A DNA stretch of 49,702 bases from a virus (lineage: Duplodnaviria; Caudoviricetes): positions 1 through 49,702 of IMG/VR virus record IMGVR_UViG_3300043765_000026. The stretch is one strand, 5' to 3'. The translations under genes were made by a program, and so were the position numbers. The notes below the pieces were generated by a model that had not been told where the DNA came from, ran no database searches, and saw only the letters and a program-made list of their open reading frames with translations. This document shows, one piece after another, positions 1 to 49,702 of the stretch (its first letter is position 1; each line of letters starts with the position of its first letter).

Positions 1-2
1 GG

Positions 3-725
3 ATGGTGGAGGCTCCACGTGGAATGAGGCGACAAATGGCAGGCAGACCGGGCGTTCCACCTGACGTCCTCGCCGATGAACAAGCACGCGACCGCGACAT
101 GTCCCACGCCCGTAATGCCATCGCCCTCGCCGAAAGCCGGAGGCTGCGCGCGGGACTGCCGCCCAAACACCCGTTCAACCGCGAACAAGCGATGGAGTTC
201 GTTACCCTCGTCGCATCGAGCACCATGACCCTCAACCACATCGCCGAACACGTCGGCGTACCCGCGCCTATCTTCCTCATGTGGGCTAGTCGGTACGACG
301 AAATTGGTGAGGCTTACACGCGCGCGCGAGACGCCCAACAGCACCTTCGTGCTGACGAAATCATTGAAATCGCTGACGATGGCAAGAACGATTGGATGGA
401 GATCGAGACGAAGGCGGGACGCGTGCTGCAAGTCTACAACCACGAGCACGCCAAGCGTTCTGAGCTACGCATCAAGGCGCGGCAGTGGTTGATGAGCCGG
501 TTTGCGCCACGGGTATTCGGCGAGAGGCTGCAGATCGAGGCGGGACAGGAGACGTTACAGGCCATCGCGGCGAAGAGCGACGACGAGCGGTTGCAGGACG
601 CCATGTCGTTGATCGAGCGGGCGAAACGGCGCGTCGCTGAGGCGTACGAGGCGGGCGAGGTGAGTGATGCAGAGTACGAGGAGCATTCTCAGCTTGGCGA
701 AAGCGGGGAAAAGACCAGCGGATAA
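3..725 (+). CDS. terS: Terminase small subunit (true start may lie upstream or at an internal Met)
   Basis: HTH-like segment, then YTRARDAQ..ADEIIEIADD..NDW..RSELRIKARQWLMSRFAPRVFG, the typical P22/Sf6-like TerS C-terminal pattern; lies upstream of terL. Confidence 0.85.
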   Translation: MVEAPRGMRRQMAGRPGVPPDVLADEQARDRDMSHARNAIALAESRRLRAGLPPKHPFNREQAMEFVTLVASSTMTLNHIAEHVGVPAPIFLMWASRYDEIGEAYTRARDAQQHLRADEIIEIADDGKNDWMEIETKAGRVLQVYNHEHAKRSELRIKARQWLMSRFAPRVFGERLQIEAGQETLQAIAAKSDDERLQDAMSLIERAKRRVAEAYEAGEVSDAEYEEHSQLGESGEKTSG

Positions 726-773
726 TGGGGCTGCGGCGTTGCGGATCGCGGACTGGGCGCGCTTTTCGCTGTG

Positions 774-824
774 AGGTGGGGGGCCTTGGGCCTGCCTGGG
801 TGAAGCACCCCCGCCACCTTTTTT
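774..824 (+). terminator. Possible intrinsic terminator after terS
   Basis: AGGTGG-GGGG (774-783) can pair with CCCC-G-CCACCT (809-819), followed by a T6 run; the loop is large. Confidence 0.3.
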
Positions 825-892
825 CCGGCGCGCACGCCCGTGGCTTTTAGCCTCTCAGTAATTGCCGGACCAAAACTGAAAAATCCGGCTCG

Positions 893-934
893 CACCGTTA
901 CACATCGCCATGTTACACTTCACCGTTACACATC
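893..934 (+). repeat. Direct repeats CACCGTTACACATC x2 plus a central GTTACAC (operator- or iteron-like)
   Basis: 14-mers at 893-906 and 921-934; a third core at 912-918; intergenic, just before ATG 948. Confidence 0.75.
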
Positions 935-947
935 AGGACGGGACAGC

Positions 948-1313
948 ATGGCGAAGATTGGGGAGAAGGAGGCGCAGCGTCGTCGGCAGCGTGAGGAGGC
1001 ATTTGGCGTGGGGCCGAGTTCTGCGGAGTTGCGTCGTCGGGCGGTGGTGGTGTCGCCTCCGGCGTCGCGTCGGTCCGCGGGACGTCAGAGTGTGGCGCCG
1101 GCGATTATTGATCGGACGATAGCGGCGGTTAGGGAGTTAGAGGCATCGACGAGAGGGCATGGTGGAGTGGCGCGGGATCGTGCTCGAGCTCCACGTGGAG
1201 AGAAGTTGGCGTCGTATGCTCCGGTGGGTGAGTGTGACTATTGCGATGGTCGCAGGGAGCATTCCAAGGCGGCGATGAAGAAGGCTCGGGCCAAGAGGAG
1301 GGGTGATGCGTAA
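948..1313 (+). CDS. Small basic protein with a C-terminal CxxC (APVGECDYCDGRR)
   Basis: ATG 948 after GGACGGGAC; basic tail; overlaps the next ORF. Confidence 0.6.
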   Translation: MAKIGEKEAQRRRQREEAFGVGPSSAELRRRAVVVSPPASRRSAGRQSVAPAIIDRTIAAVRELEASTRGHGGVARDRARAPRGEKLASYAPVGECDYCDGRREHSKAAMKKARAKRRGDA

Positions 1314-1470
1314 TCCGTATGTGGGGAGGTTGGCGCCTGTTGTCGTGCTGCGGCCTAAGAGGAGACAGATGAGCGCACCTCCTGGACAATGCCCGAAGTG
1401 TGATGAGCGACGGCTTATGGCCCGGATGGCGACGCGGCGCAGTCGGGCCCGTCGGAAGGAGGGTGGGTGA
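1306..1470 (+). CDS. 54-aa basic CxxC protein (APPGQCPKCDERR), similar to the end of the preceding gene
   Basis: Translated by hand (below the track cutoff); SD GAGGAGG; overlaps its neighbours at start and stop. Confidence 0.55.
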   Translation: MRNPYVGRLAPVVVLRPKRRQMSAPPGQCPKCDERRLMARMATRRSRARRKEGG

Positions 1471-1709
1471 TGGGGGCGTGGCTGATGGTGGGGGTGGTGT
1501 TGTTGGTGAGTGCGCCGTCGCCCAGGGTTGCGGCGTGTCAGGAGGTTGACCGGTTGCTGGAGCGGTGTCCGTCGTGTGTTGGGGCGATAGATGCGGCGAG
1601 GCTGCGGTGTTGGCAGGGGTTGTTGGATGGTCCGGTGGGGGGTGAGCCGTCGCTGTCGATTGAGCCGGGGCCGGGAGTAGGGGCTATTCCGGGGAAAGGC
1701 GGTGAGTGA
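1467..1709 (+). CDS. Hypothetical protein with a signal-peptide-like N-terminus and several Cys
   Basis: GTGA overlap with the upstream stop; hydrophobic N-terminus. Confidence 0.45.
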   Translation: MMGAWLMVGVVLLVSAPSPRVAACQEVDRLLERCPSCVGAIDAARLRCWQGLLDGPVGGEPSLSIEPGPGVGAIPGKGGE

Positions 1710-1839
1710 CCCGTCGCTGTTGGTGTTGGTGGGGGCGATCGGGTTTGTGGTGGGGTTTCGGGTGGCGGCGTGGATGGGGAGGAGGCAGATCGATCGGTTG
1801 CGGCGGATTTGGCTAGGGAGGACGACCGAACATGGCTGA
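1702..1839 (+). CDS. 45-aa single-TM hypothetical protein
   Basis: Translated by hand: MSDPSLLVLVGAIGFVVGFRVAAW...; overlaps both neighbours. Confidence 0.45.
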   Translation: MSDPSLLVLVGAIGFVVGFRVAAWMGRRQIDRLRRIWLGRTTEHG

Positions 1840-2149
1840 CGACGACATCGTGGCGGTACTAGACCGCTGGCTCGACTACTGGCGCTCCCCCCGTGGCGAG
1901 AACGAGGATTTAGCGATAATGGCTCGGCGCGCCCGCGATGAGATTGTGGCGCTGCGCAAGCAGTTGGATGATGCGCTGCGGCGCGAGTACGCATCCCGGC
2001 AAACTCAGGTGTTGCCGGGATGGACGGACGCGCTGCGCCAGACCCGCGCCGAGGCGCTGGAGGAGGCGGCGCTTGTTTGCGAGAGAAGCGGCGCAGGAGG
2101 TTGCTTCTCGGCGGCACGCGCGATCCGCGCGCTGAAGGAGAAGCCATGA
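1832..2149 (+). CDS. Hypothetical phage protein
   Basis: SD GGAGG; C-terminal ALEEAALVCE..AARAIRALK is a common small-phage-protein pattern. Confidence 0.65.
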   Translation: MADDDIVAVLDRWLDYWRSPRGENEDLAIMARRARDEIVALRKQLDDALRREYASRQTQVLPGWTDALRQTRAEALEEAALVCERSGAGGCFSAARAIRALKEKP

Positions 2150-2310
2150 GTGAGGAGGACTGGGCGCCGGTGCGGGAGGTTGGGAAGGGTCCGACCGGGT
2201 GGCGGTGGGTGAACTGGGGGCTGTGGCTGTTTTTCACGGTGGTGGTGAGCATGGGGGGCGGGCTGTTATGGGTTAGCGCGTGTCGTTGGTGGTTGACGGG
2301 GGCGTTGTGA
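2146..2310 (+). CDS. Small membrane protein
   Basis: ATGA overlap, SD AAGGAG, Trp-rich TM segment. Confidence 0.5.
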   Translation: MSEEDWAPVREVGKGPTGWRWVNWGLWLFFTVVVSMGGGLLWVSACRWWLTGAL

Positions 2311-2549
2311 TGGCGGTGCCGAAGGCGGGACCTCTGGCGGAGGCGAAGAAGGAGTTTCGCAGCGCCTCGCACCGGTTGGAGCATGCGCGGCATGAGTTGG
2401 AGAAAGCGGCGGCGATGATGCGGCAGCGTCAGGGGGAGTATGATGAGGCGGTGAGGGCGTACCGGAAGGCGTTGGGGGATGAGGCGTGGAAGGATGGCTC
2501 GGAGCGCGTTGCTGGTTCTGGGAGGGCTAGTGCTGGCCGGGTCCGCTGA
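2307..2549 (+). CDS. Hypothetical coiled-coil protein
   Basis: GTGA overlap; charged heptad-like helix. Confidence 0.5.
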   Translation: MMAVPKAGPLAEAKKEFRSASHRLEHARHELEKAAAMMRQRQGEYDEAVRAYRKALGDEAWKDGSERVAGSGRASAGRVR

Positions 2550-2736
2550 TCACCCGGGGGAGCGGCCGTATGCGTGCCGGCAGTTGGACCGGTTGGAGCG
2601 GCGGTGTCAGTTTGACGGGTGTTCGGTGCCGCAGCTGGAAAAGGCCAGGGATCGTTGCTGGCGGGTGTTGTGGGGGATGTTGGCCCGGCCGGGTGCGGTC
2701 ATTCCGCCGCGGTCGGTCCAGCCCGGCGCCCAGTAG
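2494..2736 (+). CDS. Hypothetical secreted-like Cys-containing protein
   Basis: ATG 2494 after GGAAGG; hydrophobic N-terminus; 4 Cys. Confidence 0.45.
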   Translation: MARSALLVLGGLVLAGSADHPGERPYACRQLDRLERRCQFDGCSVPQLEKARDRCWRVLWGMLARPGAVIPPRSVQPGAQ

Positions 2737-2738
2737 TA

Positions 2739-2754
2739 AATTCCACGTGGAATT
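2739..2754. promoter_or_regulatory. parS-like perfect palindrome AATTCCACGTGGAATT
   Basis: Perfect 16-bp palindrome, intergenic, 11 bp upstream of TAGAAT (2766-2771). Confidence 0.7.
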
Positions 2755-2783
2755 ATCAAATGTTGTAGAATAGGGTGGCTGGG

Positions 2784-2930
2784 ATGGGCTTCCTTCTGGG
2801 ATTGGTGATTGGGTTGGTGGCCGGCATGGCGGTCGGCATCGTGGTGTGCATGGGGATGGGGCTGTACCTGGGCTGGAGGCTGGAGCATGAGAGGGACTTC
2901 CCGTGGAAGCACCCGCGGCAGATCGACTGA
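2784..2930 (+). CDS. 48-aa single-TM hypothetical protein
   Basis: Translated by hand: MGFLLGLVIGLVAGMAVGIVVCMGMGLYLGW... Confidence 0.45.
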   Translation: MGFLLGLVIGLVAGMAVGIVVCMGMGLYLGWRLEHERDFPWKHPRQID

Positions 2931-2959
2931 CCACTCATTATATATAGGGGATCGCGATC

Positions 2960-3163
2960 GTGGATGACGACGCGGAGAGGGTCGACGGGGTGGCCCGGGC
3001 GATTTACATGACGCACTGGCGCGAGGGTGACGAGGCCCGGGGCATTCGCGCGGCGCCGGTCTGGGAGAATGCGAGCGATCCGGTGAAGGACCATGTCCGT
3101 GCCCAGGCGAGAGCGGCGTTGGCGTATCTGCGCCGGTTGATTGATGAGGAGCCGGGGCTGTGA
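2960..3163 (+). CDS. Hypothetical phage protein
   Basis: VARAIY...WE...QARAAL pattern common in small phage proteins; stop overlaps the next start. Confidence 0.55.
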   Translation: MDDDAERVDGVARAIYMTHWREGDEARGIRAAPVWENASDPVKDHVRAQARAALAYLRRLIDEEPGL

Positions 3164-3435
3164 TCGGGGCGCCAGGTCCGATCCCGGCACGGGTCGACCC
3201 TTATATCGAGAAGCTCTGCCGGTTGTTGTGCCTGCAGAGTGGGGTGGACCCGGACGAGCGGATCTACCACCCGAGTATCGACGAGCCGCCGGGTCCGATG
3301 TGGCGTTTGCACGTCGAGGGGGTGCGGATGGTCTTGGAGGGTCTCTATGAACTGGAGCCGATGTCGAGGAGCTTTCTGGGGCCGGTTCTGGCGGAGCGGG
3401 AAGAGCCGGTTTTCGGGGAGGCGAAACGTCATTGA
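3160..3435 (+). CDS. Hypothetical protein
   Basis: GTGA overlap, SD GAGGAG. Confidence 0.5.
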   Translation: MIGAPGPIPARVDPYIEKLCRLLCLQSGVDPDERIYHPSIDEPPGPMWRLHVEGVRMVLEGLYELEPMSRSFLGPVLAEREEPVFGEAKRH

Positions 3436-3486
3436 AGCGGCCTCTATATATATAGTGTGTGCGTGAAAACGCTGTGGAGGGGCTAA

Positions 3487-3894
3487 ATGGCTGAACACGA
3501 TGGCGAAATGCTCTTTCGGCTGTATTCGGCCAACGGTGGGCTGATGCGGGCGATTTCGGAGCTCGAGTATGCGATTGTGGCGCTCCGATGCGAGCGCTCG
3601 CCGGAGGTGTTGTGGAAGCGGCTGGAGGGGGTCATCCCGCGCCTCACCGAGCAGTTGGCGGTGGGGCTGGGCCGGGCGCCGCCGGAGCTTGCACGGATCC
3701 CGCCCTATCCTGACCCGCAGCGGCAACAGGGTCCGCTGCAGTATCCCCGATCGAAGTACGACCCGCCGGTGCCGGGGTATCAGGCGCCGAAGTGGGTGGC
3801 GTATGAGCCGCTGACCGATGTACCGCTCACGCCGCAGAACGACGACGAAGTTGGGTTCGGCCCCCGGGAGCCGGTTGGCGAGGAGAAACCATGA
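3487..3894 (+). CDS. Hypothetical protein
   Basis: SD GGAGG; GC-rich third codon positions; ATGA overlap with the next gene. Confidence 0.55.
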   Translation: MAEHDGEMLFRLYSANGGLMRAISELEYAIVALRCERSPEVLWKRLEGVIPRLTEQLAVGLGRAPPELARIPPYPDPQRQQGPLQYPRSKYDPPVPGYQAPKWVAYEPLTDVPLTPQNDDEVGFGPREPVGEEKP

Positions 3895-4163
3895 CCAGGA
3901 GGCCGACGGGCCCGAAGAAGGCGACGAAGCTGGGCCCGATGGGTTCGTTTTCGCAGGGCAGGCTCAACCAGGACGACCAGGGCGATCTGATGCTGGCGGT
4001 GACCCCGGACAGACGAAAGGGCCTGGTGCGGATAGATTTCGGCACCGGGCTCACCTGGCTGGCCTTGGATCCCCAGACGGCGAGGAAGATGGCCGAAGGA
4101 TTGACCCGGGCGGCGGACGCCGTGGCTACGGTCGACACCTCGCCGCGGGGCAGCAATAGTTGA
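3891..4163 (+). CDS. Hypothetical phage protein
   Basis: SD GAGGAG; G.F..G.LN.DD.G.L...V.....VRIDFG...W pattern. Confidence 0.6.
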   Translation: MTRRPTGPKKATKLGPMGSFSQGRLNQDDQGDLMLAVTPDRRKGLVRIDFGTGLTWLALDPQTARKMAEGLTRAADAVATVDTSPRGSNS

Positions 4164-4173
4164 GGAGACGGCG

Positions 4174-4413
4174 ATGTATGTCTTGCTGCAGGACGAGAGC
4201 ATCAATCCCTACCCGACCAAGCGCTGGTTTTTGTGCCTGACGTGCAACGACTGCGAGGCGTATGACGAGGTCGGGCTGGACAGCGACGACATCCCGCTCG
4301 ACCGCGGGGTCGAACTGGCGCTGCGGGTGCGCGGCTGGACGAAGCGCCCCGACCCGACGATCCACAGCGATTGCTGGTGCCGCGAATGCTCGGCGAAGAG
4401 GAAGGCGGCATGA
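4174..4413 (+). CDS. Zinc-finger-like small protein (CNDC...CREC)
   Basis: SD GAGGAG; two CxxC pairs. Confidence 0.55.
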   Translation: MYVLLQDESINPYPTKRWFLCLTCNDCEAYDEVGLDSDDIPLDRGVELALRVRGWTKRPDPTIHSDCWCRECSAKRKAA

Positions 4414-4619
4414 GCGACAACGTGGTGGCCGAGCGGCTCCTGTCGACGATCCGCGACGTGGCGATCGGGGTCTACCCGTTCCCCGAGGGGTCGGATGTCG
4501 ACGCCCGCTACGCAATGGCGTTCGCCCTCATCGCCGGGGTCACCACCGAGGCGCTAACCGCGGTGCATGACGGCAGGCCGATGTCATTGAAGCTGGCTCA
4601 CGGCCCGGAGCCGGCGTGA
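4410..4619 (+). CDS. Hypothetical protein
   Basis: ATGA overlap upstream and GTGA overlap with terL. Confidence 0.5.
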   Translation: MSDNVVAERLLSTIRDVAIGVYPFPEGSDVDARYAMAFALIAGVTTEALTAVHDGRPMSLKLAHGPEPA

Positions 4620-6430
4620 TGGCGACGTCGCCTGAGATCCTGGAGAAGCTGGCCGGTCTCACCGAGAATGACCTCAAGGTCCTGATGAAGGTGGACCCCA
4701 AGCTGTTTGAGAAGATCTCCAAACACATTACGGTCGAGCAGCAGAAGGACGAGCGTCTGCGCTGCGAAGATAGTCTTGTCGAGTTCCTGATCGCTGCGTG
4801 GCCGCATATCGGCGAACCGGAGCCGCTTGATCTTAATTGGCATCACGAAGTCATCGCTGGCTACCTTGAGGCGCAGGCATATGGCGATTACCAGAACGTG
4901 ATTGTCAACCAGCCGCCCCGGACGACGAAGTCGCTGCTGTGCTCGGTGGCGCTGCCGGGCTGGATCTGGGCGCAGCCGAAGGAGAAGTGGAACCACCGCA
5001 TGGGGCCGCACGTGCAGTTCTTCTGCCTCTCCTACAACAAGATGCTGACCGACGAGATCGCGACGAAGAACCGGCGCCTGGTGATGAGCGAGTGGTATCA
5101 GTCGCACTGGGGTCACCAGGTCAGCCTGCGCGAGGATCAGCAGAACAAGTCGAATTTCCAACTGGAGGCCGGCGGCGGGCGCGTCAGCAACTCGATCGAG
5201 GGCGGCGTCCTGGGGCGCGGCGGCATCTGGCAACTGATCGACGACCCGCATCACGTCAAGGGGGCGGAGAGCGACCTGCAGCGGGCCGAGACCTTGGAGG
5301 GTATGCGCGCCCTGGTGACGCGCGTGAACAACCCCAGGCATTCGGCCCGCACCCTGGTGATGCAGCGCCTGCACCGCGACGACGCGACCAACTACGCGCT
5401 CGAGAACTGGCGCGGCCGGACCAAGCACATCATGTTCCCGATGAAGCTGGACACGCTTCGCCAGATCGAGGACGACCCGCGCCGCGAGGATGGCGAGCTC
5501 CTGTGGCCCCGAAGGTGGACCGCCGAAGCGGTCGCCGCCGAAGAGAACGAACTAGGCGAATACGGCACGGCGGGCCAGTTGCAGCAGTCGCCGGTTCCGC
5601 GCGGTGGCGGCGTCATCAAGGAAGCCTGGTGGCGCCTGTGGCCCGACGACGCCGAGCGCGACGCCGGCAATCTCTTGCCCTACAAGTGCTACCGCTGCCA
5701 GTGGGAACAGACGATGAGCCCGCAGGGGTCGGCCGTCACCTGCCCGATGTGCGGGGCCAAGGCGGAAGTCAAGATCGTCTACCCCGACACCAGCTTCCGC
5801 ATGCTCTTTGTCGATACCGCCTATTCGGAGGCCGATGTCGAGCGCAACTCGTTCAACGCCATCACCCGGTGGGGGGTGTGGCATTCTAAGGACGACGCGC
5901 CCAGGGCGATGCTGATGCAAGCCTGGCAGGGAAGGGTGCCGCTCAGAGGCGGGCATTACGACCGGCGCGATCCGACGGTCCCGCAATATGACAAGGGCCT
6001 GGTCGAGATCGTTCACGACATGGCGACCTTGGGCGAAGTCGATGCGGTGGTCATTGAAAAGAAGACCCGCGGTGTCGATCTAAATGCCGAACTGGAACGG
6101 CTGACCCGGCCTTGGCCCTACAGGATCGAGTTTTTCGAGCCGACCGGGCGAGGCGACAAGGTGGCGCGGCTGGTCACCTGCACCGCGCTCTTCACCAACG
6201 ACATGGTGTGGGCGCCGGGGAAGCAGTGGGCGAGAACGGTCATCGACCAAGTGTCTGCCGTTCCACGTGCCAAACACGACGACCTGGCCGACACGGTCAG
6301 TGGATCCTTGATCTATATGCGGGAGTACGGGTTGTTGCCGCTCAGTTACGAATACGAGGCCGAGAAACGGCGCAACGCGCTCTTCGCCCCCAGCCGCGAG
6401 GGGATCCGCGAGCTCTACGAGGAGGTGTGA
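4616..6430 (+). CDS. terL: Terminase large subunit
   Basis: Walker A-like NQPPRTTKS, Walker B LIDDPH, coupling motif LVMQRLH, GQLQQSP, RNase H-like acidic residues FVDTAY and HDDLADT. Confidence 0.95.
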   Translation: MMATSPEILEKLAGLTENDLKVLMKVDPKLFEKISKHITVEQQKDERLRCEDSLVEFLIAAWPHIGEPEPLDLNWHHEVIAGYLEAQAYGDYQNVIVNQPPRTTKSLLCSVALPGWIWAQPKEKWNHRMGPHVQFFCLSYNKMLTDEIATKNRRLVMSEWYQSHWGHQVSLREDQQNKSNFQLEAGGGRVSNSIEGGVLGRGGIWQLIDDPHHVKGAESDLQRAETLEGMRALVTRVNNPRHSARTLVMQRLHRDDATNYALENWRGRTKHIMFPMKLDTLRQIEDDPRREDGELLWPRRWTAEAVAAEENELGEYGTAGQLQQSPVPRGGGVIKEAWWRLWPDDAERDAGNLLPYKCYRCQWEQTMSPQGSAVTCPMCGAKAEVKIVYPDTSFRMLFVDTAYSEADVERNSFNAITRWGVWHSKDDAPRAMLMQAWQGRVPLRGGHYDRRDPTVPQYDKGLVEIVHDMATLGEVDAVVIEKKTRGVDLNAELERLTRPWPYRIEFFEPTGRGDKVARLVTCTALFTNDMVWAPGKQWARTVIDQVSAVPRAKHDDLADTVSGSLIYMREYGLLPLSYEYEAEKRRNALFAPSREGIRELYEEV

Positions 6431-6556
6431 GTGAGCGAGAAGTGGTTCGACAGTCACGTCAAACGACCGGGGCATCACTGGGCGCTCTTCTGGGGCTACG
6501 CGCTGTTCATGGTGGCGCTGTCGATGTGGGTGACATGGATGCAGACGAGGGGGTGA
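6431..6556 (+). CDS. 41-aa membrane protein
   Basis: Translated by hand: MSEKWFDSHVKRPGHHWALFWGYALFMVALSMWVTW...; SD GGAGG. Confidence 0.45.
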   Translation: MSEKWFDSHVKRPGHHWALFWGYALFMVALSMWVTWMQTRG

Positions 6557-6562
6557 AAAGCG

Positions 6563-6757
6563 GTGACCAAGGAGCAGTTTCTGCAGCTGGCGAAAGCGGC
6601 GACCGAACAGGTGATGGCGACCCCCGATTGGATCTTCAATTCGGCCGGGATCGAGCTCCGTTACACCACCCAGGACGGCGAAGTCGTCGCCGTCGGTTAC
6701 GAGCGAATGGAACAAGAGAGGAACGACGATGACCGAAGAAATGACCGAGCAAATTGA
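6563..6757 (+). CDS. Hypothetical protein
   Basis: Fills the gap in a + strand gene run; SD-like GAGGGGG. Confidence 0.45.
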   Translation: MTKEQFLQLAKAATEQVMATPDWIFNSAGIELRYTTQDGEVVAVGYERMEQERNDDDRRNDRAN

Positions 6758-7094
6758 AGCGGTAAGGAAGCCGAAAACCATGATCATCGTGAAGCGCCAA
6801 CGGCGCGGATTGATGGCGGTGTGGTTCTGCAACGCGGTGATGAAAGGGCCGAACGGCGAGACCCTGCCGATCCGGGTGGAAAGCGGTCGTTTCAAGGACA
6901 TGGCCGGTATCGACATCGCGGTTCCCCGGCAGTGGAAGGCGATCGATGGGGTGAGCCAGGAGGATCGCGCCTACAAGATCTGGCGGATGCTGCAGGCCGC
7001 CGGCCATGACGCGATGTGGACCGAGACGCTGTGGTGCCCGCCGGGCACCCGTGTCGAAATGGCTGACGGCTCCTATATGATTGCCGGAGCATAG
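6729..7094 (+). CDS. Hypothetical protein
   Basis: SD GAGAGGA; globular-looking composition. Confidence 0.55.
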   Translation: MTEEMTEQIEAVRKPKTMIIVKRQRRGLMAVWFCNAVMKGPNGETLPIRVESGRFKDMAGIDIAVPRQWKAIDGVSQEDRAYKIWRMLQAAGHDAMWTETLWCPPGTRVEMADGSYMIAGA

Positions 7095-7106
7095 TGTAAG
7101 AAGCCT

Positions 7107-7574
7107 ATGGCGTCAGTGCAGCGGTGCCCGTTTTGCGACAGCGGTTCCACATGGAATTATTGCGATTGCCAATGGGCGCAAGTGGCGCGACGTCATGGGC
7201 CGATCTTTGCGAAGCAACGTTGGTATGCGGCTGGATCTCCTTATCAGCATAGGGTGCTGGTCATTGCACCTCGAGATAAGGCCCCGGCCCCGGGAGTGGC
7301 GCAAGCCGTTGTCGGGGCCGGTCCAGACAAGACGACTGCGGTTTACGCTGCGCCGGGTTCGGCGCGGAACGCGGTCGGCTTGTCCGACCCGCCGCCCAAG
7401 CGCGGTCGCGGGCGTCTGAAGCAGACACCGGAAGGCTTTGACAAGGCGGCGTGGCAACGCGCCTACATGCGCGAGCATCGTCGAGGCATGCGGCGCACCG
7501 AGGAAGGCAGACGGAGGGTGGAGGATGAGCGACAGGCGAAGCACCAAGGATCGCGACACCACGGCGCTGTTTGA
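7107..7574 (+). CDS. Basic protein with N-terminal Cys cluster and C-terminal AWQRAYMREHRR motif (putative DNA-binding)
   Basis: CPFC..CDC, KRGRGR and the 'RAYMRE' basic helix seen in small phage DNA-binding proteins. Confidence 0.55.
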   Translation: MASVQRCPFCDSGSTWNYCDCQWAQVARRHGPIFAKQRWYAAGSPYQHRVLVIAPRDKAPAPGVAQAVVGAGPDKTTAVYAAPGSARNAVGLSDPPPKRGRGRLKQTPEGFDKAAWQRAYMREHRRGMRRTEEGRRRVEDERQAKHQGSRHHGAV

Positions 7575-8085
7575 GGAAGGGTTCGGCGCCCCGGCGGCTC
7601 ACGAAGCCGTGAACGGCCAGGCCCCCGAGGAGGCGGCGCAACCGCCGCAGCCGCAACCGACCCCGCCGCAAGTGGCCTCGGAGGTGCCCGAGACGCGCCG
7701 TCCGGGACGCCGGCCAGCCCAGCCGCCGGCGGAACCGGTGCCGGCCGAGCCGATGATGGACGATCTGGACATGATCCTGACCGCGCCCACGGCGCCGTTG
7801 ATGCTCAAGATGCTGGCGGGCCGCATCAAGCAACTGGAGGCGCTCTCCCCGGGCAACTCGATCCTGGCGCTGGACACGCGTCTGCGCCACTTGGAGCCGG
7901 TGGTGCAGCAGATGGCGCAGCAGCGCGCCGTCGCCGAGGTGCAGATGGAGCGGCAGATCAGAAGCGCCGCTTTGGACCTGGCGATCAAGGCGCTGACCGC
8001 GATGCCCGAGGCCGATCGCAGCCCGGACACGATCTCGGCCTATGCCGACGCCTTCACCCAGTACATGAAGGTAGGTGACCACTGA
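7525..8085 (+). CDS. Hypothetical protein (Pro-rich linker plus coiled coil)
   Basis: ATG 7525 with SD GGAGG. Confidence 0.6.
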   Translation: MSDRRSTKDRDTTALFEEGFGAPAAHEAVNGQAPEEAAQPPQPQPTPPQVASEVPETRRPGRRPAQPPAEPVPAEPMMDDLDMILTAPTAPLMLKMLAGRIKQLEALSPGNSILALDTRLRHLEPVVQQMAQQRAVAEVQMERQIRSAALDLAIKALTAMPEADRSPDTISAYADAFTQYMKVGDH

Positions 8086-8110
8086 TTTAGGCGGCGCCGG
8101 AGCCGCCTAG

Positions 8111-8136
8111 AGAACCACAGGATTTTCGTGTTATAT
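8111..8136 (+). promoter_or_regulatory. Putative late promoter motif AGAACCACAGGA-N8-TTATAT upstream of portal
   Basis: Same motif and spacing recur at 18778 and 32744. Confidence 0.5.
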
Positions 8137-8144
8137 GCGGAGGC

Positions 8145-10373
8145 ATGTCTGACCCGCGTGCGCTCAACCTGCCGCCGCCGCCCCGGCCCCAGATCGCCGG
8201 TCAGGAAGCTGGCCGCTTTAACAATCAAGATCCGACGCAGCCCCAGCGAGCGCCTGATCTTTTCGATAACCGCGTGGGGCAGGGAAGTGAAGACAGCGGC
8301 ATCGTGATCGATACCGGGACGGGGATGGCGGTCACCGTCCGCGCCGACGGCCCCGATATCGAGGAAGAGGATCTTCCGGCGCCGGCGGTCCACATCCCGC
8401 GCCCGCCGGCGCCGTTCGACGAGAACCTGGCGATCACCTTGGGGCTCGAGGGCCGGGTGCTCAGCAATATCGGCGCCGAGGTGATCCAGGGGGTCGACGC
8501 CGACATCACCTCGCGCCAGGGCTGGATCGACCAGTACAACAAGGGGATCGACCTCATCGGGTCGAAGATCGAGGAGATCGGGACCAGAGGCGCGCGGCGC
8601 AACGTCAGTCGGATCGGCCACCCGCTGATGCTGGACGCGATGGTCAAGTACCAGGCCGGCGCCTCGGCTGAAATGCTCCCGGCGATGGGGCCGGCGAAGG
8701 TGCCGACGATCGGCAACGTGCCGTTGGAGGAGGAGCAGCGGGCGAACAATTTCGAGGCCGACCTCAACTACTATTTCACCGACGTTGCCACCGAGTATTA
8801 CCCCGACACCGGGCACATGCTGATGGGCCAGGCGTTCTGCGGCCTGGGATACAAGAAGGTGTTCCGTTGCCCGATCCGCCGCCGCCCGGTCTCGGAAAGC
8901 GTGCTCGCTCCCGACCTCATCGTCTCCGAGGAAGCGACCGACCTGCAGAATGCGGTGCGCGTCACCCACCGCATCGACATGACGAAGTCGCAGCTGTTGC
9001 GGATGCAGGTTGTCGGGCAATACCGCAGAATAGAACTGGGGATGCCGGGGTCGATGATGTTCGGCGGCTCGGCCCAGAGGAAGATCAAGGAGGCCGAAGG
9101 CATCACCATCGGCGGCTTTGCGAGGCCGGAGGACCAGCCTTACGAGATCCTGGAATGCGATCTCGACATCGACATCGACCATCACATCATCGACGGCTAC
9201 TGGGAACGCCGAACCCCTGACGGGCTGATGCTCCCTTATAAGGTCGCGGTCGAGCGCAACTCGCAGCAGGTCCTGGGCATGTGGCGCAACTGGGACCCCT
9301 CCGACCCGCTCTGTTTGAAGCAGAACATGTACGTGAAGTTCGGCCTGGTGCCGGGGTTCGGCTTTCACGACTGGGGGTTTCTGCAGCTACTGGGCAATCA
9401 GACGCGAGCACTCAGAGCGTGCTGGCGGCTTCTCATCGACACGGGGATGTTCTCCAACTTCCCCGGCGGCATCAAAAACAAGAACGCGCGCACCGCGACC
9501 AACGAGATCGCGCCGGCCCCGGGCGAGTTTACCGATGTCGACGCGCCACTGAGCGTTGATCTCAGCAAGATGTTCATGCCGATGCCCTACAAGGACGTGT
9601 CGCCGGCCTTGGTGCAGTTCACCGAACTGATCGGCCAGCACTCGCGCGAACTGGCGGGCTCGGTGATGCTGGAGACGGGCGAGGGGCGCACCAACATCCC
9701 GGTCGGCACGATCATGGCCTTTGTCGAGGACAAGGTGCAGACCTTCGCCGAGGTCTATAAGCGCAATCACAATGCGCAGAAGGAGGAGTTTCACAAGATC
9801 AGGAAACTCTTCGCCGAGCGTCCCAACGATCTGTGGGTGTTGACCCGCGAGCGGCCCAGCGATCCCAACGCGCAGCGAAGGCAGTGGGAGCGGGCCGAGG
9901 AGTTCACCGACCTGGCGCTGCGTCCGGCCTCGGACCCCAACGTGCCCTCGCGCATCCATCGCTTGATGGTCGACAACGTCCTGGGGCTCCTGGCGCAGCA
10001 GGCGCCCGACGTGATGGACCGCCGCGCCGTGCTCTCAGAGATCATCACCGATCTGGGCAAGGACGCGACGAAGTTCCTGGTGGCGCCGATGCAGAACGCC
10101 GGGCAGCAGCAGCCCGACCCGCGGGTCCAGGCGAAGATGATCGACAGCCAGACGAAGCAGCAGCAGATGATCGGCGAACAGCAGATCGCGGACGACAAGA
10201 ACCAGATCGAGCGCGAGAAAATGGCTCTCGATGCCTCCAAGGCCGCGGCGGAGAACGAGACGACGCAGCGGGTCGAGAACATCAAACAGATGGGCGAGGT
10301 CACAAAGCTGCATCACGAAGCGGCGTTAGGTATCGGGACGCAGGCGCAACCCGAACAGGAGGCGGCGGATTGA
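8145..10373 (+). CDS. Portal protein
   Basis: 742 aa between terL and head genes; helical; SRQGW, HPLM..A, G.G.KKV, GFLQLLG..Q...LIDTGMFSNFPGG pattern of podovirus-type portals; Q-rich C-terminal coiled coil. Confidence 0.88.
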   Translation: MSDPRALNLPPPPRPQIAGQEAGRFNNQDPTQPQRAPDLFDNRVGQGSEDSGIVIDTGTGMAVTVRADGPDIEEEDLPAPAVHIPRPPAPFDENLAITLGLEGRVLSNIGAEVIQGVDADITSRQGWIDQYNKGIDLIGSKIEEIGTRGARRNVSRIGHPLMLDAMVKYQAGASAEMLPAMGPAKVPTIGNVPLEEEQRANNFEADLNYYFTDVATEYYPDTGHMLMGQAFCGLGYKKVFRCPIRRRPVSESVLAPDLIVSEEATDLQNAVRVTHRIDMTKSQLLRMQVVGQYRRIELGMPGSMMFGGSAQRKIKEAEGITIGGFARPEDQPYEILECDLDIDIDHHIIDGYWERRTPDGLMLPYKVAVERNSQQVLGMWRNWDPSDPLCLKQNMYVKFGLVPGFGFHDWGFLQLLGNQTRALRACWRLLIDTGMFSNFPGGIKNKNARTATNEIAPAPGEFTDVDAPLSVDLSKMFMPMPYKDVSPALVQFTELIGQHSRELAGSVMLETGEGRTNIPVGTIMAFVEDKVQTFAEVYKRNHNAQKEEFHKIRKLFAERPNDLWVLTRERPSDPNAQRRQWERAEEFTDLALRPASDPNVPSRIHRLMVDNVLGLLAQQAPDVMDRRAVLSEIITDLGKDATKFLVAPMQNAGQQQPDPRVQAKMIDSQTKQQQMIGEQQIADDKNQIEREKMALDASKAAAENETTQRVENIKQMGEVTKLHHEAALGIGTQAQPEQEAAD

Positions 10374-10768
10374 GCGAGGAACACACACGGCTAGTGCCGC
10401 GCATGGTCGAGGGCGCCGAACTCTACGACCCCCAGCGCCGCCTCTCCGACGACGAGAAGGCGATCGCCGAAGGTAATCACCGGCAGAGGCAGGCCCGGCA
10501 GGCCGCTTACGAGGCCGGTCTGGGCGCCGGCAGTCACGACAACCCGATGCCCAGCTTCGTCCGCCGCCACATGCACTGGTTCAATCTGGGCCTCGAGGGT
10601 GCCCGCCGCGCCCCCGGGCTCTACTGGCTCAGGACCGAGGAGGGGCCGATCGTCGGCGAGTGGAGCGGCAAGGAATGGCTCTTCATCGGCGACCCCCTCA
10701 CAACGAGTGGGATGTTTTACTCCGATAAGGATATCATCGGTCCCTGTGTAATTCCCTCGGGGGTCTAA
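10370..10768 (+). CDS. Hypothetical protein
   Basis: TTG overlapping the portal stop, SD GGAGG; C-terminal part of the track ORF 9833-10768 (PGLYWLR..GEW...W). Confidence 0.5.
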   Translation: MSEEHTRLVPRMVEGAELYDPQRRLSDDEKAIAEGNHRQRQARQAAYEAGLGAGSHDNPMPSFVRRHMHWFNLGLEGARRAPGLYWLRTEEGPIVGEWSGKEWLFIGDPLTTSGMFYSDKDIIGPCVIPSGV

Positions 10769-10769
10769 G

Positions 10770-11030
10770 ATGTCGGTATCTTCCGCATGTGTCTATCGGC
10801 CGAATGTGGTGACGCCCTGGCGGCACGAGGCAGTCGCGTTAAAGAACAGGATCGTCGAACTCATACGCGAAAACGCCGATCCAGAAGTGCAATACCGACT
10901 AGCAACCGATATCTCTCAGGACATCGTGCAGGATGTCGCGCAGGAGCTCCGAAGGGTCTATGGCAAGACCTTTGACAGCATCATCGACGGCTCGACCCGG
11001 GTCGTCTTTCTGAAACCGGCGGCGTGTTAA
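10770..11030 (+). CDS. Hypothetical protein
   Basis: Abuts the previous stop; lower GC. Confidence 0.5.
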   Translation: MSVSSACVYRPNVVTPWRHEAVALKNRIVELIRENADPEVQYRLATDISQDIVQDVAQELRRVYGKTFDSIIDGSTRVVFLKPAAC

Positions 11031-11338
11031 CCCCGGTTAAATTCCACGTGGAATTGGAACTCGCCCAGCTGCGGCGCGAGGCGGCGTGGCAGGACCTGGG
11101 AAACCGGATCGGCGACTTTGTCGCGACCCAACTGATCGACAGCAAGAAGCCGATCACCATGCCGGATTGCAACCGGATCCTCAACGAGGCGGTGGCGCGG
11201 TTTGCGCGTGAGCTCCCGCCGCAGATGATCGCGCAGCTTGTCCAGGCGCAGATCAGTGTCGAGGCCGAGCGCCGCCGTCAGGTCGCGATGCTGCCCCAGC
11301 CGGTAAAACGCGACCGATTTGGGCGACCGAGGAAATGA
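11024..11338 (+). CDS. Hypothetical protein (5' end contains a parS-like palindrome)
   Basis: Overlaps the upstream stop; helical composition. Confidence 0.55.
   Translation: MLTPVKFHVELELAQLRREAAWQDLGNRIGDFVATQLIDSKKPITMPDCNRILNEAVARFARELPPQMIAQLVQAQISVEAERRRQVAMLPQPVKRDRFGRPRK
11040..11055. promoter_or_regulatory. parS-like perfect palindrome AATTCCACGTGGAATT
   Basis: Identical to 2739-2754 and 28860-28875. Confidence 0.7.
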
Positions 11339-11371
11339 TGATAGCGTTATGCCTAATCCGGGAGAGCGCTG

Positions 11372-12460
11372 ATGGCTTACGTCCATGAGAGTTTGAACAA
11401 CAAGCGGGTTCGGCGCGTCCTCAACACGACCGGTCACGGTCACGGCGCCAAGGGCGGGCATTTCCAGATCTCGCGCCAGTTGGCGAAGAATGCCGACGCG
11501 ATGGCCGACAAGCGCCTCATCGACCACGAGATCGAGCGGGCGATCGGCGAGCACGACGAGCAGCTTCATGGCGGCAAGAAGACGAGATTGCGGCTGCAGT
11601 TTGGCGGCAGTGCGGCAGGGCCGATGGAGCCGGCCCGGGCCGACCGTGCGCCCAGAGGCCGCGCCAAGGGCAACGGCGACGCCAAGGACAAGAACCGGAT
11701 CCAGATCATCATCGCTCCGCAGGGCGCAGGCGGGCCTGGTGGTGCGCCGGCGCGTCCGCCGATGCCGCCGGTACGCCCGCCGATGCCGCCGCCCAGACCG
11801 CCGATGCCCCCACCGGGTGCCGGTGGTCCGCCGGGTATGCCTCCGGGTGGCCCGCCTCCGGGGATGGGTGCGCCCCCGGGCTTGCCGCCGGGCGGTCCGC
11901 CGCCGGGGATGCCCCCTGGTGGTCCGCCGCCGGGAATGCGTCCGCCGGGGATGGCGGCAGGCGGGCGAGCGCGACGACAGATGGGTGGTCCGGCGGCGAT
12001 GCCGGGTGGCCCGGCTCCCGGCGCGGCGATGGCGCCGATCGGTCCGGGTCCGGGCGGCAGTGCGGTACCGCCGCCGCCCAACATGGGCGGGACGGCGAGA
12101 GCCAGAGGCGGTCGCGCCGGCTCGGACGAGGACTGCTACGCCAAGGGCGGGTCGATCCGCGCCCGGAAGCCAAAAGGCCAGGCGTTCTCCGCCGGGGCGG
12201 ACATGCCGGAAGGCGCGCGTCAGCCCGACGACACATTGCCGATGAAGCAGCAGCGTCCCGAACAGGCGATCGAGACCGCAGCGGCCCAGGCTGGTCCCGG
12301 CGACATGGATGTCGGCGACGACAACATGAAGCGCGGCGGCAGGGCGAATGGCGGCGAGTGCGGCCCGGGACGGGTGCCGATGACCGCCGGCTCGGCGTCG
12401 GGCCCCGGGCGTCTCGAGAAAGCCAAGCACCTTCCTTATTGCGAGGGCGGGCGAGGGTAA
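11372..12460 (+). CDS. Pro/Gly-rich low-complexity protein with repeated x-x-GG motifs (putative internal virion protein)
   Basis: SD GGAGAG; PPGGPPPGM repeats; AKGG, AAGGR, YAKGG, MKRGGR. Confidence 0.7.
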   Translation: MAYVHESLNNKRVRRVLNTTGHGHGAKGGHFQISRQLAKNADAMADKRLIDHEIERAIGEHDEQLHGGKKTRLRLQFGGSAAGPMEPARADRAPRGRAKGNGDAKDKNRIQIIIAPQGAGGPGGAPARPPMPPVRPPMPPPRPPMPPPGAGGPPGMPPGGPPPGMGAPPGLPPGGPPPGMPPGGPPPGMRPPGMAAGGRARRQMGGPAAMPGGPAPGAAMAPIGPGPGGSAVPPPPNMGGTARARGGRAGSDEDCYAKGGSIRARKPKGQAFSAGADMPEGARQPDDTLPMKQQRPEQAIETAAAQAGPGDMDVGDDNMKRGGRANGGECGPGRVPMTAGSASGPGRLEKAKHLPYCEGGRG

Positions 12461-12540
12461 TGGCCCACAGCCATCGCCCGCAGCATCCGCGCCAGCAGCG
12501 TTCGCGTGATCAACTCCCACCGATCATAGGAGCGAGACCG

Positions 12541-12750
12541 ATGTCAGGCACCGAACCACCTGTCGATCCCGGCACACCGCCCGAGACCCCGCCGGAGACC
12601 CCGCCCGAAACCCCGCCGGAAGAGGCCGGACCGCCGCCCAACACCAGCGGCGGCGCCGTGCCGGACGATGTCAAGGCATGGGTGCGCGACGAGCTCGACC
12701 TTTACCAGGCCGGGCACGGACGGGTGACCCGCACCGAGACCAACGCATAA
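12541..12750 (+). CDS. Small Pro/Glu-rich protein (PPET repeats)
   Basis: SD AGGAG before ATG 12541; an alternative start is at 12460. Confidence 0.55.
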   Translation: MSGTEPPVDPGTPPETPPETPPETPPEEAGPPPNTSGGAVPDDVKAWVRDELDLYQAGHGRVTRTETNA

Positions 12751-12759
12751 TCTGGTTCA

Positions 12760-13188
12760 GTGAACGAGAACCCGGTTGTCAAGCCGCCCTTAAACCCGGA
12801 CATCCACATCGAGGCGGATGTCCCGGCGAGGGGCGAAGAGGGGCATGTCGAGAAGATCGCCGAGGTCTTCCAGGCCGGTCTTGAGGCCGCCTCTGCCTCG
12901 ACGACGATCCGCCTCAAGATGATCCTGGGCGAGGCGTACCAGAAATACACCGACATCGCCTTCTGGCTGGCGCAGGAGCTCGCCAAGGACGAGGCGAAGG
13001 CGCCGGGCCTCATTGCGGCGGCGCAGCAATACGCGAAGAACCCGGCGCTTCTCAAAAGCAACTACGCGCCGGTGCATCGCGACATCGTCCGGGTGCAGCA
13101 GGATCTTCTCGAGGAAGCGATCGACAGCGGCTATTACGGGGTGGCGATCGAGGACAAGAGTTGCTCGGACCCGGCGGACGATACGTAG
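12760..13188 (+). CDS. Hypothetical protein
   Basis: GC-rich third positions; in the head-gene run. Confidence 0.6.
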   Translation: MNENPVVKPPLNPDIHIEADVPARGEEGHVEKIAEVFQAGLEAASASTTIRLKMILGEAYQKYTDIAFWLAQELAKDEAKAPGLIAAAQQYAKNPALLKSNYAPVHRDIVRVQQDLLEEAIDSGYYGVAIEDKSCSDPADDT

Positions 13189-13415
13189 ATCCCGACAACC
13201 CGGACCAGTGGTCCCGGCTTCTCGAGCGTTTGCTGGCCGATCAGCGGGCCATCATCCGCGAGGTCATGGGGGGCGCGCTCAGCCCCGAAGAGTATCTTTC
13301 CCAGACCGCGCGCTTTAACGAGCTCGAGCGCATTCGCGATCTGATCCGCGAGGTTGCGGCGGGTCGCGACGTCGAACTGGCGCCCCCGGCACCGCTGCGT
13401 CACCCCGAAGAGTAA
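13161..13415 (+). CDS. Small helical protein preceding the GroES-like gene
   Basis: TTG start with SD GAGGA; GGA.S.EEY...helix pattern. Confidence 0.55.
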   Translation: MLGPGGRYVDPDNPDQWSRLLERLLADQRAIIREVMGGALSPEEYLSQTARFNELERIRDLIREVAAGRDVELAPPAPLRHPEE

Positions 13416-13420
13416 GAGCT

Positions 13421-13500
13421 AAACCACACGCTTTTTCTGTGATGTTTGACAAGCGCCCAATTCCCGCGTCATTTTAATGTACGGTTTTTCAGTGTGGTTT
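13421..13500 (+). promoter_or_regulatory. sigma70-like promoter (TTGACA-17bp-TCATTT) flanked by a 9-bp inverted repeat
   Basis: TTGACA at 13446-13451; AAACCACAC 13421-13429 and GTGTGGTTT 13492-13500; AT-rich intergenic region. Confidence 0.6.
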
Positions 13501-13516
13501 CCTGGGCGGGAAGGGG

Positions 13517-13957
13517 ATGTCTGACCAGCTAATCTCGCAGGCGGTGCAGTTTCAGATCGACCCCGACGAGGAGCGGCGTCGGATTTTCGCCGAAATCGGC
13601 GATGTGCTGGACGAGATCAAGGTCGGCGGTGCTGACGTTCTTGTCGCCACCTGGAAGCCCGACCAAGAGCGCAGGACCGCCGGCGGGTTGATCCTCACGC
13701 AGAAGAGCGCGGACGAGTACGACTACCAGGGCGTCACCGGCCTCATCCTCAAGCTGGGGCCGTATGCGTACAAGAGTGAGAAGACCAAGTCCTGGTTTGT
13801 CGACAAGGACAACGACCCCGACCCGCCAAAGGTCGGCGAGTGGGTCTCTTACACGTACCTCAAGGGCGCGTCCTTCAAGCTGAAGACCAAGTCCTGCCGG
13901 CTCGTCAACGACCAGTACATCCTGCTGCGCATCACGCGGCCGGATCTGATCGCGTGA
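13517..13957 (+). CDS. GroES/Cpn10-like co-chaperonin
   Basis: Mobile-loop RTAGGLIL, G.ILKLGP.AY, PKVGEWV, RLVND..IL match the Cpn10 fold. Confidence 0.82.
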   Translation: MSDQLISQAVQFQIDPDEERRRIFAEIGDVLDEIKVGGADVLVATWKPDQERRTAGGLILTQKSADEYDYQGVTGLILKLGPYAYKSEKTKSWFVDKDNDPDPPKVGEWVSYTYLKGASFKLKTKSCRLVNDQYILLRITRPDLIA

Positions 13958-13964
13958 GGTAACG

Positions 13965-14948
13965 ATGCCCGACGATATCTCTACGTTACGGGCCGCACTC
14001 GACGCCGCCAACCGCCGCAACGCCGCACTGACCCAGGAAGCGAACAGCGCTCACGCCACCGCGCACCAGGCGACACAGGGCCAGGTCGCCGGCAATCTGC
14101 AGGGCGTTGCCAACGCGATCGAGCAGGTCAAGGCGGCGCAGTCGCTGGCCCGGCAGAAATGGGTGGCGCTGCAGCAGGAAGGCAATTTCGAGGAAGCGGG
14201 GGAAGTCACCCAGGCGATGGCCGAGCAGTCGGCCCGGCTCGCCCAGCTTGAGGGCGAGAAGCGCTACTGGGAACAGCAAGCCTCGCAACTGTCGCAATCG
14301 CAGCCCCGGCAGGTTGCCGACCCGCTCGCCGGCTACAGCAACGAGGAGCGGGCGTGGATCGACCGCCACCCCGGCTACATGAACGACCCCGCTTACAAGC
14401 ACAAGGTGGACAGTGCCGCTTCCGAGGCGATGAACGTCCACGGCTACCAGCGCAACAGCCAACAGTATTTCGATCACATCAACCGGGCGGTCGAGGACGG
14501 GGGCGACGTCGGCGGGGGAGACGACGGCGAAGCCTTCTCCGATACCGGCGAGGACAACCGGCCGCCGCAGCAACGCCACACCATCGACCTGCCCTCTGCC
14601 ACGCCGCAAGTGGAGACCCCGGTGCTAAGGACGCAGCAAGCGAACGGCGACGCGCCGGTCGAGCCGCAGGAACGTGCCGTGGGACGCGGCGGCGCCGGGA
14701 TCTCGGGAGCCGCGGCCCCGTCCCGGCGCACCCTGCAGGATCACGGGCGCAACGTCACCAGTGGCCGGGTGTCGCTCTCCGCCGAGGAACTCTCCGCCGC
14801 CCACTCGCTGGTCGAGACGATCGAGGGCGACAAGGCGGCGGGCTGGACGCCGCAGCAAGTCGCCGAATGGTACTACCACAACCTTCATCACCCCAGTCAC
14901 GCCAACACGCGCCGGCGCAGCTGGGCCCGCGACGCGGCGATCGCATGA
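13965..14948 (+). CDS. Probable capsid scaffolding protein
   Basis: Coiled coil, W...P, YFDHI, V.LS.EE...A pattern; position upstream of capsid genes. Confidence 0.6.
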   Translation: MPDDISTLRAALDAANRRNAALTQEANSAHATAHQATQGQVAGNLQGVANAIEQVKAAQSLARQKWVALQQEGNFEEAGEVTQAMAEQSARLAQLEGEKRYWEQQASQLSQSQPRQVADPLAGYSNEERAWIDRHPGYMNDPAYKHKVDSAASEAMNVHGYQRNSQQYFDHINRAVEDGGDVGGGDDGEAFSDTGEDNRPPQQRHTIDLPSATPQVETPVLRTQQANGDAPVEPQERAVGRGGAGISGAAAPSRRTLQDHGRNVTSGRVSLSAEELSAAHSLVETIEGDKAAGWTPQQVAEWYYHNLHHPSHANTRRRSWARDAAIA

Positions 14949-15556
14949 ACACGCAGCGCACCAACCTGCCGCCGGTGCTCGACAGCAAGCCCGACCCCAA
15001 GATCCCGGTCGCCGCGGCGATCGAGTTCGACACCGCCCGCGACAACGGGCGCGATCCCGACCGCGACGACGAGTACATCCGATTGACCCCGACCGAGCCG
15101 TCGGAGAAATACGAGCTCGACCCGCGCGAGCGCGAGCCGGGGATGGACTACATCTGGGCCTCGGTCAGGGTGCCGTATTCGACACTGAAGAACCGGCGGC
15201 TCAACGACTACCAGCGCGGCGGGTGGAAATTCTGCCGGGCCGCGGATCACCCGTCGAAGTCCGGCTACAAGCCGGGGCACATGGTCAACAAGCGCTTTAT
15301 CGAACTGGGGATCGAGGACGAGGTCCAGGCCGACGATCCGGTGTTCAACGACAATTTGGTGCTGATGAAGCGCCCCAAGGCTCTCTCCCAGCAGGCCGAG
15401 AGGGAGCGCGACACGGCAGCGGCCTCGCAGATCAACGATCACTTGCGCCGGCAGCGCGAGAAGTCGGAGCGAGAGATCGGCCGGCAGTACACGCAGATGC
15501 GCCGGCAATACGGCCCGGCGGACGAGGCACCACCAGACGCGGCGGAGGCTTTTTAG
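14945..15556 (+). CDS. Conserved head-module protein (GMDYIW...GW..DHP...LVLMKRPK)
   Basis: ATGA overlap at 14945; true start lies inside the track ORF 14354-15556. Confidence 0.65.
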   Translation: MNTQRTNLPPVLDSKPDPKIPVAAAIEFDTARDNGRDPDRDDEYIRLTPTEPSEKYELDPREREPGMDYIWASVRVPYSTLKNRRLNDYQRGGWKFCRAADHPSKSGYKPGHMVNKRFIELGIEDEVQADDPVFNDNLVLMKRPKALSQQAERERDTAAASQINDHLRRQREKSEREIGRQYTQMRRQYGPADEAPPDAAEAF

Positions 15557-15558
15557 CG

Positions 15559-16155
15559 ATGGCAAACCCGACAGTTGGATACGGTTTCCGGCCTGTCGCG
15601 CTGATCGACAGCAGCGGCGTCCCGAACTTCGGTGCCTACACCGGGTTCATCAACCCGGCCTCGGCGCAGAAGATCTTCTACGGCGACGTGCTCGCGGTGC
15701 TCGCCGGCGGCTATTTCGCCCCGGCGGCATTTGTCGGCGGCGGCGGGCCGATCGGCGGTGTGGCGGACAGCCTGTTCATGTGGAACAGCATCACCGCGCG
15801 CATGCGCCTGCGGCAGAACTTCTGGACCGGCGTCGCGGGTGACGTGCAACCCGGCGGCACGGTCGAAATGCGCGCCAACTGCTTTTCCAACGTCGTCTTC
15901 CAGTGCCGCACCACGGGCCTCTCGGGGAACCCGGTGACCCAGGCGCAGGTCGGGTACGGGATCAACTTCAACGCCGGCGCCGGCGGCAACCCGCTCAACG
16001 GCTTGTCGAGCTACATGGCCGACGACAGCCAGATGAACGCCACGCCCGGATCCTTGCCCTTCAAGGTCTACGGCATTGTCGGGAACCCGGAGAGCGACCC
16101 GACCTCGATCAACAACGAGATCCAGGTCGTCTTCAACAACCTGACGATCCCGTAA
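15559..16155 (+). CDS. Probable capsid decoration/cement protein
   Basis: SD GGAGG; MAN..GYGFRPV...IFYGD pattern, beta-rich; immediately before the major capsid gene. Confidence 0.65.
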   Translation: MANPTVGYGFRPVALIDSSGVPNFGAYTGFINPASAQKIFYGDVLAVLAGGYFAPAAFVGGGGPIGGVADSLFMWNSITARMRLRQNFWTGVAGDVQPGGTVEMRANCFSNVVFQCRTTGLSGNPVTQAQVGYGINFNAGAGGNPLNGLSSYMADDSQMNATPGSLPFKVYGIVGNPESDPTSINNEIQVVFNNLTIP

Positions 16156-16182
16156 GAAGCCTTCGCAGAGGAGAGTTGAGAC

Positions 16183-17091
16183 ATGCCTGTCACACGAGGC
16201 TCAGAGCGCGATCTCCTCCTGCCAGGGCTTGCGGGGGTCGAGGGCAAGTACCCACAAATTGTGCGCCAATGGCCGAACGTGTTCTGGCGCGGGCACTCCA
16301 AGATGAGCTTGGAGCGCATCGCCGAAATGCGTTACACGGGCCTCGCCCAGCTGAAGAACGAAGGATCGGCGACGGTCTTCGACAACGCCCCGGGCGAGCG
16401 CTTCATCTGGCAGATCGAGCACAACGCCTATGGCCTCGGAACCGCGATCACCCGCGAGGCATTGGACGACAACCTCTACAAAGAGCATTTCGGCCCGATG
16501 TCGATCGGTCTCGCCGAGAGCTTCGCCCAGACCGAGGAGATTGTTCACGCCAACGTGATCAATCAGTCGACGGTGGTGAACCCGCTCTATTTCGGCGACA
16601 ACCAACCCTTGGCGTCGACCGCGCACCCGATCGACAACGGCTCCTACGCCAACCGACCGTCGCCCGATCTCGATCTGGCCGAGAGCGCGCTGGAATACGC
16701 GCTGCAGCAGATCCGCGTCTTCCCCGACCAGGCCGGTCTGCGCCTCTTGGCGCGGGGCCGCAAGCTGGTGGTGCCGATCGCGCTCGAGTTCACCGCGGAG
16801 CGCCTGTGCAAGGCCGAGCTCCGCCCCGGCACCAACAGCAACGACATCACCGCGTTCCTGTCGAGCGGTGGCCTCGAGGAAGGCTACCAGGTGATGGATT
16901 ACCTCACTTCGCCCTTCCTCTGGGCGGTGCTGTCGACGATCCGCGGGCTGGTCTCTTACGAGCGTGTGCCGTTTGAGCTCGACCTGCAGGTCGACCCCGT
17001 CACCGGCAACCTACTCATCATCGCCTACCAGCGTTACGGCGTGGGCATCCGCAATCCCCGCGGGATCTGGATTTCGGCGCCGACGGCCTAA
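16183..17091 (+). CDS. Major capsid protein (HK97 fold inferred)
   Basis: 302 aa; LLPGL, G.A..K.EG, YGLG.AITREALDDNLY, L.STAHP, LVVP..LEF.AERL, RYG.G..NPRGIW. Confidence 0.88.
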   Translation: MPVTRGSERDLLLPGLAGVEGKYPQIVRQWPNVFWRGHSKMSLERIAEMRYTGLAQLKNEGSATVFDNAPGERFIWQIEHNAYGLGTAITREALDDNLYKEHFGPMSIGLAESFAQTEEIVHANVINQSTVVNPLYFGDNQPLASTAHPIDNGSYANRPSPDLDLAESALEYALQQIRVFPDQAGLRLLARGRKLVVPIALEFTAERLCKAELRPGTNSNDITAFLSSGGLEEGYQVMDYLTSPFLWAVLSTIRGLVSYERVPFELDLQVDPVTGNLLIIAYQRYGVGIRNPRGIWISAPTA

Positions 17092-17109
17092 AGACCGGGA
17101 GGAACCTCG

Positions 17110-18111
17110 ATGTCTGTATCGGCCCTAGACGGCCCGCTCTCGGTTAACGGCCAGCGCCCGCCGATGGTGGGGCCGACGCCGCCGACCGGTGGCCCGGCAG
17201 CGACACTCGATTACAATTCCGACATTGCGCCTTCGCTGTTGCATGGCGGCAACGGCATCCGCGATCCCAGGATGATGCCGCGTGGCGGCGGCCAGGGACC
17301 GCTCGGCCCCGGCGGCTACGCCAACCAGGACGGCGGCTGGTACGACACCGGTGCGGCCGGGATCGCGCTCATCGATGCGGTGCCGCAGGCATTGGCGGCG
17401 AACAATATCGCCAACGTCGCGAGCGTGACGCAGGGCGTGCCGATGGCGCTGGCGACGGCGACCACCGCGGCGATCACCGTGATCGGTGCGGGTGGGCTGG
17501 CCTTGCCGGTGCCGCTCGGCGCCCAGGTGCCGGCGGGCGCGCTCGCGCTCGACGGGCCCTCGGGCTATGTCGGCGGCGGCGCCTCGGGGGCGTTCCAGTT
17601 CTTCGATCCGACCCGCGCGCTGTCGCGCTGCATCAACATCACCGGCGTGGCCGGCGGCACCGGCGGTGTCTTTGTCGTCACCGGCATGGATGTCTACGGG
17701 CAGATCACGCACCAGAACATCACGGTCGGCGCCGGCGCGGTCAGCGCGGCGAGCCTCAAGGCGTTCAAGTACATCATTTCGATCGTCCCGCAGTTCACCG
17801 ATGTCCACGCCTACACCGTGGGCACGACCGACACCTACGGTCTGCCGATGCGTCTGGCGGCGTTTCCCGGGGCCTATGCGACGGGTTACTGGGCGGGCGC
17901 GCAGATCACCTCGCCGACCGGCTACACCGCGGCGGTGACGACCTCGCCGGCGACCGCTTTGACCGGCGACGTGCGCGGCACTTATGCGCTGCAGAGCGCC
18001 TCCAACGGCACCAACCGGTTCCAGCTGTTCGGTGGCCTCTCGGTGGCGCAGGCGGTCGCGGCCTCGCTGGCGGCGTACACGGCTAACGTGGTGGGGGTGA
18101 CGCAATTCTGA
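17110..18111 (+). CDS. Virion structural protein
   Basis: SD GGAGG; Gly/Ala/Thr beta-rich; G.DVYGQ, KAFKYI, TGDVRGTY. Confidence 0.7.
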   Translation: MSVSALDGPLSVNGQRPPMVGPTPPTGGPAATLDYNSDIAPSLLHGGNGIRDPRMMPRGGGQGPLGPGGYANQDGGWYDTGAAGIALIDAVPQALAANNIANVASVTQGVPMALATATTAAITVIGAGGLALPVPLGAQVPAGALALDGPSGYVGGGASGAFQFFDPTRALSRCINITGVAGGTGGVFVVTGMDVYGQITHQNITVGAGAVSAASLKAFKYIISIVPQFTDVHAYTVGTTDTYGLPMRLAAFPGAYATGYWAGAQITSPTGYTAAVTTSPATALTGDVRGTYALQSASNGTNRFQLFGGLSVAQAVAASLAAYTANVVGVTQF

Positions 18112-18112
18112 T

Positions 18113-18778
18113 ATGGCGCGGCCGGTTAACCTCACAAAGGCCCTAGCGGCGGCTTCGGCGACTATCGTCGCGGCCTCGCAGGCCGTGACCATCGGCACGC
18201 CGATGACCCTGGCCGCCAACCCGGTAATCCTCGATACGCAGCGGCGGGTGCTGATCACCTATCCCGCCCAGGCCGTGGCGGGCACGGTGCTGGTCATCGG
18301 CACCAACGCCGGCGGCGCGCAGATCAGCGAGACGGTGCCGATCCCGACAACCGGCGCCGGCTCGGTCGCGACGCAACAGGATTTTCAGACCGTTACCAGC
18401 GTTGTCCCGACGGCGGGAGTGAGCGGCGCTGTGTCGGTTGGCACCAACGCGGTCGGCTCGACCCCGTGGGTAATCCTCAACAATCAGCAGAGCGTCTTCA
18501 ATGTCGATGTCGCCGCGGCGCTGACTGGCACCGCGACCTATTCGATCGAGTTTGCGCTGGCGAGCCCCTTGGCGCCGGTTGCGCTGGGTTCGGCGTTGGG
18601 TGGGATCCCGAGCGTGCCGCCGGTGCCGGTGCCGTTCTCGCCGACCGGGTTCAGCGGTCTGACCGCGACGCTCAACCCGACCAACTATACGAACCCGGTG
18701 TCGGCGGTGCGCGCGACGATCACCGCGGGCAATGGATCGGTTGCCGCAACGTTCCTGCAGTCCGGGATCAGAGATTGA
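18113..18778 (+). CDS. Virion structural protein
   Basis: Beta-rich; F.TVT.V..VSVGT, YSIE pattern; coupled to the upstream gene. Confidence 0.65.
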   Translation: MARPVNLTKALAAASATIVAASQAVTIGTPMTLAANPVILDTQRRVLITYPAQAVAGTVLVIGTNAGGAQISETVPIPTTGAGSVATQQDFQTVTSVVPTAGVSGAVSVGTNAVGSTPWVILNNQQSVFNVDVAAALTGTATYSIEFALASPLAPVALGSALGGIPSVPPVPVPFSPTGFSGLTATLNPTNYTNPVSAVRATITAGNGSVAATFLQSGIRD

Positions 18779-18803
18779 GAACCACAGGAAAAACGCGTAA
18801 TTT
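18778..18803 (+). promoter_or_regulatory. Putative promoter motif AGAACCACAGGA-N8-TAATTT
   Basis: 12-mer identical to 8111-8122. Confidence 0.5.
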
Positions 18804-18856
18804 GCGGTAGCCATCGATGAGCCCGATTTGGCTCTGCCCATGTGGAGGTCGAGTAA

Positions 18857-19294
18857 ATGGCATCGAAATTGGAAATGGACCGGCCGCACGATCCCAAGGC
18901 ATTTGGCGGCGGTGTTCGCCGTGGGCGCAGAGCTCGGGGCGGCAAGGCCGGGGTTCACGTCTACAACGCCGAGGGTTCGCCGACGATGGACGAGGTCCAT
19001 GAGGGCGAGAGCGGTTTCGGGCGTGGTGGCAGGAAGAAGCGCCAGTTCGGCGGGATTGCCGGAGGTGGTGCGGAAATGGGCCGGGCCGACAAGATGCCGC
19101 GCGGTCGCCGGGCTCGCGGCGGCAGGCCGCAAGAGGACGAGGACGACGACGGCATGAACCGTGGCGGTCGGGTACGCCGGCGCGAAGGGGGCTCGGTCTA
19201 TTCCGAGGGGTCGGCCATCCACCAGCCCAAGGAGACCAAGGACAGCCGCGGTCACGAGGGGGTCAACGTACCGGACGAACCCGGCCCGGGGTAG
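18857..19294 (+). CDS. Arg/Gly-rich basic protein with x-x-GG repeats; ends in a slippery site
   Basis: SD GGAGG; RARGG, FGRGGR, MNRGGR; 3' end C CCG GGG TAG. Confidence 0.75.
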   Translation: MASKLEMDRPHDPKAFGGGVRRGRRARGGKAGVHVYNAEGSPTMDEVHEGESGFGRGGRKKRQFGGIAGGGAEMGRADKMPRGRRARGGRPQEDEDDDGMNRGGRVRRREGGSVYSEGSAIHQPKETKDSRGHEGVNVPDEPGPG

Positions 19295-19354
19295 GTGCCC
19301 GTAGTCACAGCCGCAGGGCTGCGGGCGGCAGAACGCGGTATGCCGAAGGCGGCT
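19285..19354 (+). other. Putative -1 programmed ribosomal frameshift signal
   Basis: Heptamer CCCGGGG (19285-19291) then TAG; 10-bp stem 19297-19306/19317-19326; loop AGCCGC (19309-19314) complementary to GCGGCT (19349-19354). Confidence 0.65.
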
Positions 19355-20211
19355 CTGACGAGCCCGCCACCGGTGCTACTGCCCGCGCGAATGTGAAGCA
19401 GATCCTTACTGAGCCTGATCCCTATCAATACTATTCGGGGAAAGGCATCGTTAAGCCCGGCGGCGGACCGGCGCGCATGACGTCGCAGGCTCTAGGACAG
19501 GAGCTTGGCGGTCCCGGCAGCCAGATGGGCTGGAAGCGCGGCGGCAGGACCCGGTATCAGGGCGGCGGTGATGTTGTGCCGTACAGCCCGCATCGCTTTG
19601 GTCCGATCGCCGAGGGTCCGCCGCCGGCGAAGATCGGCTTGAACCCGCTGGGTCCGGTCGGGAAATTCCCGGGCATCCAGACCAATAAAGAGCCGGGGAT
19701 GGGGCCGTCCTACGGTGTTGCCGACCCCAACAATCCTCCCAGCGCCGCGAACGAGCGGAAGGTGGGTGGTCGCGCCCGGCGCGCGGGGGGTGGTGGCATT
19801 CCTCCTGGTAGCCCCGCCATCCAGCAAATGCTCAAAAGCCTGACCCCCACGCAAATGGACGCGGTGATGCGGGCGGGGCGCAGCACGGAGATCCCGGCCG
19901 AGTACATGGGGAAAGGCAGCGGCGACTACCCGGAGAACTGGAACGAAGAGGTCGGCTTCGGCGCTCCCGGCAGCAAGAAGTCGGGCGGGCGCCTCTCCGC
20001 GGCGGATCGCCGCTCGCTGCCCAGTTCGGACTTCGCCTTGCCTGGCAAGGGCGAAGGGCCGGAAGGTAAGGGATCGGGCTCCTACCCGATCAATGACGAG
20101 AGCCACGCGCGCAATGCGCTCTCCCGCGTCTCGCAGCATGGCACGTCCGCCGAGAAGGCACAGGTGCGCGCCGCCGTTCACCGGAAGTATCCCGGCATCG
20201 GCCAAAGCTAA
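19291..20211 (+). CDS. -1 frame extension of the 18857 protein (track start GTG 19393); x-x-GG repeats and C-terminal RRSLPSSDFALPG...YPINDESHARNALSRV domain
   Basis: Frame is open from 19003; the family motif RRAAGGRTRYAEGG is encoded upstream of the first possible start codon. Confidence 0.7.
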   Translation, partial: VGARSHSRRAAGGRTRYAEGGSDEPATGATARANVKQILTEPDPYQYYSGKGIVKPGGGPARMTSQALGQELGGPGSQMGWKRGGRTRYQGGGDVVPYSPHRFGPIAEGPPPAKIGLNPLGPVGKFPGIQTNKEPGMGPSYGVADPNNPPSAANERKVGGRARRAGGGGIPPGSPAIQQMLKSLTPTQMDAVMRAGRSTEIPAEYMGKGSGDYPENWNEEVGFGAPGSKKSGGRLSAADRRSLPSSDFALPGKGEGPEGKGSGSYPINDESHARNALSRVSQHGTSAEKAQVRAAVHRKYPGIGQS

Positions 20212-20224
20212 CGGAGGGGTCTAG

Positions 20225-21562
20225 ATGGCCGCTCCTGTTCCCCTCCCGGCCGACCCGGGTCTGGTGCCGAATGATCCCCGGTCCAGCGCCACCTACAGCT
20301 ACAACCCGACCGGCTCGGAAATGGTGCTCGAGGCGTTCAGCCGCATCCAGATGCGCGCCCGCGAGCTCGACAGCCAGCACATCATCGAGGCCCGGCGCTC
20401 ACTCAATCTGATGTTTGCGCACTTGCCGAACCGCGGCCCCTCGCTGTGGCTGATCGGCGACCAGCCGCTCGTCATCCCCAACATACCGGGGCAGTCGACC
20501 TACCCGCTCCCCAGCAACACCGTCGACATCTACGACGCCTGGCGGCGCAGCTACACCCCGGACGCCAATTACCAGGCGATCGGCTACGCCCCATTGATCC
20601 CGATGACCGCCAACGGCAGGGTCATGGTGACCGGCACCGGCTCGGTGATGGTCCTGGGGCCGGGCTCGGGCACGCTCTCGTCGGTGGCCGGCAGCACCGA
20701 AGTGACCTTGCACTGGCAATCGCACGGGTTGCGCGTCGGCTCGCCGCTCTTCTGGCAGAACTGGACCGAAATCGGCGGCTTCGTGCTCAGCAACTTCAAC
20801 GTCGTCGACCAGGTCATCGACCAGAACACGGTGACTTTCCAGGTGTCGGCGCCGGTGCCGGAGACGAGCACCCTGCAGGGCGGCACCGGCTGCATCCAGA
20901 CCAGCGCCGGCTCCTCGCTGGTCGACATCATCCTGCCGGGTCACGGCCTCTCGGTCGGCGACATGTTCCCGATCAACACGCCGACGACGGTTGCCGGCTT
21001 CACCATCCCTGTCGGCCTCTACCCGGTGACCGGGGTGGTCAACGGCTATGATTTCCAGATCGAGCCGCAGTCCGGCTACGCCTATTCGACCGATGCCGGC
21101 TTTATCGCCGACGGTCAGGTGTGGGTGACGAGCCAGGCCGGCAACTCGCAGTGGGTCGACATCTTTCTGTGGCCGATGTCGCGCACCGACTATTCGATGC
21201 TGCCCGACAAGATGGATATCGGTTTCGAGACGCAATACTGGTTTAACCGGACGATCAACCCCAGCGTCACCTTGTGGCCGGTGCCGCCGCCGGTCACCGC
21301 CAACCAGTACAACGCCTTCATGTGCTACCGGATGCGGCGGGTGATGGACTTCAACCCGCAATCCGGTCAGGTCAGCGATCTGCCCAGCCGCATGTGGGAC
21401 TGGGGCGCTGCCGAGCTCTGCGCGCGGATGGCGGAGAAGTTCAAGCCGATGCTGCACCAGGTAAAGCTGCAGCTGGCAACGGTCGCCTGGCAGGAGGCGT
21501 CGGCCGAGGACCGCGAGAAGGTGGCGGCTTATGTCGCACCGCAGATCGGAGTGTATTTCTGA
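20225..21562 (+). CDS. Head-tail adaptor-like protein with inserted beta-rich domains
   Basis: N-terminal EAFSRI..ARRSLNLMF..NRG.SLW and C-terminal MSRTDY..LPDK..QYWFNR..LWPVP..EDRE, separated by two HGL.VG repeats. Confidence 0.7.
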   Translation: MAAPVPLPADPGLVPNDPRSSATYSYNPTGSEMVLEAFSRIQMRARELDSQHIIEARRSLNLMFAHLPNRGPSLWLIGDQPLVIPNIPGQSTYPLPSNTVDIYDAWRRSYTPDANYQAIGYAPLIPMTANGRVMVTGTGSVMVLGPGSGTLSSVAGSTEVTLHWQSHGLRVGSPLFWQNWTEIGGFVLSNFNVVDQVIDQNTVTFQVSAPVPETSTLQGGTGCIQTSAGSSLVDIILPGHGLSVGDMFPINTPTTVAGFTIPVGLYPVTGVVNGYDFQIEPQSGYAYSTDAGFIADGQVWVTSQAGNSQWVDIFLWPMSRTDYSMLPDKMDIGFETQYWFNRTINPSVTLWPVPPPVTANQYNAFMCYRMRRVMDFNPQSGQVSDLPSRMWDWGAAELCARMAEKFKPMLHQVKLQLATVAWQEASAEDREKVAAYVAPQIGVYF

Positions 21563-21996
21563 TGGCCTGGCCGCACGATCTCCACTGCCCGACCGATGTC
21601 AGCGCGCCGCAGCCGGTGGGCTGGTGCGACCGCTGTTACCAGAAATACTATCTGAACGACCTCAACTGGCAGTACGACATCCGCGGCGACAGCCTGACCA
21701 ATATCGGTCTGCGGGTCTGCCCCAAGTGCTACGACGAGCCGAACGAGGTCCTGCGCCCGGTTGAGATCCGCGGCCCCGAAGGGGTGGTGCGCGACCCGCG
21801 CCCGCCTTACTACGCTGCCAACTTCCTCGGGGGCGAGCCGCCGATCGCCTATTTCGTCCCGCCCGGCATGCCGGATCCCGGGGCGATCCCCGAGGACATG
21901 TTCAATCCGGGGGTCGAAGGCACCGGGCCGGCGCCGGGCAACGCGCTGGGCACCGGCACCGGGCCGGGCGACCTGTTGGGTGTGAAGGGGCCATAA
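21562..21996 (+). CDS. Conserved CxxC...CxxC protein of the tail module
   Basis: TGATG overlap; CDRC...GLRVCPKCYD.P...DPRP. Confidence 0.7.
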   Translation: MAWPHDLHCPTDVSAPQPVGWCDRCYQKYYLNDLNWQYDIRGDSLTNIGLRVCPKCYDEPNEVLRPVEIRGPEGVVRDPRPPYYAANFLGGEPPIAYFVPPGMPDPGAIPEDMFNPGVEGTGPAPGNALGTGTGPGDLLGVKGP

Positions 21997-22000
21997 CGCC

Positions 22001-23761
22001 ATGCCGGTTCCCGGACAAACCGCCGCCGGCTATCCCGGCCAGACCACGGTCGCCGCCGGCAACGTCGTCTATATGAGCGAGTTGCGGGTGGCGGCGACAC
22101 CGTCGGGCACCGACAGCTTCGCCGTCTGCCAGAACCCCAACGGCTGCGGCCCGACCGATGCGCTGGCGCGGATGTCGCTGTTGCAGGTTAGCGACTACAT
22201 CCTGCCGATCGCCGGGCAATACTATTTCCCCTTGACCGGCGGGGTGATCGCGGGGCCGCTGACCGTCCAGGGGGTGACGACGCTCGGGGTCGCGACGGCG
22301 ACCGAGCCGGGGATCGCCGACAGTTCCGACGCGATCGCGACGACCAACTGGGTCAAGGCGCAGGGCTACGGCTCGGGCACCGGCTCGGGTTCGGTCACCG
22401 CGATCGTCGCCGGCAATGGTCTGACCGGCGGCACGATCACCACCACGGGCACGATCTCGCTGGCGGTGCCGGTCAGCGTCGCTAATGGCGGCACCGGCTC
22501 CGGCACTCCCTCGGTGGCGCTGCAGAACCTGGGCGCGGCCCCGCTCCTCAGTCCGGCCTTTACCGGCTCGCCGACGACACCGACCCCCGGCTCGCCGGCG
22601 CTTGCCAACGATCTCATCCCCAACACGCTGTGGGTGCATGAGGCGATCGCCAACGACATCCCGCTGCCGGTCGCGGTCGCGATGGGCGGCACCGGCACGA
22701 CGACCCCGGCGCAGGCGGTGATCAATCTGGGCGCCGCGCCGATCGTGTCGCCGGCCCTGACTGGTAGCCCCACCGCGCCGACCCCGGCCACTGCCGACAA
22801 CTCGACCGCGATCTCGACGACGGCCTTTGTCAAGAACCAGGGCTACGCGACGCTGCCTTACGTCCAGGGCACCTACCTGCCGATTGCCGGCGGCACTATC
22901 ACGGGCTCGCTGGTCGTCAATGGCAACTGCATCGGCCAAAACAGCGTGCAGTCGAACGGCGTCTACTTCCAGAACAACTCGGGCTACTTCTACACCCCGC
23001 AATCCTTCCTCTCCGGCGGCAATGTCGTCGCCCAGAGCGTGGTCTACGCGGGCGGGACCGGGGGCGTCTATTTTCAAAACAACGGCGGCTGGTTTTATAC
23101 GCCGTGGAGTTTCCAGACCAACGGCAATCTGCAGGCCAACGGCGGTTCGCTGAACCTCGCCGGCGTCACGGTATGGAACAATAACGGCTGGTTCTACAGC
23201 GCCAGCGGCTTCCAGTGCGGCAACATCCAGAACAACGGGAGCTCGCAGGTCAACGGCAACATCAACTGCAATAACCAGATCAGTTCCAACACGATGACTA
23301 CCAACGGCATCACCGTCAACGGCAATGTCAACTGCAACGGCGTAGGTTACTTCCAGGCCGGCGGCACCTTCATCCAGGTGGAAAATGACGCGATCTTTCC
23401 GTTCGCCGACGATTGGGGGCAGGTCGGTTTCGGCGGCAGGACGTTTGTGGCGATGGCGGCTTACGGCTTCAACAACCCGTCGGATCCACGCTTGAAGCAG
23501 GACATCGCCCAGGCACCAGCTGGCGCCCTCGCCAAGGTCTGCGCCATTCCCGTCATCAACTATCACCTCAAGACGAGGCCCGACGAGCCGCTACGCACCG
23601 GCTTCGATGCGAGCCATGCCGCGCAATACCTCGGCGCAACGGTCCACGTTGGCGAGGACGAGAACAAGACGCTGTCGCTCAACTTGCTGGAAATGACCGC
23701 CTGGCTCTGGCAGGCGGTGCAGGAACTGACGGCCAAGGTCGAATTGCTGGAGGCGAAATGA
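22001..23761 (+). CDS. Tail fibre/spike with C-terminal intramolecular chaperone (peptidase S74-like)
   Basis: V.VANGGTG/APL.SPA.TG.PT.PT fibre repeats x2; YFQNN.G.FY repeats; SDPRLKQDI autocleavage motif; LWQAVQEL..KVE coiled coil. Confidence 0.85.
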   Translation: MPVPGQTAAGYPGQTTVAAGNVVYMSELRVAATPSGTDSFAVCQNPNGCGPTDALARMSLLQVSDYILPIAGQYYFPLTGGVIAGPLTVQGVTTLGVATATEPGIADSSDAIATTNWVKAQGYGSGTGSGSVTAIVAGNGLTGGTITTTGTISLAVPVSVANGGTGSGTPSVALQNLGAAPLLSPAFTGSPTTPTPGSPALANDLIPNTLWVHEAIANDIPLPVAVAMGGTGTTTPAQAVINLGAAPIVSPALTGSPTAPTPATADNSTAISTTAFVKNQGYATLPYVQGTYLPIAGGTITGSLVVNGNCIGQNSVQSNGVYFQNNSGYFYTPQSFLSGGNVVAQSVVYAGGTGGVYFQNNGGWFYTPWSFQTNGNLQANGGSLNLAGVTVWNNNGWFYSASGFQCGNIQNNGSSQVNGNINCNNQISSNTMTTNGITVNGNVNCNGVGYFQAGGTFIQVENDAIFPFADDWGQVGFGGRTFVAMAAYGFNNPSDPRLKQDIAQAPAGALAKVCAIPVINYHLKTRPDEPLRTGFDASHAAQYLGATVHVGEDENKTLSLNLLEMTAWLWQAVQELTAKVELLEAK

Positions 23762-25320
23762 CGATGCGACGCTGTCTGTGGCCGCTGCTGTTCGCGCTGG
23801 GGCTCGCCTTCGGCGGGCAGGAAGCGCTGGCCGCATCGACCATCAACTCGCTGCCGCCGATCACCTCCTCGCCCGGCGTCTTCCCGCTGCCGGATCCCGG
23901 TTGCACCGCGACCGCGACATCGAACTACTGGATCAGCCAGGGTAACGGGCAGTACGCCGACTTCCGCATCGACCCGCTGCGCGCCGGCTACATCTTTCAA
24001 GGCAACACCGCACCCTCGTGCCCCTTCCAGAACCAACTGTGGTGGAACACCTCGACCGCGGTGAATGCGCTCGAGGTCTATGTCGCCGGCACCTGGGCGC
24101 CGATCGCCTGGCTCGACACGACCAATGCCTTGTGGATACCACCCATCGGCGGCGGCCCGGTGGCGACGATCCCGGCGGCGGGCACGACCGATCTGTGCTC
24201 TTCCGGGGCGACGCCGAACTCGATCGTCAATGTCAGCGGCTCGGGCACCGGCTCGGTCGCCAGCTTTGGCTCTTCCTGTCTGAAGGGCGCTATCAAGTAC
24301 GTCAACTGGGTCGGCACGCCGCCGCCGGCGGTCGTCAATTCGGGGAGCCTCATCATCCCCGGCGGGGCCAACGTCAGCCCGCAGCACAACGACGTGTGGA
24401 CGGTCGCCTATCTGGGGTCGGGCACCTGGCAGGTTTACGGTATCACCGCGGCGCTAGGCGGCACCGGGGTTTCGAGCTTCAACGGCCGGGTCGGCACGGT
24501 GGTGCCGCAGACCGGCGACTACAACTTCAACCAGATTTCCGGCGTGGTCCCGCCGACGGCGGTGCCGGCGGTCAGCGCGCCGACCTACCGCAACCTCAAG
24601 GCCAGCCTGACGACCACCAACACCTCGATCCAGGTCCTCGCCGACGCGGTCGTGGTCACGTCGGCATTATCGGGCGGCAGTCCGACCTATATCGGCAATT
24701 ACAATCAGACCTTTAACGGCATCAATGTCGGCCCCGGCGGGATGGATGTCGGGGCGATGCCGGCCAATGGCTGGCTGGCGCTCTACGCGATCTACAACCC
24801 GACGACGCAGACCGCCTCGATCCTGGGCTACAATTGCGCGACGGCATGCGGCACGATCTACGCCGGCGCCAACATGCCGGCGGGGTACACGCAGTCCGCC
24901 TTGCTGACGACCTTGAAGACCAACGCTTCGTCGTCGCTGGTGCCGACCTACGTCCGAGACAAAAAGGTCTGGACGCAGAACGCCGTGGCGATCTCGACCA
25001 ACATCAACATCGCCACCGCCAGCGCCGTGTCGCTTGCGTCCAGCGTCCCGCCCAACGCGGTGTCGTTCACCGGCTGGTATCAGTTGACCTGCGGCACGAC
25101 GCCTGGTGCCGTGACGACGTCCATCAATCTCTACGCCGACGCATCGAACGGGGTGGCGAGCGCCGCCGCGGCAAACTGCGCCAGCGTCAACGGCGCCACA
25201 TTCGACGGGTACATCCCCGAATATCCGATGGGCGCGAACCAGACCCTCTACTGGACCGCGACGGTCGCCGGCACCTCGCCGACCGTCTCGGTCAACATCA
25301 ACGGCTACACCGTCCCATGA
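23758..25320 (+). CDS. Tail-fibre-like protein with N-terminal signal-peptide-like sequence
   Basis: ATGA overlap; MRRCLWPLLFALGLAFGGQEALAA; VSSFNGR.G.V; GGMDVG..P.NGW.ALYAIYNP..NMPAGYT.SAL. Confidence 0.7.
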   Translation: MTMRRCLWPLLFALGLAFGGQEALAASTINSLPPITSSPGVFPLPDPGCTATATSNYWISQGNGQYADFRIDPLRAGYIFQGNTAPSCPFQNQLWWNTSTAVNALEVYVAGTWAPIAWLDTTNALWIPPIGGGPVATIPAAGTTDLCSSGATPNSIVNVSGSGTGSVASFGSSCLKGAIKYVNWVGTPPPAVVNSGSLIIPGGANVSPQHNDVWTVAYLGSGTWQVYGITAALGGTGVSSFNGRVGTVVPQTGDYNFNQISGVVPPTAVPAVSAPTYRNLKASLTTTNTSIQVLADAVVVTSALSGGSPTYIGNYNQTFNGINVGPGGMDVGAMPANGWLALYAIYNPTTQTASILGYNCATACGTIYAGANMPAGYTQSALLTTLKTNASSSLVPTYVRDKKVWTQNAVAISTNINIATASAVSLASSVPPNAVSFTGWYQLTCGTTPGAVTTSINLYADASNGVASAAAANCASVNGATFDGYIPEYPMGANQTLYWTATVAGTSPTVSVNINGYTVP

Positions 25321-26180
25321 TCTGGTCGGATTACTACAACGCGCTCATCACCATGCTGCAGGTCGCTGACCCGAGCGGTCAGACGAACTTCAACATCATC
25401 CTGCGGCGGCTGATCGACGACGCCGAACTGATGATCTTCCGCCACCCCAAGCTCGACTTCCTGGCGACGCGGACTTCCGACCGCACCCAGCAGACGACCG
25501 CCGGCATGCGTACCGTGCCGATCCCCAGCCCGTTTATCATCATCGAGGACATGACCCTCATCACCCCGACCGGCACCCAGCCGCACACGATGGGGGCCAG
25601 TCGGGTGCCGCTCCTGCGGGTCGAGCGGGCGTTTCTCGACATGGTCTGGCCGCAGGAGACGCTGACCCAGGCGCCGGTGCCGTTTGAGACGTATTACGCG
25701 ATCTTCGACATGCAGCAGGCGCAGTCGCCGGCGCCGCTGCCGCAGGAGCCGATCGCCGGGATTGCGCTCAACAACTCGCGGGCGCTGGTCGCGCCGACCC
25801 CCGATGCGAACTATGTCGTCGAGTACCAGGGCACCTACCGGCCCGCCCGGTTCTACGACGTGGCCGGGTTCGACCCCGGCAACCCGGTCGGCCAGCAATA
25901 CGCCAACAACCCGCAGGCGACGACCTTCCTGTCGACATGGATGCCCGACCTGTTATTGAGCGCCAGCATGGTGTTCGGCACCGCCTACCAGAAGAACTGG
26001 TCGGCGATGGGTGACGATCCGCGTCAGGCGCTCAGTTGGATGAAGCACTTCAACGACCAGATCATGGTCGTGAGCTCGGAAGAGTTCCGCAAGAAGATGA
26101 TGGGGTGGAACTGGACGGTCTACCCGATGCCGGATGCGGCGGCGATGGAAATGCCGCCGGCGCCGCCACAGGCCGCGTAA
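25317..26180 (+). CDS. Tail adaptor/tubular protein A-like
   Basis: ATGA overlap; I..AE..I.R, VAPTPDANY.VE, TTFLS...PDLLL; precedes the nozzle gene. Confidence 0.7.
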   Translation: MIWSDYYNALITMLQVADPSGQTNFNIILRRLIDDAELMIFRHPKLDFLATRTSDRTQQTTAGMRTVPIPSPFIIIEDMTLITPTGTQPHTMGASRVPLLRVERAFLDMVWPQETLTQAPVPFETYYAIFDMQQAQSPAPLPQEPIAGIALNNSRALVAPTPDANYVVEYQGTYRPARFYDVAGFDPGNPVGQQYANNPQATTFLSTWMPDLLLSASMVFGTAYQKNWSAMGDDPRQALSWMKHFNDQIMVVSSEEFRKKMMGWNWTVYPMPDAAAMEMPPAPPQAA

Positions 26181-27695
26181 ATGCTGCGGCTCTCGTTTCA
26201 GCCGGGGGTCGACACCACCCGCTCGCGCACGACGATGCGCGGCGGCTTCACCGAGAGCAACCTGGTGCGGGCGCGCGAAGGGCTCTACGAGAAGCACCTG
26301 GGCTGGCACCGCATCGCCCCCAACCCGTTGTCGGGGGTCGCCCGCGGCATCCATTTCTGGACCGATCTGTCGGGCGTCGACTGGCTGGCGGTGGGCACCA
26401 ACACCTCGCTCTACGCGCTGCAGATGACCCCCTACCCGATGGTGCAGTCGAACATCACCCCGGCGGGGTGGCAGGGTGGCGCGGCCGATGCGGTGCTGGC
26501 GCAGCCCAACACGCCGCTCATCTGGTCGCTCGACAATTTCGGCCAGAACCTCCTGGGGTGGCCCTCCGGTGGCGGGATGTATGTGTGGACCCCCAGCGTG
26601 CCGCCGATCCTGCCGACCCTGCAGACGACGGCGCCGTCCTCCAATCATGGCGGGTTTGTGGCGATGCCGCAGCAGATCGCTGTCGGGCTCGGCTGTACCC
26701 CCTTCACCGGCGGCAACGCCGATCCGATGCTGGTCCGTTGGTCGGACATCCAGGACTACACCGACTGGTCGCCGACCGTCTCCAACCAGGCCGGCTCCTT
26801 CCGCCTGTCGCGTGGGAGCCGGATCGTCGGCGGGATCTCGACCTCGCTGGGGCAGTTCCTGTGGACCGACCTCGATATGTGGGCGATGCAGTACCAGGGG
26901 TTTCCCCTGGTCTACGGCTTCAACATGATCGGCCCGAACTCGGGGCTGATGGGCCGCAACGCGGTCGTTAATGTCGGCAACATGATCGCCTGGGCTTCCG
27001 ATCACGGCTTCTTTGCCTTCTCCGGCGGAGCGCCCTCGCCGATCCCCTGCACGGTGTGGGACACCTTCTTCGCCAACATCAACGAACAGCAGCAGTCGAA
27101 GGTGGTCGCCGGCTCCGACCAGCACCACAACGAGATCTACTGGTTCTATCCCTCGGTCAACGGCGGCTCGGGTGAGATCGACAGCTACGTCAAATGGAAC
27201 TACGTCGAGAACCTCTGGGACTTCGGGCCGGCGACGCCTGGTGCGCCGAACCTGATGGCGCGCACGTGCTGGACCGACCAGAACCGCCCGGGCGGGCCGG
27301 TCAATGTCGATCTCAACAATCTCATCCAGCAGCAGGATCGCGGCTGCGACGCCGACGGGCGCACGATGACCGGGGTGAAACTGACCTCCGGCTTTCTCGA
27401 CATCGTCGACGGCGAGGAGTTCGCCTTTGTCGACATGCTGCTCCCGGATTTCCAGTGGCACCAGTCGACCTCGCCCAACCCCAGTCTGCAGATGAACGTG
27501 CTCTTCCGCAGCTGGTCGGGCGACCAACCGACGATCAGCCAACTGGGGCCGTTCACCATCACCCCCTCGACCGAGTACGTGACCTGCCGCTCACGCGGGC
27601 GTGAGATCGCGGTGCAGATCATCTGCAACACCCCGGGCACCTGGTTCCGCATGGGGACGATCCGCATCCGGCAATCCAGGGATGGGAAGATCTGA
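26181..27695 (+). CDS. Tail nozzle/tubular protein B-like (P22 gp10-like role)
   Basis: WSLDNFG, DPMLVRWSD, NQAGSFRL, LWTD, EIYWFYPS, DSYVKWNY.E..W, R.RGR, WFRMG; beta-propeller-type sequence. Confidence 0.75.
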   Translation: MLRLSFQPGVDTTRSRTTMRGGFTESNLVRAREGLYEKHLGWHRIAPNPLSGVARGIHFWTDLSGVDWLAVGTNTSLYALQMTPYPMVQSNITPAGWQGGAADAVLAQPNTPLIWSLDNFGQNLLGWPSGGGMYVWTPSVPPILPTLQTTAPSSNHGGFVAMPQQIAVGLGCTPFTGGNADPMLVRWSDIQDYTDWSPTVSNQAGSFRLSRGSRIVGGISTSLGQFLWTDLDMWAMQYQGFPLVYGFNMIGPNSGLMGRNAVVNVGNMIAWASDHGFFAFSGGAPSPIPCTVWDTFFANINEQQQSKVVAGSDQHHNEIYWFYPSVNGGSGEIDSYVKWNYVENLWDFGPATPGAPNLMARTCWTDQNRPGGPVNVDLNNLIQQQDRGCDADGRTMTGVKLTSGFLDIVDGEEFAFVDMLLPDFQWHQSTSPNPSLQMNVLFRSWSGDQPTISQLGPFTITPSTEYVTCRSRGREIAVQIICNTPGTWFRMGTIRIRQSRDGKI

Positions 27696-28063
27696 TGGCC
27701 GGCGCCCCGATCCCGCCGGGCGGACCCGGCTATGTCGTCCCGCCCTACCAGCCGCCGGGGCCGCAATCGGCGGTCGGAACGCCGCAAGGCGCCAACTGGG
27801 CGGCGATCGCGCAGTCGATCCAGATCATCCAGACGACGCTCAACGCGATCCTGGCGCAACTGAAGGCGGGGATCTCGACGACCTCGCCGGTGCAGACCTT
27901 CGCCTTTGCCGGTCTGCCCAGCGCCACGGCAAACCCCGGGCTGGTGGTGTTCTGTTCTAACGCGCTGAAGCCCGGTCAGGGAACCGGCGCCGGGACGGGT
28001 ATGCTGGCGTTCTCGGATGGGCATAATTGGATCTCGACGGCGGGAACCACACTGGCGAGTTAA
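27695..28063 (+). CDS. Small tail-associated protein
   Basis: TGATG overlap; LPSA...G..VF.SN...AFSDG.NW. Confidence 0.6.
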   Translation: MAGAPIPPGGPGYVVPPYQPPGPQSAVGTPQGANWAAIAQSIQIIQTTLNAILAQLKAGISTTSPVQTFAFAGLPSATANPGLVVFCSNALKPGQGTGAGTGMLAFSDGHNWISTAGTTLAS

Positions 28064-28066
28064 GCG

Positions 28067-28321
28067 ATGGCAGAGCTCACGATCGTCCAGACCCTCGAGA
28101 ACCACCTGGGCGAGGCGTATCTCAAGACGATGGGCGGGCAGAAGCGGGACGCGGCGGCGGCGGTCAGGGCCGTGCTCGAGGCCGATCCCGCGCTGAAGGC
28201 GGCGGCGCAGGAGCGCTTCAAGCAATTGACCGATTTGATCGCGGTGCGCGGGCGCCAGTGCTGCGTGGTTTCGGCGACGTCGTTTGATGTATTGTCCCTG
28301 GCGCTGCAGGAGCCGCGCTGA
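28067..28321 (+). CDS. Hypothetical protein
   Basis: In the gene run; TGATG overlap with the next gene. Confidence 0.5.
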   Translation: MAELTIVQTLENHLGEAYLKTMGGQKRDAAAAVRAVLEADPALKAAAQERFKQLTDLIAVRGRQCCVVSATSFDVLSLALQEPR

Positions 28322-28848
28322 TGTCGTCGAACTACAACCCGCCCCCGGGATTGCCCGGTAATCTCTCGCCGATCACCCCGGTCCTGGGCCAGCGCAACAA
28401 GTTCGTGCCGGTGGCCGGCGGCCGGCTGCAGGTCGATCTCGGGGGCGAGATCGTCTCGACCCTTGTCGAAGAGGTCATCAGTCGCGATGTTGTCGTCTGC
28501 AAGATCAACTCGATCGTGGTCGACAAGTCTAACCACGGCTACAAGACCGGGCAGACGGTCCCGGTCAGGCGCGGGTTCAACGGCCTCACCGAAACCTGGG
28601 AGGTGATGAACGACCGGGCGATCCGCGACGCCGAGGCGGTCGAGCGGGCCAGACGGGCCGAGCACGAGCGCCTCGAGGAAGAGCGCCAGGCGCGCGAGGC
28701 CAAGGCGGAAATACCAGAGCAACCGGCGGCGTCTCCATCCGCGCCGGATGCATCGGCGGAGGAGTTGGCAGCCCCGCCGGCAGAGCCCCGGCATCGCAAG
28801 GTGCCGGGGCCACGCCGCCTCACCTTGAAGGTGCAGGCGCATGGCTGA
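28321..28848 (+). CDS. Hypothetical protein
   Basis: SD AGGAG; GC-rich third positions. Confidence 0.6.
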   Translation: MSSNYNPPPGLPGNLSPITPVLGQRNKFVPVAGGRLQVDLGGEIVSTLVEEVISRDVVVCKINSIVVDKSNHGYKTGQTVPVRRGFNGLTETWEVMNDRAIRDAEAVERARRAEHERLEEERQAREAKAEIPEQPAASPSAPDASAEELAAPPAEPRHRKVPGPRRLTLKVQAHG

Positions 28849-29173
28849 GAAACCCGACCAATTCCACGTGGAATTTAGCCCGCGTATCCCCTGGACATCG
28901 ATGAAGGAACTGCCGCCGCTCAACGCGCCATCCCAGGCCGCGCTCGACCGGGCGCTTGAGAACATGGAGATCGCGGCGGCACTCGCATTGAAGGTGCAGC
29001 AGGCATGCGGGGTGCCCAAGGAATATCTGACAGAGGGCACCCGGAACAGCGACGTCATCGCCCGGCATGCCGTACGCGAGGCATGGGATCGCCTGTTGCT
29101 GACTTATGGCAAGAAAGCGGACAGCGAACCCGACATTCTTGCCATAACCCGCGACGTCGCCAGGGAGAGGTAG
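28841..29173 (+). CDS. Hypothetical protein (5' end contains a parS-like palindrome)
   Basis: Overlaps the upstream stop and abuts the next ATG. Confidence 0.55.
   Translation: MAEKPDQFHVEFSPRIPWTSMKELPPLNAPSQAALDRALENMEIAAALALKVQQACGVPKEYLTEGTRNSDVIARHAVREAWDRLLLTYGKKADSEPDILAITRDVARER
28860..28875. promoter_or_regulatory. parS-like perfect palindrome AATTCCACGTGGAATT
   Basis: Third exact copy. Confidence 0.7.
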
Positions 29174-30790
29174 ATGCCGCCCGTATCGCAGCAGCAGCGC
29201 AGGCTAATGTGGGCCGCAGCTTCGACCCCCGGCGGTGTCGGCGGCGTCAGCCAGAAGGTGGGCAAGGAGTTCGCCGAGGCCGATCCCGGCGGCAAGCTGC
29301 CGAAGTACGTGAAGCCCAAGAAGGCAGTGGGCGGCGAGGTCCGCCAGCCACCGCAGATCCACATCCATCTGCCCGCGCCGCCACCGATCATCATGCTGGC
29401 ACGTCATCCAGGGGGACCTGGCGAAGAGGAGGGGCCGCACGAGCACAAAGCGTTCGGCGGCCCCCCGACCTTGGGCGCGTTGCACTTGCCTCACGCCAGC
29501 GAGGATCCGATCAAGGCGGGCCTGCCGGCGCATATCAAGGCACCGGCGATGCCCAAGGACGCGGGGGTGAGCGGCCTGGGCGGCATGGGGGTGAAGCCGA
29601 TCAGCGGTGGCGGTGGCGGTGGCGGTGGCGGCATGGGTCGCGCCGGCGGGATGTCGATGAGCCAGGAGAACCCGTGGTGGGAGCGCTCGGAAGCCCGTCA
29701 CCTGCAGGGAGGTGGCGGCGCCGTCTCGCAGGATAGCGGCGACGACCCCAACCCCGACCCCGACGAGCCGCCGAAGGCGATAATGATGCCCACCGGCCGC
29801 GGTTTTATCCAAGCCGCCCGTGACACGCTGGTCAACCAGCCGCGTGACCCGGTCGAGCAGGTCTTCAACAATCTCGGCGCGGCGTTCGGTAACCACCCGT
29901 GGGGCGCACCGATACCCGATGAGCTTAACCTTCCCCAATACCAGACGCCGTTCGTCAAGATGGTCGACAGGTTTACCGGCGACGTCCAACAATCGGTGAC
30001 GGGGTCGCGCCCGTCAGAGAACCCGCCGCCGCCCGACACCGGGAAGTTCCGGCGCTTTGAGCGTCCCGGCGTGCGCGAGGTCGAAGGCGGGCGTCTGGTC
30101 AATTCGACGGTCGGACCGATAACCGACGACGAGGTCGCGGCCAGCGCCGACACCGCGCAGAAGGCCGGCGGGCGCACGCACCTCCAGGAAGGCGGCATGT
30201 CGATGTCGCAGGAAAACCCCTGGTGGGAGCGGGCCGACGCCAACCAGATCAACGACGTGCCGTTCCACCAGGGCGGGATGATCGGCGGCACCGGCGGCGG
30301 GCGCACCGACCGCTTGCCGCTGGTGGTGCCCGCCGAGGCCCACGTCATCCCAGCTGACGTGATGTCGGCGTTGGGCCAGGGCAATTCGGCGCATGGCGGT
30401 CCGGTGCTCGAGGCCGCGCTGGGTGGCGGCACCGGGCCCTACAACACCAAGATCCCCGCGGCGCATATCGCGCACACCATCCCTCGCCCGCCTCCGGTGC
30501 CCAGAGGGGCGATCTCCGAGATTGCCGAAGGCGGCAGGATGCACGAGCCGACCTCGATCCTTGCGGCCTCGGGTGAGTTCGTGGTGCGCCCGGACCAGGT
30601 CGAGGCGCTGGGCAAGCGGGCGATCCAGCAAGGCATGGCGAAGAAGGGCGAGGACCCGATCATGGCCGGGCACCGGCTCCTCGACGAAATGATCGCCAAT
30701 GTCAGGAAGTTCCAGATCCAGTGGCTGAAGCAGGCGCCGCCGCCGAAGAAGAAGGATGGCGGCGCGGTCGGCGGCATGGGGCTGCATTGA
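29174..30790 (+). CDS. Putative internal virion protein with x-x-GG repeats and two 'GRTD..P..HVIPADV / SGEFVV.PD.V' units
   Basis: SD GGAGAGG; N-terminal MP.VSQQQRRLMWAAA..VGKEFAEAD; duplicated GGMSMSQENPWWER. Confidence 0.75.
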   Translation: MPPVSQQQRRLMWAAASTPGGVGGVSQKVGKEFAEADPGGKLPKYVKPKKAVGGEVRQPPQIHIHLPAPPPIIMLARHPGGPGEEEGPHEHKAFGGPPTLGALHLPHASEDPIKAGLPAHIKAPAMPKDAGVSGLGGMGVKPISGGGGGGGGGMGRAGGMSMSQENPWWERSEARHLQGGGGAVSQDSGDDPNPDPDEPPKAIMMPTGRGFIQAARDTLVNQPRDPVEQVFNNLGAAFGNHPWGAPIPDELNLPQYQTPFVKMVDRFTGDVQQSVTGSRPSENPPPPDTGKFRRFERPGVREVEGGRLVNSTVGPITDDEVAASADTAQKAGGRTHLQEGGMSMSQENPWWERADANQINDVPFHQGGMIGGTGGGRTDRLPLVVPAEAHVIPADVMSALGQGNSAHGGPVLEAALGGGTGPYNTKIPAAHIAHTIPRPPPVPRGAISEIAEGGRMHEPTSILAASGEFVVRPDQVEALGKRAIQQGMAKKGEDPIMAGHRLLDEMIANVRKFQIQWLKQAPPPKKKDGGAVGGMGLH

Positions 30791-31326
30791 AGGAGAACCC
30801 GACCTCTGTCCGCATCGCCACCCATCACGACGAGAGGAAGCTCTTAAACCTCTTGATCGAGCTCCACCGCGACAACAACGACGGGTGGGGCATCCCCTAC
30901 GATGTCGGCGTCATCATGCGCCGCATCGAGCAAGGGACGCGGCAGGACCCGGCGCAGCGCAGTGACCCGGGCGACCAGTGGCGGGCGGTGCATGGGGTGA
31001 TCGACAGCCCCGACGGCCAGCGCATCGACGCCTCGATCGGCTGCTTCATCCTGCCGATCACCTGGTACTCCAACTGGGTCAGCATTACCGAGCTCTGGGT
31101 CTATGTGCGCGAGGAAGAGCGCGGGCAGGGTCTCGAGGAAGAGTTGGCGCAGTTCGGGCTGTGGGTGCGCGAGCGGCTGCGCGATCCCGACCAGGCGTTC
31201 TTCCCGATGGTCACCGGCTTTCTCGAGGGCGGCAAACGCGACATGCGGCTGATGGAGCGCCTGTGGCCGAAGATCTGGGGCCCGAAGGCAAAGAAGATCG
31301 GGGTACTCTACTGGGTCGACGAATAG
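30787..31326 (+). CDS. GNAT-fold acetyltransferase-like protein
   Basis: TTGA overlap; VRIAT..D at the N-terminus; ELWVYVREEERGQG resembles the acetyl-CoA-binding motif A. Confidence 0.6.
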   Translation: MKENPTSVRIATHHDERKLLNLLIELHRDNNDGWGIPYDVGVIMRRIEQGTRQDPAQRSDPGDQWRAVHGVIDSPDGQRIDASIGCFILPITWYSNWVSITELWVYVREEERGQGLEEELAQFGLWVRERLRDPDQAFFPMVTGFLEGGKRDMRLMERLWPKIWGPKAKKIGVLYWVDE

Positions 31327-31400
31327 CGCGCGGGTCCCATGCCACCGCGCGCGGCTGTGCGGGAGTGACCGTCCTAATTGAGCGCACAGAGCCCGCGGAG

Positions 31401-31450
31401 TAGACGGCTCGCGGCGGGCGATCCGCTATAATCGTCGCAAATAAAAACTA
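31401..31450 (+). promoter_or_regulatory. Putative promoter of the GH16 gene
   Basis: Perfect TATAAT at 31427-31432 in a GC-rich genome, A-rich leader; -35 is weak. Confidence 0.5.
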
Positions 31451-31482
31451 AAGGGAAGGCACCAACCACAGGAGATACCGAC

Positions 31483-32703
31483 ATGGCACAAGGTCGCACA
31501 CCCCCTCCCGGTCAAGGCGGCAAGCCGCCTGGCCCCTCGCGCATGGCTCGGCACCCGATGCCGTCTGCCAGAGCCAAACGAATACCCCTTGCCCCCGGTC
31601 TGTTATGCCCGCCGGGGATGCCGCCAATTCCCGACGATCCCAGTCAGATTATCCCGCCACCCGAAGGCGGCGGCTGGGGCTGGGCGCCGGTTTATGGCTG
31701 GGGCTGGTTCCCGATGTCGCATGGGTCGATGCCTCCGCAACAGCCGCCGGGAGGCGGCGAGACCCCGCCGGACCCTCCGGTGGAACCTCCGGGTGGTGGC
31801 GGAGGTGGTGGTGGCGGCTCGCCCCCCATCGAGGGCGTTTCCGTCCTCTTGTTTGAGGACACCTTCCAGGGCGGCAAGCTCAACCAGGACAACTGGTGGA
31901 CGCGTTACATCTACACCGGGCCCGACGGCCCCGGGACGCTTGACTACCTCAACGACGAAGTCGAGCGCTTCCGTGAGAGCGGCAACCAGGTGTTCGCGGG
32001 AGGCCGCATGGCTTCCGACGGCGGGGTGCAACTGACCGCGCTGCCGCAACGCGACGGCTGGTGGTATCCAAGCGGCATGCTGCGCTCGAAAGAATTGTTC
32101 GATCTGGCGGGCGGCAAGCGGTTCCTCTTTGAGTGCCGCGCCAAGGTGCCGGCCGGCAAGGGCGTGTGGCCGGCGTTCTGGCTGAGTGGTGACGCCGCCC
32201 AGCCGGGCAATGTCGACAGCGTCTTCTGGCCCCCCGAGATCGACATCATGGAGATCGCAAACAACACCATCGAGGACACCACTTGGATGTGTGGGATGCG
32301 CTGCCAGGTGCTCGACTGGGACCGCAACCCGCAGCGCTACACCCTGACCGAGGCGGTCGAGGGCTACAGCTTCGACTTCACCGTGTGGTACGCGCCGTTT
32401 GACTTCGCCGCCGACTACCACACGTTCCAACTGCTTTACGAGCGCCCCAACATCACCTTCCTGTGCGATGGGGCACCTATTGTTCGGGGCACTTACGACT
32501 GGGTATGGGACAGCGGTGAAGCGGCACCGCCGGCGCATGTGCTGTGTAATCTGGCGATCGGCGGCAACTGGGCGGGCCGGCACGGGATCGACGACAGCGC
32601 CTTCCCGCAGTCGCTCGATGTCGAGTTCATCCGGGTCTGGTGCTCGGAGGACATCCGGCCGCTGCCGAAGAACACGATCGGTCACGACTACGAGATCGGC
32701 TAA
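31483..32703 (+). CDS. Glycoside hydrolase family 16 (laminarinase/beta-glucanase-like) with Pro/Gly-rich N-terminus
   Basis: SGMLRS, FECRAKVPAGKGVWPAFWL, catalytic WPPEIDIME, YHTFQL, NLAIGGNW, DVEFIRVW. Confidence 0.9.
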   Translation: MAQGRTPPPGQGGKPPGPSRMARHPMPSARAKRIPLAPGLLCPPGMPPIPDDPSQIIPPPEGGGWGWAPVYGWGWFPMSHGSMPPQQPPGGGETPPDPPVEPPGGGGGGGGGSPPIEGVSVLLFEDTFQGGKLNQDNWWTRYIYTGPDGPGTLDYLNDEVERFRESGNQVFAGGRMASDGGVQLTALPQRDGWWYPSGMLRSKELFDLAGGKRFLFECRAKVPAGKGVWPAFWLSGDAAQPGNVDSVFWPPEIDIMEIANNTIEDTTWMCGMRCQVLDWDRNPQRYTLTEAVEGYSFDFTVWYAPFDFAADYHTFQLLYERPNITFLCDGAPIVRGTYDWVWDSGEAAPPAHVLCNLAIGGNWAGRHGIDDSAFPQSLDVEFIRVWCSEDIRPLPKNTIGHDYEIG

Positions 32704-32711
32704 CACCGGAC

Positions 32712-32742
32712 GGGGCGGAGCCCTCTGGTTCCGCCCCATTTG
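32712..32742 (+). terminator. Hairpin terminator after GH16
   Basis: GGGGCGGAGCC-CTCT-GGTTCCGCCCC, an 11-bp stem 8 nt after the stop; short U tract. Confidence 0.6.
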
Positions 32743-32743
32743 G

Positions 32744-32768
32744 TAATCACAGGAAAAAAAGGTAGTTT
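32744..32768 (+). promoter_or_regulatory. Putative promoter motif ATCACAGGA-N8-TAGTTT
   Basis: Same core and spacing as 8111 and 18778; upstream of the 2134-aa gene. Confidence 0.5.
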
Positions 32769-32792
32769 AATCGCCTCCTGACGGGGGCGCGC

Positions 32793-35700
32793 ATGAGCGG
32801 CGGCGGCGGTTCAACCCAGCAAACGACAACTCAATCGGGCCCACCGCCACAGGTCCTGGCGAATTACCAGCAACTGACCGGGGCGGCGACCTCGCTGATG
32901 GGGAACCCGCTCAACTTCTACGGCGGGCCGATGGTCGCCGGCTTTACGCCGGACCAGCAGGCCGGGTTCAGCGCCACCGAGCAAGCCGCCGGGTCCGCGG
33001 CCCCGTTCATCAACGCCGCCGCGCAGGAGTTCGGTCAGGCGACGACCCCCTTGTGGAACCAGTTGCCCAACATCAGCGGCCAGATGCCGACCTTGGGCAA
33101 CCAGGGTGCGCAGGGCATCACCAGCGGCATGACGAGCGCCGGCACCGCCGGCGGGATCGCCGCGGGTATTCCGGGCGCGGTTTCGCCCTACCAGGCGGCG
33201 GGCACGAGCTACAACGTCAACCCGTATCTGTCACCCTACACGCAGAACGTCACCAGCGCGCTGCAGGGCTTGTTCAACCAGCAGAACGCGACGCAGCAAT
33301 CCCAGGTCATGGGCAACGCCGCGGCGGCGGGAGCGCTGGGCGGCGATCGCCAGGCGGTGGCCCAGGCGCTGACCGCCGGGCAGCAGCAGACGACCGAAGC
33401 GCCGACGATGGCGAACGTGCTGCAGTCGGGGTTCCAGCAGGCGCAGCAGGAAGCCAACACCCAGCAAGGCTTGCAACTGCAGGCGGGGCAACTGGGGCTG
33501 GCCGGTCAACAGGCGGCGCTGCAGGGCACCTTGGGGGCCGGACAACTGGCATTAGGGGCCGGACAGGCCGGATATGGCGAGTTCAACCAGCAGCAGCAGC
33601 AGCAACTGGCGGCGAACGAGGCCAATGCGTGGCTGGGGTCGCAGGCCGGGTTCGGCCTGGCCTCCTTGGGCCAGGAAGCTCAGACCACGGGCCTCCAGGG
33701 CGCCGGTGCGCTTGAAGGCATCGGCGGGATGCAGCAGCAGCTGGCGCAGGAGCAACTCAATATCCCGGCGCAGCAATTCGCCGCGACGCAAGCCTACCCG
33801 TACCAGCAACTGGGGTTCCTGTCGCCGATCGTCGAAGGGACAGGGTCGCTGTCGGGCGGGCAGAGCAGCACGACCTATCCCGGCCAGAGCACCGCCTCGC
33901 AGATCGCCGGTCTGGGGCTCACCGGGCTTGGCGCCTACGGCATGCTCAACAACGCCGGAGTGTTCGGCGGCGGCGGCAGCGACTTCGGCGGCTCGGTGGC
34001 CGAGGACTTCGGCGGCGGCGGCGATGTCGCGGCGGGTTTTGCCCCGATATCGGCCAAGCGCGGCGGGCGCATCGCGCTGCGTGGCGGTTTTGCGGGGGGC
34101 GGTGGCGTGGGCGGCATGGGGATGCCTGCCGTGCCGTCGGTCAGCGACCCGTTGATCCCCAACCTGACCGGGCCGTTCCAGACCGGCGCGGCTGGTGCCG
34201 GTGGCGGGGCGGACATGCTGCCGAAGGTGGAGAGCGACATTTCGAGCATGGGCAGCATGGGGATCCCGGGGGCGCCGCTCGACATCAACCTCGGGTACAT
34301 CCCGCAGGCCGGGCCGCCGAAGCCGGGTCAGGGCGGCAACCTCAGTCCGATGCAGCCCGACGTCAGCCAGACCACGACGACGCAGACCGCCGGAGCCGGC
34401 CCTCTGAGCTTCCTCGGGCCGTTGCTCAGCATCGGCAAGTTCGCGGCCGGGTTCTTGAAGGAAGGCGGACGCCCCGGTTTTGACGATGGCGGTGACGCTT
34501 CGTCCGGCTCGACCCCCGGCATGGGCGGCGACCTGACCGATCCCACCAGCGGCGGCATGGGGTTGCCCAAGGTGCTGAAGGCGGGGAGCGCGCTCGATGA
34601 GCTCGTGCATCCCGGCCCGGCGGTGCGGGGAAGCGGCCCGCCAGCGCCACCCCAGGTGCCGGCGGGTGCCGGTGGTCAGGGCGGGTTCGGTCTGCCGCAG
34701 GCGCAGAGCCTGCTTGGCGGGATGAAACAGGTGAGCGGGATGTTCGGCAAGGGCTCGGGCTCGAGCTCGTCCAGTGACGGCGCGGCCGGTGACTTCGGCG
34801 GCGGACCGGACGGGCAGGCCAGAGGCGGGCGCCCGCGGCGCCAGGCCGGCGGGGCGGAGTTCGCCGGCGCGTCCCAGGTGCCGATCTCGGTCGCCTCGCA
34901 GTTCGGTGGGGCGCCGCCGACGATGACGATGGCGCTGCAGAACCTGCAGGAGCAATCGCTTGAGCGGTTGCAGGAAATGGCGTCGCAGTTCCCGCCGACC
35001 TCGCAGCAAGGGCAGATGATCGCTCGGGCGATCGCGATGAAGAAGGGCTCGCCCGGAACCGGCACCACGCCGGCAGGGCTGCAACCCCCCTCCGCCGGCG
35101 GCATGGGGCTGGGCGCGCTTGCCGCGAGCCCGGCGCAGACCGCGGCCGGTCCGCAGCAGTCCGGGGGCAGTTTCGGCGGCACCTCGCACATCCAGGGCGA
35201 GGCCGAGGGCGGGGCGGTCGACGGCGAGCCCGGCTTTGTCACCCCGGACGAGCTCGACCCGACGCCGCAGGTCGATCACAGCGGCCCGACCGTCAGGGTG
35301 CATTACCGCTCCGAAGGGCACTCATTGGATCTGGGCCTGCCGTCGGTGCCGGAAGCCGCCGACCACGAGCCCGACGACGCCTTCGCCCAGCCGGGGCACC
35401 TCCACCGGGTGGTCGGCGGCAGCACGTCGGAGAACACCTTTGCTGCGCCGGTCACCGCACCGAACGGCATCCAGTTGCCGCAACTCAACACCACCGACAT
35501 CGGCACCCTGGCGACCAAGGATCCGCTGACCGGCGGCAATTACACCGCCGGCGGCGGCTCGGGGAACTGGATGGCGCCGTTGGCGCAGTGGCAACCGCCG
35601 GGGACGTACCTCGACAAGGCCACCGGCTCGATGGTCTTCCCGTCCTTCAGCGGGTTTGTGCCGGGCATGGCGCCGATCGCCTCGGCTTACGGCTTTAACA

Positions 35701-38700
35701 ACGTCACCTCGTTCGGCATGCCGGCCTACCAGGCACCGCCGGCGGGCGGGACCGGCGCCACCGGCGGCACCAACACCAACTATATCGATCCCAGCACGGT
35801 CAACGATCCGGGCTCGCCCGCCTACGCGCAACAGCAGAACATGGACATTGGCGCTGGCGGGGGCGGCGGCAAGCGCGGCGGGCGCGCGGGACGCTTCCAG
35901 TCTGGCGGCGAGGCCAGCGCTCTCGACGCCGCCACCGTCGCCGATCTGCCCAGCGGCGATGAGGCGCCGCCCGACCTGTCGAAATTCGGCATCGCGCCGC
36001 CGTCGCCGGGTTTTATCGGTTTCGGGCAACCGTCGAGTTCGGCGGACGTACCGGAGATCGCGAAGCCGAAATCGTTCCCGCTGCGCGGTGAGGACATCCC
36101 GACGCAAGTCGGCGGCTTTGTGAAGAACCTCTCGGCCACCGACATCGCGCGCGAGGCCGCACAGAAGGCGGCGGGCAACCCGTGGCAGGCGATCTCGTCG
36201 GACACCGACCAGCCCGCACCGGCTCCTGCCGCTGCGCGGGACGAGGGCGACGAGGCGGCGGCGTTCAAGGGCTTTCCGGGACCGGCGAAGGCGCCATCCG
36301 GGCCGATCGGCATGGGCGGAGACATTACGCCGGTGGTGACGCCGAAGAAGGAAGGGCCGGTCGGCATGGGCGGGGATATCATCCCGGCCGGGGCGCCACC
36401 GGAACAGGTCGCCGCGGCTTCGCGAGCCGAGCCGCCGGAACCCGATGAGGCCGCAGCCTTCCGCGGCATGGGCGTGAAGCCGATGGGCAGGCCGGATGTC
36501 AGCGCCGTCACGGAGCAACCCGCTCCGACCACGTCGTTCCCGCCGCCGCCGCCGTCGCCCAAGACGGCGGAAGTGCCGGCACAAAGGCGAGCCGCCGCAG
36601 TCACGGCACCGGCTCCCGCGCCGGCTCCAGCGCCCGCACCGGCTCCGGCTCCCGCACCGGCTCCCGCTCCCGCACCGGCTCCCGCACCGGCTCCGGCAGC
36701 AGCACCCGCACCCGCAGCGCCGGCAGCGACACCAGCAGTCACGCCCGCAGCGCCCAGGCGCAAGCCGATCATCACCGGCGACAGCCACGGCGTGGGCTTG
36801 AACACGATGGGGTGGACGGTCAGACCGGGCCAAGGTCCGTTTGACGGCACCACGGCCAACCATCCGCGCTCCTGGGTCGACCCGGCCACCGGCCAGGCTC
36901 ATCCCGAATACGCCAACATGGATGCCGAGGTCGGGCGCAACCCGTACCAGGAATACCAGTACATCACCTCGCGGCCGGATGGTTACTGGCGCGGGCGCGA
37001 CGTTGTGCTGTCGACCGGCGTTGCCAATGACCCGAGCGCCGCCGGGGTCGCGATGGTGCCGTGGCAGATCGAGGCGCTGCGCGAGCGCGGGGCCAACATC
37101 ATCGGCATCACCGGGTTCACCAATCGCGGTGCGCAGGGCACCAACATGCAGCCGGTCTCCGACCAGGTGTCGCAGTACGCCCGTGATGCGGGAGTACCGT
37201 TTGGCGGCATCTGGTCGGGCGACATTCGTCCCAACGATCCGGTGCATCTGACTGCGGCAGGCTACAACAAGGTCGGCACGTGGTACGCGCAGGAAGCCGC
37301 CAACCCGCGCTCTCAAGGCCAGGCCACGACCCCGGCCGAGCAACTGGCACCGGGGTTCGCGCGCGATCCGAACACGTTCGGTCTGACCTATAACGGGAAA
37401 CCGCCCGACGGTTACATCGGCGGGCAAGAACCCGGCGGCGGGGCGGTTCCCTATTGGAACACCGGCAACGGCCAGGTCATCACCGGCAGTCAGGCGCAGG
37501 CGCCGGGACGCGACAATATCGTCAAGCCCGGCGAGCCCGGGGCGCTGACCCCTGCCGACGTGCAGCGCCCGGACATCCCGCAGCCCTATCCCCGGGCCGG
37601 CACCTACGGCCCGGTGCAGACCGAGGCAGGGTCGGTGCCGGTGCGCAACGCGCAGCAGATTATGAAAGCCGTAGATGATGCCAAGGCCACTCCTGCCGTT
37701 AAGCAGGCGCTCTTAAATCAGGTGTTCTACGAAGGCGGTTTCGGTAGCGAGTGGAACCCCTCGGGCATCAAGGGCGAGCACAGCTACGGCCACTGGCAGT
37801 TCAATGCGGCCGGCGAATTGCCGGGTTATCAGCGTTGGCTGCAGACCAACAATCCCAATAATTTAGACCCGCACTCGAGCTATCTGCAGACGCAGTACGT
37901 GCTGTACCGCATGGAGCAGGAGCATCCCGGCTTCTCGCAGATGACCGATGTGCATCAGATCACTGACCTCCTCAACACGCGGTTTGAGAAGTACAAGGGC
38001 TACGGCCCGGGTCAGCGCTACGGCAACCTGGAGAATGCCCAGGCGCTGATGAACGGCGACTGGTCGGCGATGAACCGGGCGGTGCATGTCAATGCCGAGC
38101 CCGGCGGCGGTATCGGCGAGAGTGGTCCCGGCACCGGGTTCAACGCGCCCGGGTTCAGAACTGCCGGCGGTGAAGGCGGCGAAGGCGGCATGGGCTATCC
38201 GGGCGGTGGCGGCTTCGGCGGCGGCTTCGGCGGTGGCGGCGGCGAAGGGGGCGGCAACTGGTACGACCGGATGATGCGCAGCCCGGGCTTGCCGCTGTTC
38301 CTCGCCGGGATCTCGACGATCGGCTCCAAGAACCCGAATGCCTTGGCCGAGGGCATAAAGGCGGCGGCACCGTATTTCACCGCCGGCGAGCGGGCCGAGG
38401 CGGCGGAAACCCGCTCAGCGGCAAGCCAACAGGTCGCGGCGGCGAAGCAGGAGGCCGCGGCGGGGGCGCTGGCGCAGAAAGGCGCGGCGCAGGAGGAAAC
38501 CGCACGCCATCACCTGGCAGAGGAACAACAGGCGGCGGCGAACCTGCAGGAGAAGTACGACAACATCCAGCGCGAGATCGCGGCCGGCAACACCAGCGCG
38601 GCGCTGCAGGAACAGAAGCTGGCAACCGAGAGCGCGCTGAAGCAGGCGCAGATCAATATCGCCACGCTGAACTCGCAGCTAAAGGCGATCAGCGTCACCA

Positions 38701-39197
38701 AGCCGATGCCCGGGTATGGCCCGAATGGTCAGCCTGGTAACTGGCAGTACGATCCCGACAAGGGCTGGAACTTCCAGGAAGGTCCCGGTGTCGGCAAGCC
38801 GGCGGCGCAGAATGCCTACGAGTTAAAGCTGGCCGAGGGTCGCAAGCTCTACCCGAACAACGAGCAAGCGGCGGCGGACTATGCGGCGGGCCAGAGCGGG
38901 TTCAAAAACGCCAGCGAAATGGACCACGAGATCAACGCGGCGGAGGCGAACCTCAAGACGCTGGACTTCTACGCCAATGCCTCGCCGGAAGTGCTGCGCC
39001 AGGCGGCGATCCGTTACGTGCTGCAGAACCGGTCGGTGCAGGCACCAGGCGCCGCGCCGGCAGCGGCTCCGGCTCCGGCGCGAGCCACCGGGGTTCCGCC
39101 AGGGGCGACGGGCCAGCGCAAGAACCCGGATGGCTCGACCACCTATTACGTGCCGGGGCAGGGGCAGGTAACGGTCCCGGCGGCACCGGCGCAGTAA
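32793..39197 (+). CDS. Large internal virion/DNA-ejection protein with SGNH-hydrolase-like and tail-lysozyme-like domains
   Basis: Pilot-protein-type N-terminus (VAGFTPDQ, Y.SPYTQNV, YPYQQLGFLS); GDSH..VVLSTG..ND..DPVH; YEGG..SYGHWQF..QTQYVL; x-x-GG repeats. Confidence 0.85.
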   Translation: MSGGGGSTQQTTTQSGPPPQVLANYQQLTGAATSLMGNPLNFYGGPMVAGFTPDQQAGFSATEQAAGSAAPFINAAAQEFGQATTPLWNQLPNISGQMPTLGNQGAQGITSGMTSAGTAGGIAAGIPGAVSPYQAAGTSYNVNPYLSPYTQNVTSALQGLFNQQNATQQSQVMGNAAAAGALGGDRQAVAQALTAGQQQTTEAPTMANVLQSGFQQAQQEANTQQGLQLQAGQLGLAGQQAALQGTLGAGQLALGAGQAGYGEFNQQQQQQLAANEANAWLGSQAGFGLASLGQEAQTTGLQGAGALEGIGGMQQQLAQEQLNIPAQQFAATQAYPYQQLGFLSPIVEGTGSLSGGQSSTTYPGQSTASQIAGLGLTGLGAYGMLNNAGVFGGGGSDFGGSVAEDFGGGGDVAAGFAPISAKRGGRIALRGGFAGGGGVGGMGMPAVPSVSDPLIPNLTGPFQTGAAGAGGGADMLPKVESDISSMGSMGIPGAPLDINLGYIPQAGPPKPGQGGNLSPMQPDVSQTTTTQTAGAGPLSFLGPLLSIGKFAAGFLKEGGRPGFDDGGDASSGSTPGMGGDLTDPTSGGMGLPKVLKAGSALDELVHPGPAVRGSGPPAPPQVPAGAGGQGGFGLPQAQSLLGGMKQVSGMFGKGSGSSSSSDGAAGDFGGGPDGQARGGRPRRQAGGAEFAGASQVPISVASQFGGAPPTMTMALQNLQEQSLERLQEMASQFPPTSQQGQMIARAIAMKKGSPGTGTTPAGLQPPSAGGMGLGALAASPAQTAAGPQQSGGSFGGTSHIQGEAEGGAVDGEPGFVTPDELDPTPQVDHSGPTVRVHYRSEGHSLDLGLPSVPEAADHEPDDAFAQPGHLHRVVGGSTSENTFAAPVTAPNGIQLPQLNTTDIGTLATKDPLTGGNYTAGGGSGNWMAPLAQWQPPGTYLDKATGSMVFPSFSGFVPGMAPIASAYGFNNVTSFGMPAYQAPPAGGTGATGGTNTNYIDPSTVNDPGSPAYAQQQNMDIGAGGGGGKRGGRAGRFQSGGEASALDAATVADLPSGDEAPPDLSKFGIAPPSPGFIGFGQPSSSADVPEIAKPKSFPLRGEDIPTQVGGFVKNLSATDIAREAAQKAAGNPWQAISSDTDQPAPAPAAARDEGDEAAAFKGFPGPAKAPSGPIGMGGDITPVVTPKKEGPVGMGGDIIPAGAPPEQVAAASRAEPPEPDEAAAFRGMGVKPMGRPDVSAVTEQPAPTTSFPPPPPSPKTAEVPAQRRAAAVTAPAPAPAPAPAPAPAPAPAPAPAPAPAPAPAAAPAPAAPAATPAVTPAAPRRKPIITGDSHGVGLNTMGWTVRPGQGPFDGTTANHPRSWVDPATGQAHPEYANMDAEVGRNPYQEYQYITSRPDGYWRGRDVVLSTGVANDPSAAGVAMVPWQIEALRERGANIIGITGFTNRGAQGTNMQPVSDQVSQYARDAGVPFGGIWSGDIRPNDPVHLTAAGYNKVGTWYAQEAANPRSQGQATTPAEQLAPGFARDPNTFGLTYNGKPPDGYIGGQEPGGGAVPYWNTGNGQVITGSQAQAPGRDNIVKPGEPGALTPADVQRPDIPQPYPRAGTYGPVQTEAGSVPVRNAQQIMKAVDDAKATPAVKQALLNQVFYEGGFGSEWNPSGIKGEHSYGHWQFNAAGELPGYQRWLQTNNPNNLDPHSSYLQTQYVLYRMEQEHPGFSQMTDVHQITDLLNTRFEKYKGYGPGQRYGNLENAQALMNGDWSAMNRAVHVNAEPGGGIGESGPGTGFNAPGFRTAGGEGGEGGMGYPGGGGFGGGFGGGGGEGGGNWYDRMMRSPGLPLFLAGISTIGSKNPNALAEGIKAAAPYFTAGERAEAAETRSAASQQVAAAKQEAAAGALAQKGAAQEETARHHLAEEQQAAANLQEKYDNIQREIAAGNTSAALQEQKLATESALKQAQINIATLNSQLKAISVTKPMPGYGPNGQPGNWQYDPDKGWNFQEGPGVGKPAAQNAYELKLAEGRKLYPNNEQAAADYAAGQSGFKNASEMDHEINAAEANLKTLDFYANASPEVLRQAAIRYVLQNRSVQAPGAAPAAAPAPARATGVPPGATGQRKNPDGSTTYYVPGQGQVTVPAAPAQ
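36604..36755 (+). repeat. (Ala-Pro)n coding tandem repeat
   Basis: Degenerate GCACCG/GCTCCC hexamer array encoding APAPAP. Confidence 0.85.
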
Positions 39198-39198
39198 C

Positions 39199-42100
39199 AT
39201 GCCGCCGCTCGACAACACCCCGTCACAAGACCCGGATGCGCTTCCGGCCGGGTTTGAGCCGATCCCGGCGCCGCCACCCGCGCCGGCTCCGGCACCGACG
39301 CACAGTGATCTGCCGGCCGGGTTTGAACCGCTCCCTGGCGCTGCGCCAGCCCCGGCCCCGGCGGACCAGGGGCCGCTCATACTGGTGCCGGGGGAGACGG
39401 ACGCGCAGGGCAACGTCATCAAGCAGGGCACGACCAACGACGAGATCTACGCCGCGCAGAAGGCTGGGCGAAAGGTCTTGCGACCTGGCGATACGGAGCC
39501 GCTCGAGCCGGTCCCGCCAAAGCCCGATGACATCGTCAAGCAGCAGGGCTGGGATCTCTCCGGCTACCAGAAGCCGCCGGAGCCGCCGGGCGTTATCAGT
39601 GAGTTCGGCCAGGCGCTGAAGAAGGGTGCCGTCGGCAGTCTGACGGCGACCGGGAAAGCTGTCACCGGGCAGGCATTCACCGATCAACCGGCCGGCGCGA
39701 AGCCGCCGCCACAGGATCCTGTCGACAAGCTCCTCAACACGCCGATCACCGAGGGCTGGTCGGACCCGCACTGGTGGATCACGCATATCGGCTACGGCGC
39801 GGGAGGGATGGCGGTCCCGGGTGCAGCGGCAGCGGCCGGGTTTGCCATCGGCGGTCCGCTCGGCGGCTTTGCCGGCGCGGCCCTTGGCACGGGCATCCAG
39901 GAACTGTGGCCGGCATACCAGCAAGCCCGCGCCGAGGGACTGCCCCATGACCAGGCGGTCGATCGCGCGATCGGCGACAGCGGTATCGCCGGGGTCACCG
40001 GCGGCCTCATGCAGGCGATCCCCGGCATGTCGTTCTTTGGCCGGGACGCGGTCGGCGCACTGCGGCGCCCGATCAGCGAAGCGCTGTCGCGGCTGTTTGC
40101 CGCGCAGCCGGCGGTGGCGGTCGCGGGCGAGGCCGCGACCCAAGCCACGCACGGCAAACTGATTACCCCGGAACAGGCGGCGGAGACTGCAGCCACCACC
40201 GTTGGCGGGGCGCTGCCGTTTGAGGCCGCGCATATGTTGCGTCCTGGCGAACGGCCGCCGGCAAGGGCGACAGGAGCGCCGCCGCCCGGTGCGCCCGGGG
40301 CACCCCCCGCAGCACCGGGAGCCGCACCGGCCCCAGCTGGCGGGCCTCCTGCAGCGCCGCCAGGGGGAGCGGCGCCAGCGGCTCCGGCACCCGGAGCACC
40401 ACCGGCCCCGGGTGACGTCATCCATCTGCCGATGGCGCGCGGTGTCGTCCAGCCGATGACCGTCGAGAGCGTCACCCCCGAGGGCTATGTCAACCTGCGG
40501 GATCCCGACGGCAACATCCACACGATGACGGCGGACGACATCGCCGCACGGCAGCAACCGCCTCCCGGTGCGCCGCCGCCCGCCGCGCCCGCCGGGCCGA
40601 CAGCCCCGGCAGAGCCGCCGCCGACCGCGCCCGGTGCGCCAGGAGGTGCTGCGGTAGCGCCTCCCGTCGCGCCACCCACGGCCCCGCCGACAGTAGCGCC
40701 GCCGGAGCCCACACCACGCCCGCCGGGGCCGGAGGGAGCCCAACCACCGCCGACAGCCAACGAGACCCTGCAGGGCATCGGTGCGGCCGAAGCGGGTGCG
40801 GCACAGGGCCGACCGCCGCCACCGGCGGCACAGGAGACGGCGGCGGCCGAAAGCGAACTGGGAGCGCAGGCGCAACCGACCCAGCGCCCGCCCGAGCCGA
40901 CCCCACGCCCTGCAGCGCCGACGGCTCCTCCCACGGCGCCCGCAGCCGAGCCGGCGGCAGAGCGACCTCCCTCTCAGCCGCCGGCCGCGCCTGCCCAGCC
41001 GCCGATCCAGCCGAGCGAGGTGCCCGCCAACGTCTTCGGCGGCGACCTGCACAACGCGCTGCAGCGGGTCTTCGGCCAGGACCCGGCACTGCCGAGCGTG
41101 TCGCTGCACGACCAGGGCTTCGCGCCGGATGAGGTCACCGCACTGCAGCGGGCCGGCATGGCGAACCCTGACGGCACGATGACCCGCGACCAGTTCGGGC
41201 AGTACCAGCAGGAGATCGCCGCGCGGCAGGAGGCGGGGCGCAAGGCGTGGGAAGAGCGGCAGAAGCAGGCCGAACCGCCGACACCGACGCACGAGGAGCC
41301 GTCGGAACCAGGCGTCCCCGAGACGATGAAGAACCTGCCCGACTTCATGCGCGACCGGGTGGGGCAGGATTACCAGCGCGCCGCGCAACACCTCCTCGTC
41401 GATCCCATTCGCGACGCCGGTGAGCGCGGGCTGACGGCACAGGAAACTGTGGCCGAGCTCGGGACGAAGCTCGACCCGATACGCCAGCAGGCGCAGGCCC
41501 AAGGCTGGGATGGCGACGCCGCCGCCTACAACCTGGTGCGCAGCGTGCGCGCCTACCTGGGGATCGAGCATCTGATCCCGTCAGCGGTGCCGGGGGCCAA
41601 GCCACCCGAAGCACCGCCGGCAGAGCCCCAGCAGAAGATGCGGCTTTACCGCGGCATCGGCGGCGGACCGTCAGGCGAGGGGGCGCCGGACGGCGGATGG
41701 TTTACGACCGACCCGACCAAGGCGGCGGGCTACGGCAAGGTCCATTACATCGATGTCGATCGCGATGACCTCAAGCACTTCGCGCAAGGGCATGGCGGGC
41801 CGGACGAGTATTTCACCGACAACAAGGAGATCATCAACCGTTCGCGCCCGCTCGAGGAAGCCGCGCCGACACCTCCTGCGCCTCGCGAAGACGAGGTCGA
41901 CGCCGAGCGCAAGAAGCTACCGGAAGGGTGGAAGATCGATTACCGCCCAGACGAGGGTTACCGGCTGGTCCGACCCGACGGGACGATCGAGACCAACGGC
42001 CCCTCGGCGGTCGGGATGTCGGAGATCGCGCACGAGGCTGCGGGCACGACCCCGATCCCGCCGGTCACGGTCAGCAATCTGCCGCCGGAACCGAAGGGAC

Positions 42101-45100
42101 CGCCGACCCCGGAAGAGATCCACCGGGTCGCCGAACTGGCGTTTGGCGCCCACCGGCACGGCGGCGCGGACGCGGCCCGTGTGGTCTTCGATGAGGCCCG
42201 GAAGCAGGGCTGGCCGCCGGAGGCGCTCGATCAGTTGCGCGAGCTCTTCGCGCGTCGCCTCGAGGACGCCGGCGTCGATTGGAAAGATGCGCAGGACGAG
42301 GCCGGCACCCGTCCCGGGACACCGACCCACGAAGCGCCGCCGGCGCATCCCAATACACCGGTCGTTACCGAAGAGACCCACACCAAGACCGGGCAGCAGA
42401 TCTATGTCGTCCGCTTCCCCAAGGGGAAGCCGTCGATCGATGGTATGGGGCCGCAGGCGCGCGGGCTCGGCGGGTATTGGTCGGCCTATCAAGGCCGGGG
42501 GATGAAGCCCGGCTGGATCTTCAAGGCGCGTGACGCGGCGGATCGGTTTGCCGCCTGGGCGACAGAGCGGCTCGGAGCGCCGCCAGGCGCCCCTGAAGCG
42601 CCGGTCGCGCCGCCTGAACCGACACCGCCTGCGCCCGAAGCCCCGGTCGGCCCGGAGACGCTGACCGCCCCGCAGCAAATCGCACAGGACGTCGCCGCGG
42701 CCCGCGCGCAGTTGCTCGCCAACCCGACCGGGCCCAAGCCCCAGGTGATGTTCCACGGTGTCGATCTGCGCATGGAGAATGCGATCGGGTCGACCCGCAG
42801 CGGCACCGGCGAGAACGGGGTGCCGTGGTCGGTCCAGATGCCGGCGGATTATGGCGAGATCAACCGCACCAAGGGGGCCGACGGCGACAAGGTCGACGCC
42901 TATCTGGGCCCCGACTACACCAGCCAGAAGGTCTTCGTCGTCGACCAGAAGAACCTCGACGGTTCCTTCGACGAGCACAAGGTGATGCTGGGCTTCCCCG
43001 ACTGGCCCTCGGCGCAGCGCACCTACCTTGCCGGGTTCTCCGACGGCTCGGGCGACGCGCGTCTCGGCAACTTCACACCGATGAATATCGATCGGTTCAA
43101 GGACTGGCTGGAGAAGGGCGACACCACGGCTGCGACCGAGCCGCAGATACCGCCCACCGACCGGCCGCATGTCGATGTTCCACGTGGAACACAGGCTCGT
43201 CTCCCGCAGCACCGGATCGCCGACTGGGTCGAAACCCAGTTGGGCCGCATCCGCCCGGAAGGCGAGGCGGCGTTCACCGCGCCCCGGTTGCTGGAGATTG
43301 CCGAGCGCGAGTACGGCTCGCCGCTGTCGGAGGGCAAGTTCACCCGCCCCGACATCTACGACGCGATGGAACTGGGGGTGAACCAGTACATCCGCACCCA
43401 TGCGATCGACTACCGCCCGGTCTTTGAGGCGCCGACCGAGAAGATGATCGTCGGCGCGCTGGAAAAGCTGAAGCTCGAGTTGCCCACCCAGACGGTGCGC
43501 GACGCCGAGAAGGAACAGATGCAGCAGTTCTCGACGCCGCCCGACTACGCGCACGTGGCGGCGTGGGTGGCGAATATCGGGCGCGGCGACAAGGTGATGG
43601 AGCCGTCAGCCGGCACCGGTTCCTTGGTGGTGCCGGCGATGAACGCCTCGCCGGCGGCGATGTACGTCAACGAGTATTCGTCCCGCCGCCAGCCGCTGGT
43701 CGAGAGCCTCAACCCCACGGGGGCGTGGCACGAGAACGCCGAGCATCTGCACGCGATCCTGCCCGAGGACGTGAAGCCGACCGTGGTGGTGATGAACCCG
43801 CCCTTTTCCCAGGCCGGCGAGCGGCTGCAGGGACGGCGCGATCTCGACATCGGCGCGACGCATGTCGAGCAAGCCTTGGAGCGGCTCGAGCCCGGCGGCC
43901 GTCTGGTGGCGATCGTCGGGCGCGGCATGGGCGAGAACCTGCCGCAGGAGGGCGGGTTCAACGCGCCGACCGGCCGGCACTTCGCCGATTGGTGGCGGCG
44001 CATCAAGTCCCAATACGACGTGCGCGCCAACATCGGCATCCCCGGCGAGGTCTACGGCAAGTACGGCACTGCCTTTGGCACCCGCCTCTTGGTGATCGAC
44101 AAGAACGCGCCCAGTGGGCGCCCGACGGTCATCGAGGAGGCCAGGAACCTCTACGACGCGATCGACAAGCTGGCAGGGGTGAGGAATGAGCGACAGCCGC
44201 TTGCAAGAGCTCCCGGTGAACAGGTGGCCGGTCAACCGCCTGGCCCTGGCGCGGCTCCTGGAGGCGGGGGAGCGCCCGGAACCGTACCTCCCCTACCTGG
44301 TCCAACTCCTGGTGGCGGGGTTCGAGGCGGAGCTCCCGGTGCCGGGCCAGGGGAACCAGTTCTGGGCGGAACTAAAGAACCAGGCGTACCAACTGTGCGA
44401 CCCCCAACTGAACCCGGTGAGGGTGGTCCGGTGGCTCCTGGGGAACCCGGAGGCGGGGGACCTAGCCCAGCAGAGCAACTCGACGGCGCACCTCCTGGAG
44501 ACGGCGTTGACCTGGCGCCAGGCGGCTCAGCGCCTAATGGAAGTGTTCTACGACCGCCAGGCAGCGCAGGATCCATACTTCCAGGTCCCGGCCGTCCCCC
44601 ACCACTAGACGAGCCGCCGCCGGTCGCGGCGACGCTCGACCAGGTGGCGGCGGATCCGGCAGGGGCGCTGACCGAAGAGGTCTACGAACCCTACAAGCCG
44701 CAGCGCATCCGGGTCGCCGGCGCCAAGGAGCATCCCGGCAAACTGGTGCAGTCGGCGGCGATGGCCTCGGTGCTGCCGCCGCCGGTCGACTACAAGGTCC
44801 GCATCCCGCAGATGCTGATTGACACCGGCGCGCTGTCGGAGGCGCAGCTTGAGGCGACGACCTACGCCGGCGCGGCCCACGAACAGATGCTGACGCAGGG
44901 GGTCGAGGTCGAGCGGGTGCCGCTGCCCGACCGGCAGCAGTACATCATCGACGAGTTCAAGGACGGCGAGAACAAGCCCTATGGCATGGGGTGGATGCTG
45001 CAATACTCGCTCGGCACCTGGATGGCGAAGACCCCGCCGGGCACCGAGCCCTACCGGGAGTTTCGCCCGCAGGGCAACGACATCTGGTCGCGCGAACAGG

Positions 45101-48100
45101 CGATCCACCGCGTGGCGCGCGAGATCGCCGGCGACTTTGAGGGCGACCTGTCGCGGCCGGGGGCCAAGCCGCCGGCCTCGGACTACCGCCGCGGCTACTT
45201 CATCGGTGACGGCACCGGCGTTGGCAAGGGGCGCGAGATCGGCTCGGTGTTTCTCGACAACATGATGCAGGGCCGCAAGAAGGGTCTGTGGGTCTCGGAA
45301 AAGCGCCCGCTCCTCAACGACGCGCAGCGCGACTGGTCGGGTCTGGGGCGCAAGGCCAAGGAGGTTTTCCCGATCTGGAACACCAAGCCGGGCGACGATA
45401 TCGCGGTCAAGGAAGGGATCGGCTTTATCAACTACGACAGTTTGAAATCGGCCGAACAGAAACCGACCGAGCGGGCGGTCGTCAAATACGACGGCACCCC
45501 GAACGAGGTCGACATCCTCGGCAAGACGCCGGACGGCAAGTTCCGGGTGCGGCGCTATGAGGGCGACCCGGAACGGATCGTCGATCCCAAGGAGGTGAAG
45601 GTCATCAAGGAGCCGGGGCAGACCCGGGTCGAGCAGATCGTCAAGTGGCTGGGGAAGGACTTCGACGGGGTCATCGCCTTCGACGAGAGCCACAACATGG
45701 GCAACTCGACGCAGGAGAAGGACGGCCAGGGACGCAAGAAGAACGCGGCGGCGAAAGCGGTTGCCGCGGTGGCGCTGCAGGATGCGCTCCCCAAGGCGCG
45801 GGTGCTCTACGTCTCGGCGACCGGCGCCACCGAAGTGAAGAACCTCGCCTACATGAAGCGCCTGGGTCTGTGGGGGCCGGGCACCGCGTTCCCCAACCTG
45901 ACGAGCTTTCAGACGCAGATCGAGGCCGGCGGCATCGCGGCGATGGAGCTCGTCTCGCGCGACATGAAGGCGATGGGGTCCTACATCGCCCGCAACCTCT
46001 CCTATGACGGCGTCGACTACGACCGGGTCGAGCACAAACTCAGCCCCGACGAGATAGAAGGCTACGACAAGATGGCCGAGGGCTGGCAGAAGGTGCTCAA
46101 CAACATGAACGCCGCGCTGGCGATCACCGGCCAGAGCAACGTCAAGCACATCAAGTCCAGCATCAACGCCCAGTTCTGGGGCGGGCACCAGCGGTTCTTC
46201 AACCAGGTCATCACCTCGATCCAGATGCCCAGCGTGCTCGAGGCCATCCGAAAAGACCTGGCGGAGGGGAAGCAGGTCGTCTGCCAGCTGGTCAACACCA
46301 ACGAGGCGACGGCGAAGCGCAAGCTGGCGGCGCAGGACAAGGACGAGGAACTGGAGGAGCTCGACCTGTCGCCGATGGACCAGTTGACCGAACTGGTCGA
46401 CAAGGCGTTCCCGACGCAGAAGTACGAAATGAGGGTCGACCCGGACGGCAACGAATACTGGGTGCCGGTCTTCGACAGCGAGGGCAACCCGGTCGAGGAT
46501 CCCAAGGCGGTGGCGCTGAAGAAGCAGCTTATGAGCGAACTGGAGCTCTTGCGCCACGTCGTGCCCTATGGGCCGCTCGACCTCTTGATGAATGCCTTCG
46601 GTCCCGATCAGGTCGCCGAGGTGACGGGGCGCACCCAGCGCCTGGTCTACCGGAAGGACGAGCGCGGCGAGCGGGTGAAGGTGCTGGAGCGCCGTTCGGG
46701 TTCGGCCAATGTCAACGAGGCCAACGACTTCCAGAACGGCAAGAAGAAGATCCTGGTGTTCTCCCAGGCCGGCGGCACCGGGCGCTCGTACCACGCCGAC
46801 AATACCGCGCCCAGCAAGGGCGCGCGGCGCTCGCACTACCTCTTGCAGGCCGGCTGGCGGGCCGATGCGGCGATCCAGGGGTTCGGGCGCACCCACCGCA
46901 CCAACCAAGCCTCGGAGCCGATCTTCCACCTGGTGACGACCGACCTCTCGGGGCAGAAGCGGTTTATTTCCTCGATCGCCCGCAGGCTCTCGCAACTGGG
47001 GGCGCTCACCAAGGGCGAGCGCCGTGCCGGCGAGAGCGGCATGTTCTCCTCCAACGACAACCTCGAGAGCCCGGAAGCGATCGCCGGCCTCCACAACTTC
47101 TTCCGCGACCTCTACCTGGGCGACATCGAGGGGATGAAGATCGGCGAGTTTGAACAGGCGACCGGGCTGCAACTGCGCGACAGCAGCGGCGGCCTCTTAA
47201 AGAATACGCCCGACATCCGGCAGTTCCTCAACCGCCTCCTGTCACTGAAGTTCAACCAGCAGAACACGGTCTTCGCGCATTTTGAGAAGCGCTTGCTCGA
47301 CGCCAACGAGAACGCGGCGGCGAAGGGCACACTGGATGCCGGCACCGAGACGCTGAGGGGCGACCGCATCGATAAGGACGAGGAGCGCACCGTCTATACC
47401 GATCCCGCGAGCGGCGCCGAGACCAAGTACGTGCGCTTGAAGGTATCCAAGAAATCCAACCCGATTGCGTTCGACGACGTTCATGCCGGGCGGCGCATGA
47501 CGCGCGGTGAAGTGCCGCACATGTTTATCCGCGACAAGCAGACGGGGAGCGTCTTCGCCGTCACCGCCGGCCCGGATGGCGCGGACGAGAAGACCGGTAA
47601 CAAGGTGCCGCAGTACCGGCTCACTGACCAGACCCACAACCTGTTGCGGCCCCGCCAGAACATCGACGGGGTACAAGGGCGCCAGCGCTACGAGCGGATC
47701 GAAGGAACCGGTTTGGCGCTCCCGGGGTCTTCGGAGGTGGCCCGGGCGCGTGAGTGGTGGGACGAAGCGCTGACGAAGGTGCCGGAGTACGAAACCCGGG
47801 ATCACCACCTGATCACCGGCGCGATCCTGCCGATCTGGGACCGGCTCGGCGGCGCGACCAAGGTGCTGCGCACCCAGGTCACCGACACCGGCGAGCGCAT
47901 CCTGGGGCGCTCGGTGGAAGAGGGGAAGATCCGCGAGACGCTGACGAACCTGGGCGCCGACGACGCGATGAAGCAGTACACGCCGGAAGAGGCGGCGCAG
48001 CGGATCATGGGCGAGGGCGCGGTCGCCCAGTTGGCGAACGAGTGGCGTATCCGCCGGGCGCGGGTCGGCGGCGAGAACCGCATGGAGTTGCTGGCGACCG

Positions 48101-49702
48101 GCAGCGCCGCGTGGACGATGCGCGAAGAGTTCAAGGCGATGGGCCTCTACCAGGAGGGTTCGCGCTGGTACATCCCGACCGGCGCCACCCAGGTGCCGGT
48201 GCTGACCCGGTTGCTGCAGCGCCGGCCGATTGTCGACATCACCACCCCGGCGGAAATGGCCTCGCGTCAGAGCGAGGAGCTCGGCGAGCCGCAGGACCTG
48301 GCGTCGCGCAAGGTGCTGCCGACCGACGACCCGGCCATGATCGCGATCATGCAGCAACTGTCGGCGATCACCGGCGGCCAGTACCGCGACATGCGGCGAT
48401 CCTACAAGAACTACGCCGCAACCCGTGGCGACACCAGCGGCCACGCCACGGCGCGGCAGTGGGTGATGAACAGGGGCGAGGCGACCGGCAACGAGCACTA
48501 CGTCGCGCTCGACCAGCAGGGCAACATCCACGGCGCCGGCACCACCGGCAAGTTCGACGCGATCACGTTGCCCGAAAACCTCTCGCAGAAGATGCGCTTT
48601 GGCAGTGTGCCGATCGACATCATCCACAACCACCCGACCGATGTGCCGATCAGCGACGTCGACCTGACGCTCCTGCCGAACCCGAGTACCCGCAGCATTT
48701 CGTCCCACTCGCCGTCGGGCAAAATGGACACGGCGCGGATCGCGCCCTTTGGCCGGCAGTATTTCGGCGCGATGCCGCTCGAGACCGCGCAGAAGACGAT
48801 GAAGGCGCTGGCTAACCAGGCGGAAAAGTCTGTCGCCCCCGTGATCCGGCGGCTGATCCGGCAGAAGAAGGTCACCTGGCTCGAGGGCAACGAGCTTCTC
48901 TTCGACATGCAGAACCGGGTGCTGGACGCGGCCGGTCTGATCGACTACGAGACGTCGCGGACGCTCGACCCGAAGCTCTATCCCCACCTTCGGAATGCGA
49001 CCAAGGCGATCCTGCAGAAGATCGGCCAGGGCGCGCAGTTTTCATGGAACGTTAACGATCCGCAGGGCCTCAAGAAGGTCTGGGATGCAGAGGATAGGCT
49101 GAGCGATGCACTTAATCACTCCACCCGGACCGTTCTCCCCGACGCGCAGCTTGCTCGACTTTCTCAAGCGGATGAAGGCAATCCCCCCGGAAGAGCAGGA
49201 CCTGCAGGTCCGAATGGCGATCGAGACCGTGGAGCGGCGCCTGCAGGAGCCGGAACACCAAGTAGCCTTGCGGCAAGGGCGTCTGACGAGCTAGGCGACG
49301 CCGCCGCTCCCGGCGACGACCCGCTCGACGAGGGCACCCGCGAGACGATCCGCGCGGCCTTGGGCGAGGGCCCGCCCGGCGGCGCCGGCTGGACGCGCGA
49401 GTTCTTCGACATGATGGGCATCCCGCCGGAGGGTGCCGGCGCGCAGGGGCGCGACTTCAACATCATCAACAAGGACTTCACCACCCCGCAGACCTGGGGC
49501 GCGATCGATCCGCTGTCGACACCGAAATTCCGGGCCGAGCTCGCCAAGTTTCGCGACGCCAAGGCGCTCGCCTACAAGTACCTGCAGGAGGGGCTCGCCA
49601 GCTGGCAGGGCAAGGACCCGGCGCTGTGGAACAAGCTCTTCTCGGCGATGGAGCTCCTGACGCTCGACGGCACCGAGGTGCCGCTGGACGGGCGCGCGGT
49701 CA
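39199..49702 (+). CDS. Giant polyvalent virion-associated protein (>3500 aa, 3'-truncated): ART-like, InPase-like, N6-adenine MTase, strawberry-notch SF2 helicase, JAB-like
   Basis: ATG 39199; no frame-1 stop in the stretches translated, and no frame-1 ORF in the track after this point. Motifs: RLYRG..WFTTD..A.GYG..E (~41640-41850); DYGEI..T.GADGDKVD..FDEHKVMLGF (~42740-43120); QQFSTP..EPSAGTG..MNPPF (~43520-44110); GDGTGVGKG, DESH, SATG, QGFGRTHR (~44670-47450); E..HNHP..S..D (~48490-48720). Confidence 0.92.
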   Translation, partial: MPPLDNTPSQDPDALPAGFEPIPAPPPAPAPAPTHSDLPAGFEPLPGAAPAPAPADQGPLILVPGETDAQGNVIKQGTTNDEIYAAQKAGRKVLRPGDTEPLEPVPPKPDDIVKQQGWDLSGYQKPPEPPGVISEFGQALKKGAVGSLTATGKAVTGQAFTDQPAGAKPPPQDPVDKLLNTPITEGWSDPHWWITHIGYGAGGMAVPGAAAAAGFAIGGPLGGFAGAALGTGIQELWPAYQQARAEGLPHDQAVDRAIGDSGIAGVTGGLMQAIPGMSFFGRDAVGALRRPISEALSRLFAAQPAVAVAGEAATQATHGKLITPEQAAETAATTVGGALPFEAAHMLRPGERPPARATGAPPPGAPGAPPAAPGAAPAPAGGPPAAPPGGAAPAAPAPGAPPAPGDVIHLPMARGVVQPMTVESVTPEGYVNLRDPDGNIHTMTADDIAARQQPPPGAPPPAAPAGPTAPAEPPPTAPGAPGGAAVAPPVAPPTAPPTVAPPEPTPRPPGPEGAQPPPTANETLQGIGAAEAGAAQGRPPPPAAQETAAAESELGAQAQPTQRPPEPTPRPAAPTAPPTAPAAEPAAERPPSQPPAAPAQPPIQPSEVPANVFGGDLHNALQRVFGQDPALPSVSLHDQGFAPDEVTALQRAGMANPDGTMTRDQFGQYQQEIAARQEAGRKAWEERQKQAEPPTPTHEEPSEPGVPETMKNLPDFMRDRVGQDYQRAAQHLLVDPIRDAGERGLTAQETVAELGTKLDPIRQQAQAQGWDGDAAAYNLVRSVRAYLGIEHLIPSAVPGAKPPEAPPAEPQQKMRLYRGIGGGPSGEGAPDGGWFTTDPTKAAGYGKVHYIDVDRDDLKHFAQGHGGPDEYFTDNKEIINRSRPLEEAAPTPPAPREDEVDAERKKLPEGWKIDYRPDEGYRLVRPDGTIETNGPSAVGMSEIAHEAAGTTPIPPVTVSNLPPEPKGPPTPEEIHRVAELAFGAHRHGGADAARVVFDEARKQGWPPEALDQLRELFARRLEDAGVDWKDAQDEAGTRPGTPTHEAPPAHPNTPVVTEETHTKTGQQIYVVRFPKGKPSIDGMGPQARGLGGYWSAYQGRGMKPGWIFKARDAADRFAAWATERLGAPPGAPEAPVAPPEPTPPAPEAPVGPETLTAPQQIAQDVAAARAQLLANPTGPKPQVMFHGVDLRMENAIGSTRSGTGENGVPWSVQMPADYGEINRTKGADGDKVDAYLGPDYTSQKVFVVDQKNLDGSFDEHKVMLGFPDWPSAQRTYLAGFSDGSGDARLGNFTPMNIDRFKDWLEKGDTTAATEPQIPPTDRPHVDVPRGTQARLPQHRIADWVETQLGRIRPEGEAAFTAPRLLEIAEREYGSPLSEGKFTRPDIYDAMELGVNQYIRTHAIDYRPVFEAPTEKMIVGALEKLKLELPTQTVRDAEKEQMQQFSTPPDYAHVAAWVANIGRGDKVMEPSAGTGSLVVPAMNASPAAMYVNEYSSRRQPLVESLNPTGAWHENAEHLHAILPEDVKPTVVVMNPPFSQAGERLQGRRDLDIGATHVEQALERLEPGGRLVAIVGRGMGENLPQEGGFNAPTGRHFADWWRRIKSQYDVRANIGIPGEVYGKYGTAFGTRLLVIDKNAPSGRPTVIEEARNLYDAIDKLAGVRNERQPLARAPGEQVAGQPPGPGAAPGGGGAPGTVPPLPGPTPGGGVRGGAPGAGPGEPVLGGTKEPGVPTVRPPTEPGEGGPVAPGEPGGGGPSPAEQLDGAPPGDGVDLAPGGSAPNGSVLRPPGSAGSILPGPGRPPPLDEPPPVAATLDQVAADPAGALTEEVYEPYKPQRIRVAGAKEHPGKLVQSAAMASVLPPPVDYKVRIPQMLIDTGALSEAQLEATTYAGAAHEQMLTQGVEVERVPLPDRQQYIIDEFKDGENKPYGMGWMLQYSLGTWMAKTPPGTEPYREFRPQGNDIWSREQAIHRVAREIAGDFEGDLSRPGAKPPASDYRRGYFIGDGTGVGKGREIGSVFLDNMMQGRKKGLWVSEKRPLLNDAQRDWSGLGRKAKEVFPIWNTKPGDDIAVKEGIGFINYDSLKSAEQKPTERAVVKYDGTPNEVDILGKTPDGKFRVRRYEGDPERIVDPKEVKVIKEPGQTRVEQIVKWLGKDFDGVIAFDESHNMGNSTQEKDGQGRKKNAAAKAVAAVALQDALPKARVLYVSATGATEVKNLAYMKRLGLWGPGTAFPNLTSFQTQIEAGGIAAMELVSRDMKAMGSYIARNLSYDGVDYDRVEHKLSPDEIEGYDKMAEGWQKVLNNMNAALAITGQSNVKHIKSSINAQFWGGHQRFFNQVITSIQMPSVLEAIRKDLAEGKQVVCQLVNTNEATAKRKLAAQDKDEELEELDLSPMDQLTELVDKAFPTQKYEMRVDPDGNEYWVPVFDSEGNPVEDPKAVALKKQLMSELELLRHVVPYGPLDLLMNAFGPDQVAEVTGRTQRLVYRKDERGERVKVLERRSGSANVNEANDFQNGKKKILVFSQAGGTGRSYHADNTAPSKGARRSHYLLQAGWRADAAIQGFGRTHRTNQASEPIFHLVTTDLSGQKRFISSIARRLSQLGALTKGERRAGESGMFSSNDNLESPEAIAGLHNFFRDLYLGDIEGMKIGEFEQATGLQLRDSSGGLLKNTPDIRQFLNRLLSLKFNQQNTVFAHFEKRLLDANENAAAKGTLDAGTETLRGDRIDKDEERTVYTDPASGAETKYVRLKVSKKSNPIAFDDVHAGRRMTRGEVPHMFIRDKQTGSVFAVTAGPDGADEKTGNKVPQYRLTDQTHNLLRPRQNIDGVQGRQRYERIEGTGLALPGSSEVARAREWWDEALTKVPEYETRDHHLITGAILPIWDRLGGATKVLRTQVTDTGERILGRSVEEGKIRETLTNLGADDAMKQYTPEEAAQRIMGEGAVAQLANEWRIRRARVGGENRMELLATGSAAWTMREEFKAMGLYQEGSRWYIPTGATQVPVLTRLLQRRPIVDITTPAEMASRQSEELGEPQDLASRKVLPTDDPAMIAIMQQLSAITGGQYRDMRRSYKNYAATRGDTSGHATARQWVMNRGEATGNEHYVALDQQGNIHGAGTTGKFDAITLPENLSQKMRFGSVPIDIIHNHPTDVPISDVDLTLLPNPSTRSISSHSPSGKMDTARIAPFGRQYFGAMPLETAQKTMKALANQAEKSVAPVIRRLIRQKKVTWLEGNELLFDMQNRVLDAAGLIDYETSRTLDPKLYPHLRNATKAILQKIGQGAQFSWNVNDPQGLKKVWDAEDRLSDALNHSTRTVLPDAQLARLSQADEGNPPGRAGPAGPNGDRDRGAAPAGAGTPSSLAARASDELGDAAAPGDDPLDEGTRETIRAALGEGPPGGAGWTREFFDMMGIPPEGAGAQGRDFNIINKDFTTPQTWGAIDPLSTPKFRAELAKFRDAKALAYKYLQEGLASWQGKDPALWNKLFSAMELLTLDGTEVPLDGRAV
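43176..43191. promoter_or_regulatory. Canonical-type parS palindrome TGTTCCACGTGGAACA
   Basis: Perfect 16-bp palindrome matching the chromosomal parS consensus; lies in an interdomain linker. Confidence 0.75.
44186..44608 (+). CDS. 140-aa helical protein overprinted (+1 frame) inside the giant ORF
   Basis: SD GTGAGGA next to the ATG; GC-rich third positions move to this frame while the host frame becomes a Pro/Gly linker with A/T-ending codons. Confidence 0.75.
   Translation: MSDSRLQELPVNRWPVNRLALARLLEAGERPEPYLPYLVQLLVAGFEAELPVPGQGNQFWAELKNQAYQLCDPQLNPVRVVRWLLGNPEAGDLAQQSNSTAHLLETALTWRQAAQRLMEVFYDRQAAQDPYFQVPAVPHH
49106..49294 (+). CDS. 62-aa helical protein overprinted (+1 frame) inside the giant ORF
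   Basis: GAGGATAGG upstream of the ATG; same local switch of codon bias; amphipathic helices. Confidence 0.7.
   Translation: MHLITPPGPFSPTRSLLDFLKRMKAIPPEEQDLQVRMAIETVERRLQEPEHQVALRQGRLTS

Follow-up and report, generated by a model that had tools for sequence, protein, structure and literature searches.

A conserved gene nested out of frame between the methyltransferase and helicase domains of a giant DarB-like phage protein

Does the Pro/Gly linker between the methyltransferase and the helicase of a giant phage protein conceal a second gene, and what might the product of such a gene do? We examined this question on a 49.7-kb phage record (49,702 nucleotides; hereafter the window means this whole stretch). 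PHROG matches place terminase, portal, head, and tail genes upstream of a giant open reading frame, which itself matches DarB-like and DNA methyltransferase families in PHROGs, and InPase, AAA_34, and Helicase_C_4 in Pfam. The features referred to below are as follows.

39199..49702, plus strand: gene for the giant DarB-like polyvalent protein (at least 3501 aa, open past the end of the window), downstream of the virion-structure genes
42736..43113, plus strand: InPase domain, residues 1180-1305 of the giant protein (PF18823, E 2.9e-39)
43180..44160, plus strand: N-terminal helical region and adenine methyltransferase (motif I MEPSAGTG at about 43597, NPPF at about 43795; weak methyltransferase matches)
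44175..44182, plus strand: Shine-Dalgarno (SD)-like AGGGGTGA of nested gene 1, within the last methyltransferase helix and overlapping a +1-frame TGA
44182..44658, plus strand: Pro/Gly linker in the host frame, for the most part nested gene 1 read in -1
44186..44608, plus strand: nested gene 1, coding from ATG to TAG for a 140-aa seven-helix protein (family A4), in +1 relative to the open giant frame 39199-49701
44659..47349, plus strand: strawberry-notch-like SF2 helicase (AAA_34 N-lobe to about 46029; Helicase_C_4 at 46573-47349)
48430..48840, plus strand: domain taken to be RadC/JAB-like (invariant E, HNHP, and S..D)
49106..49294, plus strand: nested gene 2, coding for a 62-aa protein (family 2), in the +1 frame 3' of the JAB-like domain, with GAGGA upstream

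The host gene encodes a polyvalent methylase-helicase dyad: an NPP(Y/F) adenine methyltransferase joined to an SF2 helicase within a large multidomain protein of the kind found in phages and conjugative elements. The archetype of such dyads is P1 DarB (PMC5512222, in the parts of that paper available). Both share the same plan of helical N-domain, NPPF adenine methyltransferase, SF2 helicase, InPase, and location in a virion gene region, but the window helicase is of the strawberry-notch type. The main text of PMC5512222, taken apart from its supplementary files, contains no match for "overlap", "linker", or "low complexity", and mentions no nested genes. Two insertions in the N-lobe of the window helicase (about 44900-45170 and about 45480-45630; about 65 and 40 aa) are missing from most relatives. 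Immediately 5' of the giant gene lies a 2134-aa Gly/Ala/Pro-rich open reading frame (32793-39197); it contains a (PA)n tract and, near its C-terminal third, enzyme-like segments, and a Pfam search with it returned nothing above cut-off.

A preliminary description of this DNA had proposed that the +1 frame of the linker carries an SD sequence, an ATG, and G/C-ending codons, while the giant frame stays open as a Pro/Gly linker with A/T-ending codons between the methyltransferase and the helicase. We could confirm both points. At 44186-44608 a complete open reading frame with its own start signal lies inside another open frame, as expected of an embedded same-strand gene. A per-frame scan of the giant gene gave GC contents of 0.74, 0.40, and 0.90 at the three codon positions of nested gene 1. 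Across the same stretch GC3 of the host frame dips to 0.41 versus 0.86 expected from the encoded amino acids, with T and A in 0.27 and 0.32 of third positions versus 0.08 and 0.07 gene-wide. In three other Pro/Ala-rich linkers of the giant gene GC3 goes down to 0.56-0.71 only. A milder dip (0.56) is seen over a Pro/Ala linker at 40249-40400, where a +1 open reading frame (40289-40459) is Arg/Pro-rich and not protein-like.

These features could in principle be a by-product of a Pro/Gly linker, with no gene involved. When the linker was recoded synonymously, 4141 of 5000 recodings (83%) kept 140 codons open in the +1 frame, and the giant gene has other long stop-free +1 stretches (one of 310 codons and two of 162-173). 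Since the open frame is within chance, we dropped its length as evidence, and the case for nested gene 1 is made by codon position bias, conservation, and selection. Selection was measured in both frames. Compared with its two closest loci, the window differs at the three nested codon positions by 0.37/0.29/0.44 and 0.40/0.31/0.42, so that the third position of the host frame is the least variable. In eight independent pairs drawn from 75 loci, changes that are silent in the nested frame and alter the host protein occurred at 0.425 per opportunity, versus 0.17 for the reverse. This difference indicates purifying selection on the nested frame, as expected of an embedded gene, and together with a family of 75 members, a confident structural model, and free-standing copies (all described below), it makes the absence of a gene the least credible of the explanations considered.

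How would ribosomes reach the nested frame? One answer is a +1 frameshift from the methyltransferase, which would make the nested sequence the C-terminal domain of a short form of the giant protein. The nested frame begins exactly where the methyltransferase ends, and in one relative (L126) the two frames are fused, probably through a sequence error or in a decayed gene. However, a +1-frame TGA at 44180-44182 shuts the frame one codon 5' of the ATG, and the related locus L001 has a +1-frame stop likewise one codon ahead of its nested ATG, which argues against frameshift entry. The best start is preceded by an SD match of at least four bases in 71 of 75 family members. Among 711 control starts the figure is 19%, though taking the best of up to 21 codons inflates this contrast. 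We consider a frameshift very improbable. Nested gene 1 is likely translated from its own ribosome-binding site within the message of the giant gene, as its start signals suggest; a search for a sigma-70-like promoter in 43400-44800 found none.

The preliminary description had suggested looking for homologs nested at the same place. With nested gene 1 as query, five proteins at 50-54% identity were found among 100 candidates, and in two close homologs on long contigs (L001 and L002) the open reading frame is nested in the +1 frame between methyltransferase and helicase. Further loci were fetched by way of the helicase and not the nested frame, in three rounds: 6 loci, the best 80 of 139 viral stretches, and the best 80 of 524 genome stretches. 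A helicase start was present in 168 of the 171 loci, and these 168 gave 108 dereplicated hosts, of which 4 without an in-frame NPPF were set aside, so that the presence of NPPF in all 104 hosts counted is an outcome of this selection. Of the 91 long-linker hosts, 87 passed a filter that required a +1 open reading frame with raised GC3 and a length of 80 aa or more. Two more (L103 and L106) are intact on inspection, which brings the count to 89 of 91 in these helicase-fetched best-N samples; L121 and L125 are the two without it. None of the 13 short-linker hosts with NPPF carries a nested frame. The filter relies on a codon signal, whereas family membership, established by phmmer links, does not, and 75 of the 87 filtered frames form one family with that of the window, leaving 12 unlinked. 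These 12 hosts (L010, L022, L054, L056, L058, L062, L063, L079, L087, L090, L113, and L118) carry, at the corresponding position, an acidic nested open reading frame without a match to the family profile; they share one part of the helicase tree, where they are intermingled with family members.

The family profile matches 104 of the 171 loci, and in 102 of these 104 the match is nested in an open host frame, a share biased by the fact that loci were fetched by helicase or nested frame. The hosts span GC3 values of 0.29-0.91 and include both phages and conjugative plasmids. In the helicase tree (100 rows) the 13 hosts without nested gene make up one side of one branch, a pattern that on this unrooted tree means either one loss or one gain. 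A profile search of the full protein library returned 95 proteins at E<=0.001. Genome searches gave family matches in 2 of 401, 2 of 138, 2 of 401, 20 of 301, 2 of 141, and 1 of 7 genomes; most are nested, including 19 of the 20 new loci from the 301-genome search. No match was found in a profile search of genome contigs with a narrow alignment, nor in GenBank phages for either nested gene 1 or a related helicase. In two further loci (L003, 47-295; L004, 1090-1227) family fragments remain while the host frame is broken, and the L004 fragment adjoins a resolvase. From this conservation in distant relatives, at the same spot beside methyltransferase and strawberry-notch domains and with start, SD, and open +1 frame preserved, and from the selection on the nested frame, the earlier idea of a real second gene hidden in the linker gains strong support. 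By these sequence criteria nested gene 1 represents a real but unannotated gene family: it has no PHROG or Pfam model, and a RefSeq-derived plasmid table annotates the host gene and not the nested one. Our literature search found no report of it, although coverage of subscription papers was thin and absence from print is not implied; the available part of 10.64898/2026.04.10.717836 has no bearing on the nested gene.

The same description called the gene overprinted, a label that is probably reversed, because it is the nested frame that has normal codon use and the stronger constraint. The linker thus looks like the passenger frame of nested gene 1. We assign this polarity tentatively, since free-standing copies seem to descend from nested ones and the host tree has no root. 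The host frame is likewise preserved, because after recoding of the nested protein it rarely stays open by chance (P<0.05 in 75 of 87 cases; P 0.16 for the window). The remaining frame is almost never open after such recoding (median probability 0), which accounts for the finding that all 124 protein-like nested candidates lie in +1 and none in +2.

We then considered the product itself. An AlphaFold2 model of the 140-aa protein has seven helices, with a pLDDT of 84.8 from 6 sequences and 91.4 (pTM 0.86) from 79. Conserved in the family are a hydrophobic core and, near the N-terminus, the motif N-x-x-P-L-N-x-x-A-x-x-x-L; among 79 rows no residue is invariant and none suggests catalysis. Net charge is negative in 69 of the 79 rows (median -4, range -19 to +5). 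With a net charge of -4 for the window member, a DNA mimic of the Ocr type is not favoured there. An embedded spanin like Rz1 was rejected as well, as the host is a methylase-helicase and the protein lacks an N-terminal hydrophobic signal and has its one Cys at position 71. Foldseek found no match at E<=0.001 in PDB or BFVD, which does not prove a new fold; the best VIA results have Z 3.7 (rmsd 3.5, 73 aligned) and Z 4.3 (rmsd 5.7, 86 aligned). The window protein has no family match in Pfam, PHROGs, NCBIfam, or PADLOC. Its 79-member family gives nine scattered single-member Pfam matches; the best PDB sequence match has E 0.13, and the ESM Atlas holds no usable match for nested gene 1 or nested gene 2.

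The giant gene contains at least one more nested gene. Nested gene 2 has GC contents of 0.68, 0.42, and 0.79 in its own frame, and host GC3 falls to 0.41 versus 0.86 expected. Relatives occur in L001, L002, L013, and L122 and as five short database proteins. The domain preceding it is presumably of the RadC/JAB type, a label that we base on a motif known to us and on one weak PDB match (2qlc RadC, E 0.74); a Pfam JAB search gave no match. Among 224 loci the JAB-like domain is followed by family 2 in all five distinct loci, and family 2 occurs nowhere else there; one of the five, L013, is in neither model. Judged by this co-occurrence, nested family 2 is tied to its own JAB-like domain. Further short SD-led +1 open reading frames, picked by eye, stand at domain ends in other hosts (L118, 6169-6360; L022, 8292-8525; L058, 7989-8132; L035, 8046-8243; L090, 7716-7892; L006, 7647-7832; L008, 13110-13277; L031, 6810-6950; L048, 1719-1850). 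From its motif the domain ahead of the L118 frame looks ART-like; Pfam supported none of the JAB, ART-like, or ParB-like labels for domains preceding short nested frames, that of L118 included.

Relatives of both nested genes also occur outside giant genes. Two database proteins known from protein alone (P0008 and P0107) each consist of family 2 fused to family 1, the family of nested gene 1. Two more, known in the same way, are an XRE HTH fused to a family 1 domain (P0040) and a repeat of the family 1 domain (P0032). We looked for the contigs of P0008, P0107, and P0040 and did not find them, and a plasmid search for P0107 gave no match. In genomic context there are three free-standing copies on two contigs. 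Two stand in tandem on the minus strand of L218 (G856:C26, 2765-4335), each with a different N-terminal extension, flanked by an XRE HTH gene and HTH_17/ResIII helicase genes; this contig appears to be satellite-like. The third, P0093 (L219, G426:C61, 15525-16103), is 3' of a resolvase and a DUF4258/HTH pair, with primase and terminase genes nearby, a setting that we read as prophage cargo. Its -1 frame is still open over the domain, perhaps a trace of nested origin. In L202 both flanking parts of the host gene are gone and the nested frame is intact. Identity between a free or fused copy and its best nested match is 38-66%, and these copies scatter among the nested subfamilies of a weakly resolved tree (134 columns). 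Because they are placed at several points, this tree suggests repeated escape of the nested gene into free and fused forms.

What, then, may nested gene 1 do? Our main reading, to which we give a probability of roughly 50%, is that its product is a putative cognate inhibitor of the adjacent methylase-helicase module. Internal initiation would supply one partner per giant chain. The folded helical partner would bind and restrain the module in the producer cell, as an immunity protein does a toxin domain, and would stay in the donor, so that the enzyme would be freed only after injection or transfer. The nested gene may then be captured by other elements and give them orphan immunity to giant proteins that come in. 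This reading draws on an analogy. In toxin-immunity systems an enzyme domain is followed by its own small gene, partner domains occur fused to each other, and orphan copies are found in mobile DNA. The same grammar favours a cognate inhibitor here: a small partner gene lies directly 3' of, and is specific to, an enzyme domain, as family 2 illustrates; families 1 and 2 are fused; and partners away from the enzyme include free copies in mobile-element cargo. We also count in its favour the small size, the all-helical model, the net negative charge, and the lack of any catalysis-like invariant residue. The enzyme domains differ from those of toxin-immunity and polyimmunity cassettes in that they are internal to one polyprotein, and the putative partners are nested out of frame.

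Three points count against an inhibitor. The 13 short-linker NPPF hosts without nested gene, all in one clade, imply that the methylase-helicase module can exist without it. The nested family diverges strongly, with a mean column identity of 17% versus about 50% for the enzymes; immunity proteins, for their part, typically diverge fast. Finally, it is not obvious why a protective methylase would need silencing in its own producer. Occurrence of the family in conjugative plasmids implies that its role is not tied to capsid packaging.

If the product is an inhibitor, we favour the methyltransferase as its putative target on the basis of position, with the helicase as second candidate. A conserved Asn12 sits 120-146 host codons past NPPF in all 70 frames (of 87) that carry it, and linker insertions of about 100 residues in L045, L091, and L095 all lie 3' of the nested stop and ahead of the helicase, so that the nested gene stays on the methyltransferase side. 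Mirror-tree distance correlations of the nested protein tip slightly in the opposite direction (rho 0.31 with the helicase, 0.22 with the methyltransferase), though they are too weak to point to a partner domain. A complex prediction with methyltransferase, helicase N-lobe, and nested protein, from which the helicase C-lobe was left out, scored 0.00 with its controls not folded, and so speaks neither for nor against an interaction.

The fixed one-to-one position beside the module would equally suit a folding chaperone, a packaging or transfer adaptor, or a positive subunit of the methylase-helicase. In phage P1, ulx comes after darB, and its 146-aa product has a role in DarB packaging. Ulx is thus similar in size to the nested protein and adjoins a darB-type gene, but it is encoded by a separate downstream gene and lacks profile similarity (hhalign probability 0.1), on which basis we rejected homology. 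A further precedent is lambda Rz1 in Rz, where an entire gene, set in +1 within another phage gene, encodes a functional, positive partner of its host (PMC6139136, in the parts available). Against a cis-acting chaperone or adaptor, free and fused copies far from giant genes are hard to accommodate, and the family is present in phages and conjugative plasmids, whose protein delivery differs. We regard this explanation as a minority possibility, about on a par with independent cargo.

The nested gene could also be independent cargo, such as an anti-defence, superinfection exclusion, or regulatory gene with a target in the host or a rival, for which a permissive linker serves as coding space. Free copies in cargo regions, the HTH fusion, the many linkers with unrelated short +1 frames, and the fact that +1 is the only frame tolerating nesting here are all compatible with this idea. 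But the family is never nested at another position among the selection-biased loci described above, and family 2 is bound to its own domain. We judge independent cargo to be a minority possibility, still worth bearing in mind.

A selfish out-of-frame insertion would have a precedent in ShiLan, a hidden out-of-frame HNH open reading frame inside a phage's DNA methylase gene without stops in the host frame (PMC11855218, in the parts available). The architecture is shared, and L001 (11603-12028) contains a +1-frame DUF559 endonuclease inside a helicase insert that looks intein-like by eye, a hidden nuclease resembling ShiLan. However, ShiLan is a patchily distributed homing nuclease in the third frame, among conserved residues, whereas nested gene 1 lies in +1, between domains, and in nearly all long-linker hosts. 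Its absence is confined to one clade, nuclease family and fold searches gave no match, and the model is all-helical. We therefore hold a selfish insertion to be even less probable than a frameshift.

Compared with Rz/Rz1, where two short membrane lysis proteins overlap and the embedded one is Pro-rich, the arrangement described here is inverted: the embedded protein is folded and the host frame is the Pro/Gly linker (the comparison again covers the available parts of PMC6139136). The host is moreover a 3500-aa enzyme chain with at least two nested genes. Taking the cognate inhibitor as a starting point, we offer a wider proposal that we hold at somewhat less than even odds. Giant injected or transferred polyvalent proteins may be strings of enzyme-immunity cassettes, in which the inhibitor of each domain is hidden in the +1 frame of the next "low-complexity linker" and keeps the weapon safe until delivery, while satellites, prophages, and hosts capture the hidden genes as free or fused poly-immunity against phages.

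Polyvalent proteins are widespread in phages and plasmids. A conserved, unannotated, putative partner of the methylase-helicase dyad makes it testable how their enzymes are controlled before delivery. The finding also indicates that "disordered linkers" in such genes can be shadows of real genes overlooked by gene callers. Should incoming giant proteins be blocked by the free-standing copies, the latter would constitute a new kind of anti-phage or exclusion factor.
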